DNA of 64,000 bases from positions 192,001-256,000 of the forward strand of contig CAVQMO010000010.1 of the NCBI GenBank assembly GCA_963713605.1. Direction: 5' to 3'. Made by a program: the position numbers and the translations under genes. The stretch's first letter is position 1; each line of letters begins with the position of its first letter. The notes beneath the pieces are model-generated. The model saw only the letters and a program-made list of their open reading frames with translations, ran no database searches and was not told the DNA's origin. The DNA comes from an uncultured Nitrososphaerales archaeon (GTDB lineage: Archaea; Thermoproteota; Nitrososphaeria; Nitrososphaerales; Nitrososphaeraceae). Shown here piece by piece: positions 1 to 64,000 of the stretch.

Positions 1-199
1 GGATCTACACTGGTATCAAATTTGGTTCACACACCACTGGTTGCAATCATGTTATATTACTAGACCCATAATGAGGGTATACGTAGCTAGCTAGCGTAAA
101 GATGCAAATTCTGAATTTAATAAAATGAAAGAAACTTTATAAAAACAGAAGTCAATGGGAAATCATATTCCCATCAACTCTGTCTTGATAACTCATCTG

Positions 200-1193
200 C
201 TGTTAGTATATAACGCTCCTGGTATCCGGGGCGTCGATTCGAAAAGAATACGTCAGCATCATTCAGCAATTGATTGAATTTTTCTAGATCTGCTTTTTCA
301 TGTAAATCAAGGATGCTTGACCTCATACCGACATGAGATGTCCAGTAGAATAAATCTAATTCCCAGTCGAGTGGCTGCCAGATGTTCAGAACCTCTGCTC
401 CGAAAAGGGCCAGATCTCTACCAATACGCTGGTCCGGCGATCACATGGCCCATCCCGAGTGCTCGCACCCCATCCAGAGGAGTCCTACCTCCTGGTTTGA
501 AGGGAACCGGGTCACTCTCGCCTATCTTCTCCACCCTGATCAGAGGCTCTCTTGAGAGTACCTCTGTATACTGAGGTTCTTTCATAAATTCTTGGGTGGT
601 GCGGAGCATCGCAAATGGCAGACCTGCTTGCGAAGCGGCCGTCTCTAGTTCATCAGCACGCCACTGCAATATTGCATTCTGAACGGCATTGACACTATCG
701 TCACATCTGAGCAAGGTGGTTGCACGAGCTCGCAGTCTGGGATAGACGTTGGCAGGCATTATCCAACGTCCGTCGCGTGTCTTATGCCACAAAGTCATAC
801 TGGGATATTGAATGAAAGGATTTTCCGGATCGGATGCAAATGAAAGCTTTATGACCATTAATCATCTCCCATTCGCGCTCGAAGAAAGGTGCAAACCGCC
901 GCAGCGCCTTGCGGACGTCGACATGAATATCTTGTCCTTCCCCACTTCTAAATCTCCAGACGGCAGATGCTGCCTACAGCTTTGGCGGCCAAACCGATCG
1001 CCGACATCTCTCCGAATCTGAGACAGCTTGGCACGATCGGATCCTTCCCATAAAATGTGATCTTTCCTCCACTGTCAGCGGCTGACAGTCCGACACCACT
1101 TAGAACTTTATCTAAGGCAGTGTATAAATCAAACTCAGGGGAACTGACAGGATCGTTGAGGTTTGATCTGAGTGTTTCAGACAAAGTACGCAT
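200..1193 (-). pseudogene. CoA-transferase family III (CaiB/BaiF-like), frameshifted and 3'-truncated
   Basis: ORFs 948-1193 and 418-858 plus a third frame (IGRDLALFGAEVLNIW...ADVFFSNRRPG) join into one protein with PLDGVRALGMGHVIAGP, typical of family III CoA-transferases. Confidence 0.85.
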
Positions 1194-1607
1194 TTGACCA
1201 ATCGCTCATTCATGTTTGAATGTCATTTTTGTTTCTTATAAGGATTCCATCCTCGTGGAACAAAGACTTGGTTGCCTGGATGGACGTGCATAAAGACGAA
1301 ATTGACGAAGGAAATATCGATATCTTTCTAGGCTATAGACGCCAACAAACTCAAAGATTAAAATCATAGTTAAAACATAGGGCTGTTTCGAACTTCAACA
1401 CGCACTCATTTCGAAGTTCAAGGAGGAAGGAAGGTTACTAGTAAGAGGGTAACAAAGTCCCAAGCTTGAATTTTGTAAAATAAAATGGTAAACTAGGCGT
1501 TCGGTTGACTGCTTAGCAACTTCCCATTATCGGTATCATGTACCTAAGAATAATTTGCTAAGGAATAAACATAGAATTACCACCAGGAGTATCAGCTACT
1601 AAAGCAG

Positions 1608-1838
1608 TTACTGGATTATCATAACCATAGACTTGGTTGGATCACTTTCTAGTCCAACACGTAAAGTAAACACAATATCCGGATTATCGTCGATCACTAG
1701 AATCCTTTTCTGCCGTTGGGGTTCAAAAGATAAAGTTGAGGAATGCGATTTTACATCGTCTGGTTCTAAATGTCGATTATGGGTAGCTCCCTTCTTCGAT
1801 TCTGCATTACCGTTGGGAGCTTTATTCACATTCCTCAA
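1608..1838 (-). pseudogene. Response-regulator receiver domain fragment
   Basis: KRILVIDDNPDIVFTLRVGLE is the beta1-alpha1 start of a REC domain. The ORF ends before the phosphoacceptor Asp. Confidence 0.7.
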
Positions 1839-1854
1839 TCATCCATTGATTATC

Positions 1855-2185
1855 CTATTCTGCAACTATTGTGTACTGAATATCTTGTACAAAATTGGGA
1901 TCCGAACAGTCTGGATCTGGGCATATCAAGCTTGATTTGAAATGAATCGGATAAGTACCGTTTTTAAGGGGTTCAGTTAATATGTAGAATCCATCAGCTA
2001 CCGCTTTAGAAGGCCCACCTTCTAGAACTCCAAAAATTCCTTTGTTAGGGAAGGCGACGTCAAAGGCATCCGTGTGAATCCTATATTTGAGAAGATCTTG
2101 GTAACCGTACTCCTTGTCGCCTATCTTAAGATATAAGCTATTGACGCTATCTTGATCCTTCTTTGCACTTGTGTCCAGCTGGGCT
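1855..2185 (-). pseudogene. C-terminal fragment of a probable secreted protein (not in ORF track)
   Basis: Start-less open frame AKKDQDSVNSLYLKIGDKEY...AVADGFYILTEPLKNGTYPIHFKSSLICPDPDCSDPNFVQDIQYTIVAE*, resembling a Nitrososphaera-type hypothetical family as I recall it. Confidence 0.55.
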
Positions 2186-2586
2186 CAATTGTATCTGGAA
2201 TATTTTTTATCCTAAAATAGTCTTGATCATCTATGTCATTGAAAATAGCAAAAAGACCTGAAATTGCTGCTCCAGCAAATATGGGAGTTAGTTCATCACT
2301 TAACCGCTGCTTGTTATCGCAGTTACTTTTTATAACATTTCTTAATCCCTCAATTCCTTCCTTCTGTTTCATTCTATTTAACCATCAGAATCTAACTTAC
2401 ATTTAATGTAATACCGCATACCATTTAGAGACTATAAGAAATTAACCATTTTATCTTCACAAGTACCTTATGTGTGTGTTGTTAGCAGCTTCCCCTCAGA
2501 TTAATTCCAGTCAGTTGCATTGAATTAGCACGAGAACTACAGTCGGCCCAAGAGTGTGGGCACCATTTTTGACATGAAAATTGGGC

Positions 2587-3117
2587 TCACATCTCTAGCG
2601 CTGAACGAACCTGTTCAGGTAAATTGAGCAGTATCTGCGCTCCTCGATACTGATTCAATGCCGCTTCAACAAGATGATCGCGAAGGACAATCCTTTGATC
2701 ATCTTTCAATGATTGATACTCTTCAAGAAGAACAGTAGAGTAATTACTTTCGTACATGGATGGATCAATTTTATATCTACTTATAAATGAGGAAAATATA
2801 GTTGAGACTTCACTACTCTCTAACTTTGACACTACCACAAGCCAAGTTCGAATCACCTTCTTCAAGGTCTCTTTATCTGCTGAGGATAGACCATCCAATA
2901 TTGAGTCGATGAATTCGTCCCGAGTTTTCGAGTCTTTAGCACAAAGTTCCTGCAGCCTGCTTCTCATCATAGACTCACGTAAGAAGTCAGGAAGATTCGA
3001 TAAGATTCGAATGATATCCTCTGTAGGATATTTCTGTAACTCATCTGGCATATCTTTGATAACTTCGGGACATCTCTTATTAAGTATAAGCACATTAAGA
3101 GCGATAATGGCCTTCAA
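2587..3117 (-). CDS. Hypothetical helical protein (true start probably at MPDELQKY)
   Basis: 176-codon ORF with protein-like composition and no recognised motif. Confidence 0.7.
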   Translation of the reverse strand: MKAIIALNVLILNKRCPEVIKDMPDELQKYPTEDIIRILSNLPDFLRESMMRSRLQELCAKDSKTRDEFIDSILDGLSSADKETLKKVIRTWLVVVSKLESSEVSTIFSSFISRYKIDPSMYESNYSTVLLEEYQSLKDDQRIVLRDHLVEAALNQYRGAQILLNLPEQVRSALEM

Positions 3118-3671
3118 GTTGTTGTTCTGATTACAAAGACAGCGGAGTTATTATCAGAAGTAGAAAGTTCCAAGAAGATTACTTTGCATTAAAAGAGCTG
3201 CATGATTTGGAATTTGTATATGGAAATCAAGAATTACCAGTTACGGCAGTGAATAATAATAATGTGTAACAGATAGGCCAGTGTTGAAATATCAACAAAT
3301 GAAACTGTTGGACAAGCGGATGAATAAAGAAAAGCTGACTTCACTTCGTCCAGAAATTAGTCGCCAATACTTATTAGGGGGCCTGGAGCTTGAAATTTAT
3401 TTTGTTAGAAAATTATCACTATTCTTTATAAGCTCATATTTATTACAACTAGAAAAGTTGCAGAAGCGGTATCATACGCATACATCAATCTCATCTACGC
3501 CTGAACTGTTATGCGATCTCTATACTTATCTATGGTCGGAAAAGCACTAAGAAACTACTAAGTGGCAGACAGGCATAAGCGCAAAATTATTGCATCCGCT
3601 GTCACAATAATGGTTAAACAAGATAAATTAATAAGATCTTATAGATACATTTATGATGATTTAATAGACAG

Positions 3672-3908
3672 ATGGAAAAAGACAAGAACTATCCGAATGA
3701 TGAATCATCAAAACTACGTGGCCGAATGGCTATCAGCATTCAACACCAGAATATTTCAGCGGCACAAGAAGAAAAGAGATTAAACAACAAAATATCTCAA
3801 ATGTATGGCGTAGATTCTGATGAAGCGATCGACATCCACGTCAATTATCATTTAGATCGAATTTCAGATTTTCTTTTAAGAAGAGCTGAGGAAAAACGGC
3901 ATGCTTGA
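3672..3908 (+). CDS. Small hypothetical protein
   Basis: ATG start, charged 78-aa ORF. Confidence 0.5.
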   Translation: MEKDKNYPNDESSKLRGRMAISIQHQNISAAQEEKRLNNKISQMYGVDSDEAIDIHVNYHLDRISDFLLRRAEEKRHA

Positions 3909-4284
3909 GTCGATGTTTTTTAAGAGATTAAACAGTTTGAATGCTATTGGATACGCTTATAGTGTCGCTCAAGGTGAACTGCTCGAAATGGCCGCAGTAG
4001 ATATCCTGTACAAACAACTATGCAATCTGCACAATAACGACCAGCCTACGGACGACAGATATGTTAGCTTTTACGGGTGAAAGTCATGTTCGTATTGCCT
4101 CCAAAAGAGAGATGATCGATTGTGTTTCGCGTCGTTAATTCCCTTTTAATGATCTAATATCGAGACTAAAGTCTATCAATATCTGCTAGTCATTGTGATG
4201 CTATAGTTTCGATAATCGTAAGATGGCACCTATGCTAGCGGTCATGATACAAGTCTCCGCTTAAGCCTGTACTAAAGAGAGGTT

Positions 4285-4539
4285 TTATGATGTGACAGCA
4301 GTCGTCAGTGGAGCAGACTGCAGCTCTTCTTTATCCAACAAGCCTTTTCGTCTAAGTTTTGCCTTGTATTTTATATTTCTTGGTCTTGTTCTCAGTCGAT
4401 AACTACAACAGGGGCACCACAATCCTTCCCATTTTATGAATATCTCACAGACTTGGCACCTCTTCTGACCTGCCGCGTACCGTCCTGTACCAACTTGCTT
4501 CTGAGCCTTATGTCTAATGCAAATCCCCTTACAAGTCAT
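4285..4539 (-). CDS. Small Cys-rich (zinc-finger-like) basic protein
   Basis: MTCKGIC...KRCQVC...WCPCC..LRTRPR, a pattern I recognise from a multi-copy thaumarchaeal family. Confidence 0.85.
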   Translation of the reverse strand: MTCKGICIRHKAQKQVGTGRYAAGQKRCQVCEIFIKWEGLWCPCCSYRLRTRPRNIKYKAKLRRKGLLDKEELQSAPLTTAVTS

Positions 4540-4920
4540 CTAAATTATCTACCCTTACTACCCCTACATTATTACACAATACATACTTATAAAATATTTT
4601 GAAAAATGGGTATAGATATAGAATTTAATATAACGTGAGCAAGAAGAATATCGCATATAGATAGAACAAGTTTGTAATTTCCAAGAATGTTCTGAATAAA
4701 TATCAATCCAGTAATAATTTCTGCAAATGCCTCAAGATTAAGAAAATGGTGGTGTATACTGTGAAGATTAAGTGTGGAGTCTGAGTAATATAGGAGGTTG
4801 ATAGCACTTTCAAATGTAATAAAACATTTCAACACAAACTGCCCAACCTTGACCTTTAATTTAGACCAGTCTTTTGAAGTGTCCAGGGCTTATACTAAGG
4901 ATATCAGGTGCGATTCGAAG

Positions 4921-5106
4921 CTAATCTGCTGCCCCACCACACGCACAATATCCAAACTCATCTATTCGTGTATTACACATGTCACAATATCCAAATAAAT
5001 TATAATCTACTTCCCATGATTCTTTGCCAAACATTTCTAAATGAGCATTGATCTCGAAAGGAATAGAGGATGGCGCTTTATCCTTCTCATCAACACTTTC
5101 TATCAT
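4921..5106 (-). CDS. Small Cys-rich hypothetical protein
   Basis: C-terminal YCDMC...GYCACG metal-binding pattern. Confidence 0.7.
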   Translation of the reverse strand: MIESVDEKDKAPSSIPFEINAHLEMFGKESWEVDYNLFGYCDMCNTRIDEFGYCACGGAAD

Positions 5107-5393
5107 TGAAAGATGAGGCGCTTCATTCTATATAAAATTACCTTTGATAATTTCATCTTTGGAGAAGATAATATGGTATATCTATATTTAATTTAAACCT
5201 CAGCTAATAATTTCATAATAATAGACCCGAAAGATGATATTTAGTGTAAAAGTGCTTGTAATCAGCGCGTCTTAGGAAAGTGGATAAGACGTTTACACTC
5301 GCTTACCCGTTGCGATAAATATACTAGTTGTATGAGCTGACAAGTAGCTCGTGTAAAAGATAAATGTAGTAGCCTACACACTAGGATAAGGAT

Positions 5394-5726
5394 ATGTCTG
5401 TTACCGAGAGATTACGAGAATTTCTAACACAAGGGAAAGATTGGGAACGAAAACCAACAAATATTCCTGGTGTATTCCTCTTACGACTTCCGGGATTAAG
5501 AAGTAATAGTCCTTCATTGGCCATTGAAATCAATCCAGTTGATAGTATTGGTTCGCCAACCAAAAAAAGAGGAGTAGTAGTGAGATCCACACCTGAACTC
5601 GAAGACATAAAACGAATAATTTTGGACCAGAAGGTTTCAGAGCTTACAAAGAATATGGATGAAATTAACCCCCAACGAAAACAACCATCTACCGCGACAA
5701 GTAAACCTGAAGTGTTCGAGATTTAG
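5394..5726 (+). CDS. Conserved hypothetical protein
   Basis: 110-aa ORF with LAIEINPVD..G.PTKKRG, resembling an archaeal conserved family. Confidence 0.75.
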   Translation: MSVTERLREFLTQGKDWERKPTNIPGVFLLRLPGLRSNSPSLAIEINPVDSIGSPTKKRGVVVRSTPELEDIKRIILDQKVSELTKNMDEINPQRKQPSTATSKPEVFEI

Positions 5727-5885
5727 ATTTACTTTCTATTCAATTAAAACAACATAATCAGAATTGATGACATCGAATCAATATGAAGTGAGCATCAATC
5801 TTCGATTTTATAGCGAATTACTCTTGCTTCAGCTGCATCAACCTCAGCAGCATCAATAAAAACAACTACCATTAAATTTCAAAAA

Positions 5886-5914
5886 AGGAAATTCATGATA
5901 TATATGAATTTCCT
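5886..5914. promoter_or_regulatory. 11-bp inverted repeat upstream of the patatin cluster
   Basis: AGGAAATTCAT-gatatat-ATGAATTTCCT. Function is unknown (operator or hairpin). Confidence 0.35.
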
Positions 5915-6090
5915 GAAGAGAAATCAAATCGGAATTCAGGCACGAGACTGCATATGCATGATTAAGTCATTAAGATCGTATGTTTACGAGGTGCTTTTCT
6001 GAATAGTGGTATTCGAGTTACCGTCTAATTTGGCTCGTTTAAATATAGGCTCTATGTCTTGAGACGTTTTTTACTGAGATTTTATCTACC

Positions 6091-7269
6091 TTGAAAGCAT
6101 TGGATAATATGATGAAGATAAAGGATACAACCATAGCAAAACACGAGACAGTCTTGGTGATGCAAGGAGGAGGTGCCTTAGGCGCATATGAATGCGGTGT
6201 TTATAAAACTCTGGAAAAATACGGTATAGAATTTGATATCGTTGCAGGTACTTCAATAGGGGCAGTTAATGCGGCCATAATTGCAGGGAGTAAAGATAAA
6301 TCTTCTGCGAAAACACTTGAAAAATTTTGGTTCTCGCTAGCAGAACACATTACTCCTTCTTTTCTTGCTGATAATGTTAGAGCTATTTTTTCCTCTATGC
6401 TTGTATTTTTATATGGTAACAAAAATGCATTTGAGCCTGTCTGGAGCTATCCTGCTTCATTATTCAATTACTATTCGATTTTTTCTAATTATACAAGGAT
6501 ACCACCTCATTTATATGATGTTAAACCTTTAGAGGATACATTAACCAAATTTGTCGATTTCGACATAATAAACAAGCAATATAAAAGTGGCATTACTACT
6601 AATTCTGTTCCCGGGAATGAGGTCAAAAGAGTATCTCCGAGACTCATAATGACATGTACAGATATTCAAAAAAGCGAATCAGTCACTTTTGATAGTGATC
6701 GTATTGAAGTGGATGCCGGCCATGTCATTGCTTGCACAGGTTTTCCATTTTATGGTTTGGCTTGGACAAAAAAAGATGGTTTGTATCTATGGGATGGAAG
6801 TCTGTTGAGTAATACTCCGCTAAGGGAGGTGATTGATGCATCACCAAAAAATCATAAACGAGTCTATATTGTCAATTTATTTCCGAAAATTCAAAGAGAG
6901 CTTCCGACTAATATGTTTGATATATGGCATAGGGCAAGAGATATCATACATACTGATAAAACCGATCATAATATCCATATGTCAAAAGTAATATCAAGAT
7001 ATTTAACAGTCATGCGACAAATGCATGACCTCCTAAATAATGCTCATATGGATGAAAGTATGAAAGGTACTTTCCTTCAAATAGAAAAAGAATATCATAA
7101 ACTAGCGACTGATCGCGGAGCAATAATTAAAGAGATAACCAAGGTTGAAAGAAAAGAGGATGTGCGCTATATCTTTGAAGATGCTGATTTTTCACTCGCT
7201 ACCATACAGAAATTGATAAAGCAAGGCGAAGATGATGCTGAAAAGGTCTTACAAGAGAAAAGTAAATAA
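6091..7269 (+). CDS. Patatin-like phospholipase/esterase
   Basis: Oxyanion loop GGGALG, nucleophile GTSIG, catalytic WDGS..SNTP and C-terminal DFS..TI..LI..G..DA. Confidence 0.93.
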   Translation: MKALDNMMKIKDTTIAKHETVLVMQGGGALGAYECGVYKTLEKYGIEFDIVAGTSIGAVNAAIIAGSKDKSSAKTLEKFWFSLAEHITPSFLADNVRAIFSSMLVFLYGNKNAFEPVWSYPASLFNYYSIFSNYTRIPPHLYDVKPLEDTLTKFVDFDIINKQYKSGITTNSVPGNEVKRVSPRLIMTCTDIQKSESVTFDSDRIEVDAGHVIACTGFPFYGLAWTKKDGLYLWDGSLLSNTPLREVIDASPKNHKRVYIVNLFPKIQRELPTNMFDIWHRARDIIHTDKTDHNIHMSKVISRYLTVMRQMHDLLNNAHMDESMKGTFLQIEKEYHKLATDRGAIIKEITKVERKEDVRYIFEDADFSLATIQKLIKQGEDDAEKVLQEKSK

Positions 7270-7680
7270 TGATAAAACAGATATCAAATTTCTTTGGACA
7301 TAAATGAAATCATACCATAGATACCTAGCATTTATCATCAATTCCATATTTGCTGCACTTTTGGCACTAAATCTTGGTATATATCTATCCATTCCAGTTA
7401 CGGTGAATTCGGAGAGGACAATTTTTCACTGAAATCACTTGCAAAATTTTGGAATGTATTTCTACCTGTCACAATATATCAATCTAACCAAGTCCATGTC
7501 CTTTGTAGCTTTCGACACATGGTCTGCAACTTCAAGGATTCAAATTCTGTACATTCTTGCATTTACACAACACAAATAATATAATTCATACCTATTAGCC
7601 TATGATATTCTATAATTATTTAAATACCTTTGAATCAAGGCTGAAATTTATTAGTCATAATTACGTATTAATATATAGAA

Positions 7681-9090
7681 ATGCAAGCAAGAGTTGTTCA
7701 CGATAAGATTTCAACCATTAATCCTGCGACAGGACAAATAATTCATTCGTATGAGACTACTGACATAGAACAAATCTCACGTATTGTCAGTAATGCTAGA
7801 ACTGCGTTTGCAAAGTGGAAAAAGAAAGACGTAGGGGAACGTTGTGATTACATTAGAAATTTGGCGAAGGTATTGAATAAGAACAGAGACCAGTATTCCA
7901 AGATTATTACACAAGAAATGGGAAAGCCCATAGCTCAGTCATATGCAGAAATCGAAAAGTGCATATGGTTATGTGAGTATTATTGTGAAAACGCTGAAAC
8001 GTTCCTTCAAGATCAAATAATACCAACCGAATTTCGCAAGAGCTTTGTTTCATTTGAACCTCTCGGAATAGTGGCAGGTATTATGCCATGGAACTTTCCA
8101 TTTTGGCAGGTTATGCGATTTGTGGTTCCAACCTTAATTGCAGGAAATGTAGCAATTCTAAAGCATTCTAGTGTATGTATAGGCTCTTCTCTAAATGTCA
8201 GAGACTCACTGGCTGATGCGGGATTTCCTGAAAATGTGTTTCAAATAGTCATTGGTGATTACAGAGCAGGTGAAGCTCTTGTCCAGTCTAAGATTGAAGC
8301 AGTATCAGTGACAGGAAGCGTTAGTACTGGAAAAAGGGTCGCAGAGCTTGCAGCCAAAGGTTTAAAAAAATTCGTATTAGAATTAGGAGGAAGCGACCCG
8401 TTTATTGTCTTAGAAGATGCTGATCTAAATCATACCGTACCTCAAGCAGTTCATTCGAGATTGTTAAATACAGGTCAAAGTTGTATTGCGGCGAAAAGGT
8501 TTATAGTAATGAAGGAAATAGCAGATGAATTCACAAGATTATTTGTACAAAATGTCAAAGGAGAAATAGTAGGAGATCCAATGGATACGAAAACTACCGT
8601 AGGACCACTGGTGAGAGACAGTCAAAGGCAAGCACTATTTAAACAAGTCAATGACTCGAGGTTAAAACATGCAGAGATATTGTTAGGTGGTAACATAATC
8701 GAAGGTAGCGGTTATTATTATGAACCAACTGTAATATCTAAGGTAAATCATGAAATGGATATATTAAGAGAAGAGGTATTCGGTCCGGTTGCGCCTATCA
8801 TTATAGTAGAAACTGAAGCCGAAGCTATTATGGAGGCAAATAATTCGAAATTTGGATTAGGTGCTAGTATATGGACTAGTAGTTTTAATAGAGGACTTAA
8901 GCTTGCTCGAGAGATTCAAAGTGGAGTTGTCAAAATAAATGAAATGGTAAGGTCGGATCCTAGGTTGCCATTTGGTGGAGTAAAATATTCTGGCATTGGA
9001 AGGGAGTTATCCGAATTTGGCATTAGGGAATTTGTCAATATAAAATCGATAGCAGTAAAAGACATTACACCCAAATTACTTGTGGAGTGA
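7681..9090 (+). CDS. gabD: NAD(P)-dependent succinate-semialdehyde dehydrogenase (SSADH/GabD1-like ALDH)
   Basis: IMPWNFPFWQV, LELGGSDPF, catalytic GQSCIAAKR, EEVFGP, SDPRLPFGG. Confidence 0.88.
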   Translation: MQARVVHDKISTINPATGQIIHSYETTDIEQISRIVSNARTAFAKWKKKDVGERCDYIRNLAKVLNKNRDQYSKIITQEMGKPIAQSYAEIEKCIWLCEYYCENAETFLQDQIIPTEFRKSFVSFEPLGIVAGIMPWNFPFWQVMRFVVPTLIAGNVAILKHSSVCIGSSLNVRDSLADAGFPENVFQIVIGDYRAGEALVQSKIEAVSVTGSVSTGKRVAELAAKGLKKFVLELGGSDPFIVLEDADLNHTVPQAVHSRLLNTGQSCIAAKRFIVMKEIADEFTRLFVQNVKGEIVGDPMDTKTTVGPLVRDSQRQALFKQVNDSRLKHAEILLGGNIIEGSGYYYEPTVISKVNHEMDILREEVFGPVAPIIIVETEAEAIMEANNSKFGLGASIWTSSFNRGLKLAREIQSGVVKINEMVRSDPRLPFGGVKYSGIGRELSEFGIREFVNIKSIAVKDITPKLLVE

Positions 9091-9254
9091 GTGAGAAACA
9101 CAATATACTTGCTAGAAAGGAAAGACGTACAAACTAACAATACGAATTTGATGTCAGAGGTCGTAGATCTAAGTTATTCGATCAAATCTAAATTATCCGA
9201 AATATCAGTTCTTAATTGCAATAGACTCCAGAATCTCTTCAATGAAACGATTGA

Positions 9255-11219
9255 ATGATGCCGACCATAGAGAATTACAAGAAATTAGATATACCTAAGC
9301 TGAAAGAATTTGAGGTTCTTGGCGAGAAGCTCAACAGGATATACATCAATATTTTAAGACGTGCACAGAATGCACATAATAAGTTTCACTTTACGGTAAA
9401 AGAAAACGAAAACGAAAATGATAAGATATGCAGCCTAGATAATCTTTTGTGCTATTTAGTATTAAGAGAGCAGAATTTATCAGATCTACAAATAAGGCTA
9501 GCTGAACAGGGCCTTGCTTCTTTAATAATGTCGGAAAGTAATGTACTTGTTAGCGTCGAACAGGTGCTCAAACATTTTGGAATCAAGCCAGTTGATACTA
9601 GTAGTTTATGTAAGATCGATCCCCAAAATGGGAGATTGCTTCTGACAATGCGTAATGAATTAATGTTTGGTTTGGTGCCTAAAGAAAGAAAAACACTCAT
9701 TATGGTAACACTTGATTCTTCTGATATCTATCAACATGAATTGATAGAACAGCTGCTGGAGAATGGGATGGATATTGCTCGAATAAATTGTGCTCATAAC
9801 ACAGCCAGAGAATGGAAATTACTAGTTGAAACTCTACGCGGTGTAGAAGAACAAGTGATCCAAAATGGGAAGGGAATTGAAGGACATAGATGTAAGATCT
9901 TGATGGATCTGGGAGGCCCGAAAATTCGGACAGGCCCTATGGTGCTTAAAGTCCGACCCCTACAGATATCTTCTCCTAAAGACATTCACGGTCGTCCTAT
10001 GCGTCTTGTAGAAGGATTCTTAGACAGCGAGGCAAGAGAGACAGAAGTGTTGAATTTGGACAGAGCGACATCATCGAGTTTTGTTATAGCGATATCAAAG
10101 ATCAAATACGGAGGGCTAGGGAGCCTGAGAATAGGTCAAAAAATAACATTCAAGGATGCACGGGATGGACGTCCACGTAATCTCACGGTACTTGAGCGAA
10201 TCAGTCCTACTAGAGTAAGGATAGGTCTGGAGCACACAGCTTTTCTAAAGGGGGGTATAAAACTGGAATGTCAAATAAATGATTCAGATAACGATCCTAA
10301 GTGCTCGTTTACCGTCGGGGTTACGAAACCTCAACCGATTGAGATAAGTGTAGAAGCTGGGAATATCCTCCGCCTTTATAGAGATACAAGGTTAGGTCAT
10401 GGCGGCGATAGTAACCGCTTTGGCGATGATCCTGCAGGTATCAGTTGCACGCATCCACATATTCTTAATCAAGTTAAGGTTGGTCATAGAGTATTCATAG
10501 ACGACGGAAAAATTGAAGCAGTTGTGAAGTCATCAAAGGAGGAGTTCCTTGAATTAGAGATCGTATCACCTCATGGTATGATAGCCAAAATCAAATCCAA
10601 CAAGGGTATGAACTTTCCAGATTCAGGTATTAAAACCCCAGCGTTAACACAAGAGGATATCAAAAATTTGGACTTTATAGTTATGCATGCAGACATGGTG
10701 GGACTAAGCTTTGTGCACGGACCGCAGGATATCTACGATTTACATAAAGAGTTAACTAGACGAAATCGTGCAGATATGGGGATAGTTGCAAAGATCGAAA
10801 CATCAGATTCTGTTCACAATTTGGCTGGGACAATTATTGCTGGACTTGACCTGCCAAAATTTGCAGTACTAATCGCAAGGGGCGATTTGGCAGTCGAGGT
10901 GGGATTTGAAAATTTGGCCTTCGTTCAAGAAGATATCTTCTGTTTATGTGAAGCCGCACACGTGCCTGTCATCTTGGCCACACAAATACTAGAAAGCCTA
11001 ACGGAAAGTGGCCTTCGAAGTCGCCCGGAAATAGCAGACGCACTAATAATGGGACGGCGCGCAGAATGTGTGATGCTAAGCAATGGACCAAATATACTTG
11101 AGGCGGTCAGAACCCTGGCCCGATTATTGAATAGTGGAGAACGATATATAATAAAGTATCAACTATTCAGGGAGTTTACTGAACAATATGGTGTATTTGA
11201 TGATAAAGACACGGATTGA
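9255..11219 (+). CDS. pyk: Pyruvate kinase, long atypical form
   Basis: ARINCAH, DLGGPKIRTG, IDDGKI, GLSFV, AKIET, IARGDLAVE, ATQILESL. It has an N-terminal extension and an enlarged B-domain region. Confidence 0.85.
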   Translation: MMPTIENYKKLDIPKLKEFEVLGEKLNRIYINILRRAQNAHNKFHFTVKENENENDKICSLDNLLCYLVLREQNLSDLQIRLAEQGLASLIMSESNVLVSVEQVLKHFGIKPVDTSSLCKIDPQNGRLLLTMRNELMFGLVPKERKTLIMVTLDSSDIYQHELIEQLLENGMDIARINCAHNTAREWKLLVETLRGVEEQVIQNGKGIEGHRCKILMDLGGPKIRTGPMVLKVRPLQISSPKDIHGRPMRLVEGFLDSEARETEVLNLDRATSSSFVIAISKIKYGGLGSLRIGQKITFKDARDGRPRNLTVLERISPTRVRIGLEHTAFLKGGIKLECQINDSDNDPKCSFTVGVTKPQPIEISVEAGNILRLYRDTRLGHGGDSNRFGDDPAGISCTHPHILNQVKVGHRVFIDDGKIEAVVKSSKEEFLELEIVSPHGMIAKIKSNKGMNFPDSGIKTPALTQEDIKNLDFIVMHADMVGLSFVHGPQDIYDLHKELTRRNRADMGIVAKIETSDSVHNLAGTIIAGLDLPKFAVLIARGDLAVEVGFENLAFVQEDIFCLCEAAHVPVILATQILESLTESGLRSRPEIADALIMGRRAECVMLSNGPNILEAVRTLARLLNSGERYIIKYQLFREFTEQYGVFDDKDTD

Positions 11220-11912
11220 ATCGCCTTGAACATGTCAATCCTATAAATTGGTGTAGAGGTCCAGTTTCGCCTGAATCGGCTTAATTCTTCTATGCAGATC
11301 TCAAATAGGCATGGGTAATCGGAAGAGGGACGTCATGAATGCGTCTTCTGCTTCGCCCTTTTCGTCGAGTGTATGGAACCATTCACCGGCACTAAGCGAG
11401 CGATTGGCACAAGACAACTTACTCCTTCAGATAATCCTCAGGGTATACTTCCTAACGCCTTAACCTTTTTCTGATCTCTTGATACCCTTCTGAGAATTGC
11501 TACTAACCTCCCATTTCACTTACTCCATGAGCCGGAGGAGTTTTCAAGTACATCGCCCTATGAAAAAGTGGAAATTATACTTTCCACTGTCCTAGATACG
11601 TGGAAATACTAGCCTGGTCAAATCTAGCACGGGAGTTATTAGAATGGATAGGGGTATAAATATAAACCAACAAGAACATGAGCAGCAGCAACCGGAGGCA
11701 GCAAACTCAACAGGAGCAAAGGATCACCACTACTACTAGCACCGTTTATTCAGTAACCGAAGGCGTCAGTTCATCTCAGACTAGAGACAAATACAGAAGA
11801 CTACTCTTCCCGTCCTATAGTTGAGTTGTTTTCTGATTGTGTGAAAATCTTTTTGTAATTCTTCGAACGATAATGTATAGATTCAAAGTGATGAGAAGAG
11901 AATGTATGAAAT

Positions 11913-13670
11913 ATGTGTGGATTTCCTCCAGAGAAAACAAGCGGAAGGATATCGCAAATGGCAGAGAATAAGAATAACTCTCAGAGGACAATTGTCTTCC
12001 AAGGAGGCGGTGCTCTTGGCGCATATGAAGCTGGTACATATCAACAGATCTATTTGAAAGCAAGAAAAGAAAGTCCAGACGGTAGATTGTTTGATATTGT
12101 TGCAGGGACTTCAATAGGAGCCATAAATTCTACTGTTTTGGTAGGACATTATCTTAAGAATAACAGTTGGGATGGCTCAGCTGAGAGACTTTTAGATTTT
12201 TGGGAAGGTCTTATGTGTCCCACGATAGCAGACAGTTTATTTGATAAAAAATCATTGGTCCGCATCTTTTGGGAAAACTTGCGTACATTCAACCGAGACG
12301 TAGCAGACCCAGAGAGTGCGCGTAAATTCTGGTCTATCTTTGAGTTTGCCTTTAGTCCACTAGGGGTCACCAACATGTACAAATCTATTCCACAAATGGG
12401 TTCGAAGTTCCTAAATCCTTTTACAGATTTCTTACCTTGGTGGAAGTACGATTTTACACCATTAAGGAATTATCTTACAAAGTTTGTCGATTTTCCTATC
12501 AAGACAAGCCCAGAGCTAGGACAACCAAGGTTGCTCCTTACTAGTGTTGATATCCAAGATTTTACTTCGCCTGTGGTATTTGATAGTTATGAAAAATTGC
12601 ATGACGCACATGTCAAACGAAATGAATCAGTTGACAGAAAAGAGGAGGAAAAAAACAACAGTGACCATGATGGCAAATGGTATTCTGAATATGGGAATCC
12701 TGAGAACAGACATATTGTTTTTTATGATGGCATAGGAGCAGATCAAGTGCTTGCCAGTGCTCTTGGTAAATATGCAATAGACCACCCTCATATTGAGGAT
12801 ATCAATACAGGAACCATACGGCAGTTATGGGATGGTGGCTATCTGAGCAATACACCGTTGCGTGAGCTCTTGACAGCGCACAGAAACTACTGGATGGAAT
12901 ATCTACGAAAGGATCGAAGAGGAGGCAATGAGTTGATTACTCAGACTCCCAAGCTTGAAGTATATATCGTTAACCTACATCCACTCACACCAAAGGATAT
13001 TCCACAAGATAAGGACCTCGTAGACGATAGGGAAAGTGATATCTTTTTTCATGACAGAACTGCATATGATGAACAGGTAGCATACGCGTTTACAGACTTT
13101 GTGAATATGACCCGTGATCTTATTGAACTCGCAAGGTCCAACGGCCTCTCTAACAAAGTTGATGAGATTTTAAATAGAAAAGCAAAAACGATAGCAAGGG
13201 TTGGCGAGTATAGATTTACTACAAATAGGGATCTCTTTCTAGGAAAACCTCGTATATCTAAGGTATGGCGTATTGACAGACTTGAGAGCTCTGATGCAAC
13301 ATTTGGCAAAGTAACAGATTTCACACCCTCCACTATTAGAAAGTTGATCCGAGCAGGACAATTTGATGCTAGGATATCAATCGACAGAATGGAGATTATC
13401 TTCGGCATAGAAGAGTTGATTTCTGAAGGTATTATGTCCATGGAAGAAGGCGACGAAATTATGAAAGAGGCTAGAGAAGTCATAACTACTGAACAATTGT
13501 TGTACAGAAAAAGAAAAGACGAAATAGAAAAGGCTTACAATGAATATGTGGAGCAGATTAATGCTAAGGATTTACCACCAGAATGCAAAGAGATATTGAT
13601 AAGCCCTGGAAGAGACATTGTTAGCTTAGTTTATGAAGTAAATAGGAGTAACAGCAGCAATAATGACTGA
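11913..13670 (+). CDS. Patatin-like phospholipase/esterase with C-terminal extension
   Basis: GGGALG, GTSIG and WDGGYLSNTP motifs. Paralogue of 6091-7269. Confidence 0.92.
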   Translation: MCGFPPEKTSGRISQMAENKNNSQRTIVFQGGGALGAYEAGTYQQIYLKARKESPDGRLFDIVAGTSIGAINSTVLVGHYLKNNSWDGSAERLLDFWEGLMCPTIADSLFDKKSLVRIFWENLRTFNRDVADPESARKFWSIFEFAFSPLGVTNMYKSIPQMGSKFLNPFTDFLPWWKYDFTPLRNYLTKFVDFPIKTSPELGQPRLLLTSVDIQDFTSPVVFDSYEKLHDAHVKRNESVDRKEEEKNNSDHDGKWYSEYGNPENRHIVFYDGIGADQVLASALGKYAIDHPHIEDINTGTIRQLWDGGYLSNTPLRELLTAHRNYWMEYLRKDRRGGNELITQTPKLEVYIVNLHPLTPKDIPQDKDLVDDRESDIFFHDRTAYDEQVAYAFTDFVNMTRDLIELARSNGLSNKVDEILNRKAKTIARVGEYRFTTNRDLFLGKPRISKVWRIDRLESSDATFGKVTDFTPSTIRKLIRAGQFDARISIDRMEIIFGIEELISEGIMSMEEGDEIMKEAREVITTEQLLYRKRKDEIEKAYNEYVEQINAKDLPPECKEILISPGRDIVSLVYEVNRSNSSNND

Positions 13671-13789
13671 CAACGCATATGCAACCAAATACATGGGTAA
13701 GAACCAAGAATCTCACAAGCAGATGCCTGAAGAGATTTCTCGGTAATCTGTTAGACGAGGCACGTGAAAAAGCTGAAAGAGATTGAGAA

Positions 13790-14003
13790 ATGAGTCTAGT
13801 GAAGACGTTAGATGATGCATGGAATAGCCAAGATTGTGATACAGTCGCCAAGCGTTATACTAGGGATCATAGTTAGGTGGCCAGCTCCAATCTGAAACAA
13901 CGAAAGGTTTGGATGCACATTGAAACTAATGCGTAGGTATGTTCAAAACATTTCCCGATAACCATGCCCAGAACGACTCATATAAGATGCTATTTGGTCA
14001 ATG
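13790..14003 (+). pseudogene. SnoaL-like/ester cyclase family remnant
   Basis: MSLVKTLDDAWNSQDCD...TKGLDAH...MFKTFPDNHAQNDSYKMLFGQ across stops and frameshifts. Confidence 0.65.
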
Positions 14004-14750
14004 AGAGCAATCGAAAGACATCCCCCACCAGTATTTGCGGGAATAGAGGAACGATTTGAGGTGCGTCATACTGCATATATTTGACGCATATCTACAATTA
14101 ACGCATAATACTTGTATTCTATACAACAGTTATTCCATGTGGACCAAATTCAAATTCAAATCCGCAGAATTGAGGAAGTCTAGACCTTGTGTTCTGTAGC
14201 CTAACTGGCTGAAAGTGGTATAATTAACCTTTTGATACTTATCTACCAGTTGTCAAAAGAATGATCGATTCATTTCGGATAATGGCGAACGACTCTATGA
14301 GGTAATATTTCAGGAAGGAACCAAACTGGGCCAGAGTTTTGATTCCATGAACACTATTCTGAAGGGTAAGATACCCCATGAGGAAGTCGTTCTGCAAGTT
14401 TCTTATGCCATGTCCTAAAATTCACGGTAGTAATTAAGGGACGTCTGCATTCTGTTGCTAACAATAATTGTTCTCGTATCTTTTCGTCCACCAGATTATA
14501 ACGAATTGTCTCACCGTAGTCTTTACTCAATTGTGTAATGAGAACTGCTTTGGTCTATGTAACAACGACAAATGTGATATTTACTAATGAGTTGGTGTAT
14601 TTGTTTCCGTACGTCTTTCATTAAAATGCCCCTGTACCGAAACTTTCTAGTCAGATATATGTCCAGTATATAACGCAGCAAACTGTACACATGGAACTTA
14701 AATACACCAAACTCGTATAGTACAATGAAAGGAGAATTTTAGAAGCACAT

Positions 14751-14894
14751 ATGTATGAGGTAACGTGTTTACCTTGCGGAATTCGAGAACGTTTTGACGA
14801 CGAGGAAGAAGCAATCATGTATGCGTATTACCACGAGAGGGTATCAACTCATAGTACTTCGAGTGGATATTTTGTAAGTGTAAATAAAGTCTAG
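14751..14894 (+). CDS. 47-aa CxxC...H...H zinc-finger-like microprotein (below ORF-track cutoff)
   Basis: MYEVTCLPCGIRERFDDEEEAIMYAYYHERVSTHS...*. Confidence 0.6.
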   Translation: MYEVTCLPCGIRERFDDEEEAIMYAYYHERVSTHSTSSGYFVSVNKV

Positions 14895-15229
14895 CCAGAC
14901 AGACCTTCGTGTATTTTCTTTCCTACGGTCTTGTTCTTGCCTATACTTCTCTATATCTGGTTTTAAATGAATAGGCCAACCTGGGTGTTTCTGTACTCCA
15001 TGTCTTTCCAGCGTCTTCACTATTGAATTCGACTTTACCACTATCGGCTAGATCGGTTTTTGAGCTCAAGTCGAACTCAAGTCCGACTGGATCCAACTAA
15101 TATCAAAGATGGATGTATAAAATGATTTAGGTGGTTCGTAGTAGCCAGAAGTTATATTATATTTAAAGTCTAAGAATCGACTCCTCAACCATTAAATAAA
15201 GCGAATAAACATACCAAGTTTTACTTGAT

Positions 15230-16256
15230 ATGAAAGATGAAATAAGAACTAATTTACCACTAGGTATGCATGGATCAGTTTTTAGATCTGCATTAATTTT
15301 TGTCCTATTTTCTGCTGTTACTTTTGCATTTATATACCCGAAGTCTGCTAATGCCGATGGCCTATTTCAGGAACAACTTTCAGCATCATTTGGAGATAGA
15401 ACGACAGATCTGATAATAAAAATGATGCCTCCAGTAGTTACAACCGAAACATTAGAGAACCAAAGTCAAAAGCCAATCATTCAGTTTAAGCTATATGATC
15501 CTACTACCAAAGAAGGATTTAAACACGTAACTTACTATATTACGATTGAGAAAGACGGCAAAAAACTGGTTTCTGATTGGTTTCATGATCATAAAGGAGA
15601 TTTGAAAATAGAGATGAAACCAAGTGATGCAGAGAGCATAACAGTTTATGGGGAGCCAGAATCCTATTCTACAGGCATTCACAGGAACCGACAGAAATCC
15701 GGTAATCGCAACAGGTCCTATATTCTCTGAGGGAGGTTTGTATCATTTCCTAGTGAGAGTAACAACAATTGATTTCGATAGGTCAATAATTCCAGATGCT
15801 AAACAGCCAGAATATGATGGGTGGTTAAGTATAGGAGCTGTAAATAATCAGCAAGTATCATTGGATGGTGATGGCAGTAAGAAACCAATCCCAGTTCAGA
15901 TTATCTCATATTATGATGAACTGAAAGATTTCAGTTTTGATCCAGGTACAAAGGAAATGCAATTTACCATGCCTTTTGATTGGAATGTAACAAGGTTAGA
16001 GGCCAACAAGATAATGGTTCATCAAGAGGTCAATCTTCCGAAGCCATCTGAGCTTTCCTCTGAATCGTACGTTGGAACCATAAATGGTATGAATGTTACA
16101 AAAAATCTAATGATAGATCCCACCAATACAGTACCAAGGATGTAGTTCACTTTATGATACCAAAACCAGTTGTAATGGAGATTGCGCAACAAGTTACCAA
16201 GAGCGGACAGATGGGAGATGGATTAATGAAATTTACTCTAAAGCCTACAGTTTAAT
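15230..16256 (+). pseudogene. Secreted/surface protein of a thaumarchaeal family, frameshifted and probably truncated
   Basis: Signal peptide followed by HVTYYITIEKDGKKLVSDWFHDHKGDL, GPIFSEGGLYHF, ISYYD and FTMPFDWN in successive frames, then KDVVHFMIPK in a third frame. Confidence 0.7.
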
Positions 16257-16539
16257 TAGAAATTCTTTTTTCCTCTTAATAGATGGAGCAAGAGATGTGC
16301 ATCCACTCAAGTACATTTTGGTTCATCAAAGCCCATTACTACTGAAAATAGGATTGACTATTACAAACGGTACCTTAAAGAAGATATTCTCAATGACATA
16401 GAAAGGCTTACTTTTGAAAATAAGAAAGAATGGATCCCGATTTCGGGGAATGCTGGAGGTGTCATTGTACCAAAAGCTTGAATAAGGTTTTCCGACGTCT
16501 CAACCATACTCCCCATTGTTTCCACCGAGTTGTTCGCGC

Positions 16540-16724
16540 CTGGATCCCCGATGAGCAGTGCGCCTTGTGAACTACGCTGGGCATCAAAACTCGCACGCGT
16601 CATTCTGGGCCATCCACGTTCCTTCCCAATCTCGGTCATGGTATGTGCATAACCTGGAAAGAAGTCATCGACTGTCTCTTGCGTACTTTCTGCGATGTAG
16701 CCTAGCGAATGAATGCCTACTTTC
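16540..16724 (-). repeat. Partial copy of the LLM gene interior (17522-17706)
   Basis: 16540-16660 is identical to 17522-17642. The remaining ~64 bp are diverged. Confidence 0.95.
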
Positions 16725-16905
16725 GATTCTAATAATGAAGAAGAAATTATTATTCGGTTATTTCTAGGTAGAATTTGGCTACTAGCTCGGACTCCCCAGC
16801 TTTACACTTGACTGTAAATAATTATGTCTGCTGGTGTCATCTCTTCAAGCGCATATTAAAGCTTAAACTTCTAGCTTCTAATCCATGTGCTTTGACGGTT
16901 TGACC

Positions 16906-17265
16906 TTATTGTATTTTAGTAGATGCCATTCTAGGGGATTTCCAACGCTGAGCCCATTCTCCTAGATCTTTAAGTATTATTCCCAGTTCCCTTGCCCTAG
17001 CAGTCAACCGGTATTCTACTTTAGGTGGTATCTCAGGATAGATTTTCTTTGAAATAAGGCCTTCACGCTCCATCTCCAATAACCTAGTCGCTAACACTGT
17101 ACTACTAATTCCAAATAATGCCCTTTTAAGTTCACTAAAGCGTATGGCTTCCTTTGTGTGGAGGTTCTTTAATATCAACAAAGCCCATCTTCTTCCCAAC
17201 ACCTCCCATATGTTGCCAATTGCTGTGCATTTTTGTTCTTCTTCTTCCGCTCCTTTTTGTTCCAT
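16906..17265 (-). CDS. HxlR-family winged-helix transcription regulator
   Basis: LGRRWALLIL, RFSELKRAL.GISSTVLATRL, YPEIPPKVEYRLT. Confidence 0.93.
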   Translation of the reverse strand: MEQKGAEEEEQKCTAIGNIWEVLGRRWALLILKNLHTKEAIRFSELKRALFGISSTVLATRLLEMEREGLISKKIYPEIPPKVEYRLTARARELGIILKDLGEWAQRWKSPRMASTKIQ

Positions 17266-17339
17266 CTCGGTTTCATATTATAACTAAGTATTTAAATAAT
17301 ACTAACCAAATTTAAACTACCTCGACAGACAAGTAATGA

Positions 17340-18383
17340 CTACATTAACTCGATGTAGCTTTCATTCACTTTACGAAGTGTAGGAGCGACGCGTGTACCT
17401 ATTAATTCGGTAGCTTGCATCAGCTTTTCGTGAGGCAATGAGGCAGGGTTCATCATAAAAGTGATTCGGGAGACGCCGCCAAGTGCTTTGCTGTGTCTAA
17501 TGATCTTCTCGACTACCTCATCTGGATCCCCGATGAGCAGTGCGCCTTGTGAACTACGCTGGGCATCAAAACTCGCACGCGTCATTCTGGGCCATCCACG
17601 TTCCTTCCCAATCTCGGTCATGGTATGTGCATAACCTGGAAAAAAGTCTTCGACTGCCTCCTGTGTACTCTTAGCGACATAACCTAGCGAATGTACACCT
17701 ACTTTCAATTGATCAGCTGAATGACCAGCTTGCCTTCCAGCCTCTCTATAGAGATCTATAAGTGGCCGGAACCTGTGTGTTTCGCCACCTATAATCGCAA
17801 CCATCAATGGAAGTCCTAGGAGACCTGCACGGACGAATGATTCTGGGGTTCCGCCAACGCCTATCCATATCGGAAAAGGATTTTGTAAGGGTCTTGGATA
17901 GACTCCCTGGCCACTCAGTCTCGGCCGATATTTGCCAGACCAATGCACATGCTCATTATCACGAATCTTTAGTAGTAAATCGAGCTTCTCTGTAAAAAGA
18001 GAATCATAGTCTTCCAACCTAAATCCGAACAGAGGAAATGCTTCAATAGATGAGCCGCGGCCAACAACCATTTCAGCCCGACCTTGTGATAGAAGATCCA
18101 AGGTTGCGAATTCTTGAAACACCCTTACTGGGTCGGCAGCACTTAATACAGTTACAGCACTGGTAAGTCGTATATGTTTAGTTCGTGCTGCTGCCGCGGC
18201 TAGGACGACAGCAGGAGCTGAATCTAGGAATTCTCGACGATGATGTTCGCCGACACCAAACACATCTAGCCCAATTTGATCGGCATATTCAATTTGTTCT
18301 ACCAATCTTTGCAAACGCTCAGATGGGCTGATTTGGAGGCCAGCGTCATCCCACGCGGCAAAGCTATCAATTCCTACTTGCAT
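17340..18383 (-). CDS. LLM-class (luciferase-like) flavin-dependent oxidoreductase
   Basis: GVGEHHR, IRLTSAVTVLSAADPVRVFQEFATLD, GRGS.IEAFPLFG. Confidence 0.95.
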   Translation of the reverse strand: MQVGIDSFAAWDDAGLQISPSERLQRLVEQIEYADQIGLDVFGVGEHHRREFLDSAPAVVLAAAAARTKHIRLTSAVTVLSAADPVRVFQEFATLDLLSQGRAEMVVGRGSSIEAFPLFGFRLEDYDSLFTEKLDLLLKIRDNEHVHWSGKYRPRLSGQGVYPRPLQNPFPIWIGVGGTPESFVRAGLLGLPLMVAIIGGETHRFRPLIDLYREAGRQAGHSADQLKVGVHSLGYVAKSTQEAVEDFFPGYAHTMTEIGKERGWPRMTRASFDAQRSSQGALLIGDPDEVVEKIIRHSKALGGVSRITFMMNPASLPHEKLMQATELIGTRVAPTLRKVNESYIELM

Positions 18384-18909
18384 AATATACTACTAGGTAA
18401 ACCGATTATTTAACTAGAGTAGTGATTACTAACTTAGTCGGTAAGAAATATCGTATCTAGTAAGTGGAAACTTATCGGCATCTCCACTCTAGGCTCAAAA
18501 ATGGAAAATAAATTAAAAATGATGATCGTTCGCTGGCTTCTTTACAATTGAGACTTAATGTCAATTTTCGTATTATTGCTTAATGTTGGCCTCAGAAATC
18601 AGTGCACAAATACAAAACTAGAGGCGGTGTAAAATAGCAGAATAGAAACCTATCAACTACATACATTTTAACAAGAAGCTACACCTCCCACGGGAGTACA
18701 CTAATCCATCAAAGCGGGAGAATAATTCCATAACCTCATTACCTTACACCTAGGACATTCTATTATCATATCTAGCGCAGATATCTGCTTTGTACTTTGC
18801 TCTCGTTAGCTAGATTCTTCTATTATTTCGAGAATTTGATTTTCAGGCTCAGCTTCTAAAAATAAAAAGAGTGAGGTTTCGGTGTTCTACAGAACCTATA
18901 TTATTTTAC

Positions 18910-19176
18910 TTAATCCCCGTTACCGTCGTCGCCAATTGATGGGAATACTTGATCTGCTGCTAATGCTACTCCGTTCTCGTCACCTTGAATCTGTGAGGCG
19001 ACGTTTTGACATCCTACATTCAATGGTAGTTCACCATTTCCACAAGCATTTGCTTGTGAGAGTGCTTGATTCTTACCCTTGTATTTTGTTGCATATGCGC
19101 TGTCGGCTGTAATTACTGCTGTTCCCACTAATGTTGCTGCTATTACCGCTACTATTGCGATATATTTGAAATTCAT
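18910..19176 (-). CDS. Small secreted Gln/Asn-rich protein with a Cys pair
   Basis: Signal peptide then NQALSQANACGNGELPLNVGCQNVASQIQGDEN. Confidence 0.8.
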   Translation of the reverse strand: MNFKYIAIVAVIAATLVGTAVITADSAYATKYKGKNQALSQANACGNGELPLNVGCQNVASQIQGDENGVALAADQVFPSIGDDGNGD

Positions 19177-19396
19177 GTTTCTAAGAGGTGGTGAACATGC
19201 TATGCTTATGTGAATTAAGCAAAATCAGACAATTACATAAATCTGATATTTATTCTATTAGAACAAATATAGGGGGCATATAAACAAAATAACTGATAGG
19301 ATAGAAATTTCAGTATGACCATCTACTATCTCTTTTTCAGTACCAATCTGGTCTATGTTCGATTATTTCGATTTCATTTGGCATTAGATCTCCTAT

Positions 19397-19657
19397 TCAA
19401 CCCAGCGGATGACGTGGATAAGTTGGTACAATAGATGTTCCTAGGTTTACTGTAGATGTTTTTGCTGCTGCAAATGTAGTTAATGCATCTGGTAGATTAG
19501 GTGGCTGCGACATACATTTCTGCCGAATTCCAGCATCTTCTACTGCGACAATAGTTTTGACCGCAGCTGCCGCATTAGCACTATAGAAGATGAGTCCAAC
19601 TCGTTTTCGTATTGGACGAGAACTGGAGACGACCTGAGGGTTCTCACTATTAGTCAT
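19397..19657 (-). pseudogene. LLM-class oxidoreductase N-terminal fragment
   Basis: DALTTFAAA..STVNLGTSIVPTYPRHP followed by a premature end. Confidence 0.8.
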
Positions 19658-19839
19658 AGAATCATCTCGAGATAAATCCCCATATCTTGTAAAAGTAGGA
19701 TTTCAAGGTAAGATTCACTCAAAATTATTATAGTAATTTTCTAACGACATGTTTGTGCTTGTTATTACCCGTAATAATAATAAAAATGAGATTCAGTATA
19801 GAATAGTTATCTGATTAATCTTGATTAACCAAAAAATAC

Positions 19840-20283
19840 TTGTTAATAGAATATAGCTCGCAAATAAACATGTTCCAAACTCACTACATAAAGTACGGTA
19901 CAATTTCGGGATTTTTGGTACTATGTGCTATCATGCTAAGCACTACTGAAGATAGTCAGAGACTCGTTTATGCACAGATAACTCCGGCGCCAGAAAAAGC
20001 TGGCGGGAGCTCTTCGGATACTGATGGAAGTAACAACAATGATGATTCTTCTGACTCGTCAAACGGTTCTAATGATTCAGAGGATTCATCGCCGAGTGAA
20101 GATTCTAGTGACACATCAGATGCAGATGACAACAATGGTGAAGGACAGGAAACTACTGAAGTTCAAGATAGTGATATGACGACGTCAGAAGAAGAAGAGG
20201 CCAATCCATTATTAGAAGCTATAGTGAACAAAGTCAGTGATGAATTATATGCAGCTGGAATCCCTAATCTAGGAGTTCAATAG
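19840..20283 (+). CDS. Secreted/membrane-anchored Ser/Asp-rich low-complexity protein
   Basis: Hydrophobic N-terminus, acidic linker and a poly-T tract after the stop. Confidence 0.7.
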   Translation: MLIEYSSQINMFQTHYIKYGTISGFLVLCAIMLSTTEDSQRLVYAQITPAPEKAGGSSSDTDGSNNNDDSSDSSNGSNDSEDSSPSEDSSDTSDADDNNGEGQETTEVQDSDMTTSEEEEANPLLEAIVNKVSDELYAAGIPNLGVQ

Positions 20284-20648
20284 ATTCCCTATTTTTTTGT
20301 TAATTAGTCTAACCCTATTCTATTGAGTGACCTCACATAAATTGAAAATATTGAATGATGCAGGAATCAAAAGACTCTAGATTCCCAACTAACAAGATTA
20401 ACATAAAAAGATCGCCTTCGTCAGAACTTATGATAAGGTAAACATACTTAAATGTTGAGGAAGAGCTTTGAAGTTCTGTATTGATGTATTATTTGGGACA
20501 GGAGGAAAGAAACACAAATTTAATATGGACTTACCACTTGGCCACAGAAATACTTTATTAATAGAATCAGATAACCAAATAGACTCAAATATTTGACGGC
20601 CTATGTGAAATGCCTAAGAATGGGTCATCAGACCTTGATACAGGCCAG

Positions 20649-23299
20649 CTAAACAAGAGGCTTATCTTCAGGAACATGTTCTCCGATTATAGTTTTCTCC
20701 CCAGCAATAATATTATTCAAAATTTCTAGTCCTGCATTCTTGTGCAGGTATTCGTTATTGTTTCCACACTTATACGAAAAGGTACATCTTGGGCAACCAC
20801 TTTCATTCCTACACGGACACTCTGATAATACTCTTTGGGCTCTTATCATTGCTTTATCTAGCTTTTCATACAATGTCCTACTCGCACCATTTCCGCCTAT
20901 GCTGCCATCATAAATAAAAATTAGACCAGTCGAACCAATTGAAATACCACCCATGTCTTGTGACGAACCGCCGGTTATCATGATACTTCCTTCTATTATG
21001 ACATGTTCTGTAGCATGGTATCCACTCATTTCAAGATAATCGTCATCCATAGCAGATTCTCCAACATTCTTAGGTTTTGGGGCACGGAAAACTAATCCTT
21101 TTGTAATGAATTTGAACTCTAATGGACTTTCAAGGTATATTCTTGTCCCTTGAGTAACTTCTTTACCTAATTCTATATTCGAGTAACCTGACACCTTCTT
21201 TAAAATCTCCAGCGAACAGTATCTGACCTCCATTCCAAATAAGGTCTTTTGCTCATGAACTTCTAGAATGGTTGGCCACTCATCAACAATTGCCTTTGTA
21301 TAGTATGGATAGTCTCCAGGTATAGCCGCTAACTTTGCGTATGACCCTTTCTCTAGCCTGTTATCTGGATTCTCGAGGTATAGTTTGACAACTTTGTACC
21401 TCTTCCCTCCAAGGAAATATACCGCCTGGTCATGCAACTCTTCTATTGCCTGTGGCATTTGTCGTTCACCAATTTTTTTCTCATTAAAAATTATGTCAAC
21501 TCTAGATCCAATACCTCTAATACTAAAGTTCCATAGTACATTCATTGCTTTGTTAAATTCAGGAACAAACTTTCCTCTTGAGACTTGAACCAATCCGACC
21601 GAAATTAATTTTTGGAGAGTATTCCATAATGGGGATGATTCATTCATTGAGATTGGTTTGTCACATGCCATAGCAAGAACTTGATATTCTTCTACAAAGG
21701 AATTAGTTGGGTCAGTATATGCTATCTCTTGATCTTGTAGATAATCTTCTGGATGGAGCTTATAATATTGACTAATTGGATCGTTACCAAATGCAAGAAA
21801 CGCATATCCTTCTTGTCCATTTCTTGCCGCTCTACCCAACCTTTGAATAAGCCGATTCACTGGGACGATGTCAGATATGATGGCATCTACATCTCCTATG
21901 TCTATCCCAAGCTCTAATGTAGGAGTTGCCGAAATTGCAAGCACCTTATTATTTCTAAATAGATCTTCAACTGATTTACGTTCCGATGGTAGCAAACCTG
22001 CTCTGTGAACTCGTATGTGGTTTCCTTGTTTGGCTGAATAGAATGCCAAAAGTTCTGATCCTAGATGTGACTTGCTGAAAGCTATAGTTTTATGATTCGT
22101 TGTGATCAATCTCTTTAATATATCAAGCATCAGAGATCTCTGCGAATGTAATGATGGAAATATGATTACTAGATTGATTTTACCCTTTCTACCTTTGCCA
22201 TAAATTATACTTAGATCCCTCCCAAAGAGGGAACTACAGAATTCATGTGCATTTGATAGGGTGGCAGAAGGCAGCAATGATCTGAAGTTTCTGCTTTGTA
22301 GCGCTTGATGTCATTCTCTCGAGTCTTTTTATGATATAATGAACATTGGCCCCAAATACTCCAGTATATACGTGAGCTTCATCTACAACCAGAAATTTGC
22401 AAGTCCTTAATAGGCGGGAGAAACTTGTCTTATGGAGAAGATGGTAATGGATTACATCAAAGTTGGTGATTATGATCTCCGGGATCAGCTCCCTCGTAAT
22501 TAGTTCCCTTTCAGATTTTGAAGTATCTCCGTCAAATATACCTACATTTAGGCCCACTGAACCAGCAATTTGCATTATTTTTGGAAGTTGATCCCTTGCC
22601 AATGCCTTGGTAGGATATACAAATACAGCAAACACCTTTCGTCTATTTAGTTTTGTTTCTGGTCTAAGAGATGAAAAATGTGCTCGCTTCAACTGAAATT
22701 CTCTGTACTATGGGAATACAAAAGGCCTCAGTTTTACCGGACGCGGTCGGCGCAACAATAACCACATCCCTTCCCTCTAGTATTTGGAGAATTGATTCCT
22801 CCTGGAACTTGTAAAGTCTTTGAATATTTCGCTGGTATAGACTAGTGACGATTCCCTCATCGATGTTAAGGAATTTAAATTCACGACCAGCTTCTGGCTC
22901 AGGTTCTTCTAGGATTATAAAATCAACTATATAATCTCTCTTTGACCTCAATACGTTTTCAAGTAATTTATTGCCCACCGCATCATTTTTACGGATTAAC
23001 TCTTTTATCTCAGATAATGGGCGTACGAGTCTTTCTTGCTCTATTACCGACTCCAAATCTTGTACTTGGTCAACGTGTCCATTATCATACATAGAAAGAA
23101 ATTCCAAATAAGCTTCGTCCTGTTCAGCCATAGATGGAACGATACCACATATGCTACATTTGGAGCAAGCAAAGATCAATCGACCATTATAAATCGTATT
23201 AGCATTAATAGAATTAACGTCATTACATTTAGGACACCTATAACCGATAGACACATATTGAACATGCACTCCCAAGATATATCTCTTCTCAATATGCAC
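20649..23299 (-). CDS. Hrq/YprA-type DEAH helicase with C-terminal Zn domain (DUF1998-like), split by two frameshifts
   Basis: APTASGKT, YPTKALARDQ, VDEAH, SAT, TPTLELGIDIGD, QRLGRAAR and CPC..ESGCPRC over three ORFs. Confidence 0.92.
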
Positions 23300-23906
23300 T
23301 AAATGCAGAGATAACCTACATGTCGTATACTAATACCAACCTTATTTGTTAAGGTTAATTATTCATTCCAATTGGTCGCTTTTTGGGTAAGGGTAAACTT
23401 TGTTTCCTTTTATATCATTTAGTTACTTATACACAGATTTTGAAGTAAGAAGACAAGGCTAGAAATAACTGGAAAAGAGGAGCTTCTCTGAGGCGAATGA
23501 GTGAGAAAAAAATCATGAATGAAACAATCGTGCACATGTTTGAATTTCATGCAATAGATCCAGAAGAGATGACTTCAGAGATGAAATCGAGAATAAAATA
23601 AAATATAAGAGCATCTGGCGTCAAGATGCGAGTCCACCATACGCTGCAATAATTATTCTAAGTTTCTGGGTTTTTCATAATCAACCAGTTCTGGTGAAAG
23701 TAACGTACTGGAGTTTTCAATAAATAATACTCGATGGTATATGATTTTCCCTTTGCTTTAAAAAATGAAAACAGAGTACGATATGCGAGTGTTGTCGAGA
23801 GAAGTGTACCTAAATAAGAAGCTGGTCTTACGGCTTAAGAACGATTTATGAGTTTCTGATAATTAGTTCCGTTTCGTTGTGGTTCAGATACTTGGATCCT
23901 CTGAAA

Positions 23907-24467
23907 TTATTTGTATTCAGCTCTTACATCATTTTCATAATTCATAAGTAGCTTATGCACCTTAGGATCAATTATATAACTGCAGTATGGAGCTCCTCGG
24001 TGTTCATCATAGTAGTTCTTGTGATAGTCTTCTGCAACATAAAAGCTACTAAATGGAGTTATTTCTGTTACGATTGGATCTTTGTAGATTCCTTCATTGC
24101 CAAGCGCTCTTTTAGACTTCTCAGCAATCTCTTTTTGTTTCATGTCATGATAAAAGATTGCAGAGCGGTATTGTGTCCCAACATCATTACCCTGCCTGTT
24201 AAGGGTCGTGGGATCATGTGTACGCCAGAAAATGTCAAGTATTTTCTCAAAATTTATAACCTTTGGATCAAATTCGATCTGTATTGATTCTGCATGACCG
24301 GTTCTCCCACTGCATATTTGTTCATAAGAAGGGTTTTTCACTTGTCCTCCAGAATATCCAGGAAGAACTGATTTTATGCCCTTTAGTCTTTTGAAGACTG
24401 CTTCACTACACCAAAAACACCCGTTTGCAAACGTTGCAGTTTCGTAATCAGTTTTGCTTTCACTCAT
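23907..24467 (-). CDS. msrA: Peptide-methionine (S)-S-oxide reductase
   Basis: GCFWC, TGHAE, HDPTTLNRQGNDVGTQYRS, AEDYH. Confidence 0.97.
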   Translation of the reverse strand: MSESKTDYETATFANGCFWCSEAVFKRLKGIKSVLPGYSGGQVKNPSYEQICSGRTGHAESIQIEFDPKVINFEKILDIFWRTHDPTTLNRQGNDVGTQYRSAIFYHDMKQKEIAEKSKRALGNEGIYKDPIVTEITPFSSFYVAEDYHKNYYDEHRGAPYCSYIIDPKVHKLLMNYENDVRAEYK

Positions 24468-24849
24468 TTATGATCTTTGGCAACTCCTTGCTCTTTGGGA
24501 CAAAATAGATAGATAATGAATTGACACACTCACGAGTATTCTTATCGGTCAGACCTTCGCCTAGAAATTCATGCCCTAAATGTCCACCGCAATTCTTACA
24601 CTCTATTTCTGTTCTCACCCCATCAGGATCAGGGATACGCCTTATTGCATTTGGTAACGTTTCATCAAAACTTGGCCAGCCACACCCGGCATTGAATTTA
24701 CTTTTAGATGAAAAGAGAGGTGCATTACATTTTCTACAAATAAATGTTCCATCTCCATAAAAATCATCGTACTCTCCGGTGAAGGGAGCCTCTGTTGCTT
24801 TATTGATGATAACTCGTTCTTGTTCTCTGGTAAGTTTATTGTAATTCAT
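24460..24849 (-). CDS. msrB: Peptide-methionine (R)-S-oxide reductase
   Basis: TEAPFTG, CRKC, GCGWPSF, CGGHLGH, RECVNS. Overlaps the msrA start. Confidence 0.96.
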   Translation of the reverse strand: MNYNKLTREQERVIINKATEAPFTGEYDDFYGDGTFICRKCNAPLFSSKSKFNAGCGWPSFDETLPNAIRRIPDPDGVRTEIECKNCGGHLGHEFLGEGLTDKNTRECVNSLSIYFVPKSKELPKIINE

Positions 24850-25449
24850 ATCTGATAAATCCTTTTATGATCATGAACCAATCTATCTTATATTTTATGA
24901 TTATATAGTTCTTTGTAAAATATCGTTCAATTTTTGACCGCGTACCGTGTCCATCCTCGAAATATGAATTGCTATAGGTTATGAATGTACGGTAGGGATA
25001 AGGTTAGTGATAACTTTCATCAAATCCTAAATAGCATGACAAGTGCAAAGCGCTACTAAAATCTGTACAAGTAGTAGGCACAGCCCGAAGGAAGAAGTGA
25101 GGCATAAAGAAATTCCAGTACTGATATCGCCATGGACATGAATTAGAAGTAGGAATTGAAATCTTTCAAGACTTCGAATATGGATTTAATTGAACGAAGG
25201 AATATGACAGTGTTGGAGGAAATCTTCTAGTTGCTCATAATTTTCTAATTCCAGGTATTTTATTAAACAGTCTACGGTGTTGTCATCATATTCAGTATTC
25301 TTGTACTTTTCTTTACCCCATACAACTTGAGTATGCTCTGATCTATCATCCAAGCTGGTAATTCTTAGTTTCCATTATGACAGTAATCTATAAATTGGTT
25401 TCTAGTTTGCAAATCCTATCTATAAATAAATGAATGTTGACTAGGTATC

Positions 25450-25693
25450 GTGCACGTAAGTGTAAGTACGTCATCGCCTGCAGCAGGCAGCAGCAGCAAC
25501 AGCAATAGAAGAAAAGGAAAGAAAAGAAGGACAATCCAAGTCATTTCTTAGGTACAAAGTGACTACCGGAAGCCTATCTGATAGGACTAAACTGGCATAT
25601 ACTTACCACATTAACGAGTTCTTGGCACACTATCGAATAACCGACTTGCAGCCATTGAAGGAGTATAGTCCCAAAGTCTTGAAGCAGATGGTT
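25450..25693 (+). pseudogene. Tyrosine integrase N-terminal remnant
   Basis: TTGSLSDRTKLAYTYHINEFLAHYRITDLQPLKEYSPKVLKQMV aligns with TSPSLSPYTREHYEKNITRFLAYFQIKDVDPLKEYSL*HCKQLI of the 60-61 kb integrase. Confidence 0.8.
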
Positions 25694-25774
25694 AGTACAA
25701 ATTTGTACACCCTTGGGACGGGTGAATAATTCGCTTGCTAAAGAAGCTAATACATGAGTTTCGAATTTTTACAA

Positions 25775-26595
25775 GATTGAGACAATTCTAGAAAAGGCCC
25801 CAGAGGACGTTAAGAATAGGGTACTATTAGGCAGAACACGTGTCGATAAGGCATACCGCAAAATGCAGTTGGAGAAAAGCTCGAGCAGGAAGCTTTTGCT
25901 GAAGCAGGCTTTTTAATTGAATCTAATAATTTCAGCTACGTGCAAGAACAAGAACATCAAACCCTATCAACTCATCGAAAGTGACTTTCGTGAGAAAGGC
26001 AAAGAGATAGAGTCCAATTCCATCTCTTTAGTCATTGTTGACTCGATGTATTACGAAAATACTTTGTATTTACACAAAGAATATTATGCAGAGCTTGTAG
26101 AACGGGTATTAACGGACGGAGGTAGTTATGCAGTCTACCTGGTTCCTCAATGGAAAGAAGGTATAGATTCGTGATTATATTACTCAGAATAGTAACTTAA
26201 AGGAGTGCGGAAGTTGGACGGTAAAAATGCAAGGCCAATTCGGAAGCGACCATAATATGCGTATGTTTTATCAAACAAAAGAAATTGGTTGGTATTGCAA
26301 GGGAGATAAACCAATCTGCCCTTTGTTTAAGGAAGGTAGAAAGATGTTTAATCTTATCAAGTGAAAGACACCAGATAAGCGACGAAATAAATATACTCAG
26401 AATCCAATCGATTATGAATATATCATTAAGAATTTAACAGCTCCATACGATAGAGTTTTTGACCCTATGATGGGAGAAGGAACTACAGGCGTAGTTGCAT
26501 TGAAACTCAAACGCAGATTTATTGGAATTGAAATAAATCCTGAAACAATGAAGCTTGCAAAGGCCAACATAAGTCTAAACCGAAACTTAAGCTAA
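25775..26595 (+). pseudogene. N4-C/N6-A DNA methyltransferase (beta-class motif order), degenerate
   Basis: LIESDFRE...SISLVIVDSMYY (degenerate DPPY) followed by VFDPMMGEGTTGVVALKLKRRFIGIEIN (motif I). Contains an in-frame TGA and frameshifts. Confidence 0.85.
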
Positions 26596-26774
26596 CTTAG
26601 GACAAGGAGAAAATTCAGATTTCAAAAAGCTAATTCAGCTACGGTGAGCTAAATTTAGCTCGTATAATAGAATATGGTGGTAAGTAGAAGAGTTAGAAGA
26701 GCCGTCGCCTATGTAACTGCTGTAAGGCAACCTCCTCCAGTGGAATAATAAGTAGTAGTAGGCGACAGAGTAAA

Positions 26775-27032
26775 TTGGTGACTGACCCCCGAACTAGAGA
26801 ATATCTTAGACAACTCGCAAAGACTGTAGAGTGTGCTGAAGAGATATGTCAATGTTCACATTGCAGTGTTGAGCGATTGAAAAAGCAAATTACAGCAGAC
26901 GATAAGGATGGAGTCCTTCAATATTTAGGTACGAAAATGTTTGGCGGTACTGATGGTGGAAGAAAAGGTAGGAATTATCCATCTGGGTTTACGACAGAAT
27001 TATGCAAGGATCCAATTTTCTGGAAGTCATGA
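26775..27032 (+). CDS. Hypothetical Cys-containing protein of the element
   Basis: 85-aa ORF with C..EICQCSHC. Confidence 0.45.
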   Translation: MVTDPRTREYLRQLAKTVECAEEICQCSHCSVERLKKQITADDKDGVLQYLGTKMFGGTDGGRKGRNYPSGFTTELCKDPIFWKS

Positions 27033-27084
27033 AGAATCTTTTAGAAAGTTCAAAGTTCAGAAAAGGCTCAAATTGGAATTCTGA

Positions 27085-27217
27085 TGGTTCCACCGGTGGA
27101 ACCAGCAGAATTGGGTTTCCTGCCTTTTCTAGATCCTGTTTGACTTGAATAGTACCAATTTGGAATTTCCGCAGTTCTAGGTACCAGAACCACGGGAATT
27201 GGGTTTCCTGCCTTTTC
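27085..27217. repeat. 20-bp perfect palindrome plus two 22-bp direct repeats
   Basis: TGGTTCCACCGGTGGAACCA (27085-27104). GAATTGGGTTTCCTGCCTTTTC at 27108-27129 and 27196-27217. Confidence 0.9.
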
Positions 27218-27275
27218 CGGCTAGGGCAAATGACTGACTATAAGTATATTCTAGACGCATTGAAATTTTAAGTAA

Positions 27276-27509
27276 CTAACGTAATTTCCTTTCATCTTTA
27301 GCCAGTTTCTTCATATCTTTATAATCAAATTGGACCAAATCTTTAGATGATTTGATTCGGCCTCCGTATTCTCCCGTTTGTACTAATTCTGCGCTGCCAT
27401 CGGGATAATGCTCGACGTTATAAGTACTGATGGATACCTTAACGACTTCTTCTTCAGAACATAATCTATCTATGGTGCTCAGGGGTGTACCGAGGAAGCA
27501 GATAGTCAT
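27276..27509 (-). CDS. Hypothetical protein of the element
   Basis: The ATG overlaps the upstream stop (ATGA coupling). Confidence 0.6.
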   Translation of the reverse strand: MTICFLGTPLSTIDRLCSEEEVVKVSISTYNVEHYPDGSAELVQTGEYGGRIKSSKDLVQFDYKDMKKLAKDERKLR

Positions 27510-28297
27510 TCTTTGCTAGTGCGCTTTTTCTTACTTTTACTCTTATGATTGTCACTAGTAGTAGTATTGTTGTTGTTATTACTATCGCTAAGGGCTGTGT
27601 CAATCATGCCCTTCACTTCTTCCGCGGTGACATTTCGCTGCGGTATGTTATTATTATTACCGCCTTCCAATTTCTGCCTTAATGCTAATGCTAACTGTTC
27701 CTCGTCCTTCTGTAATCCATTCTCGTTAATCCATCTTCTTCGTTGTACATCATTTGGAATTGTACCAAAATGGTTCAGTTCGTTATATTCACCATCCCTA
27801 AGATCTTCAAATGTTTCAACTGATATTCTAATACCATTTGAGTGCTCCACTGAAAAATGAGCAGACTGCGAAAGGCCAATTTGCCGTAGTTCATTCATCT
27901 TTTCTTTGGAGAAAGGGATTGAGTAACCGGTTTCAATATTTGCAATGTCTGATACCTCTCGCTGCCTCCTTACCAAAGGCGACCTGTTTTATAGTGTAAA
28001 TAGCCTTGGGTATCGGAAACTTTCCTACGTCGGAGCGGAAAAAATGTTTCACATTCAGTGCTTCATCCAGTCTGTACGAACTCTCTGAATAAGTTATGAA
28101 TTCCTTTTCGCCAGTTTTCACACGTTTGATATCGACTATTTCCTTTTCTCGATGGTGCGTATACTTTTCTAAATCTTCAGTCCTGGTATTTCTGATGTAC
28201 TCTTCATATAATCGGTCAAATACTTCTCTGGGTACTCCAGGCCTAATTTGGAAAATTCGGCTTCGCCCTCTGGTGATTGAATAAAACCGTTTACCAT
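27506..28297 (-). pseudogene. Hypothetical element protein, frameshifted
   Basis: MVNGFIQSPEG..., ...KRVKTGEKEFITY... and ...GYSIPFSKE... frames join into one ~260-aa protein ending in an Asn/Thr-rich, basic tail. Confidence 0.6.
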
Positions 28298-28389
28298 ATC
28301 TATCTAGATTCTTTTTAAGAGTCGGATGTTATTATTATTGACGATATCATATAGTGAAGAAAAAGCAGCAAAAATAGTGAGGATATTAT

Positions 28390-28813
28390 AGATCTAAGCA
28401 ATATCAGATCAGACCCGACTACCGAGTTAAAATATATCTGCAAACAGGATAAAGAATTATTGTACCCATATCCCCAGGGACAAATTGAGAACCCATATGC
28501 GGGCCCTTGTTATAGGTGTCCTTCCTGTAATACCGTCTATGATTCATCGCTTGTGAAGCTACCACGTCAACCTAGACCAGTAAATTCCTCTATTGGTGGT
28601 ATTGGAGAAAATCCACTCAAGTGATATTCGAGACAATTAACGAGGATAATATTAAGGGTCTTCAAGAAAGGGAGGATGAATACGACAAATATGATCCTGA
28701 AGAAAATGCCGATGAAACGTTACGATTATCAGGTGCCAAGATCATTAGAGTCAAGGATTGAATTAACTGATTCTTCAGGACATAATCGAACTCTAGTTAA
28801 AAGGACAGAATAG
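28390..28813 (+). pseudogene. Zn-ribbon hypothetical protein, frameshifted
   Basis: PCYRCPSCNTVYD...acidic segment...ELTDSSGHNRTLVKRTE*. Confidence 0.5.
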
Positions 28814-28821
28814 TTGAACGA

Positions 28822-29278
28822 ATGAATTCAGAAGTTGAACGTTTGCGGTGGAGGAGAAATAAAATCTTAGAACTATCTAGCGAAGGACATAATCAACATC
28901 AGATAGCCTCTATACTGCAGGTAGCACTAGGCACTGTAAACCGGGATTATCAAATACTGAAGAAGTTAGCGCAGGCCAACATATCCAAGTACCATCAATG
29001 AAACTCTGCCATTGGAATATCAAAAGTGTATGGTAGGCCTAGATGCAATACTTGTGAAAAGCTGGGCAATGGCAAATGATTCTTCAGCAATACACCGGGA
29101 TAAACTACAGGCCTTATCAATTGCAATGCAGGCCTATGAAATGAAGTTAGAATTGTTATCATCGGCCAATGTAGTTGAGAGGGCCGTACATTTTGTAAAT
29201 AAACATAGGGGTTTAACAGTACAAAATAGGGAAGTAGTCATAGATGGTACTACAAAATCTCTCGCGAATCCTAGATAA
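28822..29278 (+). CDS. HTH protein, putative terminase small-subunit-like (one frameshift)
   Basis: MNSEVERLRWRRNKILELSSEGHNQHQIASILQVALGTVNRD (HTH) continues after a +1 indel into helical ORF 29012-29278 and overlaps the TerL-like start. Confidence 0.7.
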
Positions 29279-30726
29279 GTACGAATTTCAGCTCGGTAGT
29301 ACCTAATCCAGAACAATTTGAATTACTGAAGGGATTACCGTTTTATAACTGGTCACTAAGTGACCAAAGCAAGGACTTCAATCATGTCATAGGTTTACCT
29401 GAAAAGAATGGGCAACCTATGCCATTATTTGACTATGAAAAGTTGCTATTTGACACTTTACAGTCAAATAAACACGTCTGGATAAAGAAGAGCTACAGGC
29501 TTAGGCGTAACTGAATTTATGCTGAGATATATGGCCTGGTTATGCTTTTTTGAGAAAAGCGCTCAAAATACTCAAATGTGCATTGTGACAGGGCCCCGTA
29601 TTGAGCTAGCGATTACACTAATTGACAGAATGAAAAATCTATTTAGGCAAAATATAGATCTCAAAAACACTATTTTTGACACAAAGGAAACTGTCATTGA
29701 ACTCAATGGTGTGCATATTGAGGCCTATCCATCACACCATTTAGACGCGATGCGAGGACTCAAAGATGTGTCATTCATATATTTAGATGAAGCAGACTTC
29801 TTTCCACCTGGTCAGCAGCAAGATGCTCGTGACGTTAGTGAAAGGTACATTGGTAAATCAAACCCTTGGATCGTAATGGTATCCACACCAAATGCTCCAG
29901 AGGGATTATTTGAAAGGATTGAACAGGAGCCCGAAAGTTCATGTCTTTACAAAAGATTATTTCTAGATTATACTTACGGCCTTGACCGCATCTACTGTGA
30001 GGCAGAGATTGCCGCGGCCAAAGCCTCACCTTCATTTGAAAGAGAGTATAATTTAAAATATCTTGGGTTAATTGGGAACGTTTTCCATACCAGAGATATT
30101 GAGGCAGCGATTGAGAAAGGTAGGATTGGACCGACCGTCGGTCCAAACTCATACTACTACACTCAAAAATCTGTGGGCCTAGATCCCGGGTTCGGTAGTA
30201 GTAATTTCGGTGTGTGTATAACTGAGTTGAGAGACGGATTAATTCATGTCTTGCATGCTTCTGAGCATCATAGACCATCATTCAATCAGATGATCGAGAT
30301 CACAATTGACTTGCTCGATAAATATAAAGTAACATTTGAAGGCCGCTCAAGGATATTTGTAGACGGTGCTAATCCATCCTTCATTAGAGCATTGAAGGAA
30401 AGATTGGATGAAGATACAAATTTTGAACATATTACGGCTTACCTTAAGAAACAATATTCATCAATTTATGATCTGAAATTCCTCGAAGAAAATATGATGG
30501 TGATCCCCGTCCCGTTCAATAAGGAGCATAAGCACATGCTGGCCCACTGCAAGGCAATGATGGATATACCACGAATGGTCAAGTTGCTATTAATCCTAAA
30601 CATAGCAAATTAATTACTGCGTTGCGTACCGCTGTGGAGAATGGGGAAGGTATGCTAGATAAGGAAGCAACGAGTCATGATGATTGTTTCGATGCTTTCA
30701 GGATGTCGATGTTATTCTGGCACTAA
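29244..30726 (+). CDS. Terminase large-subunit-like ATPase/nuclease (frameshifted)
   Basis: Deviant Walker A KK-ATGLGVTE, Walker B FIYLDEADF, coupling motif VSTPN, FEREY, and RNase H-like acidic residues GLDPG, VDGAN and HDDCFDA. Confidence 0.8.
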
Positions 30727-30930
30727 AAAAAGACGCGTGACATTTGTTCCTCACATAATATAATGCTATTGTCCAGCGGACGTTTGGCTGCTGCAACTCT
30801 AACATTTTCTGCTGGTGAAGAAATCGGCATGTATACACTTGATATTTGTAATTTACAGTGATGTTCCAACGATACCCCCGTTTTTTTCATTGTTAATTCT
30901 AGACATCTTTATAAGTTCTACACTTGTAAA

Positions 30931-32087
30931 ATGGCGACAACCTTGACTAAACCGCCTCGCTCTAGCTGGTCTAATTTCTTTCATGACCTCGTAACTGTAG
31001 ATTTTCATCAAACAGATATCAACACTGGTGTGAGGATTGCCGCAATATTGGTAATCATAACAGTAGTAGGGTTGATCACCGGCCATGCTGCTGAGTCAGG
31101 TCTTGTCACGTTAGGAACATTGTTTGTGCTGATAGTAGATCAACTTCCTCATAAAGGTACGCGAACACGCTTCCTGCTGACAGTTTCCATACTATGGGCA
31201 TCAATTTTCGCCATCGGCATGGTCATAAGCATGAGCGATAACCTTGTCACTACCGCTCTGTGGCCTTGGATTATTCATCATAGCATACTTCACGGTATAT
31301 CCAAAAGCCTTCGGGACCATGTATTTAGCCAGCTTTATGTATGTCGTTGCAATTAGTTCTCAAGGTGCTACCCTACGCTCTAGCTGGCCAGAGCTTCTTG
31401 CTAATTTTTGTAGGTGGACTGTGGGGTATAGTAGGTGGCATCATCTTTCTGGCCCGTAAAACCCCGAAGCAACAAAGTACTGTAACAGCAGATCCTATCC
31501 AAGAACCTCTTCAACCTCAGTTGACCTGGCAAGACAGATTCAGACCTCTGACAAGCAATCTATCCGTTCACTCTAAACATTTCCAATATGCAATCTTTTT
31601 TGCAATTACAGGTGCAGTTGGCATGCTGATTATTCAATGGTTTAAGCTACAGGAGGGAGACTGGGTTTTGATATCCGTAATAGTCATACAGTCAGTGATA
31701 TCATATTCGGAAATTTCTTTGACTCTTAGAAAAGTAGTCCACCGTATTGTAGGTACTATAATAGGTGGAATAATCGCCCTGATAATAATTGAGAGTGTTT
31801 TTCAAAATATATGGTTACTGTTTTTATTATTCCTCATTTTCACAGTCACTTGCGCCTCATTCGCAAAGATGACAAAAAAGAATTACGCCTTTTTTGTCAT
31901 CTTTATGACCGTTACATTACTTCTTTTTGAAGAAATCTCATACCCAACAACAGACCCGACAGCTGCACCTTTAGAAAGGATCCAGAACATTTTCATAGGT
32001 TGCGTTCTCTCCCTAGTTGCATCTAGCATTTGGATCGCGTTCCGTCGGAACAAATCCGACTTACCTTTAGAGCGTAAAGGGGAATGA
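30931..32087 (+). CDS. FUSC-family (aromatic acid exporter-like) membrane protein, frameshifted
   Basis: Multi-TM with WVLISV, HRIVGTIIG, KNYAFFVIFMT and ERIQNIFIGC over three ORFs. Confidence 0.8.
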
Positions 32088-32350
32088 AACTTTACTATTT
32101 TTTAGATTAAACAATTCCAGGATAGGTAATAATGATGAAGTTGTTGTCGCTTGCTTGTTTGTCAGATAAACACGAGTTTTGCACTTTTAGTTTTGCTGGT
32201 GCTACCGGCTGTCAATGCTCCTGCCATCACTGACTGCACTAGTTTTTAGGATCTTCGACTATTATTATATCAAGTAAATAATGCAATTATCATTAGGGTG
32301 CTTGACAAACAATCATAGAGCACAGAGTGGAGCGATAACATTACTTGTGA

Positions 32351-32599
32351 GTGTCGCTGCCACACTGTAAATCGGCGATAAAGAAGTTGTCCGGTACTAA
32401 TGATCTACTACCAACTGAAGAAGAGATAAATAAATGGACCAAAAGGTCAAGGAAGGAAGGCATATGCGGTATAGTAAATTGCTTCAACAAGCAAATCACT
32501 CAATGTAAAAAATGTACTAATTATTACTGTTCAGAACATTTTCCCTCGCACCTTGATTTAATACCAGATGGAGATCTTGAACATTCTGATACAAAATGA
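32351..32599 (+). CDS. Small Cys/His zinc-finger protein (AN1/B-box-like pattern)
   Basis: CGIVNC...CKKC.NYYCSEH..H. Confidence 0.7.
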   Translation: MSLPHCKSAIKKLSGTNDLLPTEEEINKWTKRSRKEGICGIVNCFNKQITQCKKCTNYYCSEHFPSHLDLIPDGDLEHSDTK

Positions 32600-33855
32600 A
32601 GGTCTAGAGCGCTATATGGATGATGATGATGAAATTGATGACTCTAACGATTCAAACGAGGGTCTAGATGATGATTATATGGATTGACGTTACTAGTTAG
32701 AGAGTAACGAAGTCGTGAGCGTGAAATCGCTTACGATATGACGTATCTGCAAGTACAGAAAATCATTATAGATTACATTTCCTATCATAAATTGGTTTGT
32801 GGATTAAATTTCGAAGAAGCCAATATGAAAACATGTTAAATTACAAAAGTAACTCATTAATATTGAATTAATCCATTAATTACTTACAAGAGATCTAAAT
32901 TTATGGCACTCCTTTGAAGATAAAATCCGAGTCGATATAATATATTCATTATTTTGTCAAATTTCTTTAAAATTAGGAGTTTTGTCACACGGATAAGGAT
33001 TTTGAAACTTCCCCTACTTGAAAGTTAATTAATAAAAGTTTATTTCGAAGGAATCAAACACAGCATAAATTTTAACTATGGTAACCAGCAATATTGATCG
33101 CGCAAAATGGAGACAAGTTTTGTGCGAATTCTGGGTTGAGGACGGGAGAGAATATAAAAATTTGAAAATGGAATCAGAGTCGGAAACAGACCATATTTCC
33201 ATCACAATAGGAGTATGGTCAAAGTAAGGATGGTTACGACGACTAGAAGTTATAAAACACACGGCGACACGATTGCAAGGCTCTAGCACATATTGATTGT
33301 TATGGATCGATGTCATATCCTATTATTTATCTGGAGTGAATTTAGATATAATCTGGAATAATGGATTTATGTGACTTCTGGACATAGTATTGTGATGAAT
33401 TAGACGTGATTAAGCTTGATTTTAAAAATATTGGATTACAGCTTTGTACATGCACATACATTGAAATAATGACTGGGCTAGGAATTTCGTTGTACCTATT
33501 ATTCACGCAGAATTATACCCTCGCTGTATTTAGTGCGATTATATTTGCTCCTCTCATAGTATTCCATTACGTTATTTCAAGAATACCGAGTGGGAAATGG
33601 GAAAAGACATGTGATATTGGAAGTTGTGATTCAAGTTCAAGACGTTTGCATTTTACAAGAGCTTCATCGTAGCTGTGACACGAATTAATCGGTATGGGGG
33701 TCGGCTGGTTGTCATGAATATACTGAATAGACAATACATAAATTATTCTGACGACGAATTGAAATTAATTTTGATCCTTTGATCTGACTTTTGTGAAATG
33801 TTATAATAATTTTCATCTCGATCAGCGGCGTTATTTTCAATCAGGGTCAACAACT

Positions 33856-34236
33856 CTATTTGTGACTTTTTGCTATTCCTCTTTCTATTTTCTTTTGTAT
33901 GTTGTCAAGAGCCATGATTATTTTGTATATCTGCTCTTTATCTTGGTGTTCTAGTCCATCCACTATATCCAGCCTTTCCTTGGTCAGTAGGCTAATGACC
34001 TTCTCCGCCTCATCCTTGAATAATTCAAGAGTTATTAACTCTGGTCGTGAAGAACCATTCAAATCATTTACACTGCGAAAGGGAATACCTACACTTTCAA
34101 ATAGATTCCCTATCTTCTTTATGTCTCCCTCGTCAATATGTATGTCCTCCTTTGCGATTATACTAAAACCAGATTTATCGATATTTCGTAGTGTGAGAGA
34201 CCTACGAGCAATAGAATACTCTAAGATTTTCGTCAT
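33856..34236 (-). CDS. Hypothetical protein
   Basis: 126-aa charged ORF with ATG start. Confidence 0.6.
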   Translation of the reverse strand: MTKILEYSIARRSLTLRNIDKSGFSIIAKEDIHIDEGDIKKIGNLFESVGIPFRSVNDLNGSSRPELITLELFKDEAEKVISLLTKERLDIVDGLEHQDKEQIYKIIMALDNIQKKIERGIAKSHK

Positions 34237-34824
34237 CCTTTCAATACTTCTTATTCACCTGTTTATTTCTTGTTTGTGTATACTTCCAAATATGGTTGGA
34301 TCAGCCTTGGGCCCAACCTAGTATTCAATAATATCAGTTTCGAATCAAAATTTCTCAATAGGATAGGGAAAAGGCATCATGGACTACGATTCAAATTAGA
34401 TGAGCCCGAAAGTAGCGTTATTTGTCATTCGAACTTGTTAAAATTATGAAGAGTACGCATCGACATCCTATAAACAGGATGCTTCACGTTGTTGGGATTC
34501 TTATATGCACCTGGGTTTTACATATTGATTGCGTACCTTACGGGTCAACATGTCTTAAATCTGGTATCTAGTCTAGTAATATGGTTTACAGCAATAGATT
34601 TGTTTATAGTTGGTCATGTCATTGAAGGTAATGTCGGAGCAATGACTTTGACTATGCTTTTTAAATATGCCCGATTCAAATTTACCAAAGCCAAAAAATT
34701 GCACACAATTCATATTTAGTTTAAGAATTAAAGAGTATCGCCTATAATGCAAAGAAACAAGGATTACCGTGACCAAATACCTGCTGTAAGTTTCCAAAGT
34801 CGGAATCATACCCATGTTACTATA

Positions 34825-36003
34825 CTACCGTAGTAGGACAGGCTGGGCATCAACATGTATGCGGAACAATGCATAAGGCTTTCGACGCAGATCCTGGCCA
34901 TTATGGAAGCGCCCCTGACGATGCAATTGATTTGCCGTAACATAAAGATATCCATTGGTTGCAAGCGAAAGTGTGTCAGGCCATAGGAGCCTAGGATCAT
35001 GGACTATCGTCTTCCATTCTCCTTCTAAAGATCGCTGCAGAATCGCATTGTGCTCATAGTTTGTAGCATAGATATTCCCTGCTGCATCTAATTCGAGTCC
35101 GTCTGATGCTCCACCTTTATCTCCTTCATCGATCACAGTAGCTGTCACCTCTTGGTCTTTGGCTGTCCGATCGACAAGTACATTGGTACTTACACTATAC
35201 AGCTTCCTACTGGCAAGTGCGCAATAGTAAAGACGTGAGCCATCTGCATTAATAGCAATACCATCTGAACCCATAGCAGCAGCTTGTGTCACTGATCCGT
35301 CAGGCTGACTTTTCAAGAATGGTCTTCCCTCAACGATGGGTAGAAAGGTCTGCAAATCTTCGGCTTTCGTAGAGTTATGGTCGTGAAGTCGGCGCCAGCT
35401 TTCTTTCGAAAATAGGTCTACAACTATGATTCCATTTGGTCCGTTTTGAGATGAATCTGTAATAAATGCAATGCCTTCCTTACCAATTCGGAGATCAAAG
35501 CGTACGTCATTGAGGTAGGTAGTAGACAGAGCCACATCAGGTGGAAAGAGAATTTTTTTGATAATATGATTCGTCTTCAGATCAATACAGACCAACTTCG
35601 GTCCACCGTACGAAGGAGGTTGAAACAAAGGACTACCAGTATCGAGAATCCATAGACGATCCGCAGGGTCCACTACAACTGATTGTACAGAAACGAGTGC
35701 TGCTGCTGGATCTTTAGGATCTGCCTGATTTATCTTCTCATCTGGATAGGCTATTATTTCTTTATTACAGATTTCCCCCACTGTAAACTGGACGTTATCA
35801 CCCCACTTAGGAAAGTTAATGAAGATTCGTCCTTGGTGTGAAACAGTGACGCCAGTAGGCATAGCGTCATTAAAATAAGCAATAGGCTCCAATGTACCGA
35901 TTGGTTCCTCAACTGGCAACTCGTTTGGTTTGATGTCTGGTCCAGACGATGATAATGATGATGATGTCAGTCCAGTTCCCTCTCGCGTGTTATCCTTTGG
36001 CAT
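34825..36003 (-). CDS. Major royal jelly/Yellow (L-dopachrome tautomerase-related) beta-propeller protein
   Basis: MPTGVTVS, SVQSVVVD, LWILDTG, YLNDVRFD, GASDG, LLWPDT, ANQLHR. Confidence 0.9.
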   Translation of the reverse strand: MPKDNTREGTGLTSSSLSSSGPDIKPNELPVEEPIGTLEPIAYFNDAMPTGVTVSHQGRIFINFPKWGDNVQFTVGEICNKEIIAYPDEKINQADPKDPAAALVSVQSVVVDPADRLWILDTGSPLFQPPSYGGPKLVCIDLKTNHIIKKILFPPDVALSTTYLNDVRFDLRIGKEGIAFITDSSQNGPNGIIVVDLFSKESWRRLHDHNSTKAEDLQTFLPIVEGRPFLKSQPDGSVTQAAAMGSDGIAINADGSRLYYCALASRKLYSVSTNVLVDRTAKDQEVTATVIDEGDKGGASDGLELDAAGNIYATNYEHNAILQRSLEGEWKTIVHDPRLLWPDTLSLATNGYLYVTANQLHRQGRFHNGQDLRRKPYALFRIHVDAQPVLLR

Positions 36004-36541
36004 ATATTATTACCTATTTAGGAATGTTCCACAAACTATCTAATACTTCCGCTTTCTATTCAAGCTTTATAATAACAGCGTTCTCTGTAACATCAAGCGA
36101 TGGACAGTCTATACCTGCCAATAATATCAATGTTGGCCGCACGGATTTTGTAGTATCAGCATCTTTAGTCGCTACTTACAATGGTACGGCTGTGTATAAC
36201 ACTCCCTGTACAACAAGGCTCAGTCATTTTTTTTATCGCACGAATAATTAATTGATTTATCTTTTATTGGATTCATGTATACTCCTAAGTTAATTGAATT
36301 ATTCTGAAAAGCGTTCTGCGCTCGCAAACACCATAACCTTTAAAATTGACTGACTAATTCCTGAGATTTTGGATAACATATTCATTTTCATTCACTACTG
36401 TAAAATGTATTATATGGTATTATATAGTATTATATGATTATATGATATCTTGGATTTATTCATCTAAAAATTGCCTTAGATGCAAAACACAATAGAACAC
36501 CCAAAGTAGATATATCTGAAATCAGAATAGTTATTGGATTT

Positions 36542-37021
36542 TTATTCTTCCACATCTACCTTAGGTGGATGCTTCTCTAACCACTCATATCCTCTCTTTG
36601 CAAGAAGCTCAAAATTCTCTCTGAACCTTGGGTCGTTCCATTGTTTTCTTATTCCATAGATAATTGGTTTAGCTCGCTCCCATTCCGGTTGCAGTCCTCC
36701 GTATCTATCGTAATAGAGATCTTCAGCAAGAAAACCATATTCGATAAGTAATCCTGCTAGTTCAAACTTTGAGGTGAATCTTTCAAACAATTGAAATTCT
36801 CTACTTCCTTGAGGATACTTGTTCTCGAACTCTTCAATAGTAGAGGGAATTTCATTTTGATGTAATTTGCTCCAGAACCATTGTGATGCCTCAAAATCAT
36901 AGCTCGTGTTATACTGATCTCCTAATCTTAATAATATATCCATATGCTCTATCGTTATTGCCTTTCTACGTTTTCCTAGTATACTCCTTCTTCTTCTTGC
37001 CTTATTCTTCGATTTGGCCAT
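36542..37021 (-). CDS. Hypothetical helical protein (DUF4760-like), paralogue of 61879-62280
   Basis: Shared LLRL...F..KYP..S.E...F...FEL.G.....L.D...W..A.PI..G.RK....ENFE.L pattern. Confidence 0.75.
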   Translation of the reverse strand: MAKSKNKARRRRSILGKRRKAITIEHMDILLRLGDQYNTSYDFEASQWFWSKLHQNEIPSTIEEFENKYPQGSREFQLFERFTSKFELAGLLIEYGFLAEDLYYDRYGGLQPEWERAKPIIYGIRKQWNDPRFRENFELLAKRGYEWLEKHPPKVDVEE

Positions 37022-37524
37022 TCCGTATGATAATAATAGTAATTGGACATAAATATATCTTAGACTATCTTAACGCAAGAGGCATGCAAGTAGTTCAATT
37101 CGATTAAGCTTTAAATCTCTGCTTGTTCTATTCGGTTCTTCTATCCTCTCATGAAATGCTTGATAGTGTTCTCGGTGGCCTGCAGGAGTATCCAATGTAG
37201 CATTGCATTCTGTATACACATATTTTGTAGCCGTGCTAGATACGACTTGTCTCTGATTAGTGTTTAATGAAGGAATTTTATGAAGTCTTCTAGTTGTTTC
37301 TGTTAATTGCTGATTTTCTTTTCGATTCTGAAATTGATAATTATCTCTATAAACAACTTTCCCTTTCCTTCACTCAATTAATAATAGTTTAATAATACCA
37401 GCAATTGAAAAGACTTGATTTGTGGTTGAATCCAAAGATCATTGATACTGCTTCTTCTGAATCAAGCAGTACTTCGGAATATTTTATTGTAATACTGGCA
37501 AGACGCTCTGTTTAACACGCTGGA

Positions 37525-37665
37525 TTAACATGACGCAAAATACTCGGTCTGGTTCATTTTGTGTTTTTTCTTTTCCTTATGTTCATTTGCCTTAGTAGGC
37601 TCATCGAAAACTGCGTTACAATCCTCGCACCAAATAGTGTATTTTTTCTTACTAACTATAGTCAT
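37525..37665 (-). CDS. 46-aa C2H2-like zinc-finger microprotein (below ORF-track cutoff)
   Basis: MTIVSKKKYTIWCEDCNAVFDEPTKANEHKEKKKHKMNQTEYFASC*: C-x2-C-x3-F-x8-H-x5-H. Confidence 0.7.
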   Translation of the reverse strand: MTIVSKKKYTIWCEDCNAVFDEPTKANEHKEKKKHKMNQTEYFASC

Positions 37666-37962
37666 TGCACGGTAAAAATAGATGGAAGCTGTATTTAAAA
37701 TCGTGCGTCTAAAATTTACGCAAATTCAGAATTAGTTCGAACAAGCAGCTATCAGAAATATCAAAATAATTAGCTAGATTCATATCTCTGGAAATGATTC
37801 ATTAAACGTACTGTCTACACCAATTAACTCCATGATCTATAAAGGACCGTGTGCGGGGTAGATCAGATAGTACTGCCCATTCAAATTCAGTTAGAGAATA
37901 TTTGCTAATTCGATTTAATTATTGGCAAGCAAAATCGATTCTACATAATTTGTAAACACGAT

Positions 37963-38550
37963 TCAGTTATCTTCAGGATAAGGTTCTTCAACTACTTTTT
38001 CAATAGGCTCTCCAGTAGGTAATGGCGCATTTCTATCTACCTGATAACGAAAAACCTCGGGAAAGTCTATGTCCAATATCACGTTTCTCCCTACAGCTAT
38101 AATATGTGATTTTGGTATGTCAAATCTTTGGTTTGAATAACCAAATACGACTATCTTGTCAGGCGTTTCTTTTATTACGTATCCAATATCATCTTCATTT
38201 CTTGCTCTAACTCCCTTATTAAAAAGGGAATTGGGATATTTTCCTTCGTACGTAGAAAGATTTACCATACGATCATTTTCAGGCCAAGGATCCTGACGAC
38301 TTGTAGGCAATGGTTCTTTACGGCTAACCTTGTATTTTTTTTCGATCTCAGAAAAGGGAAGCCCTATCAGGACATTAGCACCTACTTGCTTAATTTCAGA
38401 TATCGGTATATCATATCTTTCATTCTTACCTCCAAATACAACTATCTTGTCAGGCGTTTCTCTTACTACGTGGCCTAAATCTGGAGCGTCAAGTGCTTTT
38501 ACTCCTTTATTGAAGTATTTGCCTGAGGTCAATTGTTGTTTTATGTTCAT
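37963..38550 (-). CDS. Two-repeat protein (PRC-barrel-like)
   Basis: FNKGV.A....D.G.V..ETPDKIVVFG..N.R.DIP.S.I..VG.NV occurs twice. Confidence 0.8.
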   Translation of the reverse strand: MNIKQQLTSGKYFNKGVKALDAPDLGHVVRETPDKIVVFGGKNERYDIPISEIKQVGANVLIGLPFSEIEKKYKVSRKEPLPTSRQDPWPENDRMVNLSTYEGKYPNSLFNKGVRARNEDDIGYVIKETPDKIVVFGYSNQRFDIPKSHIIAVGRNVILDIDFPEVFRYQVDRNAPLPTGEPIEKVVEEPYPEDN

Positions 38551-38824
38551 TTCGTTCGAAATAAACCTTTCTTAAATTGTTCTCGTATTGCATTATAAGA
38601 GCATTAATTTAATTCGTCATCAAACCAAATTTTCAGGACTCTTTTAGGGCTTTTTGAGCAGTTACCAACCTACGTTAGTAAGTCGATGCACCGACTTTAG
38701 AAAGATCTATTTTGATAAACAGTAAAGAGGATCTTTAGTTAGTCATACCACTCCAAAATTACATGCCACAGCTGACTCGGTAAATGCAAAACCTTCTTAT
38801 CTTACCACTTACACAAAGAGGCGC

Positions 38825-40648
38825 ATGCAGGAACGAAAACCTGTATTGTTTACCGTAGATGATAATCCACAAGTATTGAAAGCTCTTGAACGTGATTTGA
38901 CCAAGCAATACAGGAATCGTTTTCGTATTGCTCAAGCAGAAGCTGGCCAGAAAGGTCTTGAAATAATAAAACAATTGGAATTGAGCAACGACGTGGTAGC
39001 TTTATTCTTGGCTGATCAAAGAATGCCTCAAATGACTGGAATTGAGTTCCTAGGGGCGACAATGGATATATTCCCTGATGCAAAGCGGGTCTTACTTACA
39101 GATTACGGCGATGCTAATGCCGTCATGAAGTCCATCAACAACAAAGTTAACATCGACTATTACTTGACGAAACCATGGGATCCGCCAGAGGTTCATCTTT
39201 ATCCTCCTTTCAATGATTTGTTGGACGACTGGTGGGCTTCATTCCGATCTCCATTTGAGGGGATTAAGGTCATTGGTTTAAGGTGGTCGCCCCGATCTCA
39301 TGAGATCAGAGAATTTCTGGCCAGAAATGGAGTACCATATCGATGGCTAGACATTGAAAATGCTGAAGAAGCTCGTCGTCTAGTTTCTTTGGTCATGACC
39401 AACGCAAAAAAAAGCCAGTCTCATGTTTCTAATGATAAGTATTTCAACGCTGGGATTTCTTCTACATTAATGGGTGATACCACTAGTGAGAATATTAGTG
39501 ACACTACACCCTCAGATATTACACCTATATCAGAGTCTTTTCATGATATCTCTTCATTACATCTACCAGTAGTAATTTTTCCTGATGGCACATACATGGC
39601 TGAACCAACCAACTCACAGCTTGCAGAAAAAATTGGCCTCAAGACTAGAGCACAGATGGCCTTTTATGATTTGATAATAATAGGTGGAGGTCCATCAGGA
39701 TTGGCAGCAGCAGTATATGGTTCCTCAGAGGGACTGCACACATTATTAGTTGAGAGACAGGCACCAGGAGGTCAGGCAGGGACTAGTTCTAACATAGAAA
39801 ACTATCTTGGTTTTCCTTCAGGTTTGACCGGTTCTAGCCTTGCCAGACGTGCCGTTGCTCAAGCCATTAAGTTTGGTACCGAGATTCTAGATCCACAGGA
39901 AGTTGTCGAGCTACGTATTGATGGTCAGTATAGAATCGCTAAATTAGGAGATGGAACAGAGATTAGATGCCATACAATGATTATTGCTTGTGGTGTAACA
40001 TATCGCATGCTTGATGATGTAAAGGGGATAGACAAGTTGACGGGAGCTGGGGTATATTACGGAGCATCTATGGTAGAGGCGTTAAACTACAAGGGACAAG
40101 ATGTCTATGTAGTTGGGGGAGCCAATTCTGCAGGACAAGCTGCAGTATATTTTGCAAGATATGCAAAACAGGTAACACTCATTGTTCGTAGTGATTCCTT
40201 AGAAAAGAAGATGTCTCAGTATCTAGTACATCAGATAAGCGAAACGAAGAATGTTAGAGTATGGTTGAATTTCGTAGTCACTGAGGTTAAGGGTGAAAAC
40301 AAACTCGAGAGACTCATAGTAACTAATATAAAAACAGGAGAGAAGCGAGATGTTCTAGCATCAGGCCTGTTTATATATATAGGCGCAGAACCCCATACAG
40401 ACTGGCTGAATGGGCTGATCAAACGTGATGTACACGGCTTCATTTTGACTGGCTCAGACTTACAGCAAGACGAACTTAAAAACCAAGGCTTGACGCTTGA
40501 TCGGCAACCTTCTTTGCTCGAAACTAGTATTCCGGGGGTATTCGCTGCTGGGGATGTACGTCATGGTTCGATCAAAAGGATAGCAGCAGGAGTGGGAGAA
40601 GGATCGACAGCTATTCAGTTGATACATCAATATTTAATGAATACTTAA
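38825..40648 (+). CDS. Response regulator-thioredoxin reductase-like fusion
   Basis: REC domain (VDD, ADQRMP, KPW), glutaredoxin-like segment, FAD motif GGGPSG, NAD(P)H motif GGANSAG and GVFAAGD. Confidence 0.92.
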   Translation: MQERKPVLFTVDDNPQVLKALERDLTKQYRNRFRIAQAEAGQKGLEIIKQLELSNDVVALFLADQRMPQMTGIEFLGATMDIFPDAKRVLLTDYGDANAVMKSINNKVNIDYYLTKPWDPPEVHLYPPFNDLLDDWWASFRSPFEGIKVIGLRWSPRSHEIREFLARNGVPYRWLDIENAEEARRLVSLVMTNAKKSQSHVSNDKYFNAGISSTLMGDTTSENISDTTPSDITPISESFHDISSLHLPVVIFPDGTYMAEPTNSQLAEKIGLKTRAQMAFYDLIIIGGGPSGLAAAVYGSSEGLHTLLVERQAPGGQAGTSSNIENYLGFPSGLTGSSLARRAVAQAIKFGTEILDPQEVVELRIDGQYRIAKLGDGTEIRCHTMIIACGVTYRMLDDVKGIDKLTGAGVYYGASMVEALNYKGQDVYVVGGANSAGQAAVYFARYAKQVTLIVRSDSLEKKMSQYLVHQISETKNVRVWLNFVVTEVKGENKLERLIVTNIKTGEKRDVLASGLFIYIGAEPHTDWLNGLIKRDVHGFILTGSDLQQDELKNQGLTLDRQPSLLETSIPGVFAAGDVRHGSIKRIAAGVGEGSTAIQLIHQYLMNT

Positions 40649-41023
40649 TACTATCATGTATTATTTTAAGAGCTGATTATCCTCATAACGGAGCCACAAA
40701 GCTTTTGAACTATATTTAATAAATTTGGCTCTATTAACTAAACGACTGCGAACTCCATGGGAAACATATTTTTAACAATTCTTTAACTCTTCCGTCGTTT
40801 GCCCGCTTCTGCCTATACTTCATCTACCATAACTTTGCAGAGGGTTTGAACTATCTCATCGGATACTTCAGTATAGCGCGGTAGACAAATCTCTAGTGAG
40901 GAAATAGCTGCAGGCATTTCAGTCAGCTTCACAGACATTGGTTGGGGAGGCAATTACAGTGATGGCAAGCAAAGGCAGTGAGATACATATTTTTATAGTT
41001 GCACTATCTTGGCTTATTCAGAA

Positions 41024-41681
41024 TATGAGCAATAATGATGAAAAGCCCACAAAGATACTCATTGTGTTTTATAGCAGATATGGGAATACTGCGAGAATGG
41101 CAGAAGAGATTGCATACGGTGCAAAGGAGCTACCGAATATCAAGGTAACTATAAGAAGAATTGCTGATAATGTTCCGATGGAAGTAATTTCTAAGGATCC
41201 TGCATGGACAAAAATAGCTGAAGATATGAATGACAGATATCCAACCATATCGATAGAAGATGTAGTAAAAGAATTACCCAATAATGATGCAATAATTTTT
41301 GGATCTCCTACTCGCTTTGGAAATATGGCTGCACCCATGAAAAGTATGTGGGATGAAACGACCGAGCTGTGGACAACTGGTTCGCTAATAGGAAAGATCG
41401 GTGCTGTGTTTACTAGCGCCGCATCTGTACATGGAGGGCAAGAGACAACAGCAATCTCTATGATGTTTCCTATGTTTCATCACGGGATGATACTAGTTGG
41501 TGTGCCTTATTCTGTTGGAGAGCTGACGGAGAGTGGTAGTCCTTATGGTCCTAGTAGGATCGTTGGGAGATTAGCGAATCAGGAAATTCAGCAAGCTGAT
41601 ATTAGAGTTGCTAGAGCGTTAGGTAGAAGAGTTTCTGAAGTAACGAAGAAGTTTGTTCTTGGACAACTTCTTAAGTTGTAA
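41024..41681 (+). CDS. wrbA: NAD(P)H:quinone oxidoreductase type IV (flavodoxin-like)
   Basis: YSRYGNT, GSPTRFGNM, HGGQETT, GSPYG. Start taken at MSNND. Confidence 0.93.
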
Positions 41682-41918
41682 CTAATAGTTAGGCGGATAC
41701 GAACGAGCTATTAGTTGTATCAAAAAGTGTTCCCCCTACACTTCTCATGGAGGGGATTTCACCCTTGAAGATCTCATAAGTTAAGGAGGTACTTTAGAAC
41801 CCAAACATCCTTCAACACTAATTACTAATGCATGCAAGTGCCTAAGCAAATATGAAAGTCAGAGAACTGTTCCTCCCTACCATTATTTATTCGAAAAACA
41901 AAAGCCCTAAGAAAATTA

Positions 41919-42446
41919 TTATTTTCCGTAATGTTCTATCTCATCTGCTGCTGGTTTTCTTTTACTCTCTCTGTTTATCACTTCACGAATTTTTTTCCAT
42001 ATTTTTCGCTCAAATTGATAAGCCATAAGCAATCCAACTGTGGTACCACCAACAGCTCCCAGTGGCCCTCCAACAATATAACCAGTGATACCGGGAATCA
42101 AGAGACTCTCGAACCATGAAGTTGATGTTACTTCGACGGCAAAGTCATTCGGATGACCAATGATGGAGACAGATATATCTCTCAGAGCGCCAGCGAGCAC
42201 TGTTAGAGATTTGTTTACTGCTGTAATGCCTCGGAGCGGCATTCCATTCATCTCACCTTTGATCTCGGAAACAATCTTCAGATTTTTTTCTTTGCTAAGT
42301 TCTTCTTTGATGCTATTGTACAAATTATCAATATTAGTATCAAGATTTATAAAATGTTCAATTCTTGCCATATTAACCACTATTGTATAAACTATTGTAT
42401 GATTTTCTGTAATATAAAGAGACTGCTGCATCGACCACATCGGCAA
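41919..42446 (-). CDS. Hypothetical protein with a glycine-zipper membrane segment
   Basis: GITGYIVGGPLGAVGGTTVG. Likely start at MARIEH. Confidence 0.7.
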   Translation of the reverse strand: MPMWSMQQSLYITENHTIVYTIVVNMARIEHFINLDTNIDNLYNSIKEELSKEKNLKIVSEIKGEMNGMPLRGITAVNKSLTVLAGALRDISVSIIGHPNDFAVEVTSTSWFESLLIPGITGYIVGGPLGAVGGTTVGLLMAYQFERKIWKKIREVINRESKRKPAADEIEHYGK

Positions 42447-42667
42447 TATGGGTGTTATTTAGTACTCGCTATCTTCGCTTAGACTTGGCTAGTAATACCA
42501 AGGAGAGAAACCGAAGGTGCACTAGAATGCAATATGAGATAAAGCAAATGAGTTTACAGGAATATATTAAGATAATTGGATTGGCAGACAAACTTTGATG
42601 TATTTATTGATCGTTTACTACAAGCATCACAACAATCTTTAAGTGTAATACTAAACAGAAAAGACTG

Positions 42668-45005
42668 GTGACAAAATATTTCTACAAATAATAGTCGTGA
42701 TAGTTCAGACGGTCAGAATAATGCCTCTCAAAATAACACGGATTTTGGAGAAAGTGCCAAAAAAGATACTAAGGTTACCAGCTTAAAAGTTGCAGAAGCA
42801 GAACAACGCGATGTAGGAAGAAAAATTGCACGTGTGGATCCCAAAGTAGCCGAGAATCTAAATATTACGAGTGGGGACGCGCTGGAACTATCTTCACTTG
42901 GTAAGAAAACGACTGTCCTAAGCTGGCCTGCACGGAGTACCGATAGCGGCAAGGGCTTGATTCGTATTGATGGCTACACACGGAATAGGCTTGACGTTGG
43001 GATGAATGATCAAATTGAAGTTAGAAAAGTTCAATCTAGGGAAGCAAAGAGCATAACCTTTGCCCCCACTGAACCACTGAGAATTGTAGGAGCAGAGGAA
43101 TATCTTGCAGAGTATCTTAATGGACAATTAATGACGAAGGGCGATACAATACCTTTGAGCGTTATGGGTCAAAGAATTGACCTAGTAGTGATTGCTACAA
43201 ATCCATCCGGCCCAGTAATAGTTACTCCATCTACAAAGATTACGGTTTCTGAGGAGAGCGCTAAGGCAGTGCAAGTGTCAAAGGAAGGTGGCGCACCTTC
43301 TATAACGTATGAGGACATAGGAGGGTTGGGAAACGCCGTTGGCCGAGTGAGAGAGATGATTGAGCTTCCTCTAAGGCATCCAGAATTATTCAAGAGACTG
43401 GGAGTAGAAGCGCCCAAGGGCGTTCTCCTTCATGGTCCACCTGGAACTGGAAAGACCTTGTTGGCCAAGGCGGTCGCCAATGAAACAAATGCTAATTTCT
43501 ACACTATAGGCGGTCCAGAAATAATGAGTAAATATTATGGAGAGTCAGAAGAGAGATTACGAAATGTATTCCAGCAGGCTGAAAAGAATGCTCCTTCAAT
43601 TATATTCATAGATGAAATAGATTCGATTGCTCCAAAACGAGCAGAAGTGACAGGAGAAGTCGAGAGGAGAATCGTAGCTCAACTGCTTTCTCTCATGGAT
43701 GGTATGTCAGCAAGGGGAAAAGTAGTAGTTATAGGGGCAACAAACAGAGTTAATGCTGTCGACGAGGCTCTACGGCGTCCAGGCAGGTTTGATCGAGAAA
43801 TAGAAATCGGTGTACCAGATCGAAAGGGCAGGTTAGAAATATTACAGATACATACAAGAGGAATGCCTCTTGCAAAAGATGTAAACCTGGAAAAGCTGGC
43901 CGATGTTTCTCACGGCTATGTTGGAGCGGACCTGCATGCCTTGACAAGGGAAGCAGGACTTGCAGCATTAAGGCGAGTCCTTCCTGAAGTTGATTTATCT
44001 TCTGAAAGCATACCGGCGGAGACATTGAGGAAAATCATTGTTACTATGCAGGATTTCATGGATGTTGTCAGAGAAATGGAACCATCGGCGATGAGGGAAG
44101 TATTCGTAGAGGTCCCTGATGTGAAATGGGATGATATTGGTGGATTATCATCGATTAAACAGGAATTGCAAGAAGCCGTTGAATGGCCCCTCAAATATCA
44201 GGGCATATTTACCTATGCTGACGCCACACCACCAAAAGGAATCTTGCTTTACGGTCCCCCTGGAACAGGTAAAACGTTGATGGCAAAGGCAACAGCCAAT
44301 GAGAGTGAAGCTAATTTCATAAGCATTAAAGGCCCAGAGCTTATTTCAAAATGGGTCGGCGAGTCAGAGAAAGGAGTTCGCGAGGTGTTCCGAAAGGCCA
44401 GGCAAGCTGCTCCATGTGTTATTTTCTTTGATGAAATAGACGCCATCGCCCCCAGACGAGGCGGCGACATCGGGGACTCGCATGTAACTGAGAGATTAAT
44501 AAGCCAACTACTGACAGAATTAGATGGGCTTGAGGTGTTGACTAACGTCATTGTCATTGGTGCTACAAACCGTCCTGACATAATAGATGCTGCCTTACTA
44601 AGACCCGGTAGGTTTGATAGGTTGCTCTATGTCCCCTCACCAGATCGTGATTCACGAATCCAAATAATAAAGATTCATACAAATAAAAAACCTCTAGCAG
44701 ATGATGTCAATATTGAAAAGTTAGCAGATTTTACGGATAGATATACTGGGGCTGATATTTCGTCCTTGTCCTCTGCCGCAGTTATGCTTGCATTACGGGA
44801 ACACGTCTCAAAATATAAGGATCCAAAAGAAGCTGATGCTCATGTGAAGGAACTGAAAATACATATGAAGCATTTTGAGGAGGCAATCAAGAAGATTAGG
44901 CCATTGTCAACCCAAGAACTGAACATGTACAAGGGCATCTCTGAACAATTTGGAAAGCCCAATGTTGGAACACCAGCATCGCCAGAGAATATTGGAACTG
45001 GCTAG
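42668..45005 (+). CDS. cdc48: CDC48/VAT AAA+ ATPase
   Basis: Two AAA modules (GPPGTGKT x2, DEID x2, RPGRFDR x2). The frame is open upstream of 42834 through [17 protein letters not shown], and the GTG at 42668 is out of frame by one base. Confidence 0.96.
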
Positions 45006-45245
45006 CTTATGAGGTTAGGCTTAGAATAACCTTGATCCTTTAACGATGAGGTAGGTCATGGTTCCATCTCAAACCAGTGTTAACAGCTAGAAATTACTCT
45101 TGATACACATCTATTTTTAGTATTTAGTAACGATAACGGTGAAGTACGAGACTCATGATGTTTTCAGATACTATAACTTACTGATCGAAATGAATTTACT
45201 GTTATAACGCTGTAAAAATCATGAAGAAAGACCGAATTAAATGCT

Positions 45246-45300
45246 CATCGTCACCAACACATCGTCACCAGTACATCGTCACCAGTACGCATCGTCACCA
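45246..45300. repeat. Four tandem CATCGTCACCA units
   Basis: Copies at 45246, 45260, 45274 and 45290 with 3-, 3- and 5-bp spacers. Confidence 0.9.
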
Positions 45301-45450
45301 GAACGCCTATAATAAAAATATCTCCCACTTTAGCTCATTATTTTAACAAATATTATCCAGCAATTTTGATCGTAGTACACTCGGATTAAAGGCGTCAGGG
45401 CCTTGGTTATTCGCAAAAAATGTATACCCTGTGTATATAATACTAATAAT

Positions 45451-46872
45451 ATGAGCGAAAATAGCAATCAAAGAAAATCGTTTCGCGTAGAGGTTGACAG
45501 TATGGGCCAGATTAATGTCCCCTCACATAAGTATTGGGGAGCTCAGACTCAACGCGCTTTACAACATTTTCCTGCTGGTAAAGATGTCATGCCGTATGAG
45601 GTTATCTATGGTTTGGCAATTATCAAAAAATGTGCCGCTATTGTAAATTCATTTTATGGAAAAATATCCAAAGAAAAAGCAGATTTTATCATTAACGCAG
45701 CTGATGAAGTGATCTCCGGAAAACTTGATGAGCACTTCCCACTTATGGTATGGCAATCTGGTTCAGGTACTCAATCGAATATGAATGTTAATGAGGTAAT
45801 TGCCAATCGTGCAATTGAAATGGCTGGAGGCATTCTTGGCTCTAAGTCTCCAGTTCACCCAAATGATGATGTAAACATGTCGCAGTCTACTAATGATGTG
45901 TTTACGTCAGCTATGCATATTGCCTCTGCGTTGAAGATTACTAAGAAGCTACTTCCAGCAATTCATAATTTACGGAGTGGGTTGAACGAAAAGTCCAAAA
46001 AATACGAAAAACTTGTGAAGGTTGGCCGCACACATTTGCAAGATGCTGTTCCCATAACACTTGGACAAGAGATATCTGGATGGGTTGCACAGATCGATTT
46101 TGGGTATAGGAAGATTGATGAATCATTGAAGGATTTATACGAGCTTGCCATAGGTGGCACTGCCGTTGGAACTGGTTTAAATTCTCCTGTGGGTTTTGCA
46201 GAAAAGATGGCGGTACAAATTGGTGATGAAACGGACCTTCCATTTATGTCAGCAAAGAATAAGTTTTCACAATTGGCTGCTCATGATGCACTGGTCGAAG
46301 CAAGCAGTGCTTTGAGATTATTTGCATGTTCGATGATGAAGATAGCCAATGATATACGCTGGTTATCCTCTGGGCCTCGATGTGGGCTTGGTGAGTTATA
46401 TATCCCTACTAACGAGCCAGGTTCATCTATGATGCCAGGCAAAGTCAATCCAACCCAGTGTGAGGCAATGATGATGGTATGCTGTCAACTAATTGGAAAT
46501 GACACAGTAATAGCCGTGGCTGACTCACAAGGCAACTTTGAACTTAACACCTTCAAGCCGGTCATAGTTTTTAATATATTAAATTCAATAGATGTACTAA
46601 CGGGTGCATGCGATACATTCTACAAATTCTGTGTGGTTGGCATCAGGCCCAATGTTAAGCGTATTGAAGAGATGGTCTCAAATTCCCTCATGCTAGTTAC
46701 TACTTTGACTCTAAAGATTGGTTATGATAAGGCCGCAGAGATCGCCCAAAAGGCATATTCTGAAGGAACCTCACTAAAGGAAGCTGCACTAAAACTCGGT
46801 TATCTTACTGCCGAAGAATATGATATCATAGTTAAGCCAGAATTAATGGTTCATCCCAATGAGATTCTATAA
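45451..46872 (+). CDS. fumC: Class II fumarate hydratase
   Basis: [28 protein letters not shown], signature [15 protein letters not shown]. Confidence 0.97.
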
Positions 46873-46988
46873 CTGCAACATAAGCATGAACGCCCGTACA
46901 ATATTTCTTTTTGCTTACTATAGTGGTACAGAAGATAAGGTCAATGGTTTTAGCCGACATTTATCAGAACACGAGTTGTTGTCCTGGT

Positions 46989-47083
46989 CTCTGTAGATTG
47001 CGGATGATTTGATATTTTTCAAATAACCTTACCCAAGACCTTATAATATTCACGTTCATATTCGAATGCCTTTATCTCTTCCC
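46989..47083. repeat. 95-bp direct repeat, copy 1 (cyclase 3' end and downstream)
   Basis: Matches 53282-53376 with 4 mismatches. Confidence 0.95.
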
Positions 47084-47630
47084 CGACTTTAACCGTTACC
47101 GGCTCTATATCAAACTGATTCTGAATTCTTTCCCTTGTATGTAAAGATACGATTATCTGATTGGCTGTAGACCTATTTTGTAATCTGCGGGCTAGATTTA
47201 CACTACTTCCTATTGCTGTAAATTCTTCTCTTTCTTTAGTGGGTATACTCCCGACAATAGAATATCCTATGTTCATGACACACTTAAAGACCGATAGAGA
47301 GATTGTCGTCTTTACCTTTATTTCTCCATATGTCAAGCCATACTATTCTGATCCTCTCAATGGATTCTTTCAATTCTAATGCAGCATTAAGTGCATTAAT
47401 GGCATATCTACTCGCGTCATCGTCTACACCATGGAAACCAAAGAAAGCCATTATACCATCGCCGATAAATTTATCCAACACACCATCCATGATTGTAAAT
47501 GATTTCAGTTGCTTTTGTATAATATTCTTTCAAGAATTCAACAACTAAGACGGCATGTTCTTTAAGGTTCTCGCATAATACAGAAAATCCGCTGAGGTCC
47601 CAAAAAACAACGGTCAAAATTTTGTATGGA
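47019..47630 (-). pseudogene. Class III adenylate/guanylate cyclase catalytic domain, frameshifted, N-terminus missing
   Basis: LTVVFWDLSGFS, LDKFIGDGIMAFFG, FTAIGSSVNLARRL in three frames. Confidence 0.88.
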
Positions 47631-48042
47631 TCTTTACTAGATCCGGATCTGCAATTTTTAATAGTGTATCTATCCCGAACGCACAGCATCACACACTGAA
47701 GTACTTTCTGAAAGTGAATACTGAGTCTAAGCAATTAGAGAAAAGTTAGACCGGGAAAAAGCTCAAGTTCAAACATAATTCGATTGAAATGCGATAATGA
47801 GACATTCTATTTAATTGGTTCTTGATTTATGCAAAAGCAGAGGATCCATCAGTACCTGCTGAAGTTGTACTGACAGTGTGTATCAGTGTAGAAGAAATGC
47901 TATTGATTACTCATAAATATACGAGCATTACTCTGAATGCAATGTACAAATTTCCTCGTTGTTGCCAGGATCAGAATAACACAGCTACCATTCACAAGAT
48001 CAGCCCAAAATTCTAAACTAATATTAAGCGATCAGTATCACT

Positions 48043-49021
48043 TTATCTTAAATCTCTTAATGCTTTAATGAGATCTATTTTTGAAATGATTCCAATAGGT
48101 CGTTTTTTCGTCTTTTTTTCTTCCAATGGTGGCTCAATAACAGGAAGACCACTTAATCCTTGTCTTACCATTATCTTTGCCGCTTCTGCCAAATCTGTAT
48201 CCTCATAAATTACATGAGGATTAGGTGTGAATATATCTCGTATACGTATGAGTGCAGGCTCAAGAAACCTATCTTGGTTATTTCTCTTAGATGATGAAAA
48301 TATGATCTGAAGGTACTCGTAGACTGACCTCAGAGTTTTTGATCTTATTGCTAGAATTACCCTCGAAATATCTGTTTCTGTGAGGATTCCCAATAAGCCA
48401 TCACTATGATTGTTTGCTGCCAGTGACTACAAGTCGAGAAATATTTTTCTCTGCCATAAGTTCTGCCGCCCTTGACACTTTCTCATTAATTGAAATGGTG
48501 AAGACAGATTTTGACATGTAGTCTTTTACCGATGCTAAGTCCCTACAATTTTCAGAAAAAAATCTAGCAAAGTCGGTTGACGTTATTATCCCCGACAACT
48601 GTATTTTCTTATTTAATGGTAACTCTGATCGTTCCCCATAATCTTCTTCAACAACTATCAGTGAGCTTATAGTGCTACCATGGTCATGCAGTATTCCTGC
48701 ACAATCAACTATACTAACATTCTTTTTTGTCGTGGTCATGCTTTTCGTCATTGCTTCGTCAACTGGTATTTCATGAAGCTCTCTATCAGTTTGATCTGAG
48801 ATTAGAAATTTAATAATATCCTTTATCGTTACTATACCGACGGGATACCTTTTATTCCTATTATCAACAATAACAATTTTCTTAATTCTATACCTTGACA
48901 TCAGATTTTGTGCTATTAGTAAATTATCTTGAGGCACTGCTGTAATAACAGCCTTAGTCATTAAATCCTTGGCTTTGAAATCTTCGATATACTTCTTAAA
49001 TAACCTATTGAGCATATCCAT
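48043..49021 (-). CDS. Multi-CBS-domain protein (one frameshift)
   Basis: Repeated CBS motifs (AKDLMT, VGIVTIKDI, GIITSTD, GILTETD, GIISKID). Confidence 0.88.
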
Positions 49022-49130
49022 AATGCAACGTACTTCTAACTATTATTAGAGTTTCATTGCACATGGCTTAACTCATTGGTTTCTATCTTGATGATCTGTT
49101 TTCTAAAAGTTTCAATGTTTCAAAAAAATT

Positions 49131-49820
49131 CTATTCTATCTTTACTTCTTTACCTTTAGGTTTTGCCTGTTCCTTTCTCTTGAAAGCTATTTCAAGTACC
49201 CCATTTTTATACGTGGATCTGACTGTTTCAGTATCCGCCTCAGGTGGTATATCAATGACACGATGATATTTCCTTTGTGGATCCTCACTCTTAACTTCAA
49301 CTGAATGATCGTAAGCATTTATCTTGATATTTTCTTTAGCCACACCTGGCATTTCTATTATTACCTTGATTTCTTTATCATTTGTAGTAACATCTGCTAA
49401 TGGTTCTCTTTCGCCTGAAATGATAGGTTTGGCTGATGAGGATGTCCCCCCTAATCGATAAGATGGTCTCAAATTACCAAACTCCCTTACCTTGGGTTTG
49501 CCGTCTGGACCTATCGTCATTGAATATCCATAAACAAGTGGACCCACTTCTCTCACCTTCGCTCCATCAGGAGTTTGATACTCTTTTATAAGATCCTTCG
49601 GTGCTGTCGACTCTATTTCCTTTAATTGGTCCTCAAAAGTTCTCTCCATTTCTCTTCGCATTTCATCAAATTGCCTTGGCATGTCACCGAACCATCCTCC
49701 TCTTCCCAAAGCGGGTAATCCCGTCCTCCCTGTTCCACCAAAGAAGTTCCTAAACCAGTCCTCAATATCTCTATCCCAGAAGCTCAATTCAAAATCCCTC
49801 TGAGTACATCTCGTTATCAA
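49131..49820 (-). CDS. hsp20: Archaeal small heat-shock protein Hsp20 (likely start TTG at 49787)
   Basis: GPLVYGYSMTIGPDGKPKVREFGN, EMPGV.KENI, STYKNGVLEI. Confidence 0.95.
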   Translation of the reverse strand: MITRCTQRDFELSFWDRDIEDWFRNFFGGTGRTGLPALGRGGWFGDMPRQFDEMRREMERTFEDQLKEIESTAPKDLIKEYQTPDGAKVREVGPLVYGYSMTIGPDGKPKVREFGNLRPSYRLGGTSSSAKPIISGEREPLADVTTNDKEIKVIIEMPGVAKENIKINAYDHSVEVKSEDPQRKYHRVIDIPPEADTETVRSTYKNGVLEIAFKRKEQAKPKGKEVKIE

Positions 49821-50143
49821 ACTATTTAAGGATTCATTTGCTGTTTGGAAATTATGTTACTACTTCAAGATATGCAGCCATGTCCATGATGTCTCTATTT
49901 TGCCGAAAATGTATTCTGTTGTATAATAACACCTAGGTTAAATGGCCGTACCAGAAACATTTTGGATACTTTACAAGGTGCGATGGAAAACAAACCGTCT
50001 CCAAAGTTAGGATTCCATGGAATTAACAATATTTTTTTGATCCTTCTTCAATTTTACCTGTCATACTAGATGCAAAAGTATTTTGTCTTTTACATGTTGC
50101 ATTCAAAGGAATACAGATATCCTCTTGACATGATATCTAATGG

Positions 50144-51043
50144 TCAGTTGGAAAAACGTAATGTACTGTTATCAGACATTATTTTAGCTAATTTCTTCTT
50201 CTTTTTTAATGCTAAGTCAATTTGGCTATGCAAAGTATTCTTTTCTTCCATCAAGGATTCATGCACTAGCCAATTGTCTTCATTTTCATCAATAATTTCC
50301 CCTATTCTGTTCATTGCAATTCTTAGAATCAATATCGACTTGGCTAACGATCTTTCTATTCTTCTTATTTCCTCATATCTGTCATTGTGCTCATATTTCG
50401 TATTCAAGGTATCAAGCTCTGATTGCCTTTTTAATTTATTTACTAGAAACCGGGTATCTTTTGAGCTCAATTTTTTCTTCACGATCATTTTTGCAACTTT
50501 TGATTGTAGAGAATAGTTTTTGATTGGAAGTAACTCCTGTGCAGAACTGGCATTTAGCTCTTGACTGGTGATAAAAGCAAGAACATCCCGTGGTAACTCA
50601 AGAAGCATCATATGCTTAACAATATAACTATGGCTTCTTCCAATTTTCGATGCTAGTTCGGATATCCCTCCCCAGCCGATATCCAGTACATATTTTTTAA
50701 ACGCTCTTGCCTCTTCCAATGGCTCAAGGGAGGATCTCTGTATATTTTCTACAAGCGAAATTTCAAAGGCCTCTTTTTCAGTTACTTCAACTATAACGCA
50801 TCTTATTTTTTTCCATCCCAATGTCTTGCATGCAGTATACCTTCTACAGCCTGAGACAATCTCAAAATTCCCTCCTCTATTCATCCTGATCACAACTGGT
50901 TGTAACAGTCCTATCTTCCTTATTGAATCAACGAGCTCCGGAATAGTATGAAAATAGTCTTGTCTCAGCTGATTTACGAGCTGAATTTTACTAATATCTA
51001 TGTCTTCAATAAGAGACAATAGGTGTACGTCTGAACGAATCAA
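50144..51043 (-). CDS. ParB/Spo0J/Srx-family protein with HTH
   Basis: LVDSIRKIGLLQPVVIR, FEIVSGCRRYTAC, SLVENIQRSSLEPLEEARAF, ELASKIGRSHSYI. Confidence 0.92.
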   Translation of the reverse strand: MIRSDVHLLSLIEDIDISKIQLVNQLRQDYFHTIPELVDSIRKIGLLQPVVIRMNRGGNFEIVSGCRRYTACKTLGWKKIRCVIVEVTEKEAFEISLVENIQRSSLEPLEEARAFKKYVLDIGWGGISELASKIGRSHSYIVKHMMLLELPRDVLAFITSQELNASSAQELLPIKNYSLQSKVAKMIVKKKLSSKDTRFLVNKLKRQSELDTLNTKYEHNDRYEEIRRIERSLAKSILILRIAMNRIGEIIDENEDNWLVHESLMEEKNTLHSQIDLALKKKKKLAKIMSDNSTLRFSN

Positions 51044-51364
51044 TAGCGCATTATTCTGTGTAGGACATGCGACTATTTATACATCGTGTATTTTTACCCA
51101 TATCACTTGAAGCCATAAGTTAATTACGTACAACAGAATGGTTTTCGTATCCTAAAATGAACACACCAATTTCCTTGATATGTTTAGCAAATCTATTTAC
51201 CACAAGAGACAAAACCTTCCCCCCAAAGATTTTACATGATGGGTATTTTGCTCGAAAATCGTCCAACATTCTCTTTTTTACTCACTCTAAAATGTTCGGC
51301 GTCGAACATTTCAGTATTTTGCAATGACTAACTTAATGTGATTTTCTATTGAACAGTACGTTAG

Positions 51365-51916
51365 CTATTTTTGGAGACTCATTAAATAGGTGTGTAACAC
51401 CTTTAAAAGTGTCTCCAAATCCCAGGAATAATTGTAGCGTAGTCCATTAATGTAAAATGTTGGCGTACCATTTACCCCACTGCGCACGCCGGATAGAAAA
51501 TCTTCACGGATTCGAGGGGAGTGAACATGATTAGATAAATCATATACAAACTGATTCAAATCTAATCCAAGCATGGTTGCATACTGCACCAGATGCTCTA
51601 CTCCCAGTGCTTGCTGATGTTCAAATAGGCAATCATGCATATCCCAAAACTTGTTTTGTGCACCTGCAGATTCGGCTGCCTCAGCAGCGTTCTGAGCGTT
51701 GGGATGAATTTGAGTGAGTGGAAAATTCCGAAATACAAAACGCAAGTTATCACCCAGCCTTTCTTGAACCTGTTTGATTATGTAATATGCTTGACCGCAA
51801 AACGGACACTCATAATCGCCGTATTCCACCATAGTGATAGGAGCTGTATCTGGACCTTGAATGTGATCGCGACCTCTTCTAACAGGCAGGGTTAGGTTAA
51901 CTGTTTCTATCTCCAT
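51365..51916 (-). CDS. DsbA-family thioredoxin-fold oxidoreductase
   Basis: EYGDYECPFC, FRNFPL, GVNGTPTFYING. Confidence 0.93.
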   Translation of the reverse strand: MEIETVNLTLPVRRGRDHIQGPDTAPITMVEYGDYECPFCGQAYYIIKQVQERLGDNLRFVFRNFPLTQIHPNAQNAAEAAESAGAQNKFWDMHDCLFEHQQALGVEHLVQYATMLGLDLNQFVYDLSNHVHSPRIREDFLSGVRSGVNGTPTFYINGLRYNYSWDLETLLKVLHTYLMSLQK

Positions 51917-51935
51917 TTCCTTTTTCGTTCTCCTT

Positions 51936-52469
51936 TTATTGTTCTGTTTTTTTGGGAAGTGATTCTAAGGCCTTTAGAATTCCATCAGCGCCTGGGTTGA
52001 CTCCTATTGGTGAAACATAACTCCAACGTATGATACCATCGCTATCAATGACGAATAATGCTCGTTCAGTGACCCCATCTTGTTTGCGATATACACCATA
52101 ATTGCATGCGACATTGCCTTTTGGCTCAAAGTCGGAAAGCAACGGAAAATGTAGTTTTCTATCCTTAGAAAAGGCAAGATGACACCAAACTCCATCGACT
52201 GATATCCCAAGAAGCTCAGCATTATACTGTCTAAATTCAGGAAGAATCTCGTTGTACAATGCCATCTGATCGCTGCAAACAGGCGACCAATCTGCCGGAT
52301 AGAAAGCAAGGATGGTCGGCCGACCACGGAATTCGCGGAGAGTCACAGACTGATCTGGCGTAGTTCGGAGATCAAAATCAGGCGCAGGGTTGCCTGCTTT
52401 AAGAGGTGAACTAGAATACATACTGTAAACAGACTTATGTTCTAGTTGTTGGGATGATGGTTCTGTCAA
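51936..52469 (-). CDS. Peroxiredoxin (AhpC/TSA, AhpE-like)
   Basis: FYPADWSPVC (PxxxSxxC peroxidatic motif), GISVD, LLSDF, RALFVID. Confidence 0.92.
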   Translation of the reverse strand: MTEPSSQQLEHKSVYSMYSSSPLKAGNPAPDFDLRTTPDQSVTLREFRGRPTILAFYPADWSPVCSDQMALYNEILPEFRQYNAELLGISVDGVWCHLAFSKDRKLHFPLLSDFEPKGNVACNYGVYRKQDGVTERALFVIDSDGIIRWSYVSPIGVNPGADGILKALESLPKKTEQ

Positions 52470-52789
52470 AATAGCAAATATGTACTTTTGATAATACTAT
52501 ATATGCATTTTATCATGCTCTCTGAATAAGGATTTAGCATCTTTTGAAGAGTTGTCAGGTTCGTTTGTACTAGGGTAGGGAGTTAGATTTGGGTGATGAA
52601 GCTTATGTGGATTCTAATGTCCCCCTCTGAAGTCCAGACATTATTAAAAGGTTCTCAATCACAATATAGATTAGATTTTATAGCTATGCATCATCAAATA
52701 TGTAATGGTAGAACCAAGCGGAATTCACATTTACATATAGCCACTATGAAAGAGGGATTGGTAAATGTAATTAAATACCCGCTGTTTCA

Positions 52790-53116
52790 GCCCAAGCGGC
52801 GGCACTATATTTGGACTTGCAAATGTCTGCACTGATGGGTATACAATAAACGTCGACATTGCGACTAACTTTGTGCCACCATCTGGGAAGGTGTTTGAAG
52901 CCTGGCTCGTAGACGATGCTACCAAAGGCTCAAGTTACACACTGAGCATGGGTAAGATCTTGGCTTCTCGAACACTGGGATTTCATGAAATAATGACTAA
53001 TGCCAAGACTTACAGATATAGTAGTAACTCTAGAGCCTGCTAATGATCTCAGTCCGTTAGCAGCTTGGTCAGATTCAGTTACTCAAAACTGGTTATTGCC
53101 ACCGTTCGGCCAGTGA
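52790..53116 (+). pseudogene. Anti-sigma-K (RskA) C-terminal-like extracellular domain remnant
   Basis: PPSGKVFEAWLVD...YTLSMG...IVVTLEPAND.SP in two frames. Confidence 0.5.
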
Positions 53117-53281
53117 CCCTTAAATATATTTTTTATATTTATTTTTTTCATACTAGATTTGTTAGTCGCGAATAATCAGAATTCTTTAAAGTGATGTTTT
53201 TAGGCAAAACTTCAGCGTTAACACTTTGTTTTCACGGAGTCTATTGATTTCAGGCATGTGTGACAAATTAGACATGTCCTG

Positions 53282-53376
53282 CTCTGTAGATTGCATATGA
53301 TTTGATATTTTTAAAATAACCTTACCCAAGACCTCATAATATTCACGTTCATATTCGAATGCCTTTATCTCTTCCC
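53282..53376. repeat. 95-bp direct repeat, copy 2
   Basis: Matches 46989-47083 and is followed by a short (CA)n tract. Confidence 0.95.
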
Positions 53377-53516
53377 ACACACACACATGACAATGATATC
53401 AAGAAAATAAAAACTATTTATGTTTAGTATACACTGGTACTAAAATACATTATAATGTATTTGCACATATCTCTCAAACTGATTACTTAATAATTTAGCT
53501 TGTTCTCCTAATTCGG

Positions 53517-54302
53517 ATGATTGTAACATGTTATATCTCATATTATATCTCATGTCTTGTTTTATTTTGCTTTACATTTTCCTTTTTACTTCCCACTCTG
53601 AACGTACATGCGGTCAACGTTATCATAGGTACCTCTAATACCACTATCGGCACTGGTGAAGATGATGTCATAATAGGTTGTTCATTTCTCACCTTTATTC
53701 AGAGCATGCAAGTAGTTCAAGTTCCTAATATGAAGCCCCCCGAACAACTACTACCTGTGACAATCTCCGATTGCAGACAAGGAGATCAACTTATTGGATT
53801 TGAAGGCAATGATGTATTGCAAGGTTCATCTGCAGATGATTCTATTCGGGGCGATGAAGATAATGATCAACTTACAGGTGCGGATGGAAATGATAAGTTA
53901 GTCGGGGGAGATGATGCTGATGTAATACAGGGTGGTTTTGGAGGTGATTTCCTATTTGCAGGATCTGGTAATGACGAACTTTATTCTGGGGCAGGGGATG
54001 ACATCCTATTTGGGGGTAAGGGTGCCGATTACTTTGATTGTGGAGAAGGTTACGATACCATAATAGATTTTGCACCAATAAAAGGGGATACAAATTCTGA
54101 TAACTGTGAGGTGGTATTAACTCATGGATCTAATACAGAAATAATATGCGATGCCGGTTCGGAAACCACACAGTTCCAGTCAAAGATAAAAAGTGAAATG
54201 GGACTTAATAATAGTGTGACAAGTAGCAGCAGCACCGTTGCTGTTCCTAATCCATTGGACATGCTATGCGATGGCGATAGCGATGGCGATGGCGATGGAT
54301 GA
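53517..54302 (+). CDS. Secreted RTX (hemolysin-type Ca-binding) repeat protein
   Basis: Signal peptide, tandem GGxGxDxLx nonapeptides, DYFDCGEGYD and a DG-repeat tail. Confidence 0.9.
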   Translation: MIVTCYISYYISCLVLFCFTFSFLLPTLNVHAVNVIIGTSNTTIGTGEDDVIIGCSFLTFIQSMQVVQVPNMKPPEQLLPVTISDCRQGDQLIGFEGNDVLQGSSADDSIRGDEDNDQLTGADGNDKLVGGDDADVIQGGFGGDFLFAGSGNDELYSGAGDDILFGGKGADYFDCGEGYDTIIDFAPIKGDTNSDNCEVVLTHGSNTEIICDAGSETTQFQSKIKSEMGLNNSVTSSSSTVAVPNPLDMLCDGDSDGDGDG

Positions 54303-54694
54303 CGGCGACGAAATATGATGAAATATTGCAAGATGAGGTCTATTAAGAACTAAACTTAGAATAGAATTCCAACTATTGATCTTTGATATTATATTCTATT
54401 GAATCTAGGAAAAAGATCAAAGGAATCAATGCGATGAATTAATATTGGTTAAGGTCAGTGAAGAACCTATACGCAACTTATGTACTATATTTCGCATAGA
54501 ATACTAAATCATATATCGTTGTTATCCTATATGAGTACGATTCATACAGGCTTCATATATATGAAGAAAACAGCTAGCCAATGTTTCTCATGAATTGCTT
54601 CTTGAAAAAGTGACAGTACGTGTTACATTTATTAGACAAAGACTATCCATCTAAAAATAATGTATCAACCATGCAGTTATAGGAGTCGCAACCA

Positions 54695-55762
54695 ATGAAG
54701 GCGGCTGTTTTTTCTGAGTACAGCAAGGATCCTGCAAAAGTGGTGAAAATTACAGATATCGATCCTCCAAAGTTAAAATCAAATGAAGTAATGATCAAGG
54801 TAGAATCTGCTGCGTTTAATTATAACGATTTATGGGCCGTGTGGGGCGAACCTATTAAGATTCCGTTACCGCATATTTCAGGCACTGATATTGCAGGAAC
54901 TGTGACTGACATTGGCTCAGGCGTTACCACTATTAAAGTTGGAGACAGAGTGGTTTCTCATGCAAATCTATCCTGCAGAACCTGTTATTTATGTACATCA
55001 GGGAGAGAGTATGATTGTAACAGTAGACTTGTATGGGGATTTCAGACAGGTCCGTTGTGGGGCGGCTTCGCTCAATTTACAAAGCTTCCAGAGGTAAATG
55101 TCGTTAAATTGCCAAATGATATCTCATTTAATGATGCTGCGGCCATTGCTATGGTAGGATTGACTTCTTGGCACATGTTAGTAGGTAGAGCAAAAATTGT
55201 ACCTGGACAGACCGTCTTAATCATGGGTGGCACAAGTGGAGTCGGAATGGCAGGAATTCAGATTGCAAAATTATATAATTGTAATGTAATTGCTACTGCT
55301 GGAAATAAGGATAAGATGGACAAATGTTTAGAGATTGGCGCAGACGATGTGGTTAATCACAGAGATGCTGATTGGTATAAGGCTGTACGAAGTCTTACAA
55401 AAGACAAGATGGGTGCCGGTGGCGAAGGAGTAGATGTTATTTTTGAACATATAGGGAAATCTGTTTTTGCCAAAGCAATTTCGCTGTTGAAGATGGGGGG
55501 AACTTTGGTAACTACTGGTGCAACTACAGGATATAATTCGAATATAGATTTACGATATCTTTTCTTTAGAGGTTTAAACTTAATTGGTTCCACTCAAGGA
55601 ACTAAAGCAGAACTTGAAGATGTAATCTATTGGACTAACAATGGCAGAATACGACCCTTAATTGATGTAATTCTTCCATTTGGCCGAATTACAGACGGCT
55701 ATGCAAAAATGGCAAGTGGTGATCATTTTGGAAAGATTCTAGTAACACCACAATTAATTTGA
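54695..55762 (+). CDS. Zinc-binding MDR alcohol dehydrogenase/quinone reductase-like
   Basis: PHISGTD, structural Zn CRTCYLC..G..YDC, GGTSGVG, FGKIL. Confidence 0.92.
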   Translation: MKAAVFSEYSKDPAKVVKITDIDPPKLKSNEVMIKVESAAFNYNDLWAVWGEPIKIPLPHISGTDIAGTVTDIGSGVTTIKVGDRVVSHANLSCRTCYLCTSGREYDCNSRLVWGFQTGPLWGGFAQFTKLPEVNVVKLPNDISFNDAAAIAMVGLTSWHMLVGRAKIVPGQTVLIMGGTSGVGMAGIQIAKLYNCNVIATAGNKDKMDKCLEIGADDVVNHRDADWYKAVRSLTKDKMGAGGEGVDVIFEHIGKSVFAKAISLLKMGGTLVTTGATTGYNSNIDLRYLFFRGLNLIGSTQGTKAELEDVIYWTNNGRIRPLIDVILPFGRITDGYAKMASGDHFGKILVTPQLI

Positions 55763-56075
55763 ATTGATTCAGCCACTCATTACTGAAGTGGTCGATTTGA
55801 CTAAGTTTGGTTTATGGTAAGGGCTTGAACTGATTTCCATTCGGATCACGCCGGTGCTTTCTTGAAGAATAAACTAAGATGGAATCCGTCAATTTAAGTA
55901 GATGTCCTCATATTCGTCTCCATAGTCATTGCCTTGGTTAATCCATCTTCTGGGATAGTTCATGAACAGAAGCGATGTTTTAGCGCTAACAATAGTACAT
56001 CCCACGCAGAGAGATAATATTTGCAGATAACTATTATACACTATATTTTACAATGAGTGATGGAGATTATTATAG

Positions 56076-57074
56076 ATGACAAGGATTAGTATTCAGGCTG
56101 CTCATGAGCAAGTGAATCCAAAAGATCTGCTAAGTGATGTTATAACCATGGACGAGAAAGGGATTCAAAGATGTTGGACAAGCGATCATTATATGCCTTG
56201 GTGGGATAGCGGGGCCTCTGGAGGGGCTGCATGGCCGTGGCTTGGGGCTGCATTAGCTAGGACTAGTAGTATAGTAATAGGTACTGGCGTGACGGCTCCT
56301 ATACTTCGGTATCATCCAGCCATCGTTGCACAAGTATTTGCTACGCTTGAATATATGTTCCCAAACAGGGTATTTCTTGGAATTGGAAGGGGGGAAGCTC
56401 TTAACGAAGTTACTTCAGGGCACTCTTGGCCTTCCAATGCCGAAAAGTTTGAGAGGCTAAAAGAAGCAATATACCTAATTAGAAAACTGTGGACTGGAGA
56501 TTGGGTTGATTTCAGGGGAAATTATTATTGGGTAAGAGATTCTAAATTGTATACCAAACCTTCGAATCATATCCCTCTTTACCTTGCAGGCATTGGTAAA
56601 CAAAGTGCTCGGCTGGCTGGCGAAGAGGCAGACGGGTTTGTTACTAATGAACTGGATGTGGAAGTAATAAGAGATAAGTTGTTTCCCGCCTTAAAGAAAG
56701 GTGCCATACTTTCAGGTAAGGATTATAGTTCATTCGAAAAGATACTGTTTTTACCAGCTTCATATCACGTAGACAAACAGAAAGCATTGGAATCAATTAG
56801 ATTCTGGCGTGGCGCTATGATAAAGGCATTTTTTGATGTAGACGTTCATGATCCTAGAAAAATTCAAGAGAATGGTCAGATCATTGGTGATGATACACTA
56901 GAGAAGATGTTCCTAGTGATATCAACTGCGGATGAAGGGATAAAAAAGCTCAAGAAGTATATAGAGTTGGGATTTACAGAGATCGTCTTAACAAATTCAA
57001 GTCCAGATAGGAATGAACTAGTTAAGCTAATCTCAGAGAAGATATCTCCACATCTCAACACTGTTGTTGATTAG
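56076..57074 (+). CDS. F420-dependent LLM oxidoreductase (G6PDH-like family)
   Basis: AAHEQ, SDHYMPW, GTGVTAPILRYHPAIVAQ, GRGEALNE. Confidence 0.9.
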   Translation: MTRISIQAAHEQVNPKDLLSDVITMDEKGIQRCWTSDHYMPWWDSGASGGAAWPWLGAALARTSSIVIGTGVTAPILRYHPAIVAQVFATLEYMFPNRVFLGIGRGEALNEVTSGHSWPSNAEKFERLKEAIYLIRKLWTGDWVDFRGNYYWVRDSKLYTKPSNHIPLYLAGIGKQSARLAGEEADGFVTNELDVEVIRDKLFPALKKGAILSGKDYSSFEKILFLPASYHVDKQKALESIRFWRGAMIKAFFDVDVHDPRKIQENGQIIGDDTLEKMFLVISTADEGIKKLKKYIELGFTEIVLTNSSPDRNELVKLISEKISPHLNTVVD

Positions 57075-57099
57075 GTTGGCGATGCGATACCCAGGGACA

Positions 57100-57385
57100 A
57101 TAGCGACATCGGCCAGTCCTCAGGAGGAGCAGCAACCCTTGAATCATCTGACAACTTATTAGCAATTCCATCTACAGCCTGGAGAACGGCAAAGGCACTA
57201 GCTACCATTATAGCAAGTGCAAGACCAATCCACGCTAGGATAGAAACCGTGCTTGATTCTGATTGTACAAGCAAACGTTAGAGAGCTACAAATCCTCCAG
57301 CAAAAACCATTACTACACCTACAAATTGGCCAATATGAACGGCTATCCATGAATCATCACTGGCATGTTGTAAATACAATAAGAA
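57100..57385 (-). pseudogene. Membrane protein internal fragment (DUF4386-like)
   Basis: WIAVHIGQFVG...GFVAL*RLL...AVLQAVDGIA with an in-frame stop and both ends missing. Confidence 0.55.
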
Positions 57386-57390
57386 AGTTA

Positions 57391-57870
57391 GGGACCACCC
57401 GGACCAGCAGGAGGACCACCCGGACCCCAGGGACCACCAGGACGAGCAGGTGCAACGGGTGCCACGGGTGCAACGGGTGCCACAGGTGCAACGGGACCAG
57501 CAGGACCACAGGGTGTACCAAGCGATACAGGTGAACAAGGACCAGCAGGACCTAGAGGACTTAGAGGACCCGTAGGGCCTCAGGGTGTACCAGTTTACCA
57601 GGTGAACAAGGACCGGCAGGACCTAGAGGATCACAAGGGGTGCCAGGTGCAAGTTGTGCTGGTTCTGTAAGGACACATGATAATTCCGCCGAATGGGCCG
57701 GAACAACCAAAAATGGGGGTCACTTCACTGTTCAAGTATTCCCAATAACAGGTAATGATGAGTTCCCAGGAAGACCAGGAAGTCCCAATCAGGGAGACAG
57801 AAACTCAATGACGGGGCTAGATGTATGTATCCCTGATATCCCCAACTCGATACCTCGACCGGGACCATAG
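57391..57870 (+). pseudogene. Collagen-like (Gly-X-Y) protein fragment
   Basis: GPPGPA, GPQGPPG, (GAT)x5, GPAGPQG and [10 protein letters not shown] x2, then a C-terminal domain. No N-terminus, and indels are present. Confidence 0.8.
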
Positions 57871-58094
57871 ACTACCTCAAATCAGTTACAACAACCCTCT
57901 TCATTTTTTTGATATAAATGAAAATGATGTCTAGTTTCCCTGCTTAGCTATAATTTCAAGTCGATAAGCAAGTCTCTTTCTAAGACCTGATAAACATACG
58001 TCTGATTATCAGAGGTCTTCAGAGTCAGTCTACTGGTGGTTGATTAACTACCACATCCTCCTTCTTTTATTAAAATACAAGCAGTCTGTCACTT

Positions 58095-58280
58095 AGTTAT
58101 TCCAAACTGCATAGGTATGCCAACGCATCCATGACGCAAGAAGCAGAGAAAATACTATTCAGATTCATAAGTGAAGAAGTAGAGAGATCTGAACGCGGAG
58201 AAATAACCCCAAATACTATTCGAAATCCAATAAAGGCCTTTAAGTTGCTGCTTGAAATGAACGACGTTATTTCTATCAGC
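58095..58280 (+). pseudogene. Tyrosine integrase N-terminal (core-binding) fragment
   Basis: AEKILFRFISEEVERSERGEITPNTIRNPIKAFKLLLEMNDV resembles the N-domain of Nitrososphaera-type integrases. Confidence 0.65.
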
Positions 58281-58328
58281 TGTGCACTTAATGTACACAA
58301 GCAGGTATTACTTGCTATCTATAGTATC

Positions 58329-58931
58329 CTAGTCCATTCTCTTTAATTGTTGATTTTTATTATCGATAGCTCTACCAAGATCGGATAATTGAGCATTCCA
58401 TAGTACCAGTTTTTGATTAAGATTTCTCCTTTTATCTTCTAAATTAATAATTTCATTTGTGAGAATATGCTTTCTATTTTCTAAATATGGTATGTCAAAA
58501 GCTGTGTATCTTAACATAATCTGAATATCTTTTTGGTTAATCAATCTGAGTTTCTTCATCGCACGAAATAATCTGAGAAATAGAGTAAGATGATTCCTGA
58601 TCTCATAATATACTAATGCTAAGTCGCCGAGCTCTTTTAATGCCCAATATTCTTTCTGTAGTTCTTTTACTTCAGTGTACGGAATATCTAATTCGATCGC
58701 CACATCAATCGGCTTCTTGCCCTGTTCATATAAAAAAAGCGCCTGTGTTGCTTTAGATTTGTTACTCATGTCAATTACGTCATTATTTTGACCATCTAAT
58801 CTTTTGATAATTCTTCCAATATCGCTAAAAGACATATGCGCCGCAGCCGCAATGTCACGTATAGTCTTACCGTCTTGATAGAGTTGAATTGCAAGTTGTT
58901 CTTTTTCTTTTTTATTCAATACCGCTTGCAT
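58329..58931 (-). CDS. Double-HTH, coiled-coil protein
   Basis: LYQDGKTIRDIAAAAHMSFSDIGRII and LYEQGKKPIDVAIELDI, followed by a heptad-rich tail. Confidence 0.85.
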   Translation of the reverse strand: MQAVLNKKEKEQLAIQLYQDGKTIRDIAAAAHMSFSDIGRIIKRLDGQNNDVIDMSNKSKATQALFLYEQGKKPIDVAIELDIPYTEVKELQKEYWALKELGDLALVYYEIRNHLTLFLRLFRAMKKLRLINQKDIQIMLRYTAFDIPYLENRKHILTNEIINLEDKRRNLNQKLVLWNAQLSDLGRAIDNKNQQLKRMD

Positions 58932-59115
58932 ATTTTGTGGACAATGATAATTGGCTAACTGTTGCTATTAACTTTTCCCTGTTATCATCTGCTACTAACT
59001 CAAAGTTTACTGTTATGGATTGATACAGACTGTTATTTTATGGTATAATACTGGAACATGTATACAATAATTAGATTCCCGACGACTTTATACAACAACA
59101 TATCTATGTATAGAT

Positions 59116-59420
59116 ATGAAGAGAGTAATAGTACTAGTCTTATCAATTTCGGCAATAATGCTGGTACAACCAGCGTCGGTCAATGCTATTACAGATATCG
59201 ACGCAAAATGTATAGAACAAGTATATAGAATTGGATGGAGGGACAAGCTCCTGAGAATTAGGGAAAAATAAATCATACACAAATCAAATCAAATCTAGTT
59301 TTTTCCCCTAGTCGAGAAAATAATGCTTCGGCAACCTGTCCCGATGGAAAAATACTTACTGGAGGAGGATATAGGATAATGGGAGATCATGATATCGGTT
59401 GGCACGTGAAAGACTGATAT
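59116..59420 (+). pseudogene. Secreted protein remnant
   Basis: Signal peptide MKRVIVLVLSISAIMLVQPASVNA and a later ASATCPDGKILTGGGY segment, interrupted. Confidence 0.45.
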
Positions 59421-60040
59421 CCCTTAATAGGTGACCTAGAGTCAACTCAAGTAATCGTGATGCCTCGAGCGGGTCATGCCATCATCATCAGTACCCCGAT
59501 CTTGTGGCAAAATATATTACATCGACTACATAATCAATATCATAAAAATTCTCTTCGATAATATTGCTAACTTCAGTTTGATTTGATGTCATTAAACTTT
59601 TTTTAATTTAGGATGGATTGCAAGATTGAGTTATTTATACTTATCATCCTTGATCCTATCTATAGGAATAGTCTAATAGTATATATGTATAGAAGTTCCA
59701 ATTTACACAAATCCCGGATTTCGATATTAAGACGTATACGTATCAATTTTCGGGATATCACTTCTAAAGTCATTAATTGATTGAATTCTCAACCATAGAT
59801 TTTACTCAGTTTTTGCCAGTCTAGCTAATGCAGTGTGTTTAACACGGGCCAGTTTCGGATTAGATGCTATTATCTCCAAGATCCGGCCCATTTTCTACGA
59901 AGTTAATCTTTACGAATGCATATCATAAAGGTACGGTAACTACGGCTTCGAAAGAGGTTGTGTTTCATCATTAGTTGACATTGGACTGGTACGCTTACCG
60001 TGAGATTATCGCTTCAATCTTATTAAGTTAACCTTATCAA

Positions 60041-61195
60041 TCAATCACATGAATCCATCAAGCCTGCTGTTCGTAACCAGTCCTCTAATGTTTTGATACG
60101 TGCTTCTTGCTCCTTAAGTCTCTGAGCCGTTTCGCCTTCTAACTCTTGATTGCGTTTCTTTAATCGATGCCTATCATCGATAATGATTCTGTCAATCACC
60201 TTTTCATAATCTGCTAAAATGTCGCTCTCTCTAGCTCTGAGATAGTGACCTGGAATACCGATAGAATGGCCTTGTGTCAGTTCAACGGTGGCAGGAAGCA
60301 TTCCTGATAGGTCCGCCTCAGATTTGTAGAATTTGCGGAAACCTCTTGACATTTTCACCTGGCCTTTAAACTCAAAGTTTTCACGAACCCTGGACAGTTT
60401 TAGAGCATTCTTAAGAATACGCTTGAGTCCTCCAATACTTAGAGGTTTGGCAGCATGTTTGATACTGAGTGAGTTGTAGAGGTCGCGAATGAGGGGAGAA
60501 TCATGTTTGATAATCTCCCCATCCTTAGATCTCTCCTCAAGATATAGGTCTATCATACTCGCACATTCAGGAGAACAGGGAGTAAAGAAATCTTCTGAAG
60601 ATTCAGCATAGATTTGAATCCCGTAGGTTTTTTCTCCAGTACTCGTGTACATCTCCTTCAAATGACATTTTTTTAGTTTAGGAATCCCACCAATGCGCAA
60701 ACCTCCGGCTGAGGCTAACAGTAGTATGACTACTTTCTCTCTAAGCCTTCCCTGACATCCTAGTTCCAGCATCTTTTGAATCTCTTCAACCGAGTAGCCT
60801 CTATCCCTGTAACTATACTCATAGGGTGGTAACTCTATGTTTATCTTGGTCCATTTAATGGGGAACTCATCCTCTCGTATCATGAAAAAGAGGTGACGTA
60901 TCGCAGCCAGATGTAACTTTATGGATGAACGTGAGAGTTTCTCCTTCTCCCTCAGATGTATGACATAGTCGATGATCAATTGCTTGCAATGCTATAGTGA
61001 GTACTCTTTCAGTGGGTCTACATCTTTGATTTGGAAGTAAGCAAGGAAGCGAGTGATATTTTTCTCATAATGTTCTCTTGTATATGGAGAGAGACTCGGA
61101 GAAGTCGCAGGGAAGGGAATATTCTCATTACTATCCTTCTTGCCCTGCTGTTGTTCTTGCTGCATCTGTTTACTTAAGTCCAAATCCAAAGCCAA
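60041..61195 (-). pseudogene. Tyrosine recombinase/integrase with one in-frame TAG
   Basis: ORFs 60992-61195 and 60041-60979 are in the same frame. Catalytic motifs GLRIG, (R)GFRKF, QGHS and HYLR are present. Confidence 0.88.
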
Positions 61196-61878
61196 TCCAA
61201 TCCCAAACTCCTACCACCATCAAAGTAAGTTCGGAACTCTATAGTTCCCCCAGTTATTATAGGGTACTAATCAGGACATATAACAGCAATTATAGATCCA
61301 ATTACCTCATATCGATCTGGTTTTTTTCTATCTATTAACATCCCCCAAAGAATTGAAGATATAATAAAGATTCCCCCATAAGCTGCATACTCTTCCAAAT
61401 TGGGCAGGTTGGAAAGTTGGAATCATGCCATAAATAAACAAAACTATTCCCTGTTTAATCCAACGCATATTGTTGAGATACTCAACCACTTCTGAAATCT
61501 ATCGTTTATCATTATCAAAACTCTCCGCTATTTTCTCAATGCACTCTTGATCATTCACAAGTCTCATCAAAACATGTTTTGCCAGTTCCAGACCTTAGAG
61601 CGTGTTAATACTAAATTCTTGGTAGTCGGTCAGATAGTTTACCACTCTTTATTGATTGTCTACATTAGATTATAAACGAATATTTCTAATTTCTAATAGA
61701 GGAGATATTCGTGAAAATAAAGTTGCAATGTACAAAAATGAGGATGATAACGCACATCATATAGCAGTTTTTAAGAACTGAGTGGCATTAGAAGTCCCTT
61801 CCAAGTCATGATAGTCGGGATGTCTTGAGGGTATCGTGTTGGACCTATATACAAACAGAAATGTTTTAACTGTATGAG

Positions 61879-62280
61879 TTGGAAGAAAACATGATGAAGG
61901 ATAACGATAATAAGAATATAGACGCATTGCTTAGGTTATACAAGCTATATGACGAACATAGACATTCTATACTCTGGTTTTTAGAAGACCTCGACGCCAA
62001 TAGTTATCAGGAGTACCTACAGAAATATCCAGGTTCTTCAAATGAACGAGCGCAGTTCATTGCTGTGTGTGGTTTCTTTGAGTTGTCAGGTATTATTGTA
62101 AAACATAAGTTAATAGATCTGAACCTCTATTTTGATATGTTTAATCCTACGCCATTCTGGCAAAAGGCCGAACCAATAGTTAGGGGAATGAGAAAAAAGA
62201 GACCGTACATTTACGAAAACTTTGAGTCTTTAAATGATAAGAGATTGAGTTGGGCAAAGAAGAGAAGGAAGAGAATGTGA
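61879..62280 (+). CDS. Hypothetical helical protein (DUF4760-like), paralogue of 36542-37021
   Basis: Shares the motif pattern listed for 36542-37021. Confidence 0.75.
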   Translation: MEENMMKDNDNKNIDALLRLYKLYDEHRHSILWFLEDLDANSYQEYLQKYPGSSNERAQFIAVCGFFELSGIIVKHKLIDLNLYFDMFNPTPFWQKAEPIVRGMRKKRPYIYENFESLNDKRLSWAKKRRKRM

Positions 62281-62293
62281 TCACAAAATAGAA

Positions 62294-62620
62294 ATGAGTC
62301 AAAACGATGAAGATTTAGAGGAAAAGAAATTGTTAGGCTCAGGCGGCTATGCGATCGCCAAACTGACTGAGAATGAAGAAATGAAATCAAATCTTGGAGT
62401 GCCGCATCTGTTCTTAGCAAATGTGGGAAGACTAGCTGAAGATAGATTTTTGAGATATTACTGTAACAAGTGTGGAAAGGAATACAATGGCAGGCCATTA
62501 CTCATTTATGAAGTTCCTAATGAAGAGATAGCTGAAAATGTCATTTTGGTTGAAAAAGGGGAATACAAATGTCAGAATTGCAACAATACTATAGCACAGT
62601 ATCGTAAATTTAGCAAATAG
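62294..62620 (+). CDS. Conserved zinc-ribbon protein
   Basis: YYCNKC ... EKGEYKCQNC...IAQYRKF. Confidence 0.85.
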   Translation: MSQNDEDLEEKKLLGSGGYAIAKLTENEEMKSNLGVPHLFLANVGRLAEDRFLRYYCNKCGKEYNGRPLLIYEVPNEEIAENVILVEKGEYKCQNCNNTIAQYRKFSK

Positions 62621-62848
62621 AGACTGATATTATAGGTTAGAGTAAAATGAATTACTCAAATTATGCCCAAATTATGTTGAAAATAAATTGTTAAGTTCAG
62701 CAGACAACGTTGATCCTATGTAGTCAGCAAAATTCACGGCTGTGTCTATTCTTATTTTCAGATGGATACACCATGCCAAATATAACTAGTACTAACTCCA
62801 GTATTCTTCTACTAGTACTATGGATCGCATCAGGTATTAACTTATGTT

Positions 62849-63073
62849 GTGTGTAAATTACTTGTATTGCATTGGACCGAAGACTGTAATTGCAATAGAT
62901 GGTTGACCGATCCGAAGATGATAGACCTTTTTAAGATAAGCAATTCAAGAGTAGAGCTTCGGTGCCGCAGGTGCCATGGTCTAATGGGCTGGTGGGATGA
63001 ACCACCTCGAACTAAGAAGATAATGCCATTCAAACGAGAATGGTCAAAAGAAGAATGTTTGGCAATGAGATAG
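62849..63073 (+). CDS. Small Cys-rich protein
   Basis: HW.EDCNC ... LRCRRCHG. Confidence 0.6.
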   Translation: MCKLLVLHWTEDCNCNRWLTDPKMIDLFKISNSRVELRCRRCHGLMGWWDEPPRTKKIMPFKREWSKEECLAMR

Positions 63074-63135
63074 CTATCTGACACTAACGACTATATTAGA
63101 TTCTGGTTAGTTCTAACAGAAAATATACCAGATTT

Positions 63136-63360
63136 ATGAATAATAAACATAAACTCAAATCCGAGTATGAAATACTACATGGCGACGAAAACCATGATGA
63201 CAAAAGTAAAATTAGACTTATTACATATGCTCTAGAATATCATAGTAAGTTAATGCCGGTATTTGTAGTTGTTGATGCATTAGAAGAAGGAGCCGAGAAA
63301 TCATGCGAAGAAGAAGCTTATAAGACATGCGAAGAACTAGAAAACATGAATCATCAATAA
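63136..63360 (+). CDS. Small acidic hypothetical protein
   Basis: 74-aa ORF with ATG start. Confidence 0.5.
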   Translation: MNNKHKLKSEYEILHGDENHDDKSKIRLITYALEYHSKLMPVFVVVDALEEGAEKSCEEEAYKTCEELENMNHQ

Positions 63361-63468
63361 AAGATATGAATGAGTGAATAATTATCGATAGCCACCAGAT
63401 CAACGACACTCTCCCCCAGCTCTCTTCGTATTATATCGATTATATCGTAAATTGGTCGTCTTTACATA

Positions 63469-64000
63469 ATGCATAAACACAAGCTCATCGAGCTTCAAAA
63501 AATAATCGATGAAAGAATCGGATCACTTACCGAGGAAGTGGAAATAGCAACTAACGTAAAATTGAACCCGCTGTACATAATAGACCGCAAAGATGAAATA
63601 GAATCTCTACGATGGACGACAAGAATCATCAGGTGGGTTTTAGATCGGGCTATCGACGGAGGGCAGCAGTTTGGGGTAAGCAAAATACGATTGGAGTTGG
63701 AAGACACTAAAAAATTTGAAAATATGCTACATGAAAAAATTCAAGAGCTAGAGACAGAGTTAGAAGATTCAAATACTGATAGAGAAAAAGAAGTTCTCCT
63801 AAATGAAATTGATACTCTAGGATGTGTCTTGGGCCATCTGTTCAATCTTAAAGTTGGTAGTAACAAAACATATGCTATAGGGATAACCGAAGCCAACAAT
63901 AACTACCTGCAGGCAAATCGGCTGAGAAAGCAACTCAAGAACCAAGATCTGGAGTCAGAAATTAGTACACAAATTGAATTTCCATTATCTTTCGAAGTGA
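63469..64000 (+). CDS. Hypothetical coiled-coil protein, runs off the window end
   Basis: Open frame MHKHKLIELQKIIDERI... with an internal repeat DEIESLRW / NEIDTLGC and no stop before 64000. Confidence 0.7.
   Translation, partial: MHKHKLIELQKIIDERIGSLTEEVEIATNVKLNPLYIIDRKDEIESLRWTTRIIRWVLDRAIDGGQQFGVSKIRLELEDTKKFENMLHEKIQELETELEDSNTDREKEVLLNEIDTLGCVLGHLFNLKVGSNKTYAIGITEANNNYLQANRLRKQLKNQDLESEISTQIEFPLSFEV

Follow-up and report, generated by a model that had tools for sequence, protein, structure and literature searches.

The locus described here raises the question of what a ParB-type protein does when it carries a cysteine at the position of the catalytic glutamate and is encoded beside peroxiredoxin and DsbA-type genes. 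A preliminary description of the window (the whole 64,000-nucleotide stretch of DNA that was analysed) had suggested a DNA-binding intermediate between ParB and sulfiredoxin (Srx), acting either as a redox-switched nucleotide clamp or as a peroxiredoxin-repair enzyme. Our analysis favours another answer, to which we give a probability of about 0.58: a partnerless ParB which, by analogy with characterised members of the superfamily, is likely to form a CTP-closed sliding clamp, to load at a palindrome next to its gene and to regulate the surrounding stress genes.

The orphan gene (50144..51043, minus strand) encodes 299 amino acids from a TTG start, with a nucleotide-binding domain at approximately residues 14-102, a helix-turn-helix (HTH) region at 105-205 and a predicted hairpin at approximately 219-294. 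Pfam assigns ParB_N to 14-102 and HTH_ParB to 105-205, which agrees with the earlier statement that the HTH is retained, and the TIGR00180 score is 120 bits (cut-off 58). The domain order is thus ParB N-terminal domain, HTH and predicted C-terminal dimeriser. Around residue 66 the protein reads IVSGCRRYTAC, as had been described for its Box II (IVSGCRRYTA), and Cys66 (codon TGT, 50846..50848, minus strand) takes the x position in the phosphate-binding motif GxRR. In alignments it occupies the place of the Glu in ParB/Noc GERR and, in line with the proposed sulfiredoxin catalytic position, that of the Cys in Arabidopsis Srx SGCHR. Among solved structures, the nearest matches are Myxococcus ParB and Noc (E 1e-29 to 1e-27), with Arabidopsis Srx a weaker one (E 8e-7). 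The predicted structure (pLDDT 73.6, pTM 0.46) gave Z scores of 15.7, 15.6 and 15.4 against ParB, KorB and Noc, compared to 11.7 and 10.0 against Arabidopsis and human Srx, and so the modelled fold appears closer to the former group. The C-terminal tail is predicted to be a two-helix hairpin with only generic, coiled-coil structural matches, and an atlas search with this part returned nothing but matches below 0.9; by analogy, the protein would dimerise through this tail.

The named relatives all belong to the Nitrososphaeraceae, and the protein is a member of a partnerless ParB-type family of soil ammonia-oxidising archaea. The reported absence of parA from the window extends to the entire 1.13-Mb contig (C10), where ParA/MinD (PF13614) has no match; the genome of the window (G000) is a 4.09-Mb, 15-contig assembly that is 87% complete. 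The ParA-binding motif LG(R/K)GL (extracts of 10.1101/2025.10.10.680097) is likewise missing from the ParB sequence. According to the same extracts, archaeal HTH-bearing ParBs are scattered, rarely found by parA and unlikely to segregate chromosomes, and these extracts give no binding site or role for them (10.1101/2025.10.10.680097). Within a search coverage that mostly excludes subscription journals, no study of the Nitrososphaeraceae ParB family or its site was found, and the available text supplements of a PNAS survey hold no Nitrososphaera or GCRR entry.

The significance of the cysteine depends on how the position behaves across the family. Homologues were pooled with tblastn matches from 205 loci, giving 317 sequences and, after 90% clustering, 162; removal of 16 bacterial rows and one frameshifted copy left 145 Nitrososphaerota rows, and trees were built with FastTree. 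In these rows, site 66 holds nine residues (N 76, C 33, T 7, V 6, I 6, S 6, H 5, Y 4, R 2), and the catalytic Glu in none of the 145. The best 150 representatives at 50% identity have N in 59, H in 41 and C in 5; a further fourteen residues occur, Glu among them once, and 11 rows are unread. Site 66 changes 24 times on the 145-row tree, and 88 of 181 sites are less changeable. The pocket residues G45, G65, R67, R68, E99 and N100 change 0-3 times each; G65, R68, E99 and N100 are invariant in all 145 rows with zero changes, and R67 is present in 142 with three changes. The nucleotide pocket is therefore intact and strongly constrained, whereas site 66 is not. The substitution of Cys for the GERR Glu, emphasised in the preliminary description, is real but not exceptional, since a residue other than Glu is the rule in the family.

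Closer to the window's protein, the cysteine is stable. Among the best 120 of 430 homologues, site 66 is C in 58, T in 30, N in 28, H in 1, S in 1 and a gap in 2; C occupies every one of the first 56 matches (at least 55% identity) and all 57 clade members that cover the site. On the tree, the protein lies within a 25-row clade in which Cys is fixed throughout (tree length 4.0). At the family rate such fixation has P ~0.12, which is not significant, and the clade has likewise fixed 7 of 37 sites of equal variability. Free variation at the position, which had been named as the outcome that would speak against a special Cys, is thus not seen in close orthologues, but it begins in the next clade outward, which mixes C, S and Y. 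A distant group shows C beside R. Cys exchanges with Y in a 78% identical pair, with S at 72% and with R at 62%, and the codons in these swaps lie one base from TGY. A single origin of Cys was considered and rejected, as the monophyly of 12 Cys rows in a 31-row subsample gave a p-AU of 4e-5. Cys66 is probably one of many tolerated residues, fixed by descent and tuning hydrolysis at most. KorB has Ala at the equivalent site and is nevertheless a CTPase and long-range repressor (extracts of PMC11790492), and VirB, with one catalytic residue missing, binds CTP, hydrolyses it weakly and regulates genes (extracts of PMC10770331). With these precedents, a residue other than Glu at x of GxRR is compatible with a clamp.

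The strongest functional clue at the locus is a palindrome that was absent from the earlier reading. It spans 51290..51311 (no strand), with 9-bp arms around a 4-bp centre, and is the predicted ParB loading site; its 16-bp core, TGTTCG-N4-CGAACA at 51293-51308, lies between dsbA and parB and is similar to the parS consensus. In subclade A, to which the window belongs, the palindrome is found at all eight loci with enough flank (two with one mismatch), 80-270 bp upstream of parB and amid poorly alignable DNA. Its conservation beside parB is family-wide: TTCG-N4-CGAA has a copy no more than 1 kb from parB at 38 of the 109 non-redundant loci, whereas ten alternative spacer lengths give 0-4, and one of 28 dsbA control loci has it. 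A stricter filter for T-rich palindromes retained 27 of 78 loci versus 5 of 2035 windows, which is an undercount because the clade's own TGTTCG variant is excluded by design. With three arm positions (5-7) blinded, 60 of 109 parB loci scored above the genome's 99th percentile (background 1%), and the arms agreed at the blinded positions in 47 of these 60 (shuffled mean 19.7, maximum 31 in 2000 shuffles). When the 4.09-Mb genome was ranked with a matrix built without the window's palindrome, the top two sites (29.3 and 24.2; reversed-genome maximum 18.0) adjoined the two lineage-specific parB genes of G000, with one strong site per parB gene and no cluster. The site also adjoins a parB in the complete genomes G107, G043 and G001.

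Site variants appear to track the recognition helix. Helices with K143 have T before CG in both arms at 39 of 41 sites, and helices with R143 show this in both arms at 4 of 19, in one arm at 5 and in neither at 10; in the window's clade, whose helix reads RSH, arm position 5 is G in 5 of 6 cases. As this covariation comprises three independent pairs only and is not significant, the association is suggestive. What the analysis contributes is a 22-bp site and a one-residue specificity switch (K143/R143), both as candidates, together with natural variants at the catalytic position.

It is the placement of the palindrome that exceeds chance, and not the palindrome by itself. The window holds two matches at two mismatches (1.37 expected), the genome one perfect match (1 and 0 in two simulated genomes), and a loose 16-mer is not enriched genome-wide in five genomes (26 versus 27 control matches). 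Exact 18-base sites in 201 genomes number 13 versus 9 in the control among the matches listed, six of them probably due to chance. At 49 of 109 parB loci, many on short contigs, no site lies within 1 kb; none was found in L053, L056 and L157 of subclade B, the sister of subclade A, nor beside the widespread GHRR paralogue in G000. A scan of viral sequences for the 20-base site was uninformative: none of its 24 loci has a ParB-like match in the surrounding 1.5 kb. Conversely, clade-type sites without a parB within 1.5 kb occur in G076, G015, G038 and G094. In G076 parB has been deleted (approximately window positions 49839-51098) and a perfect site is kept before hsp20, with four other ParB-like matches in the genome; in G038 the site is on another contig, one that overlaps the gene order upstream of the parB of L056; and in G015 and G094 the orthologue was not found. 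These sites fit relics or binding by a paralogue, but also another reader.

The genes around parB supply the candidate targets. Upstream lie a DsbA-type thioredoxin-fold gene with a CPFC motif (51365..51916, minus strand) and an AhpE-like AhpC/TSA peroxiredoxin of 177 amino acids (51936..52469, minus strand), both co-oriented with parB as previously noted; the nearest solved relative of the peroxiredoxin is M. tuberculosis AhpE, which bears out its earlier classification. Downstream are the conserved neighbours hsp20 (archaeal Hsp20, 49131..49820, minus strand), a candidate target, and a CBS-domain gene (48043..49021, minus strand) that is in two frames in the window and in one frame of 323-366 amino acids in L047 and L034. 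ParB has its own TATA-like box, TATAAATA, at 51074..51081 (minus strand), which is conserved in orthologues and, at approximately 31 bases before the start, is a putative promoter element. Co-orientation does not establish a prx-dsbA-parB operon given this box and the 321-bp gap between parB and dsbA, and such an operon was rejected.

In subclade A, dsbA is upstream at six of seven loci with at least 1 kb of upstream sequence (the window, G030, G041, L050, L052 and L058; the exception is L051), and hsp20 follows parB wherever the contig extends far enough. L050 and G030 are near-identical. In subclade B (L053, L054, L056 and L157) Cys is kept and prx-dsbA is missing, with parB lying between a SnoaL gene, which precedes it, and a disulfide-reductase-type flavoprotein gene. 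Prx-dsbA is a common cassette, with dsbA matches in 69 of 201 genomes; among 28 further dsbA loci, none of the 23 that bear prx has parB near it, including all 18 with at least 1.3 kb downstream. The synteny proposed in the preliminary description therefore holds within subclade A and fails in subclade B and in 18 of 18 other informative prx-dsbA loci. A search for the orthologue itself located it in 2 of 200 other genomes of the family and in none of 13 of the same genus. The dsbA, orthologue and site tallies over approximately 201 genomes include the unpublished G077, G099 and G160, on which no individual claim depends. Paralogues adjoin receiver genes, contractile-injection genes, proteases and TPR genes, as expected for local regulators moving with accessory modules.

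ParB, KorB and VirB suggest a working mechanism by analogy. Dimerisation would occur through the C-terminal hairpin, the two HTHs of the dimer would read the palindrome, and CTP would close the N-terminal gate of the ring. The ring could then slide from the palindrome over approximately 210 bp to the parB promoter and continue as far as hsp20/CBS on one side and prx-dsbA on the other, altering transcription. CTP is assumed here from the same analogy; the choice of nucleotide is described as unreadable from sequence in extracts of 10.1101/2025.10.10.680097. We infer that the protein works like KorB and VirB, and that it is neither a sulfiredoxin nor a canonical ParABS ParB. The candidate site, the candidate switch and the natural variants make it possible to test CTP sliding clamps as gene regulators in archaea, and redox control added by a pocket cysteine.

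KorB (RK2), VirB (Shigella) and BisD (ICEclc) share with the window's protein the combination of ParB nucleotide domain, HTH and (here predicted) C-terminal dimeriser, and BisD is reportedly a ParB-family CTP clamp that regulates transcription. KorB (GARR) also has a residue other than Glu in GxRR and matches the model with a Z of 15.6, and clamps of the KorB/VirB type have a palindromic loading site distant from promoters, as predicted here. A palindrome near candidate target genes, the mark of a regulatory clamp, is present at this locus as judged by conservation only. Unlike these three, the window's ParB is archaeal and chromosomal, with Cys at x and a helical-hairpin tail; no KorA/IncC-like partner was seen, and its family comprises many paralogues, each with its own site variant. 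Bacterial chromosomal ParB/Spo0J-parS and Noc-NBS, the best matches by sequence, share 28-34% identity, the GLLQP, GxRR and EN motifs and a 16-bp palindromic core, but differ in that the window's family lacks the catalytic Glu, has one site per gene and has a different C-terminal fold, and the protein has neither parA nor the ParA-binding motif. SegAB and AspA-ParBA (pNOB8) are likewise archaeal with a palindromic site near their genes, but in those systems SegB or AspA reads the site and ParA is present, whereas the predicted reader here is the HTH of ParB itself (extracts of PMC5120986). The ParB of pNOB8 binds DNA non-specifically, and the available parts of reviews on archaeal segregation describe only SegAB and AspA-ParBA (PMC5120986, PMC7333895).

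The alternative that survives best, although doubtful, keeps the ParB-palindrome module but makes Cys66, flanked by a pair of arginines in the phosphate pocket, into a thiol sensor under selection. If oxidised, it would prevent closure, or as a sulfinate it would mimic the missing Glu and speed CTP hydrolysis, and the clamp would unload under peroxide stress. The constancy of Cys in the 25-row clade is consistent with this, as are the neighbours: of the 14 Cys loci with 2 kb of flank or more, 7 have thiol-redox genes no further than 3 kb away, compared to none of 62 others and a random background of 2.9%. These genes comprise prx-dsbA in subclade A, the flavoprotein in subclade B and trxB at L130. 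None of the 132 singleton neighbours of non-Cys loci scanned with Pfam, of 139 in all, belongs to a thiol-redox family (E<=1e-14). This confinement of thiol-redox neighbours to Cys loci is unexplained by a neutral cysteine and counts against the regulatory clamp with a merely tolerated Cys. However, the seven redox-flanked loci amount to about three events, the redox query set was partly taken from Cys loci, and a separate Cys group adjoins receiver genes without a redox neighbour. The non-significant fixation, the multiple origins of Cys and its single-base swaps at site 66 also argue against a redox switch. In a specific version, the ring would remain closed and spread from the palindrome over the stress island as long as Cys66 is reduced, and the sulfenate or sulfinate, perhaps in imitation of the lost glutamate, would unload it and switch prx-dsbA and hsp20; this is a slightly longer shot again. 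If true, it would make the protein a redox-gated sliding-clamp regulator as well as a living model of the Glu-to-Cys step between ParB and sulfiredoxin.

It is unlikely that the protein and its palindrome instead form a ParA-less centromere or chromosome-organising unit, which would keep a mobile island stable or organised, or would load SMC, without regulating particular genes. The patchy spread of the orthologue would suit such a role, as would the up to 12 ParB-like matches per genome with common broken copies, the ParB-like genes carried by thaumarchaeal ICEs (extracts of PMC6563490) and one clade with a MinD/ParA-like gene directly upstream of parB. The lack of PF13614 on the contig and of LG(R/K)GL in the protein speak against it, together with the single site per parB gene and the lack of conjugation genes among the window ORFs scanned, which were part of all ORFs.

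Less probable still is that the palindrome serves not ParB but another stress regulator, as its operator, or acts as an RNA hairpin or terminator. It scores terminator-like, lies 54 bp past the dsbA stop and, in many other clades, 35-150 bp past parB stops, and G076 keeps its perfect copy before hsp20 despite the deletion of parB. Against this, none of 28 other dsbA loci has the palindrome (best matrix score 6.9), its centre is dyad-symmetric in most copies, like a DNA site and unlike a loop, and it accompanies parB through unrelated neighbourhoods with variants that tend to follow the helix; the four further ParB-like matches in G076 could also supply a reader.

Repair of the neighbouring peroxiredoxin by a sulfiredoxin-like enzyme or ParB/Srx intermediate, with Cys66 attacking the phosphorylated sulfinate, is hardly credible. 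The protein shares with Srx a fold at residues ~10-98 (32% identity over 85 residues with the Arabidopsis enzyme) and a Cys at the homologous position, prx-dsbA lies upstream at most subclade-A loci, and human Srx may act on non-peroxiredoxin substrates (extracts of PMC12093155). However, the Srx signature F(G/S)GCHR (extracts of PMC4619093) is not matched by IVSGCRR, which lacks the Phe and His. Srx is a stand-alone domain of ~14 kDa without an HTH (extracts of PMC12093155 and 10.1101/2025.10.10.680097), unlike this 299-residue protein with its HTH_ParB and tail, and its cysteine would be invariant, whereas here Cys occupies 33 of 145 rows and is fixed only within the 25-row clade. Cys persists without prx in subclade B and with a frameshifted dsbA in G041, and prx-dsbA occurs without parB elsewhere. 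Repair by Srx uses residues 172-186 and a YF motif at the peroxiredoxin C-terminus (extracts of PMC12093155 and 10.64898/2026.08.24.746838); the alignment of the window's AhpE-like protein stops at Prx1 residue 162 of 199, and so both this arm and the YF motif are missing. The protein probably does not repair peroxiredoxins, and the case for a prokaryotic sulfiredoxin at this locus is removed. A typical 2-Cys substrate was also not found in the five genomes searched, the three with an intact orthologue among them, as PF10417 (the Prx1/Prx6 C-terminal family) had no match in any, and the other AhpC/TSA proteins read in G000 look BCP-, AhpE- or thioredoxin-like.

The gene most often found beside parB across the family encodes a stand-alone receiver domain and is present at 25 of 109 loci (for example L066:1177-1614, L114:1072-1446 and L042), compared with a random background of 3-6% in G000, the genome to which the window belongs (55 receiver matches in 4.09 Mb). 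These receiver genes occur in several clades, often in the same orientation as parB and 70-260 bp away from it. In one clade with T or S as the x of GxRR, the position of Cys66 in the window protein, the gene row runs from a histidine kinase through a receiver and a MinD/ParA-like ATPase to parB, followed by the palindrome, the 22-bp predicted ParB loading site (L141, L039, L040, L155, L020). Contractile-injection-system genes (PAAR, gp25, tail tube, eCIS core) follow the palindrome, itself downstream of parB, at several loci with N at this position (L120, L134, L070, L026, L043, L071, L154). In subclade B, the Cys-bearing sister group of the window's own subclade, a SnoaL/NTF2-like gene directly precedes parB (L053:1220-1588, L054:2-337, L056:5491-5865).

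parB has been cleanly lost from the same-genus genome G076, in which L285:2957-3979 matches window positions 51323-51099 and 49838-49030. A perfect palindrome remains there about 240 bp before hsp20, and prx-dsbA is also absent from this locus. In the stress island around parB, genes are often split or frameshifted, namely dsbA and hsp20 in genome G041 (L034:11000-11546 and 8929-9595), parB itself in genome G038 (L157/L016) and the CBS gene in the window (48043-49021). These may reflect either decay or assembly error.

The second of the two lineage-specific parB genes of G000 (C10:42282-43190; L001, L036) is frameshifted, and the strongest palindrome of the genome lies about 65 bp behind it. 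No palindrome site accompanies the third paralogue, which is of the GHRR type (C1:629196-630029). The AhpE-like prx, too, has a second copy in G000, at C1:646479-646849, which has decayed.

Unlike Cys66, Cys72 and Cys82 of the ParB protein (window 50798-50830) are nearly invariant in the Nitrososphaerota alignment (143/145 and 136/144, respectively), whereas bacterial ParBs have Ser or Ala at these positions. The two cysteines may form a thiol pair or may instead be small residues that lie buried.

Stress and redox genes are abundant in the wider region (window 23910-24849, 38825-41678 and 42834-45005), among them msrA-msrB, a 607-aa receiver-thioredoxin-reductase-type fusion, a flavodoxin/WrbA-like gene and a cdc48 paralogue. 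Two further features were recognised by eye, with no Pfam match at 1e-5. One consists of fragments at 47019-47734 and 53186-53386 that resemble a broken nucleotide-cyclase gene, a short piece being repeated on the opposite side of the prx-parB block. The other is an ORF at 60044-60979 whose start resembles an integrase N-terminal domain.
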